This document shows, piece after piece, positions 1 to 15,112 of a DNA stretch of 15,112 nt. Both the position numbers and the translations under genes were made by a program. Every line of letters begins with the position of its first letter. Positions within the stretch are counted from its first letter, which is position 1. Where the stretch lies: the IMG/VR virus record IMGVR_UViG_2541047905_000022; one strand, given 5' to 3'. The notes beneath the pieces are model-generated. The model was given only the letters and a program-made list of their open reading frames with translations, was not told where the DNA came from and did no database searches. The stretch comes from a virus (taxonomy: Duplodnaviria; Heunggongvirae; Uroviricota; Caudoviricetes).

Positions 1-798
1 TTAATGAACATTCGTCGCCGAAAACGAGTCTGTATCATTAGCGTGATGCAGTCTCTGCAAAGGATCTTGTTGATAAAATTGACAGAAACGTTGCCACAAT
101 GAAGGGAAACGAGGAGCAAAAAGTTCTGGGGCGCTAAAGAAATATTCAGAAAGTACGGCAAAACATTCAGCAGGATCACTGGCAGCATAAGCATCAATGC
201 TCGCCGCATTCTCACCAACTAATTCGATTTCTTCCTGAATGTTGTTCATTGCAGCATGAAGATCGTGTTCCCAGCCAGCAACCTCACGCAACGAAATAAA
301 GGGAACTCCGCTGGCGCGATCGCCGTTACGGGTGTCCAGCTTATGAGCGACTTCATGAATAATCAGGTTAAAACCAGAAGCATCAAAAGAATCTTGTATA
401 TCCAACCAGTTCAAAACGATAGGCCCTTGCTGCCAGCTCTGACCTGACTGAACAATACGTTGGTTATGCACCAGACCGATATCGTCTTCCCATTCATCAT
501 CGACCACAAATGGCGCAGGATAAATTAAGACTTCATGAAAACCATCCAGCCATTCCAGTCCTAACTCCAGAACGGGCAGGCAAAATAGAAGTGCTATCCG
601 GCAGCTTCTTAATGAATTCAGCTCAAAGCCCTGTAAAGGAACAAGCCGTTTTTGCTGTAAAAAACGTTCGGCAAGAGCGACCAATTTGCTTTGTTCCTGT
701 TCTGTCAGACACGTTAAAAGGGGGATCGATAGTGCTTCCTGCCAGGGAAGGGCAGTTTGATGTGCTGATTCTTGTACTTTCCAGGGCCACTTAATCAT
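1..798 (-). CDS. mtfA: Mlc titration factor A (MtfA/YeeI), 265 aa
   Basis: ORF 1..837 minus; from the internal Met the product reads [23 protein letters not shown]..., which I recognise as the enterobacterial MtfA N-terminus; HEVAHKLD metallopeptidase-like motif present; stop TAA at 3..1. Start placed at the ATG at 798 rather than the ORF-track start at 837. Confidence 0.9.
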
Positions 799-891
799 CG
801 TTTTGCTCGCAAACTCGTCACTTGAACAAAATTGCACGGACAGGGACTGTTAAAATGCCAAATTTCCTGGCATCATGGCAACCATCTGAAC

Positions 892-981
892 GGAGAGATG
901 CCGGAGCGGCTGAACGGACCGGTCTCGAAAACCGGAGTGGGGGCAACTCCACCGGGGGTTCAAATCCCCCTCTCTCCGCCA
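892..981 (+). tRNA. serU: tRNA-Ser (anticodon CGA), 90 nt including encoded CCA
   Basis: Acceptor stem GGAGAGA (892-898) pairs with TCTCTCC followed by G-CCA (979-981); anticodon stem CCGGT/ACCGG with 7-nt loop CTCGAAA, anticodon CGA at 926-928; long variable arm typical of class II tRNA-Ser; TTCAAATCC T-loop. Confidence 0.9.
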
Positions 982-1026
982 AAATTCAATCACTTACACA
1001 TCATTAAGTCAGTGACAAAAATCACA

Positions 1027-1062
1027 CTTGGAATTACTTGGAATATTTTCTTGGAATATTTT
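1027..1062. repeat. Tandem direct repeats CTTGGAAT(A/T)(A/T)TT at the attL-proximal end of the integrase gene (possible arm-type integrase binding sites)
   Basis: CTTGGAATTA (1027-1036) followed by two perfect copies of CTTGGAATATTTT (1037-1049, 1050-1062); these overlap the last codons and stop of the integrase gene, immediately next to the tRNA 3' end. Confidence 0.4.
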
Positions 1063-2059
1063 CAGGTAACGGGACATCAAGTGTTGGTGAAACTTTAACC
1101 TTCCTGTCATAGATTAGCACTTGCCCTTCGGTTTTGTGACCAGAGAAAAGTTGCTTATCCCGGCTGCTTCCTTCATAGTCTGAAATTCCTTTCGCCTTCA
1201 GATCATGAAAGGTGAAGTCGGTTAAAATACCTGAAATTTTTCCAGCACGATTTCTTGCTTCTACCCACATTTCGTTAAAGCCTTTGTACATATATCGGTT
1301 GCCGTATTGATTGCTGATCACATAGGCAGATTTTGGTAACTGTTTTGCTTTTTCGATCGCTGCCTGTAATCGTGGACTCCATGCTTTTATCTGTTTTTTT
1401 CCGGTTTTCCCTTGCTGGATGAATATCCCGTCGTTTCCAATCTGTTCCCATTTCAGCGATAACACATCGGAAACCCTCGCTGCACACAGATAGGCAATTT
1501 CCATTGCGATAAAAACAGGAAGAGGTGCAACGCTTAATACTGCCTGGTATTCTTTGTCGGTTACATATCGTTCGCGGTTTTTGGCCTTGAATTTACTTAC
1601 ACCTGCACATGGGTTAGCCTTGACGTACCCTCGCTCATACCCCCAACTGTAAACACGGGACATACTGCTTTTTTCATGGTTGGCTTGCGTTTTACTCTGC
1701 TCCCCTCTTTTGTCCATGTATCGACGGATGTGTTCTGGTTTTATGGAATCCGCTGGTACCTTACCGAATACGGCAAGCAACTTTTTTTGATGTTGCAGAT
1801 AATCTTTTTGTGTTCTTGGACTAAGGTCACTGTAACAGGCGCTGGCGAGGAATTTTTCCCACAAGCGACCGAATGTCATTGCACGATCGCGATTATTTAC
1901 AGTTTCCTCATACTTTTTCCATAAAGCAGCTAAACCATCCTTGATGGCGGTTAGTGTGACAGATTCTCTGGATGTTGGTTTCCATACATAACTATATTTA
2001 TTTGGGTATACATTTGGAGGTAATTTTTCGTGTTCAGGATTTTTCCTTCGTCTTCCCAT
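1034..2059 (-). CDS. int: Phage integrase, tyrosine recombinase family, 341 aa
   Basis: ORF track 1034..2059; C-terminal half carries a tyrosine-recombinase-like signature (CAARVSDVLSLKWEQI ... FTFHDLKAKG ... VLIYDRK); gene ends 52 bp from the tRNA 3' end and points toward it, the classic tRNA-attL-int arrangement. Confidence 0.9.
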   Translation of the reverse strand: MGRRRKNPEHEKLPPNVYPNKYSYVWKPTSRESVTLTAIKDGLAALWKKYEETVNNRDRAMTFGRLWEKFLASACYSDLSPRTQKDYLQHQKKLLAVFGKVPADSIKPEHIRRYMDKRGEQSKTQANHEKSSMSRVYSWGYERGYVKANPCAGVSKFKAKNRERYVTDKEYQAVLSVAPLPVFIAMEIAYLCAARVSDVLSLKWEQIGNDGIFIQQGKTGKKQIKAWSPRLQAAIEKAKQLPKSAYVISNQYGNRYMYKGFNEMWVEARNRAGKISGILTDFTFHDLKAKGISDYEGSSRDKQLFSGHKTEGQVLIYDRKVKVSPTLDVPLPENIPRKYSK

Positions 2060-2262
2060 CAGATCGCACCAAAATTCGGCTCTACCTCGCGTGGTGGTAA
2101 AGTTTTATTGCAGGTAAATAGATCCCGGCTGACAATCGGTTTGCCACTACGATTGGTATAGAACGGAAGCCCGTTTTCCATTAACCATTTTCGCTGGTGG
2201 CTTGCATATTTGCAGCCCGTTAATATTAGCAATTCATCTTCGGTTAAAAATAAGCTGCTCAT
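2059..2262 (-). CDS. Excisionase-like DUF4224-type small protein, 67 aa
   Basis: ORF 2059..2262; sequence LTEDELLILTGCKYASHQRKWLMENGLPFYTNRSGKPIVSRDLF fits the DUF4224 pattern (LT.EEL..LTG....Q..WL...G.PF..N..G.P.V.R) usually found directly upstream of phage integrases; its stop overlaps the int start by 1 nt. Confidence 0.7.
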   Translation of the reverse strand: MSSLFLTEDELLILTGCKYASHQRKWLMENGLPFYTNRSGKPIVSRDLFTCNKTLPPREVEPNFGAI

Positions 2263-2320
2263 AGCTATATCTCATAACCGCCGCTAACTATATACGGTTA
2301 GCGGCAATTAGGGTTGAACA

Positions 2321-4795
2321 TTAAAAATCAGCCTGACTCGGGATCAGTTTTTGCCAGATAGCTGAAACGTATTTTGCCTGGTAACGAGCGTCATCAAGTG
2401 CATTATGGCGCTCACCTTCGAATGGAATAGCCGTTCTGGCATCGAAGTCTATGGCTTTCCCCAGCTCAACGATTGTGCGTACATCGCGATCGTTGTAGTA
2501 ACGCCACGGGCAGGGGATCCCCTGCCGTTCGTATGAACGGCGCAAAATCGTGTTGTCGAAGTTGGCTCCATTTCCCCAGACCTGAACAAAAAATTCACCG
2601 GAGTTTTCGTCGATAAATTCCCGCAATTGTAACAGTGCATCATCTAACGGGATTTCATCGGTCATAATGGCAGATTGCGCTTCGCGTGATTGCTTAAGCC
2701 ACCATTTAATGGTGTCCCGATCAATGACCCCGCCAGCAGTTTCCAGATCGATAGTCTTACTAAATTCCGGTCCCATATCTCCGGTTTGCGGATCGAAAAA
2801 TATTGCACCTATTGAGATGATCGGGGCATCAGGATTTTTTCCCATGGTTTCAAGGTCGATCATTAGATGGTCACACGTCCTGCTGGTGGATGTGATTTCT
2901 TGATGACCGTTCACCTTAATTGAGTGATCTGCCGTCTCGCCAGTTTCATTATCGCTATCGTGATGCTGATTGCCGCCAGTGTTCTCCTTGTGTGGATGTT
3001 CAGCGCCTTCCATTTCCTCCGGATCATCTTCCTGAACTTCAACCTGATACTCTTCATCGAATGTTTCCTGGTATGTTGCGTCGCCCATCACCGCGCCACA
3101 ATCAGGGTAGTTGCCGCCGCCGGTCTGACCGCAGGCGGTGCAGACTTTTTCCACTTCCTGTTGCGCCACTGGTTCAGGATGTTTCGTTTCTGGCTCGTTT
3201 TGTAACGCATTTGGGCTGTTTTGTTCCGCTTTCTGGCCGTTCTGTTCCGTTTCTTGCTGGTTCTGATTCACTGAATCGCGGGTTTCAATCCCCTTCACCC
3301 ATTTCGGATCATTCGGGTCGCTAATCCCTGCAACAAATTCACCACGTGATACAGCAAGCAACTTATTGGCGTCAGGCTGGCTGATATTGGCTGCCTGCAT
3401 AATTTTGTTTACTTCGTCAGCGGTAACTTTTACCGGCTCTGGTTGTGCGATCGTGTCAGATGCACCAGTATTTTGTTGTGAACCTGAGTACGTGCCGTTT
3501 TTACGTGCGAAGTATTCCTCTTTTGTGATTTCCGTAGCTCCCAGGGCCAGTGCTTTTTCCAGACCAGAAAGTTTGTTTGCGCGACCGTATTTTTCGCCGT
3601 CCTTATCGGTGAAAAGGAAGTAGAACGGTCCCTCACGCTCTACAGATGGTTCGTCTTCCACTTCGCATTCGGTTTTTTCGTTGTCCGGCATTGCCGTTTC
3701 CACTGCATCAGTTTCTGGTACTGGTGACGGGAGAGTACCAGCTGTGCCCTGATTTGTTCCTTCGTCATCTTCAAACACGCCCTTGGTAGTCAGGTATTCA
3801 GTGATGTATTTGTTCAGTGCTACGGGATCTTTGTGAATGTCGATCGGACGCTCACGGACAAGGCCAAAAATAGTCTGACGGTCGTAGCGAACGGCATCGG
3901 GTTGTTTGCGCATTGATGCGGAAATGCGCTTCCAGTCTTCGCGATCTTTGTCGATAACTTCATTTTTTGCCCGGCGATGGATGCTGCCGTCAATGTTTCC
4001 GGTATCAATATCGCCAGGCCAGAGAGCGTAGGCCAGTTCTTCATCCAGCGTTTTCCATGTCTGCTTGTATTCGCGACAAATGGCGGCAGTGACTGGGTTG
4101 ATTTTTCCTGCTGAGTTTTCAGTGTGCTGTTGATTGACTCTGGCGCGGGCGAGATCAACAACAGACGTGTATTTTCCAGTCTCTTTGCGCTCTGCGTCCT
4201 GCCGTTTTTTCCAGTTACGTAATTCAGCCTGAATTTCTGGCCATTTGGCACCCGGATTACATTTGTGTTTAACCCATCCGATAGCGAACAGTTTGCGTTC
4301 CGGATACATAGCGTTAATTTCAGGCGTTTTCATCAGTGCTTCAACGATATGCCCGTCAAAGGTAGCAACGTCTTCCTGCAGTAATTCCTGCGCGTCAATC
4401 GCCATATCAACGGTGATGTTTTCACATGTACCGAACTTAACCAGGACCGCGTTCTGTACTTCAAGGGACAGCTTGTCAAAATTGACGTTCATCGGATCGG
4501 ATTCTGGTTCGACCGGAATAAAGGAAGCGGATTCCTCATCCCAGCGGTTTTCCTGCATATATTCAGCATCCCAGGAATCGAGGGCAGGGCGGGGTATGCC
4601 GGGTTTATCCTCGCAAACAAGAAATTTATAAGCGCAGTCCTGAGCAGCCGGATAATGTTCCAGGAATTGCCAGTGAAATTTTGCGCGGGCGCGACGTTCA
4701 TCACCGGCTTCAATGGCAGTGGCCACCGCAACAGCGCTATCTTCTTTTATGGCCTGTTCGTCAGGAATAGCAGCGCAAATAAAGATTTTACTCAT
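2321..4795 (-). CDS. Large phage protein (824 aa) with C-terminal DnaQ-like DEDDh 3'-5' exonuclease domain
   Basis: ORF 2321..4795; C-terminal ~180 aa carry exonuclease motifs MIDLETMG (Exo I), VWGNGANFDNTIL (Exo II), ERHNALDDARYQAKY (Exo III, DEDDh type); central acidic/Q-rich low-complexity linker and a Cys cluster CTACGQTGGGNYPDCG; GAGG Shine-Dalgarno 10 nt upstream of the ATG at 4795. Confidence 0.85.
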   Translation of the reverse strand: MSKIFICAAIPDEQAIKEDSAVAVATAIEAGDERRARAKFHWQFLEHYPAAQDCAYKFLVCEDKPGIPRPALDSWDAEYMQENRWDEESASFIPVEPESDPMNVNFDKLSLEVQNAVLVKFGTCENITVDMAIDAQELLQEDVATFDGHIVEALMKTPEINAMYPERKLFAIGWVKHKCNPGAKWPEIQAELRNWKKRQDAERKETGKYTSVVDLARARVNQQHTENSAGKINPVTAAICREYKQTWKTLDEELAYALWPGDIDTGNIDGSIHRRAKNEVIDKDREDWKRISASMRKQPDAVRYDRQTIFGLVRERPIDIHKDPVALNKYITEYLTTKGVFEDDEGTNQGTAGTLPSPVPETDAVETAMPDNEKTECEVEDEPSVEREGPFYFLFTDKDGEKYGRANKLSGLEKALALGATEITKEEYFARKNGTYSGSQQNTGASDTIAQPEPVKVTADEVNKIMQAANISQPDANKLLAVSRGEFVAGISDPNDPKWVKGIETRDSVNQNQQETEQNGQKAEQNSPNALQNEPETKHPEPVAQQEVEKVCTACGQTGGGNYPDCGAVMGDATYQETFDEEYQVEVQEDDPEEMEGAEHPHKENTGGNQHHDSDNETGETADHSIKVNGHQEITSTSRTCDHLMIDLETMGKNPDAPIISIGAIFFDPQTGDMGPEFSKTIDLETAGGVIDRDTIKWWLKQSREAQSAIMTDEIPLDDALLQLREFIDENSGEFFVQVWGNGANFDNTILRRSYERQGIPCPWRYYNDRDVRTIVELGKAIDFDARTAIPFEGERHNALDDARYQAKYVSAIWQKLIPSQADF

Positions 4796-4890
4796 TGTGT
4801 TTTAACCTCATTACAGATTTCAGGGTGAACGAATCCCTGCCATTGCTGGCATTTTTAATCCGTTGGTATGGCGTTAATATGGCTGGCGGG

Positions 4891-5079
4891 TTATCCAGCC
4901 GGTATTTCGTTATTCAGGTTCAGCGATACTTTTTTTAACGGGAGGCATTCACCGGGGATTTTTTGTTCGTCCCTTACCTGAATGCAGGATGACTTACTGT
5001 CATAAATTCCGGTAATCACATTTTGTGGCTCACCCGTTATAAGAAAAACGGTCATCACCAGTGCAAATGCTGAAGTCAC
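4891..5079 (-). CDS. ydfD: YdfD-like small membrane protein (Qin-type dicB operon), 62 aa
   Basis: ORF 4891..5079; hydrophobic N-terminus SAFALVMTVFLITG, KIPGE and EIPAG motifs as I recall for YdfD; start (GTG at 5079) overlaps the dicB stop, implying translational coupling; an alternative ATG start is at 5055. Confidence 0.6.
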   Translation of the reverse strand: MTSAFALVMTVFLITGEPQNVITGIYDSKSSCIQVRDEQKIPGECLPLKKVSLNLNNEIPAG

Positions 5080-5264
5080 TGCTGTTCTCCGATAATACCA
5101 AGTTCAAGAAGGGCAATTCTGGAAAGTATGGAATTATCATTGAGAAGATAAGGTTCATATTTTCTCATCTTAATGGCATCTTCCGTAAACTCCCGGTTAC
5201 TGAGCAGAACACCAATATCAAAACAACCTTCAGACGTATTAACGTTTGGTAGTGACGTTTCCAT
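5076..5264 (-). CDS. dicB: Cell division inhibitor DicB homolog, 62 aa
   Basis: ORF 5076..5264; N-terminal half SLPNVNTSEGCFDIGV..FTEDAI closely matches my recollection of E. coli DicB (LPNVNTSEGCFEIGV...FTEDAI); GAGGA Shine-Dalgarno 7 nt upstream of the ATG; lies downstream of DicF in the same leftward operon. Confidence 0.85.
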   Translation of the reverse strand: METSLPNVNTSEGCFDIGVLLSNREFTEDAIKMRKYEPYLLNDNSILSRIALLELGIIGEQQ

Positions 5265-5274
5265 TATCGCGTCC

Positions 5275-5832
5275 TCAACAATGAATTTTTAGCAATTGCT
5301 CCACAGTCATATTTTTAATTGCGCTCCGGTTTACAAGAGTCCATCCTTGTTTCTCCAGATAAAACCGGAAGGTATCCAGGGTGCAGACCATTGCGCCGTC
5401 AGGAACGGTTTCAGTGAATTTGATATTGCCGTGTTCGTCGAGACGGATAACCAGGGTGCGTCCGTCCCCGTGAATCATTTTGTCGGGAGACGGGGCGTTA
5501 TTCTGGCGCAGTTCTGCTTCCATGCGGTCGAACTCAGCAATGTATGCCTCTTTAAATGCAGCGGCTTTTTTGCCAGTGAAGCCCATCACCAGGAAAACGA
5601 AGCCGTTTTTGGTGATTTGGTACATTGGGAGTTTGCGCCCGGTTGAGTCGGTGTATTCGCTTGACACAAAATTGTGCTCAGTGAATTTTGCTGAACAGTC
5701 CAGATTGCGAATTTTATCCAACACTCGTTCGTGGCGTTTGCCAAAGAACTCGGCGATCGCAACAGACGTAGTGACAGCGCGACCATTTTCGATGGTTACG
5801 TCAGGGTGAGAAAGGGTAAGGATAGTAGCCAT
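5275..5832 (-). CDS. rha: Phage regulatory protein Rha family, 185 aa
   Basis: ORF 5275..5889 trimmed to the internal ATG at 5832, which has a GGAGG Shine-Dalgarno 8 nt upstream; N-terminal domain MATILTLSHPDVTIENGRAVTTSVAIAEFFGKRHERVLDKIRNL... is the characteristic Rha fold sequence. Confidence 0.85.
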   Translation of the reverse strand: MATILTLSHPDVTIENGRAVTTSVAIAEFFGKRHERVLDKIRNLDCSAKFTEHNFVSSEYTDSTGRKLPMYQITKNGFVFLVMGFTGKKAAAFKEAYIAEFDRMEAELRQNNAPSPDKMIHGDGRTLVIRLDEHGNIKFTETVPDGAMVCTLDTFRFYLEKQGWTLVNRSAIKNMTVEQLLKIHC

Positions 5833-6002
5833 GATGGCAGCCTCCGCGATGAATTTGATTAACTCACCACCGAGGTTTTCCACGACCATAAGGGTGGTGA
5901 GACGTACAGGGGTGGAAAATACCGGTCATCACGGAACCCGGCCAGCCTTGCGGCTGCCCTGCACGCCCCACCATAATGCGAATGTGGCTGTGCTTAACGC
6001 AT

Positions 6003-6025
6003 AAAAAAACCGCCTGAGCGCGGTT
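6003..6025 (-). terminator. Rho-independent terminator (minus strand) between DicF and rha
   Basis: On the minus strand: stem ACCGC - loop GCTCAG - GCGGT followed by a run of 7 U (plus-strand A7 at 6003-6009). Confidence 0.5.
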
Positions 6026-6318
6026 ATGCGCCGTGAATGATTTCGGGTTTCCACGCCCGGCACCCGTTTTATGAGGTGCAGGTGCACTATAATTCCACCC
6101 GTTCTGGTTTTCAATAGCTACATTCAACATTTTCTCTACCTTTCATCACCGAAGTGAACTTTGTTGATGCGGTGCCTGGTGCCTCCAGGTGACGTTAACC
6201 AGTTAACAATTAACGTCGGATACAGAGCATTCCCGTTACGCCCGTAAAAGACCGCTTGTTTTAACTGTTCCGCGTGCGCTGAGCCGCATTCACCGCATCA
6301 CAAAATTCACTTTAAAAA

Positions 6319-6371
6319 GGGCGGCAGAGCAGTCACGGAGTAGAACTGATACCGCCAAAAGTCACCAGAAA
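6319..6371 (-). ncRNA. dicF: DicF small regulatory RNA (ftsZ-targeting antisense sRNA of dicB-type prophage operons)
   Basis: Minus-strand sequence TTTCTGGTGACTTTTGGCGGTATCAGTTCTACTCCGTGACTGCTCTGCCGCCC followed by TTTTT differs at only 2 of 53 positions from the E. coli K-12 DicF sequence as I recall it; located upstream of dicB as expected. Confidence 0.85.
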
Positions 6372-6709
6372 ATTGATAACAGAGGGCGTTGCAGCGGGGT
6401 TGTCACTTAAGCGTATGGTCAACCTGACAACCCGGTGTCCTCAACGGGGAAGGAATAACCCCGTCATACTTACCGCCGCGCCATTTCGCGGAGTGTCACA
6501 ACCGGAAGCGCACGGTCGACGAAAATTTAACGACAGGCTATCTATGAACCAGCTACCTCGCCGTGCGCTTTCGCGTTATGGTCTGACTTTTCATGGAAAT
6601 ATCCTTTCAGTAAACTGTCAGTGCCGGATTCTTATCCGTGTCCGGCGCACGACCACACGCTGTCACGAGAGGTCTCCATTCTCAACCAGTAACCTCAATG
6701 GAGGATAAA

Positions 6710-6904
6710 ATGTCAGAGCAGGAGTTAAAACTTGGTGCATGTTATTGTGTTCTCAAGGAGCTGGTACACATGCTTCCATCTACTCAGTATCAACAGTTAG
6801 TTGGCAATTTAAATCAGCGAATCGAAGCTATGTTAAAATCTGATGGTTTTAATAACGTAGAAACGCTGATGCTAAAAAGATATCTTGATGGATTAATCAG
6901 ATAA
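6710..6904 (+). CDS. Hypothetical small protein, 64 aa, encoded antisense to the leftward dicB-type operon
   Basis: ATG at 6710 with a GGAGG Shine-Dalgarno 5 nt upstream (6700-6704); ORF MSEQELKLGACYCVLKELVHMLPSTQYQQLVGNLNQRIEAMLKSDGFNNVETLMLKRYLDGLIR; AT-rich codon usage; its 3' end overlaps the convergent 116-aa gene by 12 nt. No recognised family. Confidence 0.4.
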   Translation: MSEQELKLGACYCVLKELVHMLPSTQYQQLVGNLNQRIEAMLKSDGFNNVETLMLKRYLDGLIR

Positions 6905-7243
6905 CATTTTTTTACGGCGTTCATATTCGTTAATATTTATGAAGCCTGTTGCCAGAAGCAGTTCGTTAATTTCATGGTTGTTTGGCTGTTTCTGGCTCTT
7001 TGAACTGGGATCTTCCACTTCTTTTTCTGCAAATTGTTTTGCTGTATCCTCTGTGCCATGGATATTTAAAGCTGTATCTGAAAACAGCCCAGTAAACGCA
7101 TCGCGCACATTACGAGCCATATTATCAGTGTCTTTTTTTGTTACCGATTCCAATTCAAGTTCGTTCAGACGATGACGAAGTGTGTGTGCTGCAATCTCCT
7201 GGATTGAAGGAGGTAAATCTTTAAATTCCATCGTCAACCTCAT
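6893..7243 (-). CDS. YdfB/YdfC-like uncharacterized protein (dicB-type operon), 116 aa (112 aa if started at ATG 7231)
   Basis: ORF 6893..7243; start overlaps the stop of the upstream small gene (coupling); an internal ATG at 7231 has a GAGG Shine-Dalgarno. Sequence EFKDLPPSIQEIAAHTLRHRLNELE resembles what I recall of Qin YdfB. Confidence 0.65.
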   Translation of the reverse strand: MRLTMEFKDLPPSIQEIAAHTLRHRLNELELESVTKKDTDNMARNVRDAFTGLFSDTALNIHGTEDTAKQFAEKEVEDPSSKSQKQPNNHEINELLLATGFININEYERRKKMLSD

Positions 7244-7395
7244 CAGTCGGAGTTTCTTGCTAACCAGCGACGCGCGCCAGCTTCGGTTTTAAACGTTTTG
7301 CTTTTGGTATACGTCATGGCGGTGAATGTGCCGTCCTGGTTGGGGAACACACCACATACCAGAGATTCGCTGTTGCCAAGATCGATAGTATCCAT
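7243..7395 (-). CDS. YdfA-like small protein, 50 aa
   Basis: ATG at 7395 preceded by GAGG (5-nt spacing); product MDTIDLGNSESLVCGVFPNQDGTFTAMTYTKSKTFKTEAGARRWLARNSD. The ORF-track 85-aa version requires a TTG start at 7500 that sits inside the predicted leftward promoter/operator, so I prefer the 50-aa form. Confidence 0.6.
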   Translation of the reverse strand: MDTIDLGNSESLVCGVFPNQDGTFTAMTYTKSKTFKTEAGARRWLARNSD

Positions 7396-7463
7396 GCTGA
7401 CCTCATTACCCCTTAACGCCGGGTAGCGGAACTGTTTGCTGAGAACACCGTGCGGTGTCTTGA

Positions 7464-7584
7464 TGGGTGGTAATTTAGTTTTCTCATGAATGTTGGTCAA
7501 GCATTTTTAATGAGAAAACTCAATATTTAATGCAAAATAAAGCCAATACATTGAAATGTAAGGCTTTAAAATTTGTGAAGGGGG
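7464..7584 (-). promoter_or_regulatory. Leftward early promoter/operator region (PL-like) downstream of the repressor gene
   Basis: Minus-strand -35 TTGACC (7499..7494), 17-nt spacer, -10 TAAATT (7476..7471); operator-like motif TGAGAAAACTCAA at 7511-7523 and an inverted near-copy (CATGAGAAAACTA on the minus strand) at 7476-7488 lying in the spacer. Confidence 0.45.
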
Positions 7585-7992
7585 TTACTGATGTTTGTTA
7601 CGTTTGCGAGCTTCTAGTAGCTCGGTGAATAGGCGATTAAAATTCTCAACGCGGGCACGGAGTTCGCTGATTTGTGCTTGCTGCTCTGATTTTGGAAGTG
7701 CGCGATACAATCGCAACATCTCCAACTCATCTTCCGATAAGTCTAAGGCGCTGTTGAGTGCTACTGGTGGATCTGGTGTTTTATCCTCGTCACCAAACAG
7801 TATCCAAGTTGGTGAACATTGCAATACCTCAGCCAGGCGATGCAAATTTTGCCCGCGCGGGGCTGTATGGTCGCTTTCCCATAGTGAAATTGATGAGCCA
7901 GATACGCCAGCGGCTTTGCTTAAATCGTTTTGACTTAAACCAACCTGTTTGCGTCTTTCTCTAATTCGTTGACCTAAAGTTTTCTCGTTCAT
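7585..7992 (-). CDS. dicA: Prophage repressor, DicA-like HTH XRE-family protein, 135 aa
   Basis: ORF 7585..7992; N-terminal HTH LGQRIRERRKQVGLSQNDLSKAAGVSGSSISLWE; the segment VLQCSPTWILFGDEDK and the C-terminal RARVENFN..LFTELLEARKR match my recollection of E. coli DicA (also 135 aa); divergent from a Cro-like gene. Confidence 0.9.
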   Translation of the reverse strand: MNEKTLGQRIRERRKQVGLSQNDLSKAAGVSGSSISLWESDHTAPRGQNLHRLAEVLQCSPTWILFGDEDKTPDPPVALNSALDLSEDELEMLRLYRALPKSEQQAQISELRARVENFNRLFTELLEARKRNKHQ

Positions 7993-8069
7993 ATTTAGAT
8001 ATCTTAATAACCCTTGACTTGAGATTCCTTGAATGATTACTATTGAGAAAACTCAACTTTGGAGGGGTG
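7993..8069. promoter_or_regulatory. Divergent immunity-region promoter/operator (OR-like) between dicA-like and dicC-like genes
   Basis: Rightward -35 TTGACT (8014-8019), 18-nt spacer, -10 TACTAT (8038-8043); operator-like palindrome TTGAGAAAACTCAA (8043-8056) at the predicted start site; 8-bp palindrome AGATATCT at 7997-8004; GGAGG Shine-Dalgarno at 8061-8065. Confidence 0.55.
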
Positions 8070-8297
8070 ATGTTTAAATCAGACGTAATTAATTTTTATG
8101 GGACGAAAGCCAAAGTAGCGAAAGCTGCTGGTGTTGATCCATCTGCTGTTTCTCAATGGGGGGAACTGGTTCCTGAAGGTCGCGCGATGCGCCTGCAAGA
8201 GGCATCCGTCGGGGAACTTCAGTACGACCCCAAAGTTTATGACGAATATCGTAAGGCAAAGCGGGCGGGGCGGTTGAACAATGAAAATCACCCCTGA
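8070..8297 (+). CDS. dicC: DicC-like Cro-type small regulator, 75 aa
   Basis: ATG at 8070 after GGAGG; product MFKSDVINFYGTKAKVAKAAGVDPSAVSQWGELVPEGRAMRLQEASVGELQYDPKVYDEYRK... resembles my recollection of DicC (76 aa); divergent from the repressor. The ORF-track start at 8043 is a TTG inside the promoter. Confidence 0.8.
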   Translation: MFKSDVINFYGTKAKVAKAAGVDPSAVSQWGELVPEGRAMRLQEASVGELQYDPKVYDEYRKAKRAGRLNNENHP

Positions 8298-8832
8298 ACA
8301 GGTTTGTGAGGCTCTGGATGCCTGGGTATGTCGACCAGGAATGACACAGGAGCAAGCGACGATATTAATCACGGAAGCATTCTGGGCTCTGAAAGAACGC
8401 CCGAACATCGATGTTCAACGCGTCACGTTTAATGATGGCGAGGTTGATCAACGGGCGCTGGGCGTTAACCGGGTGAAGATATTCGAACGCTGGAAAGCTA
8501 TCGACACCAGGGATAAGCGGAAAAAATTCACGGCGCTGATTCCGGCAATTATGGAGGCTATCCGAATTAGTGATTTCAGGTTGTATCGTGAGATCAGTGA
8601 TGGAAAAAGCATTACGTACATGATCGCCGGATTAAACAAAGAATATGGCGATGTGGTGGAGTCCGGGCTGCTTTTTGCGGATCCAGCTGTTGTGGAACGT
8701 GAGACTGACGAGCTTATAGAAAAAGCTATTGCTTTCAAGCATGCGTATCGTCAGCAATATCAATATTACTTTGCAGATAAACAAATGTCTGCCAGGGGTT
8801 TGTATGAGTATCGATGCACTACGATGGGCTAA
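8281..8832 (+). CDS. YdaT-family protein (CII-like / toxin YdaT domain), 183 aa
   Basis: ORF 8281..8832; segment RVKIFERWKAIDTRDKRKKFTALIPAIMEAI parallels the Rac YdaT motif (KIFRW..KD......ALLPAIEKS); overlaps the dicC-like 3' end by 17 nt, as in ydaS-ydaT pairs. Confidence 0.7.
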   Translation: MKITPEQVCEALDAWVCRPGMTQEQATILITEAFWALKERPNIDVQRVTFNDGEVDQRALGVNRVKIFERWKAIDTRDKRKKFTALIPAIMEAIRISDFRLYREISDGKSITYMIAGLNKEYGDVVESGLLFADPAVVERETDELIEKAIAFKHAYRQQYQYYFADKQMSARGLYEYRCTTMG

Positions 8833-9844
8833 AAAGGTGAAAACCGGCAGTTCATCCAGTAAGTCTGTATTGACCTGGCTTGCTGATATGTGCGGTGCCG
8901 ATTTGTGTGCATACCCGTCTGTATCTGCACTGGCAGAAGTAACGGAACTAAACAAAAAGACTGTGCAGGACAGCTTACGACACCTGATGGAGATTGGGTT
9001 AATTGTTGATACCGGTGAGAGAAAAGGCAGAACAAAGCAAATTGTGGTGTACCGACTTATCGGTGTAGAAGAAAGTGTTGCCGAGCCTGAATACACCCAA
9101 AAACGGGAGTCTTTAAAGGTGGGTAAAATTGGTGCTGTTAATAAAAACAGTACCGAAAATGGTTATGTTTCAGCACAAAACAGACCCAAAAACGGAACTC
9201 TTAGCTGCATGGAAAATAACCAAAGACACCCAAATTTTCCATCAAAGACACCCAAAAACGGATCACGGAACCCAAAGGAACCCAAAGATCTAAACCCCAC
9301 ACATAACGCACGCGAGAGTGCTCCGACCAGTGAGCAGGAAGTTTTGTCGTTACAGGCAGCACCCCTTGTATTCCTGGATGGCCTGAGCGAACCCATCGGA
9401 AAATTTCCGATGACCGATAGCTGGTATCCGTCACGGGATTTTCGACGACGGGCTGCGTTGTGGGGGATGGCTTTGCCGGAGACAGAATTTACACCTGCTG
9501 AACTTGCCGCCTTCCGGGACTACTGGGCAGCGGAGGGGAAAGTGTTTACTCAGATTCAGTGGGAGCAGAAATTCGCCCGTCACGTAAATCACGTCAGGGC
9601 GCAGGTTAAACCAGTCAGCAAGGGGGTAAACCATGCAGCAGCACCAGGTGGCACCGCATCACGGGCAGTTCAGGAAATTCGGGCAGCACGTGAGCAGTGG
9701 GAACGTGAAAACGGATTTATCAGCGACGGAAACGGTCTGGAAGCTGTGGGAACTCATGGGGGAGGTTTATTCGAACCGCTGGACCCAGAAGAACGGGGCC
9801 GCACCTTCGAAGCTCTGGATTGCACAGATTGGCGCGATGACTGA
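8804..9844 (+). CDS. Phage replication initiation protein (lambda O-like replisome organizer; N-terminal HTH, central linker, C-terminal DnaT-like region), 346 aa
   Basis: ORF 8729..9844 trimmed to ATG 8804 (AGGGG Shine-Dalgarno upstream); N-terminus MSIDALRWAKKVKTGSSSSKSVLTWLADMCGADLCAYPSVSALAEVTELNKKTVQDSLRHLMEIGLI is typical of phage replication-protein N-terminal domains; iteron-like repeats lie inside the gene; the P-like gene follows. Confidence 0.8.
   Translation: MSIDALRWAKKVKTGSSSSKSVLTWLADMCGADLCAYPSVSALAEVTELNKKTVQDSLRHLMEIGLIVDTGERKGRTKQIVVYRLIGVEESVAEPEYTQKRESLKVGKIGAVNKNSTENGYVSAQNRPKNGTLSCMENNQRHPNFPSKTPKNGSRNPKEPKDLNPTHNARESAPTSEQEVLSLQAAPLVFLDGLSEPIGKFPMTDSWYPSRDFRRRAALWGMALPETEFTPAELAAFRDYWAAEGKVFTQIQWEQKFARHVNHVRAQVKPVSKGVNHAAAPGGTASRAVQEIRAAREQWERENGFISDGNGLEAVGTHGGGLFEPLDPEERGRTFEALDCTDWRDD
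9182..9290. repeat. Iteron-like direct repeats (candidate phage origin of replication inside the O-like gene)
   Basis: Five copies of (A/G)ACCCAAA-containing repeats: AGACCCAAAAACGGA (9182-9196), AGACACCCAAA (9225-9235), AGACACCCAAAAACGGA (9247-9263), GAACCCAAAGGA (9268-9279), GAACCCAAAGATC (9278-9290); they fall in the linker between the two domains of the replication protein, as in lambda ori. Confidence 0.5.
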
Positions 9845-10298
9845 GCAGCAAATCCGACAGGTCTGCCGCCAGTGCATGGACCGCTGCCGGGCGGGTGAAA
9901 CATGGCCTCCGGACCTGGCTGAGTTTGTGGCGCTGATTTCAGAAAGCGGGGCCAATCCATTTGGCCTGACGGTGGATGCTGTGATGGAGGAGTACCGCCG
10001 CTGGCGTGATGAGTCCTGGCGATATGACGGAAGCGACAAATATCCGTGGCCTCAGCCTGTGCTGTACCACATCTGCCTCGAAATGCGTACCAGAGGGATT
10101 GAGCGCCAGATGACGCAGGGTGAGTTAAAACGACTTGCGGAACGGCAACTGACGAAATGGGCAAAGCATGTTGGTAACGGGATGAGTGTTCCGCCAGTGC
10201 GACGACAACTGGAAGGGGCGAAACACCCGCAAGGGCCAACGCCAATTGAACGGCTGAAACAGGAATACGAACGCCGGAAGGCAGCTGGTTTTATTTGA
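9633..10298 (+). CDS. Lambda P-like replication protein (helicase loader), 221 aa
   Basis: ORF 9633..10298 with a strong AGGGGG Shine-Dalgarno 6 nt upstream; region YPWPQPVLYHICLEMRTRGIERQMTQGELKRLAERQLTKWAKHV aligns with lambda P (SYPWKSNAHYWLVTNLYQNMRANALTDAELRRKAADELVHMTARI). The start is uncertain (alternatives at 9756 and 9837); as drawn it overlaps the O-like gene by 212 nt in another frame. Confidence 0.7.
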   Translation: MQQHQVAPHHGQFRKFGQHVSSGNVKTDLSATETVWKLWELMGEVYSNRWTQKNGAAPSKLWIAQIGAMTEQQIRQVCRQCMDRCRAGETWPPDLAEFVALISESGANPFGLTVDAVMEEYRRWRDESWRYDGSDKYPWPQPVLYHICLEMRTRGIERQMTQGELKRLAERQLTKWAKHVGNGMSVPPVRRQLEGAKHPQGPTPIERLKQEYERRKAAGFI

Positions 10299-10331
10299 AT
10301 CTGAGAAACGATTTTGTCGGAGGAAATTTTA

Positions 10332-11102
10332 ATGGAAACCGTATTTGACGCACTGAAAGCAATGGGAAAAGCCACATCGGTAGAACTGGCCGCGCGACTT
10401 GATATCAGTCGTGAAGAGGTTCTCAACGAGCTGTGGGAACTCAAAAGAAATGGCGTCGTTGATAAAACTGGTCACACCTGGTTTCTGGCTGGCGAAGGTG
10501 AATCCCGGGTAACCGAAGAGCGGCCAGTAAAATCTGAAGCACAGGATATGCTGACCGGGGAGGTCGAACAAAAAGTTACCGCAGACATGATGATTGAGTT
10601 TATCGGTCAGGATGGGGCTAAAACGTGTGAGGAACTGGCGGGTAAGTTCGGTGTCAGTACTCGCAAGGTTGCTTCCACGCTGGCGGTGGTAACCGCAACG
10701 GGGCGGCTGGCACGCGTTAATCAGAACGGTAAATTTCGTTACTGCATGCCGGGCGATAATTTACCAGCAGAGCCGAAAGCCGCGCTGGTAACGGAAAGTG
10801 ATGGTAAGGCCTTTCCTCAGCCAGCAGGTGCTGCGTTACCAGTCCGGGAAGCCGCAACACAGGAAGAAATTAAAACAGAAACTGTGGCGGACATTGTGCA
10901 GCCGTTGCCATCGTTTACCGAAACGCAAGCAGATGAGCTGATTTTTCCGTCCCTTCGCAGGGCAAACCTGGCGCTGCGCAGGGCGAAAAGTGATGTTCAG
11001 AAGTGGGAGCGAGTCTGCGCCGCGCTGCGGGAGCTGAACAAGCACCGGGATATTGTTCGACAGATTACTGATTCTTCCCGCCGTGTTGTATCGGAAAAGT
11101 GA
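10332..11102 (+). CDS. DUF1627-like phage protein with N-terminal winged-helix, 256 aa
   Basis: ORF 10314..11102 trimmed to ATG 10332 (GGAGGA Shine-Dalgarno 7 nt upstream); N-terminus [43 protein letters not shown] is winged-helix-like; position after O/P is typical for this prophage family. Confidence 0.7.
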
Positions 11103-11117
11103 TTGCCGGAGGCGCTT

Positions 11118-11543
11118 ATGGCAAAAGTATTTACACAAGAAGAGCGGGAAAAAATTAAAGGGCAGGTTGTTGAACTTGTACGTCTGAGCGGTCGCGAGAC
11201 GTTGCGGCAACTGGAAGCCAAGACAGGTGCGACAAGATATCTGATGAGTGTTCTCGCCAGAGAGCTGGTTGCCAGTGGCGATGTATACAACTCTGGTTAC
11301 GGGTTATTCCCGTCTGAACAGGCGCGTAAGGACTGGCAAAATGCTCGCAAAAAACTCTCAAGGGCAAAGGTGAAGAAACCTGCAGTGGTTGATCCGGACC
11401 TTATCTGGTCGTTACCAGACGGCGAAATACGCCGCTACGACAGGCGCCTGAATATAATCTGTCGCGAGTGCCGGAAGAGCGAAGCTATGCAGCGTGTACT
11501 GGCATTTTATCAAGGAAATGTTAGGTATTTTAGACGTTACTAG
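11118..11543 (+). CDS. Hypothetical phage protein, 141 aa
   Basis: ORF 11103..11543 trimmed to ATG 11118 (GGAGG Shine-Dalgarno 5 nt upstream); starts 16 nt after the previous gene's stop; basic C-terminus with a CRECR motif; no family recognised. Confidence 0.65.
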   Translation: MAKVFTQEEREKIKGQVVELVRLSGRETLRQLEAKTGATRYLMSVLARELVASGDVYNSGYGLFPSEQARKDWQNARKKLSRAKVKKPAVVDPDLIWSLPDGEIRRYDRRLNIICRECRKSEAMQRVLAFYQGNVRYFRRY

Positions 11544-11696
11544 ATTAAAGAGCATTAGTTCAGATGTGAATTGACATTTTCATGGCGCAGGGTAGAGCCA
11601 GCGTGGTTGTCCGCTTTGCGTCAAAACCAGATATTACCAGATTTAGACATATATTCCCGATAGCCCTGCTCTGATGCTACACTCTGTGCTATTTTC

Positions 11697-12383
11697 ATGA
11701 CCCCAATAAAAATATTTATGACTATTGCTGATTTCAAACGGCCTAAATTGGAGCTCCCAAACGGGGCAAACAAACTACTACTGCACTCTTGCTGTGCTCC
11801 ATGTTCCGGTGAAGTGATGGAGGCGCTTCAGGCCTCGGGAATCGACTACACCATCTTTTTCTACAACCCGAACATTCATCCTCAGAAAGAGTATTTAATT
11901 CGTAAGGATGAAAATATTCGCTTTGCTGAACAACACGGCGTGCCGTTTATCGATGCTGATTACGACACCGACAACTGGTTTGAACGTGCCAAAGGAATGG
12001 AATGGGAGCCTGAGAGGGGGATCCGTTGTACCATGTGTTTTGACATGCGTTTTGAGCGGACAGCGTTGTACGCTGCTGAAAATGGTTTCAGTGTGATCAG
12101 CAGTTCACTGGGCATTTCACGCTGGAAAAATATGCAGCAGGTTAACGAGTGTGGGCGGCGAGCTGTTGCGCATTATCCGGGTATGGTGTACTGGGATTAT
12201 AACTGGCGCAAGCAGGGCGGCTCGTCCCGTATGATTGAAATCAGCAAGCGCGAAAAATTCTATCAGCAGGAATATTGTGGCTGTGTGTATTCTCTGCGCG
12301 ATACCAATCTACACCGCAAATCTCAGGGACGCCCTCTTATCAAAATTGGCCAACTCCACTACGGAAAAGAAGAGAAGGAGTGA
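11697..12383 (+). CDS. queH: Epoxyqueuosine reductase QueH (DUF208 family), 228 aa
   Basis: ORF 11697..12383; hallmark QueH motifs [14 protein letters not shown] (N-terminal), [15 protein letters not shown] (central) and [13 protein letters not shown] (C-terminal). No clear Shine-Dalgarno before either candidate ATG (11697 or 11718), so the start is uncertain. Confidence 0.8.
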
Positions 12384-12415
12384 TTTTATGGATCACCTTT
12401 CTGATTGATTTCATA

Positions 12416-12444
12416 TTGGCGAGGTGACGTGAGTTAAGTAGAAT
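12416..12444 (+). promoter_or_regulatory. Candidate promoter of the hok-type toxin mRNA
   Basis: -35 TTGGCG (12416-12421), 17-nt spacer, -10 TAGAAT (12439-12444); the predicted transcript 5' end GGCTGCGGGTGCTTGAGG (about 12446-12463) is near-complementary to the 3' region CCTCAACGCACCCGCA (about 12826-12841), a fold-back-inhibition arrangement typical of hok mRNAs. Confidence 0.4.
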
Positions 12445-12499
12445 GGCTGCGGGTGCTTGAGGCTATCTGTCTCAGGCATGAACACTGAAAGGCAGATAG

Positions 12500-12572
12500 A
12501 GAAAAGCCCCAGTTAACATTTCGCGTCCTGCAAGACGCTTAACATTAATCTGAGGCCCAATCTATGTCTCAC
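12500..12572 (-). ncRNA. Candidate Sok-like antisense RNA of the hok locus
   Basis: Minus-strand -35 TTGCCT (12607..12602), 17-nt spacer, -10 TAACCT (12584..12579); the predicted antisense transcript would cover the GAGG Shine-Dalgarno (12552-12555) and in-frame upstream ATG (12564) of the hok leader. The 3' end is not defined; a GCGTC/GACGC hairpin lies at about 12522-12537. Confidence 0.3.
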
Positions 12573-12620
12573 AAATGTAGGTTAGCCTCTTACGTGCCGA
12601 AAGGCAAGGGGAAGCAGGCT

Positions 12621-12776
12621 ATGAAGCAGCAAAAGGCGATGTTAATCGCCCTGATCGTCATCTGTTTAACCGTCATTGTGACGGCACTGGTAACGAGGAA
12701 AGACCTCTGCGAGGTACGAATCCGAACCGGCCAGACGGAGGTCGCTGTCTTCACAGCTTACGAACCTGAGGAGTAA
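12621..12776 (+). CDS. hok: Hok/Gef family type I toxin (HokD/RelF-like), 51 aa
   Basis: ATG at 12621; product MKQQKAMLIALIVICLTVIVTALVTRKDLCEVRIRTGQTEVAVFTAYEPEE, which I recognise as Hok-family (essentially HokD/RelF); single transmembrane helix plus conserved C-terminal tail. The ORF track extends it in-frame to 12564 (70 aa), a mok-like upstream start. Confidence 0.85.
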   Translation: MKQQKAMLIALIVICLTVIVTALVTRKDLCEVRIRTGQTEVAVFTAYEPEE

Positions 12777-12845
12777 GAGACCCGGCGGGGGAGTAATCTC
12801 CCGCCACCTCTGATGTGCCAGGCATCCTCAACGCACCCGCACTTA

Positions 12846-12866
12846 ACCCGCTTCGGCGGGTTTTTG
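12846..12866 (+). terminator. Rho-independent terminator of the hok mRNA
   Basis: Stem CCCGC - loop TTCG - GCGGG (12847-12860) followed by TTTTT (12861-12865). Confidence 0.7.
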
Positions 12867-12877
12867 CATTAGTCTGG

Positions 12878-12906
12878 TTGACAAAAATAGAAAAATGCGA
12901 AAATAT
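12878..12906 (+). promoter_or_regulatory. Candidate promoter for the two-gene cassette
   Basis: Perfect -35 TTGACA at 12878-12883; 17-nt spacer; weak -10 AAATAT (12901-12906); about 36 nt upstream of the ATG at 12942. Confidence 0.35.
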
Positions 12907-12941
12907 GTGGTTTACGAATTCTAAAAAAAGCGAAACTTGAA

Positions 12942-13592
12942 ATGAATGAAAATCAGTTAGCTCCTTGTTGGGAATTTCAACCTTATCTTGCTGAAAACTA
13001 TGTTCGCCACTTGTTGGCGGAGATCGCTAACGTACTTGAGCAGCTGTACTATCATAAGCACGCATTAGACAGCAACTGGTCTGAAGGTGTAAGGGCTTAT
13101 GATTGGGTCAGAAATCATCTTATTCAAAATGAAGATGCAATTCCTGGCCTTGAGATGATTTCCAAGGGGTTGGACTATGTAGTTGCTTTAAATAAAGTTC
13201 CGCTACAATTTACCAAAGATTGCATTAATAACCCCAAAAAGAAACATCGTCTGCGTCGAAATAAAGTAGAGTATGAGCAGCTCTCATTGTTTGGTGATGT
13301 TGAGGCTGAGCAAGATATTACATGGCGAGTCATAGCTGAGCCTTTTTTATCCGAAGAGGGCGATGGTGAATTAGAGTCCACACTGCCTCGTTGGGAGGTA
13401 GCTCTTGTTGGATTTAATACTTATGGTGCTCAGATTAGTATAGTTTCTCATCAATCTACAGCATCGATGCCGCTTATGCCTCTTGATTATAACACACTCC
13501 CTGACGAAGCGGAGATTAATAAGGTGCCTCTTCGTCGGCGTACGAAGGATAAAGATTTGGATGTGAGCAGTGATGGAACATCAGGTGAATAA
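12942..13592 (+). CDS. Hypothetical protein of unknown function, 216 aa (first gene of a two-gene cassette)
   Basis: ORF 12942..13592; no family recognised; helical N-terminal half, basic patch KKKHRLRRNK, acidic C-terminal tail; visibly more AT-rich than the flanking replication genes; 3' end overlaps the next gene by 20 nt. Confidence 0.7.
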   Translation: MNENQLAPCWEFQPYLAENYVRHLLAEIANVLEQLYYHKHALDSNWSEGVRAYDWVRNHLIQNEDAIPGLEMISKGLDYVVALNKVPLQFTKDCINNPKKKHRLRRNKVEYEQLSLFGDVEAEQDITWRVIAEPFLSEEGDGELESTLPRWEVALVGFNTYGAQISIVSHQSTASMPLMPLDYNTLPDEAEINKVPLRRRTKDKDLDVSSDGTSGE

Positions 13593-14676
13593 CTTCACTG
13601 AGTATCGGGGTGATAAGCTCAAACTAGCGAGAATGGCTGTTGGGCTTTCTTGTGAAGAGTTAGCCGAAAAAATTGGCAAGACAAAGCAATTCGTTAGCAA
13701 ACTGGAGAAGGGGTGCAGGCCATCGGAGCAATGTCTTGAGTTAATATCTTCAGCGCTTATGATTAAGTCCAGTTTTCTTTTTACTGAACGAAAATACGCT
13801 CTGGAAAGTGATGTCTGCCATTTTCGGAGTAAGAAGTCCAGGACTCAAACGCTGACTAATAGTGTATTGGCCAGGGCTGAGATTCTTAATATTATAATTT
13901 CTGCTGTTGAAGGTGAAATCGAATTTCCTGACGTTAACATACCGGAGCACCCAGGGGCTGAATTACTTACTCCGAATGATATTGAGCGAGTGGCAGAAGA
14001 TTGTCGCCGTGCCTGGAATTTAGGTCTTGGCCCTATATCATCAATGGTTAAATTGGCGGAGAGTTTAGGGGTAATCGTTGCGCATGTTACGGGAGTCGAT
14101 GATCGTGTTGATGCTTTTACTGTTCACAATAACAGGCCTGTTATCATCAGGAACAATGTTAAAAAAAGCATATGTAGATTTCGCTCTGATTTAGGTCATG
14201 AATTAGGGCATTTAGTAATGCATGAGGGCATAACGACAGGTGATAAACTTACGGAATCACAAGCCGATCACTTTTCGAGCGCCTTATTAGTTCCCAGGTT
14301 ATCTTTCATTAAAGAATTTCCACGAATACGAGGTAAGCAATTCGACTGGAATGCTCTGGTTGAATTTAAACTTAGATGGAAAATCAGCCTTAAAATGTGT
14401 ATTTATCGAGCCAGCGCATTAGGCTTATTGACCCAGGAACAGGCAAGAACTGGCTATATGCATCTTAATTCCAGAGGGTATACGAGAGTTGAACCTGGTG
14501 ATGAACTTTTGCGCCCTGAAGAACCCGGCATGCTGGCCGAGGCGATTGAAATGCTGGATGATGCAACCTGGCTAAGAATTCTTATGAAAACTGGCTTGAG
14601 CCAAGATTTAATTCGTGAGTTGTTCTCCATCAACAGACCTATTACAAATCCAAGAAATATTTTCCAGATTGTTTGA
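13573..14676 (+). CDS. HTH XRE-family regulator fused to ImmA/IrrE-type (M78, COG2856) zinc metallopeptidase domain, 367 aa
   Basis: ORF 13570..14676 with ATG at 13573; N-terminal HTH LKLARMAVGLSCEELAEKIGKTKQFVSKLEKG; peptidase HEXXH motif in DLGHELGHLVMHE; domain order HTH then ImmA-like is the fused version of ImmR/ImmA or CapH/CapP-type regulator pairs. Confidence 0.8.
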   Translation: MEHQVNNFTEYRGDKLKLARMAVGLSCEELAEKIGKTKQFVSKLEKGCRPSEQCLELISSALMIKSSFLFTERKYALESDVCHFRSKKSRTQTLTNSVLARAEILNIIISAVEGEIEFPDVNIPEHPGAELLTPNDIERVAEDCRRAWNLGLGPISSMVKLAESLGVIVAHVTGVDDRVDAFTVHNNRPVIIRNNVKKSICRFRSDLGHELGHLVMHEGITTGDKLTESQADHFSSALLVPRLSFIKEFPRIRGKQFDWNALVEFKLRWKISLKMCIYRASALGLLTQEQARTGYMHLNSRGYTRVEPGDELLRPEEPGMLAEAIEMLDDATWLRILMKTGLSQDLIRELFSINRPITNPRNIFQIV

Positions 14677-14681
14677 GTATA

Positions 14682-14706
14682 CCCGCTTCGGCGGGTTTTT
14701 TGTTTT
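14682..14706 (+). terminator. Rho-independent terminator after the HTH-peptidase gene
   Basis: Stem CCCGC - TTCG - GCGGG (14682-14695) followed by TTTTTTGTTTTT; the 20-nt core ACCCGCTTCGGCGGGTTTTT is identical to the terminator at 12846-12865. Confidence 0.7.
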
Positions 14707-14785
14707 TATTTTCAACGTGTTTGAAGTTTTGGACGGTGCCAGAATAGAATCAAAAATACTTAAGTAGCGCGCAGGGAGAAGAGGG

Positions 14786-14887
14786 ATGGACCCCGAACAG
14801 GGGGAGTGCTATTTATCTGGAAGGATTCTGTTGATGAAAATCGAAGAATTACGTGAAATTTTTAGTGAAGATGGCCTCTATGCTGTG
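14786..14887 (+). pseudogene. 5' fragment of an ORF apparently truncated by the IS insertion
   Basis: Candidate promoter (-35 TTGAAG 14721-14726, -10 TAGAAT 14745-14750) and GGAG Shine-Dalgarno precede the ATG at 14786; the reading frame MDPEQGECYLSGRILLMKIEELREIFSEDGLYAV runs directly into the IS terminal repeat, whose first bases TGA (14888-14890) supply the stop. Confidence 0.3.
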
Positions 14888-15112
14888 TGAACCGCCCCGG
14901 GTTTCCTGGAGAGTATTTTATCTGTGAACTCAGGCTGCCAGATCATCGTTTCCGATGGAAGCATAATAAGCTTTTTCTGCTTCTGCCGGAGGAGTATGGC
15001 CCAGCCTTTCCAGCAATCGTCGATTGTTATACCAGTCCACCCACGTGAGTGTGGCCAGTTCCACTTCTGCACGGTTTTTCCAGCTCTTACGGTGTATTAC
15101 CTCCGCTTTGTA
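14888..15112 (-). mobile_element. IS3-family insertion sequence, IS629/IS1203-like, terminal portion (element continues beyond the window)
   Basis: Sequence from 14888, TGAACCGCCCCGGGTTTCCTGGAGAGTATTTTATCTGTGAACTCAGG, matches the IS629-type terminal inverted repeat as I recall it; followed on the minus strand by the C-terminal end of an IS3-family OrfB transposase. Confidence 0.8.
14930..15112 (-). CDS. IS3-family transposase OrfB, C-terminal 60 codons (5'-partial, start outside window)
   Basis: Minus-strand translation ...YKAEVIHRKSWKNRAEVELATLTWVDWYNNRRLLERLGHTPPAEAEKAYYASIGNDDLAA then stop (TGA, plus 14930-14932); the WVDWYNNRRL motif is the conserved DDE-integrase C-terminal signature of IS3-family transposases. 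Confidence 0.8.
   Translation of the reverse strand, partial: YKAEVIHRKSWKNRAEVELATLTWVDWYNNRRLLERLGHTPPAEAEKAYYASIGNDDLAA

Follow-up and report, generated by a model that had tools for sequence, protein, structure and literature searches.

The dicF-dicB region of the prophage

The DNA analyzed here, referred to as the window, is a stretch of 15,112 nucleotides from a virus of the class Caudoviricetes (IMG/VR record IMGVR_UViG_2541047905_000022). The following elements define the locus:

7585..7992, minus strand: DicA-family repressor of the prophage (NCBIfam NF007257, 238 bits, full length), genomic context
6319..6370, minus strand: DicF small RNA (Rfam RF00039, 71.5 bits, full length)
5275..5832, minus strand: rha, 185 aa, with an N-terminal Phage_pRha domain and an AnrP-related C-terminal domain (Pfam and NCBIfam)
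5076..5264, minus strand: dicB (Pfam DicB PF05358, 125 bits, positions 1-62 of 62; also NCBIfam)

With a DicA-family repressor, a DicF RNA and DicB in a single orientation, the locus is a dicBF operon of the Qin type. DicF differs from its K-12 counterpart at two positions only (G11U and U28C). The order of the elements, namely the DicA-family repressor, DUF1391 (ydfA-like), DicF, a structured spacer, dicB and a small gene, is shared with K-12 Qin (ydfABC-dicF-dicB-ydfD), whereas the small gene following dicB is ydfD in K-12 and encodes a DUF1482 protein in the window; the ydfB/ydfC region also differs. A preceding sequence-only reading of the window had placed DicF and dicB about 1 kb apart, unlike in K-12. 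The sequence comparison bears this out, with a gap of 1054 nt in the window versus 174 nt in K-12 Qin, which is devoid of rha. Pfam, NCBIfam and the ORF coordinates likewise agree with its description of an intact Rha-family gene: A distance of 10 nt separates the TGA codon of rha (5277-5275) from the dicB ATG downstream, and the codon overlaps the Shine-Dalgarno sequence of dicB (GAGGA).

Extent and origin of the insertion

Alignment to Qin, which had been proposed for delimiting the inserted DNA, yielded two segments:

6155..6318, minus strand: resident DicF-dicB spacer, shared with K-12 Qin (92.4% identity), outside the insertion
5290..6154, minus strand: entire inserted cassette as judged by comparison with K-12 Qin (break points from blastn)

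There is an insertion relative to Qin, but it comprises only the block 6154-5290, i.e., 865 bp, and is smaller than the entire gap between DicF and dicB. The earlier claim of about 490 bp of inserted structured non-coding DNA holds from position 6154 onward, while roughly a third of this DNA (6318-6155) is resident spacer of the K-12 type. The spacer is highly structured (MFE of -62.8 kcal/mol, z = -5.2) and includes the palindromes noticed before. Its positions 6160-6307 show a resemblance, and only that, to Rfam STnc100 (RF02076; with 35.6 bits it falls short of the gathering score of 47, E = 1e-5).

The cassette is bordered by an imperfect 9-bp direct repeat (CAAAGTTCA / AAAAATTCA), of which K-12 has the single hybrid copy CAAAATTCA. 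The insertion point precedes the dicB ATG by 25 nt, the left junction of the cassette is the same in every DicF-linked locus, and in megablast searches genomes without rha begin to match at window position 5289. Such repeats at the block edges are also compatible with an ancestral rha-bearing form, from which the K-12 Qin form would have derived by a deletion between the short repeats without any insertion; in decaying prophages, to which Qin belongs, deletions between microhomologies occur frequently. We regard this course of events as very improbable with respect to the end of rha. Next to dicB the protein terminates with ...EQLLKIHC-stop, and the last codons (KIHC) together with the stop codon come from the Qin-type dicB leader. 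Elsewhere, the same C-terminal domain ends with ...EQLLSIK-stop or SLK-stop followed by unrelated DNA, and ...KIHC-stop is found only beside dicB. Being built from the dicB leader, this terminus bears the mark of a cassette that was joined to a leader already in place. Furthermore, phage genomes also harbor the cassette at several further sites, and more than 90% of the dicB loci lack rha. The extra kilobase between DicF and dicB is, in all likelihood, a self-contained phage regulatory cassette of a known type which was inserted into the prophage operon.

IsrK-type and C4-type RNAs upstream of rha

The sequence-only reading had treated the non-coding part of the insertion as anonymous structured DNA. 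This description has to be replaced, as the part contains matches to two RNA families and constitutes the regulatory apparatus of rha itself:

6086..6114, minus strand: predicted sigma-70-like promoter, TTGAAA-17-TATAGT (promoter scan)
6003..6079, minus strand: IsrK / P4 seqA-type leader RNA (Rfam isrK RF01394, 67.7 bits versus a gathering score of 50, model positions 1-77 of 77)
5890..5978, minus strand: C4 / P4 CI-type antisense RNA (Rfam RF01695, 78.6 bits versus a gathering score of 45, model positions 1-87 of 87)
5874..5883, minus strand: target site a2, GTGGAAAA, complementary to element a' of the C4-type RNA (8-bp duplex, -9.0 kcal/mol), co-varying across variants
5842..5852, minus strand: target site b2, TCATCGCGGAG, complementary to the C4 loop b' (11-bp duplex, -16.5 kcal/mol)

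IsrK corresponds to seqA and C4 to CI, and both are carried by lambdoid prophages (PMC3632133). Membership of the first RNA in the isrK/seqA family is based on its score, on the predicted promoter ahead of it and on the intrinsic terminator at its end (6025-6003, terminator scan); the latter is the second terminator between DicF and dicB which had been noticed from the sequence. The promoter is the sole promoter-like site found between positions 5000 and 6800, and its -10 hexamer ends 7 nt ahead of position 1 of the isrK match. It represents a consensus match only, of which shuffled sequence yields 1.6 on average. Its elements TTGA.. and TA...T are kept in the related loci L003 and L004 as well as in Gifsy-1, for which the PisrK promoter has been shown experimentally (PMC4825925).

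The IsrK-type RNA consists of two 5' hairpins, the sites a1 (GTGGAAA, 6054-6048) and b1 (TCATTCACGG, 6040-6031) and the terminator. The C4-type RNA folds into a 17-bp closing stem with two inner hairpins and exposes two recognition elements, namely b' in the loop (GTTCCGTGATGA, 5937-5926) and a' in the tail (TTTTCCAC, 5919-5912). Helices 1-3 of the IsrK-type RNA are 100% paired with compensatory changes present, and helices 4-6 of the C4-type RNA are 99-100% paired, with both sides of inner hairpin 1 changed in five of five pairs. The closing stem is uninformative because variation occurs on one of its sides only. The Rfam model c4-a1b1 (RF03163) stayed below its threshold in the window (25.7 versus 46.7 bits), while Gifsy-1 passes it with 48.1 bits. 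The region is not assigned to this model, and the complementarity of a1 and b1 is demonstrated directly instead.

Complementarity and co-variation of the target sites

The site b2 overlaps the Shine-Dalgarno sequence of rha (GGAGG, 5845-5841), which precedes ATG 5832. This ATG, rather than position 5889, is the likely start of the gene. Upstream, pairing energies of -12.9 kcal/mol (b'-b1) and -8.2 kcal/mol (a'-a1) were obtained, the b1 pairing requiring a bulge for the specificity of the window. The sites a2 and b2 lie downstream and a1 and b1 upstream of the antisense RNA, with one site covering the ribosome-binding site, as in RNA immunity of the P1/P7/P4 type.

Co-variation was analyzed across 121 viral loci, which comprise 31 (a',b') specificities. 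In these, the target sites occupy fixed positions (a1 at about -78, b1 at about -63, a2 at about +7 and b2 at about +37), and cognate combinations scored higher than non-cognate ones at each of them, with means of 9.6 versus 6.2 for b2, 8.5 versus 5.5 for b1, 7.1 versus 4.8 for a2 and 6.9 versus 5.0 for a1. The corresponding mean energies amounted to -13.3 versus -7.4 and -8.9 versus -5.3 kcal/mol. Combined with non-cognate loops, b2 of the window reached -8.3 kcal/mol, compared to -16.5 kcal/mol with its own. In a formal pair count over 45 variants 93.1% of the cells were paired and 27 pairs had changed on both sides, including nine of the 11 pairs between b' and b2; none of 500 shuffles was as high, and in slid controls 39-47% were paired. 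For a'-a2 (helix 8) the formal count gave 68% paired, weakened by a 3-nt alignment gap, and the alignment-free comparison of cognate and non-cognate combinations was relied on here.

The long Ash-Rha reading frame

The RNA elements are overlaid by reading frames, whose state in the window is affected by a single base:

5919, minus strand: private one-base insertion in a' (T4 instead of T3), the single indel relative to the related locus L001
5864..6130, minus strand: frameshift-truncated 5' part (88 aa) of a 284-aa Ash-Rha ORF (Pfam Phage_ASH), without codon periodicity
5864..5974, minus strand: short ORF, 36 aa in the window, with a conserved ATG at the 5' end of the C4-type RNA; positional homolog of Gifsy-1 orf45

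In relatives of the window a single ORF of 284 aa extends from ATG 6130, which sits upstream of the internal promoter, and is annotated as a CDS by PGAP in L001. A continuous frame through the RNA elements as in P4 eta is present in L001, L003 and L004 and broken in the window by the T at 5919. In the window, the short ORF from ATG 5974 ends 31 nt upstream of the rha ATG; in the T3 relatives it continues in-frame into rha. The extra T is the sole homopolymer indel within 8.9 kb aligned to L001. The exact 91-nt T4 version was present in none of 5426 E. coli genomes, the best matches differing by that one base. Since no other E. coli genome shares this frameshift, which affects both a' and the long ORF, the copy in the window may be impaired, or the additional base may be a sequencing error.

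The existence of the long ORF raises the question whether positions 6130-5275 are one protein-coding gene, with incidental RNA matches and a frameshifted pseudogene in the window. Besides the PGAP annotation, hundreds of database entries of 282-284 aa combine Phage_ASH with Phage_pRha, and the Pfam Ash profile spans the entire stretch. Starting at ATG 5974, 59 of 77 variants can be read through in-frame into the gene that follows, which hints at a coding role of the region, and a 3-nt indel in L004 preserves the frame. In P4 the gene eta is a genuine protein gene with cI inside, an internal constitutive promoter and nested translation from an upstream start, as summarized in PMC10111431. Nevertheless, a purely protein-coding origin of the stretch is unlikely according to the following observations. 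An excess of variation at third codon positions is absent from isrK, the linker, C4 and the leader, whereas it is clear in rha downstream of 5832 (1.39 versus 1.03 and 0.92). Compensatory changes in the stems scramble the encoded residues (e.g., QPQGW versus PTSVG), the interior of the ORF holds the predicted promoter and the intrinsic terminator, and the frame from ATG 5974 stops in 15 of the 77 variants. Moreover, the 5' extent of the ORF varies from 6130 in the window to 357 nt further upstream in L003 and to a start inside isrK in L004, and certain gene callers already begin at the 185-aa or 230-aa position. The region 5' of rha appears to be under RNA rather than protein constraint. What survives of the coding interpretation at most is a dual use as in P4, which is already part of the RNA-based explanation. 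The Pfam Ash family, named after a P4 protein (PMC8951638), essentially consists of translated IsrK/C4 RNAs.

The Rha-domain protein

The product of rha exceeds the cut-offs of Phage_pRha (PF09669; 107.3 versus 29.9 bits) and TIGR02681 (108 versus 45.95 bits). Its residues 100-172 match phrog_2379 (E = 2.5e-8), the PHROG family to which AnrP also belongs, and its PHROG neighbors are annotated as transcriptional regulators or anti-repressors. A direct BLASTP comparison with AnrP reveals little similarity (E = 0.007, 23% identity over 75 aa). The protein is not an ortholog of AnrP, which carries an N-terminal ORF6N domain in place of Phage_pRha; the C-terminal domains alone are related. A sequence search against solved structures gave no match for the Rha protein. 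Database homologs are 87-97% identical to it and would yield a shallow alignment.

Most likely, the Rha-domain protein acts as an antirepressor-like regulator, because its C-terminal domain family is shared with AnrP and a short repressor of the DicA type is resident in the same prophage. DicA-type repressors are a class under antirepressor control (PMC10448788), and the DicA-family repressor at 7585..7992 is a candidate target. Alternatively, as the sequence-only reading had hinted, Rha might be a phage-exclusion or host-range factor located beside DicB since both shield the lysogen from other phages. The name Rha derives from a phage-growth phenotype, which counts for such a function. DicB has been reported to protect against some phages (cited in PMC10448788). 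The idea that Rha blocks phage growth nevertheless found no support here, and an exclusion factor is extremely improbable: All of the regulatory anatomy speaks for an anti-immunity or antirepressor module, as do the studied relatives P1 Ant, N15 Ant and Gifsy-1 AnrP (PMC4825925, PMC3632133) and the annotations of the PHROG neighbors.

Comparison with known systems

The cassette follows the design of P1 c4-ant, P4 seqA-cI-eta and Gifsy-1 isrK-orf45-anrP. The IsrK-orf45-AnrP mechanism has been described for the Salmonella prophage Gifsy-1 (Hershko-Shalev et al., 2016; PMC4825925), including translation of orf45 (STnc1160). Both loci share, in this order, the promoter, a 77-nt IsrK with its terminator, the C4-type RNA, the a2/b2 leader and a regulator gene of the Bro network. 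In both, orf45 or its counterpart begins at the ATG conserved at the 5' end of C4, and the cargo proteins have C-terminal domains of one PHROG, that of AnrP. The N-terminal domains differ (ORF6N in AnrP, Rha in the window), and the orf45 stop overlaps the anrP ATG, while the equivalent ORF is fused in-frame to rha in most Rha-type cassettes. In addition, the Gifsy-1 locus follows antQ in the late-regulatory region, whereas the cassette of the window resides in the early-left dicBF operon.

In P4 (PLE-seqA-cI-seqC with nested eta and kil), the RNA elements likewise lie within an ORF of the Bro network which starts upstream of an internal promoter (PMC10111431). There, the system provides the primary immunity over replication genes; in the window only one Rha-domain gene serves as cargo, the long ORF is interrupted, and the cassette resides in a lambdoid prophage with a DicA/DicC-type switch of its own. 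In the immI operon of P1/P7 (c4-icd-ant) and the anti-immunity locus of N15, a processed antisense RNA is directed against its own transcript through the short pairs a'/a2 and b'/b2, with the copies a1/b1 upstream, which corresponds to the layout of the window. The b2 site covers a ribosome-binding site in this design as well, and specificity variants differ exactly at these sites (Citron and Schuster, 1990; Ravin, 1999, as cited in PMC3632133). Differences are the cargo (P1 Ant versus a Rha-domain protein), the lack of an icd-like separate ORF with a known function of its own in the window and its sub-threshold c4-a1b1 score.

Proposed mechanism

Taken together, we are fairly confident that the DicF-dicB spacer of a Qin-type operon received an autonomous 865-bp IsrK/C4 "RNA immunity" cassette. 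Its homology, its architecture, the co-varying complementarity and the insertion boundaries follow from the sequence comparisons, while processing, repression, termination, antirepressor activity and an effect on dicB are inferred. Transcription from the cassette promoter would give a 77-nt IsrK/seqA-type RNA which ends at the intrinsic terminator and offers a1 and b1 as decoy sites. The C4/CI-type RNA would presumably be excised from read-through transcripts in the manner of P1 and P4. In the resting state it would pair with a2 and b2, thereby blocking ribosome entry at rha and, again as in P1 and P4, provoking premature termination, so that Rha would be scant and little transcription from the cassette promoter would reach dicB. 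Two ways of opening the switch are conceivable. A surplus of the short IsrK-type RNA could titrate C4 or remodel the leader, as shown for Gifsy-1. Alternatively, ribosomes could arrive from upstream via ATG 5974 or, in relatives, via ATG 6130 on dicBp read-through transcripts, similar to P4 eta. The Rha-domain protein produced would then most likely have an antirepressor-like action. Because rha ends 10 nt before dicB and a terminator is absent between them, dicB would lie downstream of the RNA switch. The effect of IsrK in Gifsy-1 was published as activation and the role of the C4-like RNA was left open; the direction of control assumed above thus relies on an extrapolation from P1 and P4.

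A more far-reaching interpretation, which we consider doubtful, combines a DicA-independent promoter for dicB, antirepression of the resident DicA-type repressor by Rha and an a'/b' "address code". If it were true, dicB, normally silent under DicA, would have a second promoter gated only by the IsrK/C4 switch, and the opened switch would set off a positive feedback firing DicF, Rha and DicB together. At least 31 freely re-assorting a'/b' specificities would determine which prophages sharing a host can silence or trigger one another's antirepressors.

Occurrence of the cassette

Most dicB-type operons do not carry rha at this position. The rha-dicB junction was detected in 259 of the 3812 genomes matching the dicB leader, and at least 80% of a 1.5-kb query was covered in 313 of 5426 genomes. 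With about 5-7% of E. coli genomes carrying the cassette at dicB, the arrangement is that of a minority, yet recurrent and already annotated. E. coli 042 and NCTC86 are among the strains with the cassette. The earlier term "unusual mosaic" is appropriate in so far as a minority is concerned, but the arrangement is not rare, since a "Rha family phage regulatory protein" is annotated beside dicB in hundreds of genomes. The mosaic at dicB is genuine yet fairly ordinary.

DicF and DicB are studied as prophage-encoded factors that influence cell division, metabolism and phage resistance as well as virulence in EHEC. To our knowledge, how they are regulated is understood for the K-12 Qin arrangement only. 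As a presumably RNA-gated antirepressor-type cassette precedes dicB in this fraction of E. coli, results from K-12 may not be transferable to these genomes. Beyond this locus, annotation systematically hides lambdoid IsrK/C4 RNAs within a long "Rha family" ORF, and the cassettes exist in many co-varying specificities. The results do not establish a new principle; they serve annotation and the consideration of cross-talk between prophages.

The initial view of a lone Rha regulator embedded in the operon has to be given up, since rha forms the cargo of an autonomous cassette that is widespread and located at other positions in many lambdoid and Stx phages. Among viral loci with this type of C4, a gene with the Rha N-terminal domain lies downstream in 100 of 118, while DicF or dicB is nearby in only 12 of 98. 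A scan of one genome per species (596 Gb) with the 16-mer TTATGGTGGGGCGTGC gave 120 loci, mostly chance matches; the 18 with the full C4 motif belong nearly all to Enterobacterales, which provides a rough picture of the host range. The isrK and C4 pair in canonical order is also found in Stx phages and in the type locus of Gifsy-1. In Stx2a_1447 the cassette is located after cII.

Extent and direction of the insertion

DicF, isrK, C4, rha, dicB and the repressor are all encoded on the minus strand of the window. The resident operon parts and the Rha-domain ORF were assigned with Rfam (DicF) or with Pfam and NCBIfam (proteins):

7992-7585, minus strand: DicA-family repressor, full-length
6370-6319, minus strand: DicF (71.5 bits)
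ending at 5275, minus strand: Rha-domain ORF
5264-5076, minus strand: DicB
after dicB, minus strand: DUF1482 gene

Relative to K-12, DicF carries two substitutions, G11U and U28C. As the sequence-only reading had described, the rha stop codon (TGA, 5277-5275) overlaps the GAGGA of dicB, 10 nt short of the ATG of that gene.

For the determination of the extent of the insertion, the window was compared with K-12 Qin by blastn. Window positions 6651-6155 (92% match) and 5289-4029 (79% match) have K-12 counterparts, and none was found in Qin for the 865 bp from 6154 to 5290. The proposed insertion between DicF and dicB is real, but its extent had been misjudged: the palindrome-rich stretch 6318-6155, which had been counted as inserted, is resident spacer matching K-12, since only 6154-5290 is without a counterpart. 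The block is bounded by the two copies of an imperfect repeat, CAAAGTTCA and AAAAATTCA, where K-12 carries a single CAAAATTCA. In other genomic surroundings this Rha C-terminal domain terminates in ...EQLLSIK* or ...SLK*, with unrelated DNA beyond the stop; beside dicB it ends in ...EQLLKIHC*, the last codons and the stop being supplied by the Qin-type dicB leader. The left junction is identical across all DicF-linked loci, including those that differ in internal RNA specificity. Judged from these sequence comparisons, the event is an insertion rather than a deletion in K-12.

The resident spacer 6318-6155 folds strongly (z = -5.2) and contains a below-threshold Rfam match to STnc100 (6160-6307, minus strand); a processing site is one possibility for it. 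The spacer element also occurs in L002 (~4185-4339) and L245 (2501-2634), and copies ~83% identical lie between tRNA genes of ~95-kb phage-plasmids.

RNA elements of the inserted cassette

The inserted block belongs to a known type of RNA-controlled anti-immunity cassette, which annotation pipelines already call as a gene. Within the stretch earlier regarded as non-coding, Rfam detected two RNAs above the gathering score, and complementary target sites were located around them:

6079-6003, minus strand: isrK (67.7 bits)
6054-6048, minus strand: a1, inside the IsrK-type RNA, complementary to a'
6040-6031, minus strand: b1, inside the IsrK-type RNA, complementary to b'
5978-5890, minus strand: C4 antisense RNA (78.6 bits)
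5937-5926, minus strand: b', C4 hairpin-2 loop, GTTCCGTGATGA
5919-5912, minus strand: a', C4 single-stranded tail, TTTTCCAC
5883-5876, minus strand: a2, complementary to a', GTGGAAAA (duplex -9.0 kcal/mol)
5852-5842, minus strand: b2, complementary to b', TCATCGCGGAG (duplex -16.5 kcal/mol)

Site b2 covers GGAGG (5845-5841), the Shine-Dalgarno sequence of rha. The second terminator noted previously is real (6025-6003) and belongs to the IsrK-type RNA. The sole sigma-70-like site within 5000-6800 is TTGAAA-17-TATAGT (6114-6086), with 7 nt between the end of the -10 hexamer and isrK position 1; its hexamers are kept in relatives and in Gifsy-1, for which a promoter at the equivalent place was experimentally demonstrated (PMC4825925). 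The single aspect of biological interest is the position of dicB, which is now placed immediately behind the putative RNA switch and promoter of the cassette.

In its layout the cassette corresponds to a1b1-c4-a2b2 of P1 and P7 and to seqA-cI-seqC of P4. In the literature IsrK is equated with seqA and C4 with CI, and such pairs are described for lambdoid prophages (PMC3632133, PMC4825925). Similarity to many Stx-converting and other lambdoid phages begins exactly at base 1 of the isrK match and spans C4 into the Rha N-domain with ~72-81% identity; two of these phages contain both isrK and C4 according to Rfam. The published orf45/STnc1160 region of Gifsy-1 (L246, 34131-34214) gives a full Rfam C4 match (69 bits), and the orf45 start is the ATG kept at the C4 5' end across all cassettes examined.

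Co-variation of the C4 RNA and its targets

When viral contigs were scanned for the conserved C4 5' stem, 121 loci were obtained, with 31 distinct (a',b') combinations drawn from 12 variants of a' and 26 of b'. All four target sites keep fixed positions and change jointly with the RNA.

Complementarity scores of the target sites
Site, cognate, non-cognate
b2, 9.6, 6.2
b1, 8.5, 5.5
a2, 7.1, 4.8
a1, 6.9, 5.0

Mean duplex energies were -13.3 (cognate) vs -7.4 kcal/mol (non-cognate) for b2 and -8.9 vs -5.3 kcal/mol for a2. In a formal pair count over 45 variants, 93.1% of the cells were paired (slid controls, 39-47%), and both-sided changes occurred in 27 pairs, a number reached by 0 of 500 shuffles; they include 9 of 11 pairs of b'-b2 and 5 of 5 pairs of C4 inner hairpin 1.

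Among viral loci L005-L124, a' and b' assort independently. Tandem isrK-C4 modules about 1 kb apart were found in L085 (2411 and 3416) and L242 (2793 and 3798), each with the same b' loop in both modules and different a' tails. In dicB-linked cassettes the Rha C-domain is 98-100% identical, while identity falls to 78-81% in the RNA specificity region and in the Rha N-domain, a pattern which points to recombination within the cassette.

RNA or coding constraint

In the closest genome, L001, the PGAP annotation of the equivalent region is a single 284-aa "Rha family" CDS whose start corresponds to window position 6130, and database entries mostly have 282-284 aa. A translation of isrK, C4 and target leader (window 6130-5833; L001 7371-7700; L003, a further relative, 3490-3790) is matched along its whole length by the Pfam Ash family (PF10554). 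Among ~96 distinct variants, no third-position excess was detected in isrK, linker, C4 or leader, and rha gave a clear codon-position signal (1.39 vs 1.03 and 0.92). Because of this lack of third-position excess, an ORF start upstream that is not conserved among relatives, and a promoter and terminator located within the long ORF, the constraint on the isrK-C4-leader stretch appears to be on RNA rather than on coding. As the aligned stretch is without a codon-position signature, the Ash family may be, in large part, a profile of conserved RNA genes and not of a protein domain.

However, in 59 of 77 variants the reading frame that begins at the conserved ATG (5974) stays open into the cargo gene, and the equivalent ATG is the start experimentally used for Gifsy-1 orf45 (PMC4825925). 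P4 is a precedent for RNA and coding together: as summarised in PMC10111431, cI lies within eta, which is translatable only from an upstream promoter and whose translation suppresses termination. By this analogy, the long ORF could be a P4-like overlay on the RNA elements, and not a plain protein domain.

In the window, one extra T at 5919 (minus strand, within a'; T4 instead of T3) interrupts the 284-aa Ash-Rha ORF of the relatives, leaving a piece of 88 aa and, separately, rha (185 aa), so that the orf45-like ORF stops 31 nt before rha. Among 5426 complete E. coli genomes none has the T4 version, the best matches differing by exactly that base, and the extra T is the sole homopolymer indel over 8.9 kb aligned to L001. 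With it, the a'-a2 duplex is one pair longer and slightly better (-8.3 to -9.0 kcal/mol). The extra T may be a true mutation or an artefact of sequencing.

The cargo protein

The N-domain of the Rha protein is Phage_pRha, and residues 100-172 match phrog_2379 ("anti-repressor", E = 2.5e-8). AnrP of Gifsy-1, with an ORF6N N-domain, belongs to phrog_2379 over its full length; direct BLASTP of both C-terminal regions gave a weak match (E = 0.007). Since AnrP leads to antQ expression and prophage induction (PMC4825925) and DicA-type repressors are short, non-cleavable and antirepressor-controlled (PMC10448788), we infer by analogy an antirepressor-like role for the Rha-domain protein.

Distribution of the cassette

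At least 80% of a 1.5-kb query was covered in 313 of 5426 E. coli genomes, and this C4 type is present in 170 genomes, including strains 042 and NCTC86. The rha-dicB junction occurs in 259 of the 3812 genomes matching the dicB leader, all remaining matches starting at window position 5289. Most dicB operons hence lack rha here, and the "unusual mosaic" proposed earlier holds as a minority arrangement, but one of a cassette kind common in lambdoid phages. A Rha N-domain gene follows C4 in 100 of 118 viral loci, and DicF or dicB is close by in only 12 of 98. The cassette lies after cII in Stx2a_1447 and after antQ in Gifsy-1. Because of this spread across loci and these other positions, we regard the cassette as a mobile module, with the dicB leader as one of several landing sites.

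Further features of the prophage

The best E. coli match to the window extends from 2312 to 11229 only; the window ends are therefore from a different mosaic. A tRNA-Ser gene (anticodon cga; 892-981, plus strand) adjoins a 341-aa ORF (2059-1034, minus strand), and the two may represent attachment site and integrase. A strong match to the sok antitoxin (12451-12626, plus strand; Rfam, 120.5 bits) was found, which implies that this prophage carries a toxin-antitoxin locus of the hok/sok type. An 88-aa ORF (6638-6904, plus strand), located between DicF and the ydfC-like region and running antisense to the dicBF operon, matches phrog_4987 (E = 9e-49; function unknown); in L001 it carries the annotation "hypothetical".

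Follow-up and report, generated by a model that had tools for sequence, protein, structure and literature searches.

The stretch analysed here, 15,112 nucleotides of Caudoviricetes DNA (IMG/VR record IMGVR_UViG_2541047905_000022; hereafter the window), contains the immunity and early-left region of a DicF-type lambdoid prophage, the features of which are collected in Table 1. A previous reading of this DNA, made from its sequence only, had drawn attention to a 64-codon plus-strand ORF with a well-spaced GGAGG Shine-Dalgarno (SD) sequence. This ORF is indeed there, with its ATG at 6710, its TAA at 6902-6904 (both read from the sequence) and a 5-nt spacer after the SD, at a distance of ~340 nt from DicF and on the opposite strand. 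It had also been placed between a "ydfB/C-like" gene and DicF, convergent with the former through a 12-nt 3′ overlap. The position, the convergence and the length of the overlap are confirmed by the minus-strand ORF of 116 aa at 6893..7243, while the homology is not, since BLASTP gives no alignment of its product to either YdfB or YdfC. We thus rejected both names for the 116-aa gene, whose likeness to them is positional only. The AU-rich hairpin that would form over the overlapping 3′ ends (-11.9 kcal/mol, z = -2.2) is present in the Salmonella copy as well and is a candidate for a weak terminator; the terminator scan of the window did not report it.

Table 1. Features of the window, with coordinates counted from its first nucleotide.
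Feature	Coordinates	Strand	Remarks
tRNA	892..978		Rfam
Rha antirepressor	5275..5889	-	Pfam
C4-type antisense RNA	5890..5978	-	Rfam
isrK	6003..6079	-	Rfam
DicF sRNA gene	6319..6370	-	Rfam RF00039, 71.5 bits
DicF precursor spacer, upstream of DicF	6371..6622	-	nearly identical in K-12 Qin and O157 prophages
Candidate sigma-70 promoter	6588..6616	+	-35 TTTTCA 6588-6593, 17-nt spacer, -10 TAAACT 6611-6616
Leader hairpin 1	6623..6646	+	GCCGGAU-loop-GUCCGGC; predicted transcript 5′ end
Leader hairpin 2	~6651..6673	+	covaries among prophages, degenerate in the window variant
Leader hairpin 3	6674..6703	+	anti-SD CUCCAUU 6674-6680 pairs with AAUGGAG 6697-6703, covering the SD
Shine-Dalgarno GGAGG	6700-6704	+	5-nt spacer ATAAA, then ATG
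64-codon gene (PHROG 4987, RefSeq WP_001295058.1)	6710..6904	+	probable short IraP-like protein, three predicted helices
Low-GC exchange cassette	6713..7085	.	ORF body and variable C-terminal part of the convergent gene
AU-rich hairpin with flanking A-run and U-run	6874..6912	.	overlapping 3′ ends; candidate weak bidirectional terminator
Convergent early-left gene, 116 aa	6893..7243	-	N-terminal "MEFKDL" domain (~7081-7243), cassette-specific C-terminus ending ...ELLLATGFININEYERRKKMLSD
DUF1391/YdfA-like protein	7243..7395	-	Pfam
DicA-like HTH repressor	7585..7992	-	Pfam
Cro-like protein	8043..8297	+	Pfam
sok/hok locus	12451..12626		Rfam

In the window, 41 ORFs reach 80 aa or more, and many of these are spurious; the length of the 64-codon ORF is thus by itself within chance expectation, and the case for a real gene rests on conservation instead. 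RefSeq/PGAP already annotates exactly this ORF (WP_001295058.1, "MULTISPECIES: hypothetical protein [Enterobacteriaceae]"), the identical protein being found on at least 1000 contigs, and PHROG 4987, a family without assigned function, matches it over its full length (E = 3e-49). The ORF is therefore not a new discovery, as the databases carry it as a hypothetical protein. A tblastn search against 50,697 phage records gave no match; PHROGs and IMG/VR do contain it. Homologues were found in Salmonella (P0003, 86% identity) and Citrobacter (the core of P0006, 72% identity), and an exhaustive profile search of 1.8 billion representative proteins added P0008 from Edwardsiella tarda (WP_097363914.1, 67 aa, 45% identity) and P0009 (65 aa, 36% identity). 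A scan of species-representative genomes with a protein pattern drawn from the family alignment confirmed nothing. In the prophages of E. coli, Salmonella, Citrobacter and Edwardsiella the length stays between 64 and 67 aa, over five different contexts, and in each of these contexts the gene is opposite in strand to the surrounding early-left genes and converges with a neighbour.

Two in-frame starts lie upstream of the ORF, an ATG at 6698 and a GTG at 6638. The frame ahead of 6710 is closed by a stop in Salmonella and broken by frame-shifting indels elsewhere, and the distant homologues too use the start equivalent to 6710. As all family members are 64-67 aa long and begin at this equivalent ATG, we take 64 aa to be the full length. 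One Citrobacter annotation extends to 103 aa through a long N-terminal addition, which drives its NCBIfam match to IraP; given the upstream indels and the in-frame Salmonella stop, we rejected its start and regard it as an over-extension. The reading frame is intact in every copy except one IS-disrupted variant of 59 aa. The comparison of substitution rates, which had been put forward as a check of the ORF, came out in favour of a protein: dN/dS in the ORF frame (Nei-Gojobori) is 0.27 between the window and Salmonella (Fisher p = 0.006), 0.31 between the window and Citrobacter (p = 0.002) and 0.22 between Salmonella and Citrobacter (p = 8e-5). The changes fall preferentially on third positions, and there are 4-8 stops in the two remaining forward frames. 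Judged by these comparisons, the ORF is a genuine, conserved small prophage gene under purifying selection as a protein.

Conservation extends upstream of the gene, where ~90 nt before the ATG are kept as DNA even ahead of the homologues with 45 and 36% identity. This leader would be transcribed from a weak candidate promoter, with four of six matches in each hexamer and a predicted start near G6623, which the consensus promoter scan of the window did not report. Eight of nine otherwise unrelated upstream contexts have a -10-like hexamer 6 nt ahead of hairpin 1, two of them with an extended -10 TG, and this fixed distance points to a transcript beginning at hairpin 1. RNAalifold, applied to 27 distinct leaders, returned a consensus of exactly three helices with 94.3% of the cells paired; in controls with the partners shifted by 1-3 columns this share falls to 24-42%. 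Hairpin 1 occurs once in the window, where no chance match is expected, and does not vary among the 27 aligned leaders, that of K-12 Qin and those retrieved via protein homology among them. Hairpin 2 has a stem that reads CCACACG/CGTGTTGG (as RNA, CCACACG/CGUGUUGG), CACATG/CATGTTG, CTCCAT/ATGGAG, CCCAAC/GTTGGG or CCCTAC/GTAGGG, and CTCCAC/GTGGAG in K-12; five of its pairs have changed on both sides, as expected of compensatory substitutions, and the window's own version folds at -1.7 kcal/mol only. Hairpin 3 is part of the consensus, with 97.5% of its cells paired; it is found in the single-sequence MFE structure of 7 of the 11 leader types listed and is absent from that of the window leader. 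It is followed in the window by AUAAAAUG, and TGGAGG..AAAATG is invariant ahead of all the ORFs found behind such leaders. In Edwardsiella-type leaders, hairpin 2 repeats the CUCCAU and AUGGAG sequences, making alternative pairings possible.

Most leaders were found with the pattern GTGTCCGGC-N15-40-CTCCATT-N8-28-TGGAGGNNAAAATG, in which the 3′ arm of hairpin 1 is prescribed, as are the anti-SD and the SD, so that the invariance of hairpins 1 and 3 is partly by construction and hairpin 2 provides the only independent test of the structure. The Rfam 15 covariance models gave no match to either strand of 6371-6960, even at E ≤ 5. The pattern is present in at least 120 IMG/VR contigs and in three species-representative genomes, those of Edwardsiella ictaluri, E. 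anguillarum and Pluralibacter gergoviae. The ORFs that begin at the ATG of these leaders, hereafter the cargoes, fall into at least 10 clusters that are unrelated by BLAST and range from 30 to 104 aa; one cluster is GhoS-like (21.2 bits for a cut-off of 21) and two resemble zinc ribbons. PADLOC assigned no defence family to the ORF, to its convergent partner or to the other cargoes. The full leader also occurs in the Stx2e phage phiP27, and a partial version of the K-12 kind in many induced coliphages. In Salmonella two modules stand in tandem, each with its own leader, the second ORF (69 aa) being 0.5 kb away.

The start codon is also a mosaic joint. Out of 5426 complete E. coli genomes, 152 have the ORF, the 96 nt ahead of it are matched in ~960 and the flanks are present in more than 4300. 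The prophages of O157:H7 and others share 90-97% identity with the window between DicF and ...AATGGAGGATAAAATG, the homology running from DicF through GGAGGATAAAATG and breaking directly after the ATG. What follows in them is an unrelated plus-strand ORF of 69 aa (WP_001133037.1, PHROG 4274), itself convergent with a gene of 212 aa, and similarity to the window returns near 7090, within the stretch that encodes the N-terminal part of the convergent protein. The joints of the cassette are the start codon on the left and a point near 7080-7090 on the right, and its GC content is 0.31-0.41 vs ~0.5 in the flanks. In the manner of a moron, the ORF is present in some and absent from others of a set of collinear prophages and deviates from them in base composition. 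K-12 Qin matches the window to ~6650 and then has ydfC, on the dicF strand. We found no description of this gene, its leader, the slot or an IraP-like cargo in the searchable literature, the coverage of which is incomplete.

As for the product of the ORF, PF10796 (IraP) is the best Pfam match for five of six family members and always in the same register, in which residues 12-64 of the ORF correspond to residues 30-83 of IraP. The window protein scores 14.4 bits (E = 0.062), below the cut-off of 23.2, two relatives score 19.5 and 20.2 bits, and P0008 exceeds the cut-off with 24.5 bits (E = 4.6e-5). At NCBI, P0008 and the protein of Citrobacter both carry the name "sigma-S stabilization anti-adapter protein IraP"; an NCBIfam search with the window ORF gave no match. 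Aligned with hhalign to 13 IraP sequences, the family shows the same register again (E = 5.6e-4, probability 30%). AF2 predicts helices at residues 3-20, 24-44 and 49-62 for the ORF (mean pLDDT 80) and at 2-38, 42-58 and 67-82 for IraP, and with an offset of +18 the predicted end of helix 1 and the predicted starts of helices 2 and 3 agree. The exhaustive profile search of 1.8 billion proteins did not return canonical IraP at E ≤ 1e-3, a PDB sequence search with the family profile gave noise only, and the solved IraP structure (PDB 8gkv) is absent among the fold matches listed. Instead of covering the full ~86 aa, the family members align to positions 20-83 of the IraP profile. Residues 1-19 are thus missing from them; these belong to the N-terminal coiled coil, which is predicted for residues 1-35 of IraP and in which the L9S substitution impairs activity (PMC4428439). 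Matches that are weak and consistent, the missing residues and the null profile search together lead us to consider the ORF product as probably a remote homologue of IraP in a short form, and its action as an RssB anti-adaptor as a tentative proposal for which the chances are rather low.

The gene on the other side of the 3′ overlap is variable as well: what five PHROG families have in common with the 116-aa protein is its N-terminal 50-60 residues only. PGAP flags the 116-aa gene as a pseudogene. The frame is conserved between it and a 119-aa gene of Salmonella, with an omega of 0.28 in the cassette-specific C-terminal half; the flag is therefore probably wrong, and we rejected the view that this gene is a truncated pseudogene. 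Across loci, each cargo type occurs with its own specific partner C-terminus: the 69-aa cargo with proteins of 212-216 aa ending in IYAEHxPLWIxW, the 64-aa cargo with proteins of 116 or 123 aa ending in NEYERRKKMLSD(QSIKISF). The partners of two distant PHROG 4987 members differ in their N-terminal parts (one partner has 80 aa, the other 186 aa with an HTH-like stretch), and their tails are related to each other (E = 1.7e-6). Cargo and partner overlap at their 3′ ends by 4-33 nt in all cases.

Several explanations can be given for such a locus, and the one offered by the sequence-only reading concerned RNA, namely that transcription of the ORF would be antisense to the DicF precursor and could modulate DicF and DicB expression. 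Synteny with the K-12 ydfABC-dicF-dicB operon bears out that the ORF is antisense to the expected primary transcript of DicF, and in K-12 the dicBF-operon transcript is processed into DicF (PMC5069750). Plus-strand transcription, in cis-antisense or by convergence, could then restrain the DicF precursor and the operon of dicB, the peptide being incidental, and this would be in keeping with the distance of ~270-280 nt between leader and DicF in most E. coli-type loci and with the state of K-12 Qin, which keeps the promoter-like element and hairpins 1 and 2 and has no plus-strand ORF. However, a gap of ~250 nt separates the leader from mature DicF, with neither overlap nor obligatory linkage, as there is no DicF near the modules of Salmonella, Citrobacter, Edwardsiella and Pluralibacter. 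Moreover, the ORF is under selection at the protein level, and an invariant SD and ATG in front of 10 unrelated protein cargoes would be senseless for a pure RNA function. Since the module occurs without DicF, antisense control of DicF would be at most a side effect, and the modulation of DicF/DicB is not supported as its main role. A purely RNA-level function appears improbable, and effects of convergent or antisense transcription on the early-left transcript are a possible, secondary consequence. The K-12 Qin elements also raise the question of the strand, because in the absence of the ORF the promoter and hairpins 1 and 2 might serve the minus-strand DicF precursor instead. More generally, the leader might chiefly serve as a linker for recombination and/or as an element for processing of the early-left transcript on the minus strand, with ORFs that are carried along and perhaps poorly or not expressed. 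Lambdoid phages typically have mosaic joints at the borders of genes, the two hairpins of K-12 are retained, with a compensated stem, despite the missing ORF, and for the leader variants L058, L067 and those with an A at column 11 the pairing is better in the minus-strand RNA. Yet for 37 out of the 45 unique leaders it is the plus strand that is more stable (-31.2 vs -27.6 kcal/mol on average), the U·G intermediates in the stems favour it, and the invariant part takes in the SD, its spacing and the ATG; in addition, the tandem ORFs of Salmonella are each preceded by a leader copy and the ORFs are under selection, which makes this explanation very improbable. As to the view that the ORF is a chance or decaying frame, for instance a functionless remnant of an IraP-like gene, its shortness, its AT-richness and the pseudogene call on the adjacent gene could be quoted in favour; a length kept at 64-67 aa across four genera, a dN/dS of 0.22-0.31, a frame that is broken in one IS-disrupted copy only and the conservation of the adjacent gene itself (omega 0.28) largely refute it and leave it extremely improbable.

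Another alternative takes the cargo and its partner as an effector/modulator pair, in which the variable C-terminal domain of the partner would be an activity released on induction and the small protein, made constitutively from a promoter of its own, would be the cognate neutraliser or chaperone. The cargo type co-varies with the partner C-terminus, the joints of the cassette enclose both, the 3′ ends overlap in each case, and three PHROG 4987 members with 36-45% identity all face a tail with the motif LLLxxGxIxxxEY, joined to differing N-terminal parts. Such recurrence suggests, from sequence comparison, that the PHROG 4987 protein and the partner tail form a functional pair. Against this, the Citrobacter copy has the ORF with a remnant of the partner only, Pfam and PADLOC give no toxin or defence family for either protein, the distant partner tails resemble that of the 116-aa protein only marginally (E 0.04-0.14 against a tiny database) and physical linkage alone could explain the co-inheritance, so that we consider the pair in this sense unlikely.

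Taken as a whole, the data are best accommodated if the ORF is an interchangeable accessory cargo behind a conserved expression platform and encodes a remote, shorter relative of IraP, and we think that this is probably the case. The platform, lying on the other strand from the repressed early-left operon, would consist of the promoter-like element, the three hairpins and the invariant AAAATG start. Recombination would exchange a cassette that reaches from just after the start codon to inside the convergent gene, and with such an extent each cargo would travel with the matching C-terminal segment. The putative promoter would drive the gene independently of the early-left operon, as for sieB and other morons expressed in lysogens, and opening of the helix that sequesters the SD would gate translation. 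The protein might then bind a partner, which could be RssB, another host target of an IraP-like protein or the C-terminal tail of the convergent product. A bolder version, which we regard as doubtful, would see in the locus an undescribed, translation-gated platform of enterobacterial lambdoid prophages, with a promoter and a three-hairpin leader up to a fixed SD-ATG, which recombination loads with small proteins; each of these would match a variable C-terminal domain of the convergent early-left gene in a polymorphic effector/modulator system, the cargo here being derived from IraP and either tapping RssB/RpoS or neutralising the partner.

The ORF noticed in the sequence-only reading is thus real and was under-interpreted, since comparative data place a selected gene in a swappable, structured slot, and its relationship to IraP is credible though unproven. 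If the leader works as a platform, it would be a hot spot at which recombination exchanges small host-modulating proteins among the prophages of E. coli, Salmonella, Edwardsiella and relatives, with at least 10 families at the slot, one IraP-like and another similar to the antitoxin GhoS, and it would also provide a simple sequence handle for finding such genes. A phage-borne IraP-like protein, if confirmed, would give prophages a direct route to RpoS stability and stress tolerance, which would concern E. coli pathogens, ST131 and other clinical isolates among them. In addition, the "long untranslated region" upstream of DicF holds structured elements that are conserved and probably function on the opposite strand, and these bear on the interpretation of experiments on the dicBF operon.

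The system that the product itself recalls is IraP (YaiB; PF10796, NF007598, PDB 8gkv), an RssB anti-adaptor that stabilises RpoS. The ORF encodes a small enterobacterial protein that is likewise predicted to be all-helical and that matches PF10796 in a fixed register; it differs in length (64 aa vs 86 aa), with an identity of ~15%, and in location, being borne by a prophage whereas iraP adjoins phoA. The arrangement of the gene is closer to sieB of lambda, P22 and Rac, a moron that is expressed in the lysogen and lies antisense within the early-left operon. Similarly, the ORF is small, AT-rich, on the opposite strand, present in some prophages and absent from others, and apparently equipped with its own promoter and a weak terminator, both of them candidates. 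It has no sequence relationship to SieB, and it departs from morons in that unrelated cargoes share one structured leader and start codon and in that the cassette includes part of the convergent gene; to our knowledge, neither the shared leader nor the partial swap of a convergent gene is described for morons. The immunity genes of pore-forming colicins are also oppositely oriented and convergent with their own promoter, and a small convergent gene with its own promoter can therefore be produced while the other gene is repressed. In contrast to these and to polymorphic toxins, the ORF and its partner have no homology to known toxin or immunity families and the Citrobacter copy has no complete partner; what they have in common is a protein with a conserved N-terminal and a variable C-terminal part that co-varies with a small convergent gene. 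Lastly, leaders that sequester the SD are known from RNA thermometers, and control by alternative structures from the lambda cIII mRNA. The prophage leader differs from them in matching no Rfam family at E ≤ 5, and it resembles them in the predicted, conserved CUCCAU/AUGGAG helix and, in the Edwardsiella type, in alternative pairings such as those of cIII-type control.

K-12 Qin retains part of the leader that precedes the 64-aa ORF, a member of PHROG 4987: the promoter-like element, hairpin 1, and hairpin 2 with a compensated stem (CTCCAC/GTGGAG). These elements lie antisense to the ydfC-dicF spacer, and no plus-strand ORF follows them. At this site K-12 may hold an antisense RNA that has escaped annotation, or else an element for processing of the minus-strand transcript.

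Although PGAP labels the convergent 116-aa gene a truncated pseudogene, its frame is conserved in Salmonella, with an omega of 0.28. Its N-terminal "MEFKDL" domain (about 55 aa) is the only part of the protein common to five PHROG families, the C-terminal parts that follow being different from one family to another. A similar tail motif, LLLxxGxIxxxEY, ends the genes convergent with three divergent PHROG 4987 members, and the N-terminal parts of these three genes are unrelated. The A-run, hairpin and U-run at the shared 3' end of the convergent pair are also found in Salmonella, and this element is a possible candidate for a bidirectional terminator.

Coordinates of the features discussed in this part
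Feature	Location	Strand	Remarks
tRNA gene	window 892-978	+	adjoins 341-aa ORF
341-aa ORF	window 1034-2059	-	expected integrase position
C4-type antisense RNA and IsrK-like sRNA genes	window 5890-6079	-	directly upstream of Rha antirepressor gene
K-12 Qin counterpart of window 6588-6672	L016, NC_000913.3 about 1,649,080-1,649,165	-	
A-run, AU-rich hairpin, U-run	window 6874-6912		overlapping 3' ends of 64-aa ORF and 116-aa gene; z = -2.2
116-aa gene	window 6893-7243	-	
LLLxxGxIxxxEY tail genes	L010 6201-6425; L014 6188-6748; window 6893-6970		
sok antitoxin RNA	window 12451-12626	+	strong match, 120 bits

The slot of the 64-aa ORF receives other cargoes in IMG/VR loci (L030, L038, L058, L061 and others). 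One of them, of 94 aa (MAKFTVRIELRD...), barely attains Pfam's cut-off for GhoS, which is the RNase acting as antitoxin in the type V GhoT/GhoS system. Proteins resembling zinc ribbons are also encoded there, as is a proline-rich peptide of 30 aa. The sole disrupted copy of the 64-aa ORF among those seen is in one IMG/VR contig (L050 1122-), where a transposase (IS) insertion near the 3' end shortens it to 59 aa.

Elsewhere, the C4/isrK unit occurs in three tandem copies in a Salmonella locus (L004, 4923-6437), with an ASH-family gene accompanying each. The sok match is part of a hok/sok-type type I toxin-antitoxin locus, and hokD is annotated at the equivalent position of L001.

The 341-aa ORF beside the tRNA gene, at the place expected of the integrase, suggests that this region is probably the prophage attachment site. 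Strain 266917_2 has an identical immunity region, but one that adjoins potC/potD; the same module is thus present in prophages at different integration sites.

In the Edwardsiella-type leaders (L010, L139, L017), hairpin 2 is formed by CUCCAU...AUGGAG, so that the anti-SD and the SD that pair in hairpin 3 each occur twice. Owing to this duplication, alternative pairings with an anti-anti-SD are possible in these leaders, and such an arrangement is typical of switchable leaders.

Follow-up and report, generated by a model that had tools for sequence, protein, structure and literature searches.

The window, which is the whole 15,112-bp stretch of DNA that was analyzed, carries a gene for a DicA-like repressor and a divergent Cro/DicC-like gene, as listed in Table 1 with the neighboring features. 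The repressor had been called DicA-like from the outset and this description held up, since it matches the NCBIfam DicA model (NF007257) over its full length (positions 1-135 of 135, 238.3 bits, cut-off 101). Its N-terminal 72 residues match P22 C2 (1ADR/2R1J, E=2e-15). The only Pfam matches in the repressor were HTH domains at residues 6-71, and an S24 peptidase (LexA-like) self-cleavage domain is absent. The Cro-like protein matches the NCBIfam DicC model (NF007282) with 163.3 bits (cut-off 130) and P22 Cro (1RZS) with E=2e-12.

Beyond ydfA, the leftward strand contains the DicF, isrK and C4 RNAs, a Rha/Ant-like gene, an exonuclease gene and an integrase gene. In two close relatives (L001 and L002), the annotation places dicB between the Rha-type and exonuclease genes. 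Such an arrangement is that of the Qin dicA-dicC-dicB locus and, more broadly, of lambdoid immunity regions (PMC10448788). A Rem-like ORF is present in the window alongside the Rha/Ant-like gene. With its replication genes and integrase, the prophage region looks intact and not decayed. Locus L002 (NZ_CP026723) is 100% identical to the window over 7200-8400 only. Overall, the window is a different mosaic from L002, and it adjoins a tRNA and mtfA. Of 5426 complete E. coli genomes, 796 carry a copy with at least 80% coverage of the region.

Table 1. Genes, predicted promoters and candidate operator sites around the DicA-like repressor gene of the window.
Feature	Position	Strand	Sequence or description
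ydfA-like DUF1391 gene	7243..7395	-	First gene of the leftward operon
Predicted leftward early promoter PL (dicBp-like)	7472..7500	-	-35 TTGACC 7500-7495, 17-bp spacer, -10 TAAATT 7477-7472; consensus scan
Predicted operator OL1	7474..7487		TTTAGTTTTCTCAT = TTTAG-TTTT-CTCAT; covers the spacer and -10 of predicted PL
9-mer GAGAAAACT	7477-7485	-	Exact match
Predicted operator OL2	7510..7523		ATGAGAAAACTCAA = ATGAG-AAAA-CTCAA; 9 bp upstream of the leftward -35
9-mer GAGAAAACT	7512-7520	+	Exact match
Terminator-like hairpin and U-rich run	7533..7575	-	Just past the repressor stop codon, before OL2; -12.3 kcal/mol, z = -3.06
DicA-like repressor gene, 135 aa	7585..7992	-	HTH_3 N-terminal domain and short helical C-terminal domain
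In-CDS copy	7975..7988		TAAAGTTTTCTCGT; codons 2-6 (NEKTL) of the repressor; 9-bp core exact
9-mer GAGAAAACT	7978-7986	-	Exact match
Predicted operator Oa	7994..8007		TTTAGATATCTTAA; degenerate; adjoins the repressor start codon; contains the putative repressor-promoter -10
Putative repressor-promoter -10, TAAGAT	8001..8006	-	Inside Oa, 8 nt before the ATG; read from the sequence
Predicted rightward early promoter PR (dicCp-like)	8014..8043	+	-35 TTGACT 8014-8019, 18-bp spacer, -10 TACTAT 8038-8043; consensus scan
Predicted operator Om	8019..8032		TTGAGATTCCTTGA; weak; over the -35 and spacer of the predicted rightward promoter
Predicted operator Oc	8043..8056		TTGAGAAAACTCAA = TTGAG-AAAA-CTCAA; arms perfectly symmetric; over the last -10 base and the predicted rightward start
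9-mer GAGAAAACT	8045-8053	+	Exact match
Cro/DicC-like gene, 75 aa	8070..8297	+	Pfam P22_Cro; profile match
YdaT-like (CII-like) gene	8281..8832	+	Followed by O- and P-like replication genes

The original prediction was that the two early promoter regions share a 13-bp motif, TGAGAAAACTCAA, and exact copies of it were found at 7511-7523 and 8044-8056. Inverted near-copies had also been reported at 7476-7488 and 7975-7987. Both exist, but the first is located at 7474-7486 and has one mismatch, while the second is exact over its 9-bp core, differs at 3 of 13 positions, and lies inside the repressor coding sequence (CDS) instead of between genes. The window holds exactly four copies of the 9-mer core, GAGAAAACT, compared to an expected 0.18, and none of 200 dinucleotide-preserving shuffles reached four. 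All four copies cluster around the repressor gene. The complete genomes of the phages mEp460_ev081 (45.9 kb) and HannyBb (45.3 kb) contain the 9-mer five times each, with about 0.3 expected. Four of the five are at the homologous positions of the immunity region in both phages, and the fifth is elsewhere, in a place that differs from one phage to the other. Therefore, the motif is not spread through the phage genome, and a uniform genome-wide frequency was not found.

The predicted working unit is a partly symmetric 14-bp site with the consensus TT(G/T)AG-(A/T)4-CT(C/T)AA, and not a directional 9- or 13-mer as first described. The candidate operator is probably 18 bp long in the P22 register. 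The copies that had been read as direct and inverted differ solely in the orientation of an asymmetric A4 center, which is present in every strong site. A search for TTGAGN4CTCAA (TTGAGNNNNCTCAA) with up to two mismatches returned seven matches in the window, a total that is not above chance (7.95 expected), and five of them lie within the 266 bp of the two intergenic regions. At the same threshold, no third OL site was found. The promoters carry no further repeated palindrome.

The five sites listed in Table 1 include OL1, OL2 and Oc, which the original prediction had captured, and Oa and Om, which it had missed. The names Oa, Om and Oc are those of the K-12 operators as they appear in PMC10448788 and PMC3441716. 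By position, their lambda counterparts are OR3, OR2 and OR1, respectively. OL1 and OL2 flank the leftward -35 with their centers 36 bp apart, both upstream of ydfA. Oa, Om and Oc all fall in the 77-bp region (7993-8069) between the divergent repressor and cro-like genes, and their centers are spaced 25 and 24 bp. Om is a poor match to the consensus with a convincing left half-site only, and this half-site varies with the immunity type. Local dinucleotide shuffles were used to assess the clustering. Three or more sites in OR were seen in 0 of 20000 shuffles, the two extra sites (Oa and Om) in the 50 bp of OR to the left of Oc gave P=0.00025, and the two sites in OL gave P=0.0034.

The predicted sites overlap the -10, spacer, -35 or start of both promoters predicted by the consensus scan, consistent with the earlier claim that they overlap the -10/spacer or start of each promoter. 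OL1 covers the leftward spacer and -10, and Oc covers the end of the rightward -10 and the predicted start. The promoter scan is weak alone, as it gave two promoter-like sites compared to 1.8 in shuffles. However, the assignment of PR is supported by homology to the mapped dicC promoter of K-12. The -35 TTGACT is aligned across all four immunity types described below, including an exact alignment with K-12 dicCp. In K-12, the start of dicC was located by 5'RACE, and the -10 is overlapped by Oc, the DicA operator that was tested (PMC3441716); the predicted sites of the window occupy the same positions as this operator, in agreement with the proposed layout. The layout of PL matches that of K-12 Qin upstream of ydfA.

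The repressor ATG has neither a Shine-Dalgarno sequence nor a good -35 upstream, and types B-D carry TAGAAT or TAGCAT at the position of TAAGAT. The lack of a Shine-Dalgarno sequence together with a putative -10 only 8 nt from the ATG would imply a leaderless repressor mRNA, and the overall arrangement suggests that this mRNA is weak and activator-dependent. A weak, activator-dependent promoter would fit the activation of dicA by DicA at Oc described in PMC3441716. The paaR2 and lambda cI mRNAs are also leaderless (PMC8630535). The conserved leftward leader (7396-7470) was examined for structured RNA, and its fold was no better than shuffles (z=+0.31).

Related loci were then compared, drawn from complete E. 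coli genomes, phage records, GTDB genomes and IMG/VR. The 9-mer is present in 89 of 89 loci with the repressor helix GVS(G/D)SSISLWE, at two to four copies each, and in none of the 22 loci with other repressor helices. Over these 111 loci, the motif follows the repressor/cro module, and it is selectively conserved, as described below, which favors the OL/OR-like layout at a DicA-like repressor that had been put forward. Four immunity types could be distinguished. Their flanks are near-identical, with the ydfA leader to the left and ydaT plus the 3' half of cro to the right. What distinguishes the types is the repressor, the 5' half of cro, and the palindromes at matching positions. The strongest predicted operator is TTGAG-AAAA-CTCAA in type A (the window and mEp460), CCTTAG-N6-CTAAGG in type C (PPompW), and TGTTAG-N6-CTAACA in type D (L010); in type B (K-12 Qin), the strongest operator is TTGTTAG-N6-CTAACAA. 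Thus, a different repressor/Cro recognition helix goes with a different predicted operator sequence. A counterpart palindrome of Oa is found in the same place in types B-D.

Conservation within type A was examined with 46 unique sequences. Mean column variability was 0.007 in the sites and 0.049 in the other intergenic columns, an approximately 7-fold contrast (P=0.005 by random placement of five blocks), although these sequences are closely related and shared descent could account for part of it. The columns of OL1 and OL2 are near-invariant, Oa is invariant, and the spacers adjoining the sites contain the most variable columns. A more distant locus, L015 from Buttiauxella gaviniae, has a repressor CDS with 68% DNA identity to that of the window. 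Its Oa is identical at 16 of 16 positions, and its Oc, OL1 and OL2 are each identical at 13 of 14.

Taken together, the findings make it highly probable that a lambdoid prophage switch of the DicA/DicC type (Qin-like, P22-related) acts through this motif, which would form the core of its immunity operators. Each site would bind the 135-aa HTH repressor as a dimer. On Oc, the repressor would block RNA polymerase at PR and keep the cro-like, ydaT-like and replication genes off. On OL1 and OL2, it would block PL and keep ydfA, DicF, the Rha/Ant-like gene, dicB, the exonuclease gene, xis and int off. By analogy with lambda OR2/OR3 and K-12 DicA, Om and Oa would be weaker sites that set the activation and autorepression of the repressor's own promoter. 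An order of occupancy, and cooperativity or looping between OL and OR (533 bp apart), are steps that we infer. In K-12, binding of DicA to Oc in vivo, repression of dicC and activation of dicA are reported in PMC3441716, and DicA represses dicBp upstream of ydfA (PMC10448788). Since the repressor of the window lacks a cleavage domain, induction probably occurs through an antirepressor (Rem or Rha/Ant-like) and not through RecA cleavage. The analogy is again with K-12, where Rem acts on DicA as an antirepressor and DicA likewise lacks a cleavage domain (PMC10448788).

The in-CDS copy probably does not serve as an operator. The outer TT is missing from both half-sites, types B-D have no counterpart, and the copy is broken in L015 (GAAATGACG), L016 and L017, where the intergenic sites are still present. 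The missing counterparts and the broken copies do not support its reading as a regular OR operator. Another possible explanation, which we regard as doubtful, is that it is a fourth functional operator at which bound repressor or Cro would block elongation or 70S initiation on the repressor mRNA. The copy would lie at about +2 to +20 of the putative leaderless mRNA, for which the start is placed near 7994-7992. The chance of an exact 9-mer so near the operators was estimated at roughly 0.002-0.005, and sequence variation is low within type A. If true, an operator in the CDS would give DicA-type switches a level of autoregulation that has not been described for them, and the strictly conserved asymmetric A4 center would orient paired sites in OL and OR.

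It is very likely that the Cro/DicC-like protein uses the same sites as the repressor. Because the repressor and Cro are co-inherited, comparing loci cannot by itself reveal which protein reads which site. In L015-L017, which have the Cro helix xxSAVSQW, Oa is unchanged, and it is Oc and OL that vary along with the repressor helix. Types C and D, too, have one Cro helix and one Oa between them and differ in Oc. Both patterns make Oa a good candidate for a Cro-preferred site, and it is probably the site preferred by the Cro-like protein, as for OR3. An extension of this idea, that the sites are read by the Cro/DicC-like protein only and that the DicA-like repressor uses other sequences, could draw on this behavior of Oa and on the joint change of Cro and repressor helices across loci. 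We consider it unlikely. Oc, OL1 and OL2 change in L016 and L017, where the Cro helix is near-identical to that of the window and the repressor helix is different. Types C and D have a common Cro helix and Oa, yet the outer bases of their Oc and OL differ, as do their repressors. The promoters offer no second repeated palindrome, and DicA itself binds the homologous Oc in K-12, as stated in PMC3441716.

The motif could also be the binding site of the YdaT-like (CII-like) regulator encoded downstream, whose gene lies within 250 bp of Oc. The YdaT of CP-933P recognizes TTGATT-N6-AATCAA, an inverted repeat that also begins with TTGA (PMC9986795). This seems very improbable because the published site is located at the 3' end of the cro-like gene and not at PR or PL (PMC9986795), and the cro/ydaT junction of the window contains only a weak, non-significant match to it at 8274-8291. 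Locus L008 carries the same annotated YdaT accession as L002 (WP_000705383.1) together with a type C repressor, cro and operators, and it contains zero copies of the motif. This indicates that the motif belongs to the repressor/cro module and not to YdaT. In addition, the motif is kept in loci of the same immunity that have other YdaT alleles. A YdaT operator was rejected, as the motif does not track the YdaT allele and differs from TTGATT-N6-AATCAA in spacing and location.

Equally improbable is that the repeats are not protein sites at all and represent promoter sequence common to both regions, the remains of a duplication, or chance similarity in A+T-rich DNA. Both intergenic regions are A+T-rich, the 21-nt stretches around OL2 and Oc are 86% identical, and the number of loose palindrome matches given above is as expected by chance. 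Against this, the local shuffles gave P values of 0.0034 or less, and the motif switches with the recognition helix. The sites are variously placed relative to the -35 and -10 (upstream of the -35, in the spacer, after the -10) and are thus not a promoter element. The sites persist, even from one genus to another, although the DNA between them has diverged. Chance and a promoter element were both rejected on the basis of the local shuffles, the varied positions, and this conservation across genera.

The least credible alternative, recognition of the A-tract sites by a host nucleoid protein (H-NS, Fis or IHF), could account for the A4 center and recalls the antagonism of DicA-operator binding by the CnuK9E-H-NS complex in K-12 (PMC3441716), but a host factor would need no distinct palindrome per immunity type at the same positions, nor would it explain the perfect association of the motif with one repressor helix.

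The reading of the sites as immunity operators would provide a testable operator consensus for one DicA/DicC immunity type, which includes the active phages mEp460_ev081 and HannyBb. A search of the literature with the site sequence returned unrelated eukaryotic matches only, and the mEp460 literature that was found consists of genome surveys. PL would drive DicF and DicB, which are inhibitors of host cell division. The sites should be useful for annotation and for work on dicBF control. With the sites known, it would become possible to predict heteroimmunity from sequence and to construct clean reporter or derepression mutants. The four immunity types on one conserved scaffold also form a natural data set on the joint change of HTH helix and half-site.

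One of the closest known systems is K-12 Qin. It has the same gene order of ydfA, dicA, a divergent dicC and a ydaT/ydfX-type gene, with DicF and dicB downstream. Its DicA is also 135 aa long and is 56% identical to the repressor of the window, the C-terminal half of the Cro-like protein is near-identical, and the -35 TTGACT is in the same place. In both systems, the strongest operator is over the end of the rightward -10 and two sites flank the leftward -35. The recognition helix, however, is SGSSISLWES in the window and SHVSVSQWER in K-12. Oc is TTGAGAAAACTCAA in the window compared to TTGTTAGTCATAACTAACAA in K-12, and the K-12-type palindrome is absent from the window. Since both the helix and the operator differ from those of K-12 DicA, a different immunity specificity is predicted. 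K-12 Qin is also decayed, whereas the prophage region of the window looks intact.

P22 immC is related through C2 and Cro, which are homologous to the window proteins, and its operators are likewise partly symmetric. Oa (ATTTAGATATCTTAAT) resembles the P22 operator consensus, ATTTAAGATATCTTAAAT. The positions that presumably contact bases in P22 C2 (32, 33, 37 and 40) are G, S, L and S in the repressor of the window. In contrast to P22, the repressor of the window has no S24 peptidase/RecA-cleavage domain, and the half-site is TTGAG instead of TTAAG.

The PaaR2/YdaS/YdaT system of CP-933P from E. coli O157:H7 also has a short HTH repressor that lacks a cleavage domain, accompanied by a Cro-like protein and by YdaT as a CII analogue. 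It has repeated palindromes at PR/PRM and again at a PL, and its repressor mRNA is leaderless (PMC8630535). It differs in its half-sites (consensus GTTTAGTAA) and in having four 18-bp sites at equal spacing. The PaaR2 repressor is co-transcribed with a toxin-antitoxin pair, and no such pair is present in the window.

With lambda, the window shares divergent repressor and cro genes, three predicted OR sites approximately 24 bp apart over PR and the repressor promoter, and an operator motif found again at a second, leftward promoter on the other side of the repressor gene. The spacing of the lambda OR sites is 23-24 bp. The C-terminal fold of the repressor is unrelated to that of lambda, and OL has two detectable sites in the window compared to three in lambda. 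OL and OR are 0.5 kb apart in the window and approximately 2.3 kb apart in lambda. The window system is a member of the DicA/DicC subfamily with standard lambdoid OL/OR architecture, and the accepted picture of the lambdoid switch is unchanged.

The ydfA leader (7396-7470) and the 3' half of cro together with ydaT (about 8160-8400) were ~90-97% identical across four immunity types, and the DNA between the leader and the cro 3' half was replaced wholesale among them. The left mosaic junction, at ~7470, was found inside the outer half of OL1, a predicted operator of the leftward promoter PL, and the -10 of PL. The right junction was located within cro, near the LVPEGRAMRLQEAS motif.

Between the stop codon of the DicA-like repressor gene and OL2, the second predicted PL operator, a hairpin that leads into a U-rich run was found immediately past the stop codon, at 7533-7575 (-), with a folding energy of -12.3 kcal/mol (z=-3.06). 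This is probably the terminator of the repressor gene, and a terminator at this position would shield the leftward promoter against read-through. At the 5' end of the repressor gene, a 152-aa repressor is annotated or readable from an in-frame upstream ATG (MLITQGISS...) in phage HannyBb (L115, 30122-30580) and in three other related loci, L013 and L014 from GTDB and L015 from Buttiauxella gaviniae. The upstream ATG is probably a wrong start because the extension would cross Oa and Om, the predicted operators near the rightward promoter PR, as well as the -35 of PR. In the window, the N-terminal extension is closed by a stop codon. The MAG contigs L013 and L014, which are recorded as 'Bacillota bacterium' and 'Veillonella parvula', contain this same immunity region of an E. 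coli prophage, and their repressor is 96% identical; this is probably binning contamination.

OL1 with its flank (7477-7494) and the first repressor codons (7978-7995) showed 78% similarity over 18 nt. The similarity may be what is left of a duplicated operator, and it could account for the exact operator-core 9-mer in repressor codons 2-6.

The DicA-like repressor is without a cleavage domain. A candidate antirepressor for it is the Rem-like ORF at 14831-14977 (+), which was 44% identical to mEp460 Rem over 54 aa. A sok/hok toxin-antitoxin module (12451-12776) lies in the late-early region. A tRNA gene adjoins the integrase gene (892-978 and 1034-2059) and probably marks the attachment site; related genomes have an mtfA flank.

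Features of the leftward operon
Feature	Position	Strand
DicF	6319-6370	-
isrK RNA	6003-6079	-
C4 antisense RNA	5890-5978	-
Rha/Ant-like gene	5275-5889	-

In the downstream part of this operon, DicF, isrK and the C4 antisense RNA lie directly upstream of the Rha/Ant-like gene (window 5275-6370). The set looks like a P1 immI-type C4/antirepressor arrangement inside a Qin-like dicBF operon. A weak YdaT-type inverted repeat, TTGAACAATGAAAATCAC (8274-8291), had three mismatches to TTGATT-N6-AATCAA and was not statistically significant; it occupies the same position, the cro/ydaT junction, at which the YdaT of CP-933P binds.

Follow-up and report, generated by a model that had tools for sequence, protein, structure and literature searches.

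Two unrelated types of enzyme have been described for the reduction of epoxyqueuosine (oQ) to queuosine (Q) in tRNA. The E. coli step, carried out by QueG, is described as cobalamin-dependent in a passage of PMC4646009 that cites Frey 1988. The DUF208 (QueH) proteins have been reported as cobalamin-independent oQ reductases (PMC5615194; PMC10221552). Both enzymes are found in one cell in Staphylococcus aureus, where they show distinct expression profiles, which the authors relate to the supply of each cofactor (PMC13443448). In Shewanella the step is regulated when phages infect the cell, with a shift from oQ to Q (bioRxiv 10.64898/2026.03.05.709803). Phages are also known to use the Q-precursor pathway for DNA modification (PMC6884629).

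The QueH family is well characterized, and the gene analyzed here is a phage-borne addition to it, already identified as QueH in RefSeq. It lies in a stretch of viral DNA of 15,112 nucleotides (IMG/VR record IMGVR_UViG_2541047905_000022; hereafter the window), in which an initial annotation had recognized a prophage-encoded epoxyqueuosine reductase. A literature search (QueH with prophage or phage, DUF208, WP_000150294) found neither a paper nor an experiment dealing with the prophage gene of E. coli. The present analysis adds the prevalence of the gene, its universal redundancy with queG, its single origin in the Enterobacteriaceae, the tight cassette that carries it, a promoter-like element upstream, and the purifying selection acting on it.

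Results

queH lies where the cargo region of a lambdoid prophage begins

The window takes in the left portion of a lambdoid prophage whose integration site is tRNA-Ser(CGA), with the host gene mtfA alongside (Table 1). The integrase gene is followed by an ORF of excisionase size, the genes for an 824-aa exonuclease and for Rha, the C4, IsrK and DicF sRNAs, and then the cI-like repressor, cro-like and cII-like genes. Next come an O-like gene with a DnaT domain, a P-like gene, DUF1627, DUF977, queH, the sok/hok locus and a RosmerTA pair. This order places queH at the edge of the replication module, where the cargo region begins. The prophage location proposed in the initial annotation is well founded on the integrase at tRNA-Ser(CGA), the cI/cro/cII and O/P-like genes, DUF1627 and DUF977, and the same placement of queH in phage HannyBb. 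The true start of the P-like gene is probably farther downstream than that of the ORF, near the O-like stop; the RmrT and RmrA genes also overlap each other.

The match to RosmerTA indicates that the region 3′ of queH is a hotspot for defence and addiction cargo. Sister copies of queH all lie directly 3′ of a DUF977 gene and are followed by variable cargo (hokD, DUF1971 or KwaB-like genes), which shows that the slot after queH is a variable accessory hotspot. In the prophage of E. coli 7/2 (locus L166, 5875-7514) the slot is occupied by a hypothetical gene and a gene for a ‘Kiwa KwaB-like domain’ protein, and in locus L164 (6281-6619) by a DUF1971 gene. Among 80 IMG/VR loci encoding an identical protein, DUF977 was found upstream in 71 of the 75 that could be evaluated and hok downstream in 53 of 76. 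Sister prophages are integrated at other sites; that of strain 4/1-1, for example, lies next to ompW and that of strain 7/2 at a Qin-like locus. queH therefore travels as part of exchanged modules, not with any one integrase. The best match to the window among complete E. coli genomes reached 86% coverage and 97.5% identity, indicating that this prophage is a mosaic.

Table 1. Positions of the features of the window (position 1 is its first nucleotide).
Feature	Position	Strand	Remarks
Host mtfA	1-837	-	On the other side of tRNA-Ser(CGA) from the integrase gene
tRNA-Ser(CGA)	892-981	+	Integration site
Integrase gene	1034-2059	-	53 nt from the 3′ end of tRNA-Ser(CGA)
Rha-family regulator gene	5275-5889	-	sRNA trio directly upstream
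C4 antisense RNA	5890-5978	-	78.6 bits
IsrK sRNA	6003-6079	-	67.7 bits
DicF sRNA	6319-6370	-	71.5 bits
O-like ORF (DnaT domain)	8729-9844	+	Overlaps the P-like ORF
P-like ORF	9633-10298	+	Overlaps the O-like ORF by ~210 nt in a different frame
queH cassette, ~720 bp	11668-12387	+	Unit common to different prophages and chromosomal loci
Extended -10-like element TGCTACACT	11675-11683	+	~35 nt before ATG 11718; putative promoter of queH
In-frame upstream extension of the ORF	11697-11717	+	Probably untranslated 5′ leader
queH CDS, preferred start	11718-12383	+	221 aa plus stop; based on PF02677, PGAP, homologue N-termini and dN/dS
CCAPC motif (Cys25, Cys26, Cys29; 221-aa numbering)	11790-11804	+	Aligns with T. 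maritima Cys9, Cys10, Asp13
CxxC motif (Cys104, Cys107)	12027-12038	+	Aligns with T. maritima Cys87, Cys90
CGC motif (Cys187, Cys189), end of EYCGC	12276-12284	+	Aligns with T. maritima Cys169, Cys171
sok/hok type I toxin-antitoxin locus	12451-12776	+	Rfam sok 120.5 bits; Pfam HOK_GEF 3e-23
PGAP hokD equivalent	12621-12776	+	Mapped annotation
Terminator-like site	12845-12862	+	After hok; the only + strand site predicted in 11-13 kb
RmrT (RosmerTA)	12942-13592	+	PADLOC 4.6e-25
RmrA (RosmerTA), HTH + M78-peptidase	13570-14676	+	PADLOC 6.2e-105; NCBIfam ‘spr1629 family repressor/antitoxin’

The product belongs to the QueH/DUF208 family

The queH product matched PF02677 (QueH/DUF208) over profile positions 1-174 of 175 with 221.5 bits (E 1.1e-65), the cut-off being 23.5 bits; at such a score the set of motifs is far above chance. 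The CCAPC, CxxC-type and EYCGC motifs, on which the QueH assignment had originally been based, were all found in the ORF. PF02677 was the only Pfam family matched. None of the NCBIfam HMMs matched the product, though PGAP names the protein QueH. In PHROGs the family is phrog_3217 (459.7 bits), labeled ‘unknown function’. Comparison with the solved QueH of Thermotoga maritima (7lc5) gave a match of E 7.8e-22 over residues 27-203, with about 31% identity.

An AlphaFold2 model of the product, of moderate confidence only (pLDDT 73.9), was compared with the PDB. The top five matches were entries of T. maritima QueH (E 1.3e-8, TM 0.71 target-normalized), which ranked ahead of the next ones, TtuA and LarE, of the adenine nucleotide alpha-hydrolase type. 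Profile, sequence and predicted fold all support the assignment of the product to the QueH/DUF208 family.

Six cysteines of the prophage protein (25, 26, 104, 107, 187 and 189) were aligned with C9, C10, C87, C90, C169 and C171 of T. maritima QueH, and all six were invariant in 20 proteobacterial homologues. Li et al. reportedly found in 2021 that these six T. maritima cysteines bind a [4Fe-4S] cluster and an adjacent iron. The position of T. maritima Asp13 is occupied here by Cys29, again a residue able to ligate metal. Every other aligned homologue, the S. aureus and Listeria contigs included, has a cysteine at this position, indicating that CCAPC is the common form and the T. maritima Asp13 the exception. 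The PDB holds entries of the C9S and D13N mutants of T. maritima QueH, and the latter suggests that the Asp13 position is regarded as mechanistically relevant.

Translation of queH most likely starts at the second ATG

The intact ORF described initially (11697-12383, + strand, 228 aa, ATG start) is present in the window. Its start coordinate, however, was not retained, because the second ATG at 11718, giving a protein of 221 aa, is most likely the real start. The RefSeq/PGAP CDS WP_000150294.1 ‘epoxyqueuosine reductase QueH’ maps to 11718-12383, and the chromosomal QueH homologues start at the methionine aligned with ATG 11718. In HannyBb, four of the seven codons of the 11697-11717 stretch are changed, so that it is not conserved as protein, and the allele of E. 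coli TUM14759 has lost the upstream ATG and has an in-frame TAA within these seven codons. Together, these four observations favor the start at 11718. The stretch is also absent from the chromosomal queH loci in the alignment of upstream regions.

A Shine-Dalgarno sequence was found before neither ATG 11697 nor ATG 11718, as had been stated for both candidate starts, and the nearest chromosomal queH orthologues were alike in this respect. The queH copies of Erwinia and Serratia do have one. The lack of a Shine-Dalgarno sequence means that translation of queH may be weak.

A 720-bp cassette carries queH and a putative promoter

Nucleotide homology to the window extended over 11668-12387 in the chromosome of Scandinavium and over 11669-12387 in the divergent prophage of TUM14759. 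These coincident limits point to a mobile unit of about 720 bp, made up of some 50 bp upstream, the CDS and four bases. Directly after 12387-12389, HannyBb, STEC2018-607 and TUM14759 have an additional segment of about 370 bp that the window does not have. In HannyBb and two E. coli prophages it separates the queH stop from sok/hok, at 6693-7066 of locus L002, 5672-6045 of L165 and 5673-6046 of L164.

Ten upstream regions, four from prophages or phages and six from chromosomes of Enterobacterales, were aligned. The only conserved block was TGCTACA(C/A)T, which Scandinavium, Kluyvera and Enterobacter also have upstream of their chromosomal queH. The extended -10 pattern TGNTANNNT fits seven of the ten regions, with the G, C, A and C invariant; two diverged prophage alleles are altered at a key -10 position (TGCCACACT and TGCTACACA). 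A generic sigma-70 scan predicted no + strand promoter upstream of queH, and it missed TGCTACACT because of the poor -35. Our proposal of a promoter is drawn from comparative conservation and not from the generic scan; we infer that TGCTACACT may be the promoter of queH itself, brought along at capture.

The terminator scan predicted none between 12383 and the hok locus, and none that separates queH from its neighbors on either side. Read-through from the early operon is therefore expected after induction. A permissive Rfam scan of the leader region (11540-11780) for riboswitches and other RNA elements gave chance-level matches only, and the predicted leader structure was no stronger than those of shuffled sequences (z = 0.31).

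queH is a predicted second oQ reductase gene in E. coli

Of 5,426 complete E. coli genomes, 995 (~18%) have the queH gene (666 bp), O104:H4, O157:H7, ST131 and APEC strains among them; 985 of the 995 copies span 80% or more of its length. Among the matches listed, every copy is annotated ‘epoxyqueuosine reductase QueH’. The K-12 queG gene, used as query with a threshold of at least 95% identity, was found in all 5,426 genomes. The prophage copy is thus predicted to be always a second oQ reductase. At the genomic level these counts fit the functional duplicate of QueG foreseen by the initial annotation. The accompanying statement that enterobacteria normally use QueG holds for E. coli; it does not hold for the wider order, in which many genera have a chromosomal queH.

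Among the records of the GenBank phage collection, one temperate isolate alone, Escherichia phage HannyBb, truly carries queH. Its gene is 95% identical, stands at the same position and is annotated ‘hypothetical protein’. The matches of Stx and other lambdoid phages to the query are confined to sok/hok, and these phages lack queH. Several further records were set aside. Those of ‘Acinetobacter phage MD-2021a’ (CAKLQH020000001.1 and CAKLQF020000001.1, 328-379 kb) do not provide a phage context, since soxR, cynX, tadA and ycaQ around the queH homologue make them look like mislabeled chromosome contigs. The Staphylococcus and Listeria ‘phage’ records with queH are UNVERIFIED_ORG contigs, and the fecal ‘phage’ scaffolds with a queH match are unannotated.

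The prophage alleles have a single origin and are under purifying selection

The closest relatives outside prophages are chromosomal, with amino acid identities of 92% in Scandinavium, 91% in Kluyvera and 88-90% in Enterobacter, followed by Symbiopectobacterium, Pantoea, Brenneria, Erwinia, Dickeya, Serratia, Photorhabdus and Providencia (79-87%). Over all the Enterobacterales genera with a chromosomal queH, the identity ranged from 78 to 92%. None of these chromosomal loci has the phage genes of the window. From the translations of flanking ORFs, their neighbors look metabolic or regulatory and the locus differs per genome; synteny is kept within Serratia, within Erwinia/Pantoea and within Rahnella.

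In a neighbor-joining tree, the prophage and phage alleles formed one clade (100 of 100 bootstraps), to which Kluyvera, Scandinavium and Enterobacter as a group were nearest. The support for one clade suggests that queH was captured only once. Between the window allele and four other prophage or phage alleles, dS was 0.11-0.45 and dN/dS 0.04-0.06; against the chromosomal genes of Scandinavium and Kluyvera, dN/dS was 0.02-0.04. The gene is therefore under strong purifying selection while it resides in prophages, which argues against a passive passenger as well as against a changed function.

Discussion

With moderate confidence, we favor the view that the gene encodes a working, cobalamin-independent QueH on a self-transcribed moron that spares B12 in the lysogen. 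The iron-sulfur enzyme would reduce oQ to Q at position 34 of tRNA-Asn, -Asp, -His and -Tyr. On this view, a single transfer from an Enterobacteriaceae chromosome would have brought queH into a lambdoid lineage, in the form of a 720-bp cassette with a short extended -10 promoter and leader of its own, and would have left the gene at the present boundary between the replication module and the variable cargo region. It would behave as a moron, with its own transcription in the lysogen and read-through from the early rightward operon once the prophage is induced. The prophage enzyme would then finish Q in the lysogen when B12 is scarce or not imported. E. coli does not synthesize B12 de novo; since QueG needs cobalamin, the prophage copy would complete Q under B12 limitation. 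By analogy, the QueG/QueH pair of S. aureus and the oQ-to-Q shift in Shewanella make such a role plausible rather than proven.

Since no terminator separates queH from the early genes, the gene may instead be expressed mainly in the early operon and not in lysogeny. It would then be a lytic auxiliary gene, transcribed only in the early rightward operon, that raises the Q/oQ ratio for phage translation with no benefit to the lysogen. The location of queH downstream of cro, cII, O, P, DUF1627 and DUF977, in the same orientation and without an intervening predicted terminator, agrees with this, as do the retention of the gene in HannyBb, a phage isolated as virions, and the response of infected Shewanella (bioRxiv 10.64898/2026.03.05.709803). 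We nevertheless regard it as rather unlikely: the cassette has a promoter-like element inherited from chromosomal loci where queH stands alone, the neighboring hok/sok and RosmerTA are typical cargo expressed in lysogeny, and the NAU share of NAY codons in the prophage is the same as in the K-12 host sample (0.55 vs 0.53), giving no support from codon usage. The universality of queG, the restriction of queH to ~18% of genomes, the absence of a Shine-Dalgarno sequence and the two alleles with an altered -10-like element would all suit a passenger of no use in E. coli, picked up by recombination and persisting by hitch-hiking because QueG already suffices. This we hold to be very unlikely, because dN/dS stays at 0.04-0.06 over a dS of 0.1-0.45 among prophage alleles, all ligand residues are intact, and 985 of the 995 copies are near full length. 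The prophage alleles, moreover, form a monophyletic and diversified clade, which speaks for long residence under constraint.

An action of the queH product on a target other than tRNA, either 7-deazaguanine in phage DNA or a component of inter-phage conflict, appears extremely improbable. Such a role would accord with a hotspot that holds hok/sok, RosmerTA and, in a sister prophage, a KwaB-like gene, and with the known use of the Q-precursor pathway in phage DNA modification (PMC6884629). The window and the 27 kb of a sister prophage contain no DpdA/TGT-like gene and none of the preQ0-synthesis genes folE, queD, queE and queC; with its partner genes absent from both, the DNA 7-deazaguanine pathway was rejected, and with it the 7-deazaguanine-related role that the initial annotation had suggested as an option. 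QueH acts after insertion into tRNA, and we know of no DNA counterpart for this step. The product gave no PADLOC match, and queH was also rejected as a defence component of known type. Finally, it shares 88-92% of its residues with the chromosomal QueH proteins of Enterobacteriaceae, whose genes stand in ordinary metabolic contexts; this identity and the unchanged selection regime give no sign of neofunctionalization.

If the prophage QueH is active, temperate phages have carried a tRNA-modification enzyme into ~18% of sequenced E. coli, and the completion of Q would be made independent of vitamin B12, for which E. coli competes in the gut. It would be a simple example of a prophage that alters the translation apparatus of its host rather than its surface or toxins. 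A wider interpretation, ‘epitranscriptomic lysogenic conversion’, in which the B12-independent oQ reductase, expressed from a promoter of its own, uncouples Q completion from cobalamin uptake, is distinctly unlikely in our judgment. Were it true, the lysogen would fare better in the gut, where B12 is contested, loss of the BtuB receptor, which colicins and phages exploit, might become less costly, and the response of tRNAs with GUN anticodons to anticodon nucleases might change; this would be a new type of fitness factor in about one in five E. coli strains. For annotation, the same family now appears as ‘unknown function’ in PHROGs, as ‘hypothetical’ in HannyBb and as QueH in RefSeq. The significance is moderate, since neither the family nor the reaction is new, the name QueH already stands in RefSeq, and the size of the benefit is uncertain.

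Comparison with T. maritima QueH (7LC5/7LC7/9DEU) shows several common features: both have the full-length PF02677 domain, six cysteines in CCxxx, CxxC and CxC motifs and, for the prophage protein as modeled, the same fold. The prophage-carried protein differs by the cysteine in place of Asp13, by about 18 extra residues at the N-terminus and by a tail of about 25 at the C-terminus; proteobacterial QueH has both of these as well. The QueH of Scandinavium, Kluyvera and Enterobacter are closer, with 88-92% amino acid identity, the TGCTACA(A/C)T element, a leader without Shine-Dalgarno sequence, and ends of nucleotide homology that coincide with those of the prophage cassette. Their genes, however, have metabolic or regulatory surroundings, whereas the E. 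coli copies examined are all in lambdoid prophages.

The phage DpdA/preQ0 clusters resemble this locus in that phages carry queuosine or 7-deazaguanine enzymes (PMC6884629), but they are built on a DNA transglycosylase and preQ0-synthesis genes that are absent here. The morons and auxiliary metabolic genes of lambdoid phages offer a nearer parallel, being likewise small units between conserved phage modules, present or absent among relatives. A promoter-like element lies upstream of queH and may be a promoter of its own; unlike morons, queH has no predicted terminator of its own.

The host QueG, which accompanies queH in every carrier genome, is predicted to perform the same reaction, from oQ34-tRNA to Q34-tRNA. 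Its fold and cofactor are unrelated, and the queH product gave no match to the QueG families; QueG, in the passage of PMC4646009 quoted above, needs B12. The QueG/QueH pair of S. aureus is a like arrangement, in which a single cell has a redundant couple of oQ reductases that differ in cofactor. Both of its genes, however, belong to the chromosomal core, whereas in E. coli the second enzyme is borne by a prophage in ~18% of the strains.

Follow-up and report, generated by a model that had tools for sequence, protein, structure and literature searches.

A lambdoid E. coli prophage at tRNA-Ser(CGA) carries, in its early-right region, what we identify with high confidence as a complete type I toxin-antitoxin cassette of the hok/mok/sok kind; it occupies positions 12416-12866 of the window (the whole 15,112-nt stretch of DNA analysed here, IMG/VR record IMGVR_UViG_2541047905_000022). 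Three landmarks place it:

892-981: tRNA-Ser(CGA)
11697-12383: QueH gene, the upstream neighbour of the hok locus (Pfam QueH, 1.1e-65)
12942-13592: 216-aa open reading frame without annotation, the downstream neighbour of the hok locus

Starting from tRNA-Ser(CGA), the gene order is integrase, large exonuclease, Rha, C4/isrK/DicF small RNAs, CI-like repressor, YdaS/T, O/P-type replication proteins, DUF1627, DUF977, and QueH, followed by the hok locus. The fully annotated E. coli 118UI has the same module and continues downstream with DUF968, RusA, and the Q antiterminator. Strains with this prophage include 118UI, ML35, and VR50. The hok cassette is positioned between the replication genes plus queH on one side and the Q antiterminator region on the other.

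The toxin gene and the limits of its messenger RNA are as follows:

12416-12444, plus strand: mok-hok promoter (-35 TTGGCG at 12416-12421, 17-nt spacer, -10 TAGAAT at 12439-12444)
12451-12865, plus strand: predicted full-length mok-hok mRNA, about 415 nt (5' end placed where the RF01794 match begins and by the -10 spacing, 3' end by the terminator)
12606-12611, plus strand: hok Shine-Dalgarno AAGGGG (AAGGAG in most relatives in the 38-locus alignment, the difference being G12610)
12621-12776, plus strand: hok, encoding a 51-aa toxin identical to E. coli HokD (RelF) (Pfam HOK_GEF; RefSeq hokD; HOKD_ECOLI)
12845-12865, plus strand: intrinsic terminator of the mok-hok mRNA (7-bp stem and 4-nt loop at 12845-12862, then a T run; terminator scan)

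Positions 12451-12626 on the plus strand match the whole of the Rfam hok/sok model RF01794 (model positions 1-157 of 157) with 120.5 bits against a gathering score of 59 (E = 1.6e-27), and the 51-aa open reading frame matches Pfam HOK_GEF with 81.6 bits against a cut-off of 22 (E = 3e-23). NCBIfam subfamily and equivalog models also match this reading frame, with scores under their cut-offs. The earlier note on this DNA had read the locus as a hok-type toxin gene with a fold-back element; these two family matches and the covariation of the 5'/3' helix described below bear this out, and every sequence feature that it named was found at or near the position it gave. The 481 nt of 12400-12880 are 100% identical to loci called hokD in many E. 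coli chromosomes. Of 5426 complete E. coli genomes, 4938 contain similar sequence, at a median of two and a maximum of nine places per genome. The closest studied system is hokW-sokW of the Stx2 prophage Sp5, to which the 12416-12866 locus is about 93% identical at the nucleotide level from promoter to fbi. HokD itself was among the control sequences, earlier shown to be toxic, in a recent toxicity assay (preprint 10.1101/2025.08.07.668861).

A consensus promoter scan of 12300-13000 found the mok-hok promoter as the sole promoter-like site, and its -10 TAGAAT aligns to TATAAT in K-12 hokC and TAGAAT in Sp5 hokW. Transcription probably starts near 12451, six or seven bases past this -10, by analogy with R1 and from where the Rfam match begins. 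The minimum free energy (MFE) fold of 12446-12866 has an energy of -173.4 kcal/mol (z = -7.0, 100 shuffles) and includes the terminator hairpin.

For comparison, we surveyed 59 related loci from one-genome-per-species contigs, together with phage and plasmid copies, and aligned 38 non-redundant intact loci with MAFFT. These 38 loci come from Escherichia, Shigella, Kluyvera, Citrobacter, Pseudocitrobacter, Pantoea, Erwinia, Kalamiella, and Photorhabdus, from three phages, and from an R1-type plasmid.

The two ends of the predicted mRNA carry the partners of a long-range helix, and a further segment could pair with the 5' partner:

12448-12462, plus strand: tac element, 5' partner of the fold-back helix (conserved core 12451-12462; MFE fold and 38-locus conservation)
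12504-12510, plus strand: AAGCCCC, alternative partner of tac, pairing with 12451-12458 (RF01794 consensus structure)
12826-12841, plus strand: fbi element, 3' partner of tac (conserved core 12826-12838; fold, conservation, and shuffles)

The earlier note had described the 5' end (GGCTGCGGGTGCTTGAGG, 12445-12462) as nearly complementary to a 3' segment (CCTCAACGCACCCGCA, 12826-12841) and taken this as the mark of fold-back inhibition. Structure prediction over 12446-12866 agrees: the MFE fold pairs 12448-12462 with 12826-12841 in a 15-bp helix with a bulged C12832, which closes the whole molecule. The duplex energy is -27.5 kcal/mol, compared with -21.4 +/- 2.2 kcal/mol for dinucleotide shuffles of the remaining mRNA (13 in 1000 as good), and the conserved 12-nt core is equalled by only 2 of 1000 shuffles. 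At this locus the tac/fbi duplex beats every other window of its own mRNA, as it does in most, though not all, of the 38 loci.

The complementarity is also conserved in homologous loci, where its absence would have counted against the proposal. Across the 38 loci, 85% of the cells in the tac/fbi columns are paired, and sliding the 3' partner by one to three columns lowers this to 34-55%. Positions 12454 and 12835 show a compensatory change (25 of the 38 loci have U-A and 10 have C-G), and several further pairs alternate between G-C and G-U. When each sequence is folded as its own duplex, the Photorhabdus, Pantoea, and Erwinia loci, which have no bulge, form unbroken helices of 12-20 bp. Column-wise covariation undercounts pairing in the helix's distal half: having no bulged C, Photorhabdus-type loci sit one column out of register in the MAFFT alignment, whereas duplex folding shows that they pair perfectly. 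The three outermost pairs (12448-12450 with 12839-12841) are poorly conserved and may be absent from the RNA, since the likely transcript start at about 12451 lies downstream of 12448-12450. Chance complementarity was considered as a source of the tac/fbi match and is ruled out by the shuffles together with the covariation. The conserved pairing reproduces a published conclusion: tac/fbi is described as a phylogenetically conserved trait of hok mRNAs (Gultyaev, Franch and Gerdes 1997, as reported in PMC9841398).

The alternative tac partner at 12504-12510 is near-invariant in the 38 loci. By the R1 model (PMC9841398), the stem that it forms with tac would belong to the processed, active mRNA, and the two pairings of tac would make up a conformational switch. 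Plain MFE and partition-function folding of a 3'-truncated RNA (12446-12824) did not reproduce the R1 'open' structure, and the unpaired probability of the mok Shine-Dalgarno was 0.19 in both forms, so the proposed refolding step rests on homology with R1.

Between the fold-back partners lie the upstream start and the antisense gene that would act on it:

12552-12555, plus strand: mok Shine-Dalgarno GAGG (from the sequence; found in 37 of 38 loci, the R1-type row being the exception)
12558-12584, plus strand: Sok-target hairpin with a CUCA loop, the mok ATG lying in the 5' arm (MFE fold and Rfam consensus)
12564-12776, plus strand: mok, a 70-codon reading frame in register with hok and so an N-terminally extended Hok (list of open reading frames)
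12498-12572, minus strand: predicted Sok antisense RNA of about 75 nt (ends projected from K-12 sokC)
12579-12607, minus strand: Sok promoter (-35 TTGCCT at 12607-12602, 17-nt spacer, -10 TAACCT at 12584-12579)

By analogy with R1, the CUCA loop would be of the YUNR (U-turn) type. The mok ATG at 12564-12566 lies 57 nt upstream of the hok ATG at 12621, and the two are in frame, as the earlier note had pointed out in proposing a possible 70-aa product. The note was also right that the classical mok of R1 is read in a different frame from hok: in R1/R100 the offset is 58 nt (+1 frame), the 70-aa mok product is unrelated to Hok, and the sequence is unchanged in more than 2600 plasmids. The numbering in the R1 literature concurs, placing the ATG of mok at 116-118 and that of hok at 174-176 (PMC9841398).

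What did not hold is the suggestion that an in-frame start sets this locus apart, since K-12, VT2-Sakai, and the majority of relatives share it. In E. coli K-12, mokC (16751-16960) and hokC (16751-16903) have a common stop codon and starts exactly 57 nt apart; in VT2-Sakai the 70-aa in-frame product is annotated as orf74, 'gef homolog'; and an R1-type plasmid variant likewise has its mok at 57 nt and in frame. The exact 70-aa protein encoded here is present in at least 1000 contigs in public databases, under Hok family names. An in-frame mok is therefore the common, already annotated state of the hokC/hokD/hokW branch.

The frame itself drifts. Every intact relative surveyed has a mok-hok offset of 56, 57, or 58 nt, with 57 nt in the majority. 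The 58-nt offset (+1 frame) occurs in phage Rac (about 93% identical, with mok and hok annotated separately), Kluyvera, and others, and with the 56-nt offset mok has 19 codons and ends in a stop that overlaps the hok ATG. Because such shifts occur even in a 93%-identical locus, the Mok peptide past the hok start is evidently not under selection. This agrees with R1, where translation of mok is required only up to the ribosome-binding site of hok (PMC9841398). We also tried the 70-aa reading frame as a single longer toxin gene, a candidate that was rejected because the frame differs between relatives.

The earlier note had further proposed a minus-strand promoter giving a Sok-like RNA over the Shine-Dalgarno and ATG that we assign to mok. 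The consensus scan of 12300-13000 called no minus-strand promoter, since its -10 TAACCT fits only three of six consensus positions. The Sok promoter was instead called from conservation and from the promoter mutated in sokW (PMC8621323). The positions of the -35 and -10 and their exact 17-nt spacing are kept in 38 of 38 loci (with the variants TTGACC, TAATCT, and TATCCT), and Sp5 sokW has exactly the same -35, spacer, and -10. In sokW, primer YO-421 altered exactly this -10; the resulting 'pro-less' construct no longer protected, and providing sokW in trans brought back part of the protection (PMC8621323). The antisense proposal is thus supported, and the RNA that it would produce is predicted. 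In its fold, the 5' tail, which complements the mok ATG region, is left unpaired and is followed by a long hairpin and a U-rich 3' end (-31.4 kcal/mol, z = -4.6). The annotated K-12 sokC (16952-17010) overlaps the mokC start by 9 nt, and for sokW a complementary stretch of 71 nt is described (PMC8621323). A hypervariable patch also falls precisely at the Sok recognition site.

Comparison with known systems shows which parts of the cassette are shared and which are its own. The hokW-sokW locus of Sp5/VT2-Sakai (PMC8621323) likewise has an in-frame 70-codon mok, a lambdoid prophage setting, a 51-aa Hok, and the same Sok promoter. It differs in the Hok C-terminus (FVDYESEK, compared with FTAYEPEE here), in mok codons 2-5, which complement the 5' tail of Sok, in the hok Shine-Dalgarno (GGAG, compared with GGGG here), and in the terminator downstream of fbi. 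K-12 hokD (relF, Qin prophage) encodes an identical Hok and is near-identical from 12608 onwards, across the coding region, fbi, and terminator, but it is fused behind relBE and has lost four parts that are all kept here: promoter, tac, Sok gene, and mok start. Since its homology begins only at about 12608, 13 nt ahead of the hok ATG and directly after relE, the 12416-12866 locus appears to be the complete form and K-12 hokD a 5'-truncated remnant.

K-12 hokC/mokC/sokC (gef) resembles the locus in layout, in its 57-nt in-frame mok, and in having sokC over the mok start, and its Hok is about 82% identical; gef is reportedly described with an in-frame 69-codon reading frame. Unlike the present cassette, hokC is chromosomal and outside a prophage, has IS186 downstream, and has no fbi; the present locus also has 18 extra nt in the Sok hairpin region. 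In R1/R100 hok/mok/sok (parB), the tac, fbi, mok, Sok promoter spacing, and Sok-target arrangement all align with those here, whereas the Hok protein is only about 44% identical to this HokD and the system is plasmid-borne and a proven post-segregational killer.

The best-supported model for the cassette is the R1 scheme carried over by homology, on the strength of the elements, pairing potential, conservation, and covariation described above; processing, refolding, mok-hok coupling, and toxicity we infer. The steps are drawn from work on R1 (PMC9841398, PMC4147584) and on sokW (PMC8621323). The promoter at 12416-12444 would act constitutively to produce a stable mRNA of about 415 nt. In the full-length molecule, the tac-fbi pairing indicated by folding, conservation, and covariation would, as in R1, close the mRNA both to ribosomes and to Sok. 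Slow 3' trimming would remove fbi, whereupon tac would pair with 12504-12510, exposing the mok ribosome-binding site and the Sok-target hairpin; this step is taken from R1, and both pairing partners are conserved here. Ribosomes starting at the mok ATG (12564) would then cross the hok ribosome-binding site and lead to initiation at the hok ATG (12621), if the coupling seen in R1 applies. Since mok is in frame here, mok-starting ribosomes would also yield the 70-aa extended Hok. The unstable Sok, a minus-strand RNA of about 75 nt running from 12572 to about 12498, would pair with the mok start, blocking translation and leading to RNase III cleavage. For the 93%-identical sokW, antitoxin activity and its dependence on RNase III and Hfq have been demonstrated (PMC8621323). 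On loss of Sok, the 51-aa Hok would enter the inner membrane and kill or lyse the cell. In Sp5, the source of the most relevant functional data, this step follows induction of the prophage and hastens the release of phage.

Other readings of the same sequence differ from this scheme in the toxin product, in its strength, or in what the cassette is for. A single 70-aa product could be made from the upstream ATG, with no separate 51-aa Hok and with Sok controlling the toxin directly, so that there would be no leader reading frame at all. The frame is open and in register, VT2-Sakai and many database entries carry one 70-aa coding sequence, and the basic 19-residue extension would be compatible with an N-in membrane topology. 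We nevertheless regard this reading as very improbable: all relatives keep the internal ATG together with its Shine-Dalgarno, the upstream start stands at 58 or 56 nt in some of them so that the extension is no conserved part of the toxin, K-12 hokD keeps the 51-aa reading frame without any upstream start, and the 51-aa HokW is toxic by itself (PMC8621323). The scheme with a separate 51-aa Hok could also be structurally intact and functionally weak. Position 12610 is A in 36 of the 38 aligned loci, and it is homologous to A163 of R1, where A163G was recovered as a suppressor of toxicity (PMC9841398). Exact 61-nt matches in E. coli records number about 490 for the G allele and about 3254 for the A allele, counts that are approximate because partial matches are included. 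As the change from GGAG to GGGG is homologous to R1 A163G, this allele may express Hok weakly, although we consider it unlikely that the 12416-12866 copy is an attenuated allele. The broader version, in which the locus is attenuated or silent, a domesticated and non-killing remnant like the chromosomal hok loci of K-12, draws on the same substitution and on the report that chromosomal hokA, hokB, and hokC give no post-segregational killing (preprint 10.1101/2025.08.07.668861). It is to be set against an intact promoter, tac, mok, hok reading frame, Sok promoter, fbi, and terminator, against the G-U wobble that G12610 still allows with the anti-Shine-Dalgarno, against the presence of the unchanged allele in many genomes as well as in E. 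albertii, and against the activity of the 93%-identical Sp5 locus in its native prophage; it too seems to us improbable.

A further reading leaves the mechanics as described and changes the role, from prophage maintenance to the timing of lysis for the benefit of the phage or to superinfection exclusion, and here our judgement is evenly balanced. On the opposing side, the sequence gives no discrimination between these roles, and no enrichment of hok beside defence systems was found in a recent survey (preprint 10.1101/2025.08.07.668861). In favour, hok genes are about four-fold enriched in prophages, and in Sp5 SokW vanishes after mitomycin C, HokW appears about 1 h ahead of the endolysin, and deletion of the locus lowers phage release (PMC8621323). 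We also consider a more specific proposal, which we judge quite unlikely: at the in-frame loci (this one, K-12 hokC, and Sp5 hokW), each mok-initiating ribosome would make a 70-aa Hok, possibly a membrane-inserting second toxin isoform under direct Sok control that is turned on or off by frame drift (0/+1/+2), and, separately, G12610 would be a naturally selected attenuated allele.

The cassette, its RNA switch, and its in-frame leader are already documented, and the exact sequences are public under Hok names, so that the locus carries little weight for discovery and has modest practical value. Part of that value is a clean map of a complete prophage copy, since RefSeq marks only the 51-aa hokD coding sequence at identical loci, and mok and sok are absent from the annotation. 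A recent survey of Hok explicitly omitted Mok and Sok from its analysis (preprint 10.1101/2025.08.07.668861). The frame drift of 56, 57, and 58 nt, the hypervariable Sok-recognition patch, and a common Shine-Dalgarno allele that equals an R1 suppressor could feed the study of insulation and tuning among co-resident hok/sok copies. On the side of nomenclature, the RF01794 model is named 'sok', and its content is the hok mRNA leader.

Sequence identity across the hok locus is unevenly distributed among its closest relatives, falling to 0.73-0.79 at window positions 12556-12575 between flanks at 0.97-1.00 (12 close relatives in alignment A3: the window, related loci L006, L008-L010 and L018-L021, phage Rac, Sp5 and mEp460). 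This low-identity patch coincides with the flank of the mok ATG and mok codons 2-4, which is the region matched by the 5' tail of Sok. On this comparison, the patch looks like a Sok/target recognition sequence that has diversified, and such divergence could prevent cross-talk among several hok/sok copies of one genome.

Many copies of this hok subfamily are found in Photorhabdus genomes (loci L024-L050), including at least six contigs of P. tasmaniensis with the subfamily and tandem copies at L024 and L049. All of the Photorhabdus loci L024-L050 have mok in frame with hok, and in all of them the tac/fbi fold-back helix is without a bulge and fully compensated. Across the wider survey (loci L005-L066), the distance from the mok start to the hok ATG is 56, 57 or 58 nt depending on the relative, so that all three frames are represented; at the 56-nt offset, the mok ORF spans 19 codons and its stop codon overlaps the start of hok (ATGA). 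Mok was explicitly outside the analysis of a recent large Hok survey (preprint 10.1101/2025.08.07.668861).

The hok ribosome-binding site carries an uncommon base:

12606-12611, hok Shine-Dalgarno sequence, variant base at 12610

It reads GGGG in the window, as against GGAG in 36 of the 38 aligned relatives. Position 12610 is homologous to A163 of the R1 plasmid system, where A163G is a toxicity-suppressing substitution (PMC9841398). By analogy with R1, the window hok with G12610 may be a naturally attenuated allele. By approximate counts, the G allele is matched exactly in about 490 E. coli records and the A allele in about 3254.

Codon 47 of hok (window 12759-12762) is a tyrosine codon followed by G, in the context TACG, and corresponds to a reported editing site of hokC/D/E; the introduction of the same preprint (10.1101/2025.08.07.668861) reports that A-to-I editing by TadA recodes Tyr to Cys in these genes.

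Some near-identical copies of the E. coli hok locus (L010, L013, L038, L052, L059) came from oddly labelled assemblies: a Veillonella parvula MAG, Xanthomonas pisi (431-nt contig), Acinetobacter idrijaensis (275-nt contig), a 'Candidatus Scatousia' MAG and a Haemophilus MAG. An 'Actinobacillus phage' (phage match H38) also carries a copy, at 97.5% identity. Contamination or mis-binning most likely accounts for these labels, which would then not name true hosts.

Elsewhere the window contains the following features:

892-981, plus strand, tRNA-Ser(CGA)
1034-2059, minus strand, tyrosine integrase, immediately after the tRNA
5890-5978, minus strand, C4 antisense RNA (Rfam, 78.6 bits, above gathering score)
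6003-6079, minus strand, isrK (Rfam, 67.7 bits, above gathering score)
6319-6370, minus strand, DicF (Rfam, 71.5 bits, above gathering score)
11697-12383, plus strand, prophage-encoded full-length epoxyqueuosine reductase QueH, directly upstream of hok
12942-13592, plus strand, 216-aa ORF, directly downstream of hok
13570-14676, plus strand, 368-aa protein with HTH_3 and IrrE/ImmA-type M78 peptidase domains, overlapping the 216-aa ORF

The tRNA-Ser(CGA)/integrase junction is likely the attachment site of this prophage. In E. coli 118UI the same hok module lies in a prophage adjoining ompW rather than tRNA-Ser(CGA), indicating that the module is common to prophages at different sites. The RefSeq start of QueH is 21 nt later, equivalent to 11718. 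The 216-aa ORF has no Pfam match. Sp5, mEp460 and Rac lack the 216-aa/368-aa pair and have rem after hok, whereas the pair takes that place in the window. The prophage small RNAs C4, isrK and DicF lie in series, adjoining a Rha-family ORF (5275-5889).

Follow-up and report, generated by a model that had tools for sequence, protein, structure and literature searches.

A predicted RosmerTA cassette lies between two copies of one terminator, directly after hok in an E. coli lambdoid prophage

We analyzed a stretch of 15,112 bp, referred to here as the window, which derives from an E. coli lambdoid prophage and carries a cassette placed directly after hok. The identical locus in strain ML35 is annotated hokD, and coordinates convert between the two sequences by a fixed offset. 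The features around the cassette are listed below by position, strand, and supporting evidence.

12451..12626, + strand (as given by Rfam): sok antitoxin RNA region of a hok/sok type I toxin-antitoxin system; Rfam RF01794, 120.5 bits, E = 3e-28.
12564..12776, + strand: mok frame containing hok (hok itself at 12621-12776, 51 aa); Pfam HOK_GEF, 3e-23.
12846..12865, + strand: T_L, the predicted intrinsic terminator of the hok mRNA and left repeat copy; repeat search, hairpin, and folding; conserved there across more than 120 hok loci.
12866..14700, + strand: DNA inserted relative to empty-site phages (promoter, rmrT, rmrA, and terminator; 1835 bp); empty sites and GC content; boundary ambiguous by the 20-bp repeat.
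12878..12906, + strand: putative cassette promoter, with a -35 element TTGACA (12878-12883), a 17-nt spacer, and a weak -10 element AAATAT (12901-12906); read from the sequence.
12942..13592, + strand: rmrT, RosmerTA toxin candidate, 216 aa; PADLOC RmrT model PDLC03929, covering residues 7-209 of 216.
13573..14676, + strand: rmrA, RosmerTA antitoxin candidate, 367 aa, with an XRE-type HTH and an ImmA/IrrE Zn-peptidase; start taken from the ML35 annotation.
14681..14700 (T-run reaching 14701), + strand: T_R, the predicted intrinsic terminator of the cassette and right repeat copy; repeat search, hairpin, and folding; relatives keep the stem with other loops.
14721..14750, + strand: promoter-like site upstream of rem, TTGAAG-18-TAGAAT; consensus scan, compared with loci L001 and L002.
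14834..14887, + strand: rem, 5' fragment left by the entry of an insertion sequence; comparison with ML35, where rem is uninterrupted.
14888..15112, strand not given: end of an IS3-family insertion sequence, which starts with TGAACCGCCCCGGG and runs off the window; matches "IS3 family transposase" features in thousands of E. coli records.

The cassette is bracketed by a 20-mer, ACCCGCTTCGGCGGGTTTTT, with exactly two occurrences in the 15,112-bp window: 12846-12865 and 14681-14700, each on the + strand. An earlier note on this DNA had reported the same 20-bp terminator in direct orientation after hok and after the HTH-peptidase gene, and its positions hold to the base. No third match was present in the window, even with three mismatches allowed, and 200 dinucleotide shuffles gave no match at all. 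A repeat search of the window returned this pair, spaced 1835 bp apart, as the sole exact repeat bracketing the region. Identity between the copies spans exactly 20 nt, as the neighboring bases differ on both the 5' side (a and t) and the 3' side (g and t). Each copy is terminator-like, with a stem of 6-7 bp that includes five G-C pairs, a 4-nt UUCG loop, and a run of 5-6 T. The stem is a 6-bp ACCCGC/GCGGGT pairing that closes the UUCG loop and is followed by the U-tract, and the predicted folding energies of the two copies are -10.9 and -11.4 kcal/mol (z of about -3.4). T_L lies 70 nt past the hok stop codon (12776) and T_R lies 5 nt past the rmrA stop codon (14676), each on the same strand as the gene it follows. 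By their anatomy, both copies are canonical intrinsic (Rho-independent) terminators at which termination is predicted.

RosmerTA systems consist of a Zn-peptidase antitoxin and a toxin whose function is not known and confer phage defense (bioRxiv 10.1101/2022.05.11.491447; PMC10440598). Like these systems, the cassette is a two-gene operon in which a toxin without a known fold precedes an antitoxin that combines an HTH with an ImmA/IrrE Zn-peptidase, and both products match PADLOC models. RmrA matches its model (PDLC03943) at 6e-105, as well as Pfam HTH_3 at the N-terminal HTH (5e-07) and Peptidase_M78 (6e-11). Its HExxH motif reads HELGH, at about 14199-14213. RmrT has no Pfam domain and no solved relative in the PDB, and its match is moderate at 4.6e-25, compared to 5.5e-93 for a Rosmer-3 cargo at the same site. 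The two genes are co-oriented and share 20 nt, at the end of rmrT and the start of rmrA. The 1.8-kb cassette is thereby predicted to be a RosmerTA anti-phage toxin-antitoxin (TA) pair, and it probably serves in phage defense. The site at 12878-12906 may act as its promoter. This site is kept in cassette relatives that are 80-94% identical and lie in four different contexts, and in alignments the cassette homology starts at GGTTGACA. A consensus scan gave no call here because only three of the six -10 positions match, while the -35 element is perfect. Base composition also sets the cassette apart, and the comparison across the repeats that had been proposed earlier gave a GC content of 41.5% within and about 50% outside (50-52% in the flanks).

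Hok-carrying relatives that lack the cassette had been predicted to show a single hok terminator followed directly by the sequence that the window has after the cassette, and this is what we found. In phages HannyBb and PPompW_14040 and in at least 76 IMG/VR contigs, hok is followed by one terminator copy and then directly by gtttttattttcaacg, which is the window sequence after 14700. Such empty sites make up 76 of the approximately 125 sampled hok loci in IMG/VR. The named examples are the two phages and E. coli 025542-1 (loci L001, L002, and L230), and in L001 and L002 the promoter-like site seen here at 14721-14750 comes directly after the single terminator copy. Since the empty sites have one copy, the insert is bounded to 1835 bp (12866-14700 or, equally, 12846-14680). 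The precise boundary claimed in the earlier note is therefore borne out and is ambiguous only by the repeat, which gives a base-pair-exact boundary for a prophage-borne RosmerTA defense cassette. A synthetic hok-terminator-rem junction compared against 5,426 E. coli genomes found no isogenic empty site at 99% identity or above. The best match was 96% identical, and a recent insertion or excision event is therefore undocumented. Among INPHARED phages, blastn gave no match to the cassette. The analogous cassette of phage Tritos was reached only via its hok flank.

The right-hand copy is the cargo's own terminator. All cassette relatives at 83-100% identity have a terminator of their own, in every context and including phages without hok. 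The stem is conserved among these terminators and the loop varies (TTCG, TACG, TATAT, TTCAT, TGCAT, and CATTG). In KL53 and the 85% class, the right-hand terminator is kept and the left copy is absent, and in the 94% lineage (STEC346) the left and right terminators differ from each other. We also considered the right copy as a duplicate of the hok terminator and ruled this out, as relatives without hok share the stem and one such lineage has the exact 20-mer. The earlier note had put forward two routes to the repeat, a moron insertion through recombination at the hok terminator or the repeated capture of a module bounded by terminators. Its interpretation is supported, and capture fits best, as the right copy is the cassette's own terminator and is present with the same stem away from hok.

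By comparison of loci, the site just after the hok terminator of lambdoid prophages is a hotspot for alternative TA and defense cargos. Rosmer-1, Rosmer-2 (phage Tritos), Rosmer-3, Doc-A, and Doc-B all occur directly after it, and the exact terminator core ends four of these five, with Rosmer-2 off by one base. The three RosmerTA or two Phd/Doc-like variants are joined to at least five right-hand backbones, and every junction is at the terminator. The rem63 flank starts at the same nucleotide after the hok terminator or after Rosmer-1, as does the flank with a Rac-type spacer and orf83-DUF1367 after the hok terminator or Doc-A. Flank Z likewise starts at one and the same nucleotide after the terminator of Rosmer-1 (94%), Rosmer-2, Rosmer-3, or Doc-B, and one cargo can carry several right flanks. 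Loci L002 and L157 share 99.9% identity across the 3415 bp that lead up to and include the terminator, whereas their sequences past this point are unrelated, with the break within about 4 nt of the terminator. Furthermore, identical 330-bp hok alleles occur beside different neighbors. We looked for two recognized cargos in tandem and did not see any. The only related arrangements had Doc-A with either another backbone or a HigBA-like pair behind it. In the literature, we found no direct description of a hotspot at the hok terminator or of terminator-mediated shuffling in lambdoid phages.

The cassette is a clean, fairly ordinary case of phage "moron" evolution. We think it probable that it is a terminator-bounded moron shuffled by short-homology recombination inside the shared terminator. 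The left copy would end the hok mRNA, and the right copy would end a self-contained moron made up of a sigma-70-type promoter, rmrT, rmrA, and the terminator. Set precisely between the terminator of hok and the promoter of rem, the cassette would leave the hok transcript intact, and its own terminator would shield rem from transcription of the cassette. The two modules have a terminal sequence of ~20-26 bp in common, which could serve as a short homology patch where lambdoid phages recombine. A crossover within the shared terminator could have joined "hok-T-rmrTA-T" to a "T-rem" backbone, where T is the terminator, and so have created the direct repeat. The same process would swap other terminator-bounded TA or defense cassettes in and out, and recombination between the two flanking copies would delete the cassette precisely. 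We infer that the junctions arose by homology-dependent recombination rather than by selection on random joints. Short or diverged homologies suffice for phage Rad52-like recombinases to generate mosaicism, and the minimal efficient pairing segment is 23-27 bp for Redbeta and 31-34 bp for RecA (PMC3945230). The repeat identity of 20-21 bp is slightly below these quoted values, which counts against the mechanism. In many junctions, however, the shared stretch goes on into a further T-run plus GTT. The scanned ORFs of the window included none that we recognized as a Red or RecET-type recombinase. If the shared terminator is a recombination substrate, it would offer a simple, testable route for the exchange of morons and defense genes without dedicated mobility genes.

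The repeat could also be a coincidence, in which hok and the cassette each came with a terminator of a generic, near-optimal kind, evolved or kept independently of the other. The two would then have been brought together by illegitimate joining and selection for intact transcription units, and the repeat would have no role in mobility. The exact 20-mer is indeed found in at least 120 IMG/VR stretches, and 103 of the 124 occurrences sampled there are in contexts unrelated to hok or the RosmerTA cassette. It is also native to Rosmer-1 (87% class) and to Doc relatives (70-78% amino-acid identity), which it ends far from hok. With a generic terminator present in so many unrelated phage contigs, shared identity alone is weak evidence for common descent, and the two copies could just reflect separate modules, each supplied with this common terminator. 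Our case rests on locus-specific comparisons and not on the identity of the 20-mer. Hok-carrying lambdoid DNA totaling 1.23 Mb contains the core 123 times at the hok terminator, 22 times up to 2.2 kb downstream on the same strand, and nowhere else, so it is not scattered in the genomes that are relevant here. The earlier note had seen its reading threatened by a common motif scattered across the genome. This holds in part, as the motif is very common in unrelated phage contigs, but within lambdoid hok loci it is limited to the hotspot, which argues against coincidence. Exact identity is not forced by stability either, since loop variants such as TACG and TATAT are as stable as TTCG by folding and are found in the cassette family, and we ruled out a thermodynamic reason for the exact loop on these grounds. 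A link between the exact right-hand terminator and the hok context was unclean, with four of six hok-context cargo lineages exact and several non-hok lineages exact as well, and it is not used as evidence.

Junctions at terminators are also expected if selection keeps intact transcription units after random joining. However, such a process should scatter the joints across the spacers between genes. What we see is that at least four different right flanks start at one fixed nucleotide past the terminator irrespective of the preceding module, that on the left cargo-specific sequence runs right up to the terminator, and that the break between L002 and L157 comes after 3.4 kb of 99.9% identity. 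Coincidence gains from a repeat shorter than the published minimal pairing segments (PMC3945230) and from the lack of an isogenic empty site among the 5,426 E. coli genomes, and we regard it as possible, though on the unlikely side. A transposase or site-specific recombinase could instead have made staggered cuts and duplicated 20 bp of the hok terminator. The resemblance to a target-site duplication is only formal, consisting of a direct repeat around an insert and one copy where the insert is absent. RmrT and RmrA are the sole products of the cassette, which encodes no transposase or recombinase, and the repeat search found no terminal inverted repeats at its ends. Both the missing left copy in KL53 and the 85% class and the unequal terminators of STEC346 speak against it as well, and a 20-bp duplication is unusually long for a transposase. 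We ruled this origin out as very improbable. A further route to identical direct repeats, with one copy in relatives, would start from slippage or unequal exchange that set two hok terminators in tandem, between which foreign DNA was then taken up. Such a tandem intermediate occurs in none of the sampled hok loci, and the right copy is already explained as the cargo's own terminator, present in relatives without hok. Local duplication is therefore unnecessary as an explanation, and we give it hardly any credence.

Recombination within the shared terminator, the reading we prefer, can be set beside several known systems. The moron concept of Juhala and Hendrix is reviewed in "The moron comes of age" (PMC3594210). 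Like morons, the cassette is extra DNA that is missing in close relatives, lies between two backbone genes, deviates in GC content, has a promoter-like element and a terminator, and carries a cargo predicted to benefit the lysogen. The moron concept leaves the entry route unspecified, whereas here the terminator of the moron is identical to that of the neighboring gene, and alternative cargos are joined at that terminator.

In T4-type phages, the PeSL (promoter-early stem-loop) regulatory cassettes border variable genes, give off mini-circles, and remain as one copy where the genes are absent (Arbiol et al. 2010, PMC2839356). Recombination between the motifs was proposed to lead to deletion, insertion, or replacement (PMC2839356). 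The locus described here is similar in having a repeated intergenic terminator-hairpin motif on both sides of variable genes and one copy at the empty site. However, PeSL is a promoter plus stem-loop of about 100 bp in virulent T4-like phages, with about 50 per genome and mini-circles shown physically. Here only a terminator of ~20-26 bp is shared, the cargo promoters differ, and the phages are temperate lambdoids with one hotspot per prophage. We did not find a PeSL-type composite motif (strong promoter plus stem-loop, ~100 bp) at the hotspot, and post-terminator sequences differ between cargos. If the shared terminator is a recombination substrate, the PeSL idea, known so far from T4-type phages, would extend to lambdoids. 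A bolder proposal, which we consider unlikely, is that the ACCCGC-UUCG-GCGGG-U(n) terminator is more than a passive boundary and forms a dedicated portable exchange site for TA and defense cassettes throughout the temperate phages of enterobacteria. Cassettes with this terminator at their ends (hok, Doc, and several RosmerTA variants) would excise as mini-circles and re-insert at any copy. If true, lambdoid prophages would have a recombinase-light, integron-like or PeSL-like cassette system, and this would account for cargo ends that retain the exact 20-mer despite proteins that have diverged to about 75% identity.

The joints also resemble those of the relaxed homologous recombination between lambdoid phages and defective prophages, in which Rad52-like phage recombinases form mosaic joints where homology is short or diverged (De Paepe et al. 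2014, PMC3945230). Homologies in that study span hundreds of base pairs, whereas the patch here is at or just below the minimal pairing segment. The defense hotspots of P2 and P4 prophages (Rousset et al. 2022, PMC9122126) are similar in that a fixed position in a temperate phage holds alternative anti-phage or TA systems in different isolates. They differ in phage family and position, as the site described here follows hok, in the nin/Q-proximal part of lambdoid genomes, and what our locus adds is the terminator as the junction. The hotspot after hok is thus a practical site for mining new defense genes.

The window contains exactly two copies of the 20-mer ACCCGCTTCGGCGGGTTTTT, one at 12846-12865 and the other at 14681-14700; they share the + strand and are spaced 1835 bp apart. 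An earlier note had placed an identical terminator after hok and again after the HTH-peptidase gene, in direct orientation, and both sites were found as it described. Identity covers exactly 20 nt, with neighbouring bases unlike on either side; no additional window site was seen at ≤3 mismatches, and none in shuffles. The left copy lies downstream of hok and the right copy 5 nt past the stop of the HTH-peptidase gene. Both scored as intrinsic-terminator-like (stem of 6-7 bp with five G-C pairs, UUCG loop, and T-run), with fold energies of -10.9 to -11.4 kcal/mol (z about -3.4), and both hairpins are predicted to terminate transcription. Loop variants were equally stable as the TTCG loop in a folding comparison, so thermodynamics does not force the exact terminator sequence.

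Features of the window
1-837, - strand: MtfA-like Peptidase_M90 host gene, adjoining the integrase
1034-2059, - strand: prophage integrase
2321-4795, - strand: early-left-operon protein, 824 aa; only a C-terminal Rv2179c-like 3'-5' exoribonuclease domain recognised (1.6e-67)
11697-12383, + strand: QueH-type epoxyqueuosine reductase gene (Pfam QueH, 1.1e-65)
12451-12626: sok (Rfam)
after QueH, left of 12846-12865: hok (Pfam HOK_GEF, 3e-23)
12942-13592: rmrT, 216 aa (PADLOC RmrT PDLC03929, 4.6e-25)
13573-14676: rmrA, XRE-type HTH and Peptidase_M78 (ImmA/IrrE) with HELGH (PADLOC RmrA PDLC03943, 6e-105)
14888-15112: IS3-family insertion sequence beginning TGAACCGCCCCGGGTTTCCTGGAG, which cuts rem after 54 coding nt

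The window is the left portion of an E. coli lambdoid prophage, and the integrase and MtfA-like gene (1-2059) mark its left attachment end. The gene order is MtfA-like host gene, integrase, Rha, cI-like repressor, Cro, YdaT-like gene, DnaT-like replication gene, P, DUF1627, DUF977, QueH, hok/sok, RosmerTA, and rem. Of the window ORFs scanned, none was recognised as a Red or RecET-type recombinase. As an accessory gene of the nin-proximal region, the QueH-type gene just upstream of hok is unusual. The Rfam sok match is on the + (hok-sense) strand, though sok is an antisense RNA; this call probably reflects the orientation of the model or alignment.

The reading frames of rmrT and rmrA overlap and are the only two genes between the copies. 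Their PADLOC matches assign the cassette to RosmerTA, a system in which a Zn-peptidase antitoxin and a toxin whose function is not known give phage defence (bioRxiv 10.1101/2022.05.11.491447; PMC10440598). Searches of Pfam and PDB with the rmrT product returned no domain and no solved-structure relative. A putative promoter has a perfect -35 (TTGACA, 12878-12883) starting twelve nt past the left terminator and a weak putative -10 (AAATAT) 17 nt after the -35. Both elements are kept in cassette relatives from four genomic contexts, and in the same alignment (A1) cassette homology starts exactly at GGTTGACA. The cassette would be transcribed in the lysogen from its own promoter, and its RosmerTA would be expected to defend the lysogen. 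GC content inside and outside the repeats, which the earlier note had singled out for comparison, is 41.5% in the cassette versus about 50% in flanking prophage DNA. The cassette ends have no terminal inverted repeats, and there is no mobility gene among its genes. With these properties and the order promoter-rmrT-rmrA-terminator, the unit reads as a textbook moron (as defined in PMC3594210).

Phage records were searched by megablast with window 12400-15112 as the query. Several phages matched in two pieces with a span of only about 650 bp. HannyBb and PPompW_14040 carry a single 20-mer copy after hok, and immediately behind it comes gtttttattttcaacgcgtttgaag..., the window sequence to the right of the right-hand copy. 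Among about 125 hok loci from IMG/VR, 76 were empty in this way and 10 were of the window type. The earlier note had looked to hok phages of just this arrangement and held that the repeats give a precise boundary; both points were borne out, as one-copy empty sites bound the inserted DNA to 1835 bp, with the 20-bp ambiguity of any repeat-flanked insertion. At the best E. coli empty site, that of strain 025542-1, identity is 98.3% for the 2 kb rightward of the terminator and 95.4% across hok; the QueH-type gene is missing from this prophage. No isogenic empty site was found among 5,426 complete E. coli genomes, so either the event is not recent or the parent is unsampled.

We also gathered RmrT relatives irrespective of their flanks and classed them by identity.

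RmrT relatives by identity class
100%, 31 loci: in hok context, both terminators exact
94%, 4 loci plus STEC346: in hok context, terminator on the right ACCCGCTACGGCGGGTTTT, other downstream backbone
87%, 1 locus: no hok, right end with the exact 20-mer
85%, including KL53: neither hok nor a left copy, right stem ACCCGC/GCGGG kept with loop TATAT, TTCAT, TGCAT, or TGCTT
83%, locus L271: no hok, cassette terminator ACCCGCCATTGGCGGGTTTTTT

The left copy of STEC346 deviates too (ACCCGtTTCGG...), and in L271 the gene ahead of the cassette encodes an unrelated membrane protein and ends in ACCCGCTTTGGCGGGTTTTTT, with 12 nt between this and the cassette promoter. Judged from these classes, the cassette has borne a terminator of the ACCCGC/GCGGG type throughout its traceable history. 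Because relatives in non-hok contexts also end in such terminators, an origin of the right copy by duplication of the hok terminator is ruled out. The earlier note had read the repeats as a sign of recombination at the hok terminator or of repeated capture of a terminator-bounded module; this interpretation is supported, capture fitting best, with the correction that the cargo itself supplies the second copy. In one IMG/VR locus of the 100% class, the right terminator reads ACCCGCTTCGGCGGGG, and about 17 T and then an unrelated flank come after it; misassembly or a lengthened homopolymer at the U-tract may be the cause.

The exact 20-mer was found in at least 120 IMG/VR stretches, and 103 of the 124 occurrences among the matches listed are in contexts unrelated to hok or the cassette. 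Identity alone therefore cannot prove common descent. Across 1.23 Mb from 123 hok-carrying lambdoid loci, scanned on both strands, the core was found 123 times as the hok terminator, 22 times within 2.2 kb downstream on the same strand, and nowhere else; further terminators in hok loci have the same stem with different loops. The scattering that the earlier note had weighed against its own proposal is thus true of unrelated contigs but not of the hok loci. Many of the unrelated sites (e.g., loci L015, L018, L042, L055, L063, L070, and L093) have a similar short string, (t)tatgcccggag...ATG, next to them on the downstream side, and in another phage group the terminator may move together with a conserved ribosome-binding region that lies downstream.

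In the loci compared, the position directly after the hok terminator is a hotspot with alternative cargos, Rosmer-1 being that of the window. Rosmer-2 (204 + 381 aa; phage Tritos, OV696610, 3446-5333) ends ACCCGCCTCGGCGGGTTTTT. Rosmer-3 (213 + 373 aa; PADLOC RmrT 5.5e-93, RmrA 4e-201) is a near-perfect match to the reference models and ends in the exact core. Loci listed for these two in the post-hok slot are L004 (Tritos), L134, L205, L221, and L228. Doc-A, a small ORF and a 161-164 aa Fic/Doc protein with the motif HPFANANKR (Pfam Fic, 1.6e-11), and its variant Doc-B both end in the exact core, and other phages have no cargo whatever. At this position in L118 (690-1550), L168, and L147, a Phd/Doc-like pair (59-75 aa ORF and Fic/Doc protein) has the same terminator on both sides. 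Doc-family members in non-hok contexts likewise keep the exact 20-mer at their ends, even those with 70-78% protein identity. All of hok, Doc, and RosmerTA are toxin-antitoxin-type modules that end in a common terminator. In L147, the Phd/Doc-like pair is followed by an apparent reverse-strand HigB/HigA-like pair (by eye from translations), which suggests a small toxin-antitoxin island.

Right-hand backbones are combinatorial with the preceding module. The rem63 flank is found after the terminator of hok or Rosmer-1, the Rac-type spacer with the orf83-DUF1367 backbone after that of hok or Doc-A, and the orf117-DUF968 backbone ("Z") after Rosmer-1 (94%), Rosmer-2, Rosmer-3, or Doc-B; the cargo Doc-A by itself is joined to at least four right flanks. 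Each flank begins at the identical nucleotide past the T-run regardless of the module to the left, where the sequence is module-specific (...cactta for hok, ...gagtat for Rosmer-1, ...aatgaaa for Doc). On this alignment of ends, the exchange points must fall inside the ~20-26 bp terminator. Loci L002 and L157 give the clearest example; they have 99.9% identity over 3,415 bp, terminator included, and are unrelated from about 4 nt past it. Identical 330-bp hok alleles also have differing neighbours (rem63 versus orf83; sp96 versus Doc-B).

The analysis shows two terminator hairpins with a RosmerTA operon between them, a one-copy empty site, alternative cargos, and terminator-confined junctions. 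We consider it probable that phage or host recombination functions join modules at the shared terminator, which would serve as a short stretch of homology. Phage Rad52-like recombinases drive lambdoid mosaicism at short or diverged homologies (PMC3945230). In the simplest history of the window lineage, a hok-T-rmrTA-T' phage and a hok-T-rem phage would have crossed over in the terminator (T), which would explain the loop TTCG in the window versus TACG in the 94% lineage on another backbone. The left copy would keep the hok mRNA 3' end and the right copy would insulate rem. If the two copies recombined with each other, the cassette would be deleted precisely, and the released circle could re-insert at any other terminator copy. 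The closest described mechanism is the shuffling of PeSL promoter/stem-loop cassettes in T4-type phages, for which motifs on both flanks, only one motif where the site is empty, and mini-circles are documented (PMC2839356).

That two independent generic terminators are identical by coincidence seems unlikely to us, though several points speak for it. The repeat is 20-21 bp, or up to about 26 bp counting the shared T-run and GTT, at or below the minimal efficient pairing segments of Redbeta (23-27 bp) and RecA (31-34 bp) (PMC3945230). The motif is a generic one, the genomes sampled document no recent event, and selection for intact transcription units likewise favours joints near terminators. 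For these reasons, we hold recombination at the shared terminator as probable and no more firmly. A target-site duplication is effectively excluded by the lack of inverted repeats and of a left copy in the 85% class, as is a prior tandem duplication of the hok terminator, since the cargo brings its own terminator in relatives.

RosmerTA as a cassette, the moron as a concept, and regulatory-motif-mediated shuffling as the proposed mechanism are already known; we found no description in the literature of the hok-terminator position in lambdoid prophages as a toxin-antitoxin or defence hotspot with junctions at a shared 20-bp terminator. The cassette is present in 237 of the 5,426 complete E. coli genomes, and in most of them the identity is ≥99%. 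Strain ML35 has the identical arrangement without the IS3-family element, with rem followed by DUF968, RusA, and Q. In E. coli FDAARGOS_1249 (NZ_CP069459.1), the cassette is split by an IS5-family insertion. A 97.5% match over 435 bp to the E. coli hok locus in PP818812.1, "Actinobacillus phage vB_Apl-pPE4," is surprising for the stated host, and the entry could stem from a lambdoid phage of the E. coli type or have its host mis-assigned.

Follow-up and report, generated by a model that had tools for sequence, protein, structure and literature searches.

A probable RosmerTA-type cassette in an E. coli prophage encodes a putative toxin with a sliding-clamp-binding motif

What is the AT-rich two-gene cassette at positions 12942-14676 of this 15,112-nucleotide stretch of DNA (hereafter, the window), and how might the first of its two proteins act on the cell? 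A sequence-only reading had described two overlapping genes on the + strand, the second of them fusing an XRE-type helix-turn-helix (HTH) to an M78 peptidase with an intact HEXXH motif, and had guessed that the pair, as cargo of a prophage, forms a self-contained module of the toxin-regulator or superinfection-exclusion kind. The gene layout and the domain fusion were confirmed, and the guess appears to have been right, as judged by profile identity. The cassette is very probably a RosmerTA-type toxin-antitoxin/anti-phage module and forms an autonomous moron; the E. coli prophage that carries it is lambdoid and serU-integrated. Its genes and domains are as follows.

12942-13592, + strand: rmrT, putative toxin, 216 aa (PADLOC RmrT PDLC03929, phrog_5786)
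13573-14676, + strand: rmrA, putative antitoxin/regulator, 367 aa (PADLOC RmrA PDLC03943, phrog_2439)
13618-13758, + strand: XRE-type HTH domain of RmrA (Pfam HTH_3, E 5e-7, aa 17-63)
14098-14415, + strand: ImmA/IrrE (M78) zinc-peptidase domain of RmrA (Pfam Peptidase_M78, E 6e-11, aa 177-282)
14197-14211, + strand: HELGH of RmrA, followed by the segment TESQADHFSSALLVP

Since both proteins matched the PADLOC RmrT and RmrA models over their full length, we assigned the cassette to RosmerTA. This kind was named by Millman et al. [quoted passage not shown] (2023). RmrT was matched by PDLC03929 (E 4.6e-25, 86 bits; aa 7-209 of 216, profile positions 5-195 of 198), as were all the members of its family that were tested (60/60). 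The top match of RmrA was PDLC03943 (E 6e-105, 349 bits, aa 12-351), and its HExxH is intact. The two genes are adjacent and co-oriented, overlap by 20 nt, and have one leader and one terminator. The 216-aa protein had been thought to belong to no assignable family, and the system to be an undescribed one; neither claim survived the PADLOC matches. A known family for this protein had been named as what would refute the idea, and as a matter of cataloguing such a family was found; a biochemical function for the toxin of the window was not found in the literature searched. RosmerTA as a kind is already known and catalogued in defence-system databases, and as a system the cassette is ordinary. 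At present its genes go by the names "hypothetical protein" and "helix-turn-helix domain-containing protein", which can now be replaced by correct ones. Scientifically, the gain is that the question of how most Rosmer toxins act has an answer that can be tested.

As judged from the alignment, the zinc-peptidase site of RmrA is intact and conserved, with H209, E210, H213, H217, E228 and F234 invariant across 8 RmrA sequences (identity down to 27%). The HTH matched SinR and the 434 repressor among PDB sequences. RmrA shares 29% identity with the verified E. coli RmrA, and also gave weak matches to the capP (E 1.6e-14) and capH (E 1.5e-4) profiles. The rmrA start is the ATG at 13573 in RefSeq; an alternative GTG at 13570 would give 368 aa.

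After the hok terminator the cassette has been cleanly inserted, with a 20-nt direct repeat at its borders; it is set among the following features.

11697-12383: QueH (Pfam)
12564-12776: Hok (Pfam)
12846-12865, + strand: left copy of the direct repeat, ACCCGCTTCGGCGGGTTTTT (20 nt); hok terminator hairpin, marking the insertion site
12866-14700, + strand: inserted cassette (moron), 1835 bp, with leader, rmrT, rmrA and terminator, delimited by comparison with the empty site
14681-14702, + strand: intrinsic terminator of the cassette (hairpin 14681-14696 and T-run); 14681-14700 is the right copy of the repeat

The two repeat copies are 100% identical at a spacing of 1835 nt, and the left one was called terminator-like. 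In phage mEp460, which has no cassette, the hok terminator runs directly into the sequence found 3' of the right-hand copy. The cassette is accessory, since related phages are without it. The terminator of its own and the cargo cluster with queH and hok, both proposed from the sequence, were recovered (sok was confirmed by Rfam). The composition is indeed unlike that of the replication genes (GC of 0.417 against 0.515, and 0.47 for the whole window), yet the integrase is equally AT-rich (0.422).

Upstream of rmrT we observed a repeated leader.

12876-12941, + strand: leader, composed of a 33-nt unit (12876-12908) and a second such unit in tandem (12909-12941; 20/33 identical)
12878-12883, + strand: -35 element TTGACA
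12901-12906, + strand: candidate -10 element AAATAT (17-nt spacer; weak, 3/6 consensus matches)
12898-12901, 12910-12915 and 12931-12934, + strand: conserved blocks CGAA, GTTnAC and CGnA

When 10 diverged cassettes were aligned (RmrA down to 50% identical), the TTGAC and the three further blocks were invariant; the similarity started exactly there, and the sequence to its left was unrelated. The earlier claim of an own TTGACA promoter stands as far as the hexamer and the conserved leader go, but a consensus promoter scan made no call here, because the -10 element matches at only 3/6 positions. We read the leader as a promoter with a putative RmrA operator. No Shine-Dalgarno sequence was evident upstream of rmrT.

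Both genes were present in the identical set of complete E. coli genomes (237/5426, ~4%), and the cassette is 100% identical in many E. coli genomes, with strains 042 and ABU 83972 among its carriers. In all 237 genomes rmrA was complete. Just two disruptions were seen, both in rmrT: FDAARGOS_1249 has an IS5 insertion there, and the other case is a 78% copy. In distant bacteria, an overlapping HTH-M78 gene lay 3' of the toxin gene in 6/6 complete contexts, and in IMG/VR 76 of the 79 upstream partners of RmrA relatives belonged to the RmrT family of the window. The rmrT-rmrA pairing is thus not chance: wherever a complete neighbourhood was examined, an HTH-M78 gene followed the toxin gene. In the INPHARED phages, DNA matches to the cassette region were limited to the 65-nt hok terminator, and tblastn with RmrT found nothing. 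Four cassette-carrying genomes of the dataset of Millman et al. are absent from the ~88% of the preprint's RosmerTA table (Table S11) that was covered.

We further evaluated the putative toxin. Neither Pfam nor NCBIfam gave a match to the 216-aa RmrT, and a profile search of PDB sequences returned noise only (E of at least 0.24). The AF2 model predicts an alpha/beta globular fold (alpha-alpha-beta3-loop-beta3-tail), and the protein is acidic and without a membrane segment. Its loop contains a short motif.

13278-13292, + strand: QLSLF codons (RmrT aa 113-117); the peptide is an exact match to the beta-clamp-binding consensus QL(S/D)LF

This motif is the new point of our analysis: by its sequence, RmrT carries a textbook sliding-clamp-binding motif (consensus from PMC9690074), which suggests how RmrT may poison cells. 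An exact QL[SD]LF would arise by chance in 216 aa with a frequency of ~5e-4 (our own estimate from typical amino-acid frequencies), for a motif that was noticed post hoc. Among 60 RmrT family sequences, E110 was conserved in 55, Q113 in 48 and L116 in 42, and these positions rank among the 25 most conserved of the family, though they lie inside the segment of lowest pLDDT (101-123). A loose clamp-motif pattern occurred in 47 of these 60 sequences, against 9.8 +/- 2.9 in shuffles. In distant RmrT members the Q is gone and only xDDLF or YDLF remains. The match to the clamp consensus and the conservation within a predicted flexible segment make RmrT a putative DnaN binder.

The verified RosmerTA of E. 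coli OLC-716 differs from the cassette in its toxin profile (PDLC03935 there, PDLC03929 in the window), and no pairwise sequence similarity was detected between the two RmrT proteins. Comparison of the two families by hhalign was not significant (probability 0.5%), with a colinear alignment and the motifs in register. The experimentally verified family has QLKLDL or NLDLF inside a disordered loop of its own (134-157), and the motif loops of the two models, for the window RmrT and for the verified family, are both of low pLDDT, which is a proxy for disorder only. Partners of other RmrA clades were also compared. In the aligned block of 64 unique partners, Q was found in 42, followed by L (19) or I (14), D (21) or S (19), L (30) or F (15), and F (31). 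Against this broad partner set, hhalign was borderline for the window family (49.7%, E 1.7e-4) and not significant for the verified one. For a third RmrT family (PDLC03933, L088), IMG/VR yielded no additional relatives with which to gauge conservation. It may be, and we put this forward tentatively, that the soluble Rosmer toxins of ~200-260 aa are sliding-clamp poisons: they fall into several families unlinked by sequence, the two that were modelled share an alpha/beta fold, and in all those examined a disordered loop displays a canonical beta-clamp-binding peptide of the consensus Q-[LI]-[DS]-[LF]-F.

Among the nearest described systems is RipAB (Spr1630/Spr1629) of Streptococcus pneumoniae, which has been assigned to the Rosmer family (PLoS Genet 2025, PMC12795458). 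Its antitoxin is XRE plus ImmA-like, and RmrA of the window matches the NCBIfam spr1629-family repressor/antitoxin model (156 bits, E 1.5e-45), below the equivalog cut-off of 335. The RipA suppressors map to the hydrophobic pocket of DnaN, and RipB needs ClpX (PMC12795458). This pocket, through which the RipAB toxin would act, is the site where a QL(S/D)LF peptide binds; the likeness of RipA to RmrT is drawn from the published description. RipAB differs in being chromosomal and competence-linked and not a phage defence, whereas the cassette of the window lies in a prophage. In SocAB of Caulobacter crescentus, a type VI toxin-antitoxin system, the toxin blocks replication via a clamp-binding motif, and we propose the same for RmrT. 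SocA is reportedly a ClpXP adaptor, with the SocB toxin held in check via ClpXP and not by a labile antitoxin. SocA is a small protease adaptor, whereas RmrA is an HTH-metallopeptidase. The RipAB authors find no sequence or fold relation between SocAB and RipAB (PMC12795458).

By analogy with other Rosmer systems, RmrT would be toxic and kept harmless by RmrA. RmrA probably represses the operon, with its HTH bound at the repeated leader elements, and a step of RmrA that depends on the peptidase and on ClpX/ClpP probably keeps RmrT inactive or low. Phage infection would upset this control and free RmrT, and the cell, and hence the phage, would be stopped. For the toxin step itself we tentatively favour, as a reading that is quite possible, that the soluble alpha/beta RmrT shows QLSLF on a disordered loop and poisons replication by filling the DnaN pocket in which such peptides bind, as genetics indicates for RipA and as is known for Caulobacter SocB. 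In the RosmerTA work a delta-rmrA mutant was unobtainable (Millman et al. 2022).

A rather unlikely alternative is that the QLSLF loop serves RmrA (or ClpX) as a docking or cleavage site on RmrT, the toxin target being elsewhere. M78 peptidases of this type cut their partners at specific exposed sites, as ImmA cleaves ImmR (Ernits et al. 2023); the loop is exposed or disordered, and Rosmer neutralisation depends on ClpX/ClpP, all of which would suit such a role. AF2 also draws a low-confidence helix at 108-115, and E110, Q113 and L116 are spaced i, i+3, i+6, a helix-like arrangement that would fit docking and might equally reflect a structural helix. Against this, the consensus of the ~64 diverse partners, Q-[LI]-[DS]-[LF]-F, equals the clamp consensus residue for residue, convergence of a cleavage site on the exact clamp peptide is not expected, and the RipA suppressors sit in the peptide pocket of DnaN. 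The two roles are mutually compatible. That RmrT is a PD-(D/E)xK-type nuclease effector, possibly clamp-tethered and degrading DNA on activation, seems improbable; conserved D...(D/E)xK catalytic residues were not found in three RmrT alignments (A2, A3 and A5). Much less probable still is that the RmrT of the window depolarises membranes, as the RmrT of Gordonia phage Kita does. Depolarisation is the sole biochemical activity reported for an RmrT-named protein and is repeated elsewhere as a family activity, but RmrT of the window matches another RmrT model than that of Kita, and it is acidic, soluble-looking and globular in the AF2 model, with no hydrophobic segment; a membrane toxin was rejected on a maximum 19-residue Kyte-Doolittle score of 0.84. 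Rosmer toxins are not uniform, since the RmrT of phage Kita does depolarise membranes (Ernits et al. 2023).

The pair could also be mainly a prophage addiction/stabilisation module, or an ImmR/ImmA-like induction regulator, without a role in phage defence. We hold this to be improbable as well. It has the architecture of a toxin-antitoxin system on a mobile element, and pneumococcal RipAB has a physiological role in competence and no shown role in defence. ImmR/ImmA of ICEBs1 and the CBASS regulators CapH/CapP likewise combine an XRE HTH with an M78 peptidase, but there each domain is a protein of its own and the pair turns on an adjacent operon, whereas in the window the two domains are fused and paired with a toxin. 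The terminator follows rmrA directly and no regulated operon lies 3' of it, the cassette is missing from related phages, and two Rosmer systems, OLC-716 and that of phage Kita, have been shown to protect against phages (Millman et al. 2022; Ernits et al. 2023). Genes for a CI-like repressor, the Cro region and Rha are already present in the prophage itself. A prophage immunity switch was rejected on account of this repressor, and a CapH/CapP-like regulator on account of the fusion in one 367-aa protein and the terminator directly after it. Addiction and defence are not exclusive roles. PD-lambda-2 (Vassallo et al. 2022), another system with such a peptidase, consists of three genes; its first component is HigB-like, and its Xre-peptidase protein is itself the toxic one. 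The proteins of the window gave no match to the PADLOC PD-Lambda-2 models.

If RmrT is indeed a clamp poison, this would generalise the pneumococcal RipA genetics and be a case of convergence with SocB, and it would account for the dependence of RosmerTA-carrying cells on ClpX/ClpP. The cassette of the window would then halt replication that depends on the host clamp once an infecting phage disturbs the HTH-peptidase guard. The motif would link observations that are so far scattered, namely the RipA suppressors in dnaN and the essentiality of clpX or clpP in pneumococcus, in E. coli E101 and in Pectobacteriaceae. Among the Pectobacteriaceae, clpX is essential only in strains that carry RosmerTA, and clpP is essential with an E. 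coli prophage toxin-antitoxin system to which Millman et al. (2022) refer for the Zn-peptidase-antitoxin configuration.

As a minor observation, the E101 toxin (E101_02645, WP_001179380.1) has a suppressor position at T46, and the verified RmrT also has a T at position 46, a weak hint that the two belong to the same family.

The two genes of the cassette overlap, and the second carries a peptidase motif:

12942-13592, plus strand: rmrT, 216 aa, putative toxin
13570 or 13573 to 14676, plus strand: rmrA, 368 or 367 aa depending on the start chosen
14197-14211, plus strand: HELGH in rmrA, the M78 HExxH site

The same pair is present in E. coli 042, where RefSeq lists WP_001004956.1 (hypothetical protein) and WP_000401168.1 (helix-turn-helix domain-containing protein). 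The RefSeq start of the latter is the ATG matching 13573, giving a 20-nt overlap with the first gene. Pfam placed HTH_3 at residues 17-63 and Peptidase_M78 at residues 177-282 of the second protein, and had no match to the 216-aa protein. The sequence-only reading had described the overlapping plus-strand ORFs and the HTH-peptidase fusion with HELGH accurately. It had also placed the 216-aa protein in no family, whereas PADLOC-DB matched it to RmrT model PDLC03929 (E 4.6e-25, residues 7-209 against profile positions 5-195 of 198). The second protein matched RmrA model PDLC03943 (E 6e-105, 349 bits) and 13 further RmrA models. Since existing defence-system profiles recognise both proteins as RosmerTA (RmrT/RmrA, named by Millman et al.), the suggestion of an undescribed system is unsupported: the cassette is a known kind of system, its subtype placed in RosmerTA by sequence. 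Profile and architecture agree in showing this membership, and comparison showed the predicted peptidase site of RmrA to be conserved. The pair also matched phrog_5786 (unknown function) and phrog_2439 in PHROGs, and RmrA matched the NCBIfam spr1629-family repressor/antitoxin model with a score under the model's cut-off.

The verified RosmerTA of E. coli OLC-716 represents another subtype. Over 300 aa its RmrA shares 29% identity with that of the window; its RmrT belongs to PDLC03935 rather than PDLC03929, and no similarity between the two toxins was seen in pairwise or profile-profile comparison. A delta-rmrA mutant was not obtainable (Millman et al.). Diverse RmrT toxins, each paired with an ImmA-type RmrA hub, were described by Ernits et al. 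2023, who also validated a second RosmerTA system, that of phage Kita.

A library-wide HMM search for the window's RmrT family returned just 69 clusters at 50% identity, almost all of about 200 aa, and 60/60 tested members matched PDLC03929. Neighbourhoods confirmed the co-occurrence with an HTH-peptidase gene. An HTH_3 and Peptidase_M78 gene of 359-377 aa overlapped and followed the toxin gene in all six complete distant contexts (Xenorhabdus, Desulforhopalus, gammaproteobacterial MAGs and marine metagenomes; a seventh ends at a contig edge), with differing flanks (prophage, integrases, RES, HigB). In IMG/VR, the ORF immediately upstream of an RmrA relative (identity down to about 40%) was of the window's RmrT family in 76 of 79 cases. 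Among 5426 complete E. coli genomes, rmrT and rmrA both occurred in the same 237. All 237 had a complete rmrA, and the only two disruptions lay in rmrT: an IS5 insertion (FDAARGOS_1249) and a 78% copy. This rmrT-only disruption is the asymmetry that a toxin-antitoxin pair would predict, at n=2.

In the FDAARGOS_1249 locus (L091, 1800-3359), IS5 lies in the 5' portion of rmrT, of which a 140-aa remnant is left, and rmrA is intact; here the toxin of the same cassette has been knocked out naturally. The cassette was also found on a plasmid (NZ_AP026904.1, 237 kb, E. coli MY504, about 200346-202080, 99.8-100% identical). Plasmids account for 2 of about 240 places found, so chromosomal prophages are not its only carriers. 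At L088/L095, loci of IMG/VR 2728369130_000009, an RmrA relative sharing 35% identity with the window's protein accompanies a different, 214-aa toxin family (L088 1873-2517, PADLOC RmrT PDLC03933).

The AF2 model of RmrT (48 sequences; pLDDT 67, pTM 0.60) was ordered as two helices, three strands, a low-confidence segment (101-123), three strands and a disordered acidic tail. Within the low-confidence segment RmrT reads EYEQLSLFGD, and its QLSLF is identical to the bacterial beta-clamp-binding consensus QL(S/D)LF (PMC9690074). E110 (55/60), Q113 (48/60) and L116 (42/60) are all among the 25 most conserved positions of the window's family. A loose clamp-motif pattern was present in 47 of the 60 sequences (9.8 +/- 2.9 in shuffles) and a strict one in 13 (0.15 in shuffles). 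All enteric members carry Q[LMF][STDK][LM]F; distant members have QSLSLF, xDDLF or YDLF and then acidic residues. The disordered loop of the verified family holds QLKLDL, with variants such as QLNLDL, QLTLDF and QMDLDL, and Vibrio-type members with a 12-residue deletion have NLDLF there.

A second survey covered 80 IMG/VR loci whose RmrA belongs to other clades. An upstream partner was present in 76, nearly always of 205-260 aa. The 64 unique sequences among these partners fell into 9 clusters by BLAST and have the consensus Q-[LI]-[DS]-[LF]-F at one aligned block.

Residues at the motif positions in the second survey (of 64 sequences)
Position 1: Q 42, T 11, N 4
Position 2: L 19, I 14, P 12, M 8
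Position 3: D 21, S 19
Position 4: L 30, F 15
Position 5: F 31, D 11, L 8

Between this set and the window's family, hhalign gave a borderline match in which the motifs line up (probability 49.7%, E 1.7e-4). These comparisons showed a conserved candidate motif in the loop. The sole clamp-motif-like peptide of the L088 partner is QLVGF, near the C-terminus and outside the loop; relatives of this toxin beyond L088/L095 were not found in IMG/VR for a conservation check.

By analogy with other Rosmer systems, RmrT would be toxic to the cell, RmrA with ClpX/ClpP would restrain it, the HTH of RmrA would autoregulate the operon, and phage infection would disturb this control. RipAB of S. pneumoniae has been placed in the Rosmer family; mutations that suppress RipA toxicity fall in the hydrophobic pocket of DnaN, ClpX is required for RipB action, and the paper does not mention a binding motif (PMC12795458). 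It was the only Rosmer-sliding clamp link in the searched literature, where we found no report of a clamp-binding motif in RmrT. SocB binds the clamp via such a motif. In E. coli E101 a prophage TA renders clpP essential (Rousset et al.), and in Pectobacteriaceae rmrA is essential, with clpX essential only in the three RosmerTA-carrying strains.

We consider it quite possible, if somewhat short of probable, that freed RmrT occupies the DnaN peptide pocket via QLSLF and stalls replication. As the main alternative, the conserved loop might be a docking or cleavage site for RmrA, which we judge less likely and which is compatible with clamp binding. Readings of the cassette as a nuclease, membrane toxin or prophage switch are less likely still; the RmrT sequence contains no membrane segment. 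With clamp binding by QLSLF as the preferred reading, the subtype offers a clear, cheaply testable lead on Rosmer toxin action.

The cassette is bounded by a direct repeat:

12846-12865: left copy, ACCCGCTTCGGCGGGTTTTT, 20 nt, the hok terminator
14681-14700: right copy, ACCCGCTTCGGCGGGTTTTT, 20 nt

In phage mEp460, the hok terminator is directly joined to the sequence found 3' of the second copy. This empty site and the repeat pair therefore define a clean 1835-bp insertion, and the comparison showed the cassette to be mobile as one unit. When upstream regions of ten cassettes (RmrA identity 93% down to 50%, plus Xenorhabdus) were aligned, the left part was unrelated and similarity began at GGTTGAC, with invariant blocks TTGaCaAA, CGAA, GTTnAC and CGnA. 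The leader (12876-12941) consists of two tandem 33-nt units identical at 20/33 positions, TTGACA-N17-AAATAT and TTTACG-N17-AACTTG. The first may serve as promoter, and the repeated units would likely form an RmrA operator. The proposal of an own TTGACA promoter and terminator held in part: a terminator was called at the cassette end and the TTGAC leader is conserved, but a consensus scan called no promoter there, the -10 being weak. Distant homologues have a second unit that copies the first more closely (TTGAC-N17-AAATAT in both), and their start codon is some 40 nt farther downstream; the second unit of the E. coli cassette has decayed and runs straight into the ATG, and a Shine-Dalgarno is not evident. 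The compositional distinctness of the cassette applied to the replication genes (GC 0.417 versus 0.515; window 0.47), but the integrase is equally AT-rich.

The surroundings contain the following:

892-981: tRNA-Ser (anticodon CGA), directly adjoining the integrase gene
1034-2059, minus strand: phage integrase gene
2321-4795, minus strand: 824-aa protein, Rv2179c-like 3'-5' exonuclease domain at the C-terminus (residues 643-814)
5890-5978, minus strand: C4 antisense RNA
6003-6079, minus strand: isrK RNA
6319-6370, minus strand: DicF RNA
11697-12383: QueH, epoxyqueuosine reductase homologue, full-length (Pfam E 1e-65)
12451-12776: hok/sok type I toxin-antitoxin locus (Rfam sok 120 bits, Pfam HOK_GEF)
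14889-15112: IS3-family element, transposase C-terminus on the minus strand, end sequence TGAACCGCCCCGGG...

The queH and hok genes proposed as neighbouring cargo were both confirmed, as was sok. QueH, cargo of the lambdoid prophage, lies between the replication genes and hok, and the QueH-hokD-cassette order recurs in FDAARGOS_1249. The hok/sok locus is directly upstream of the cassette, its terminator being the sequence duplicated at both ends. With tRNA-Ser directly beside the integrase, the left end of the window looks like a prophage attachment junction, in which case the ORF at 1-837 (minus strand) would be host flank. The first ~640 residues of the 824-aa protein had no Pfam family match. 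Just downstream of the cassette, the IS3-family element breaks the small rem gene, uninterrupted in E. coli 042; the exact junction was not found in one piece in any complete E. coli genome of the collection. The three small RNAs, all above the Rfam gathering threshold, lie in a row (5890-6370) upstream of a Rha-family gene.
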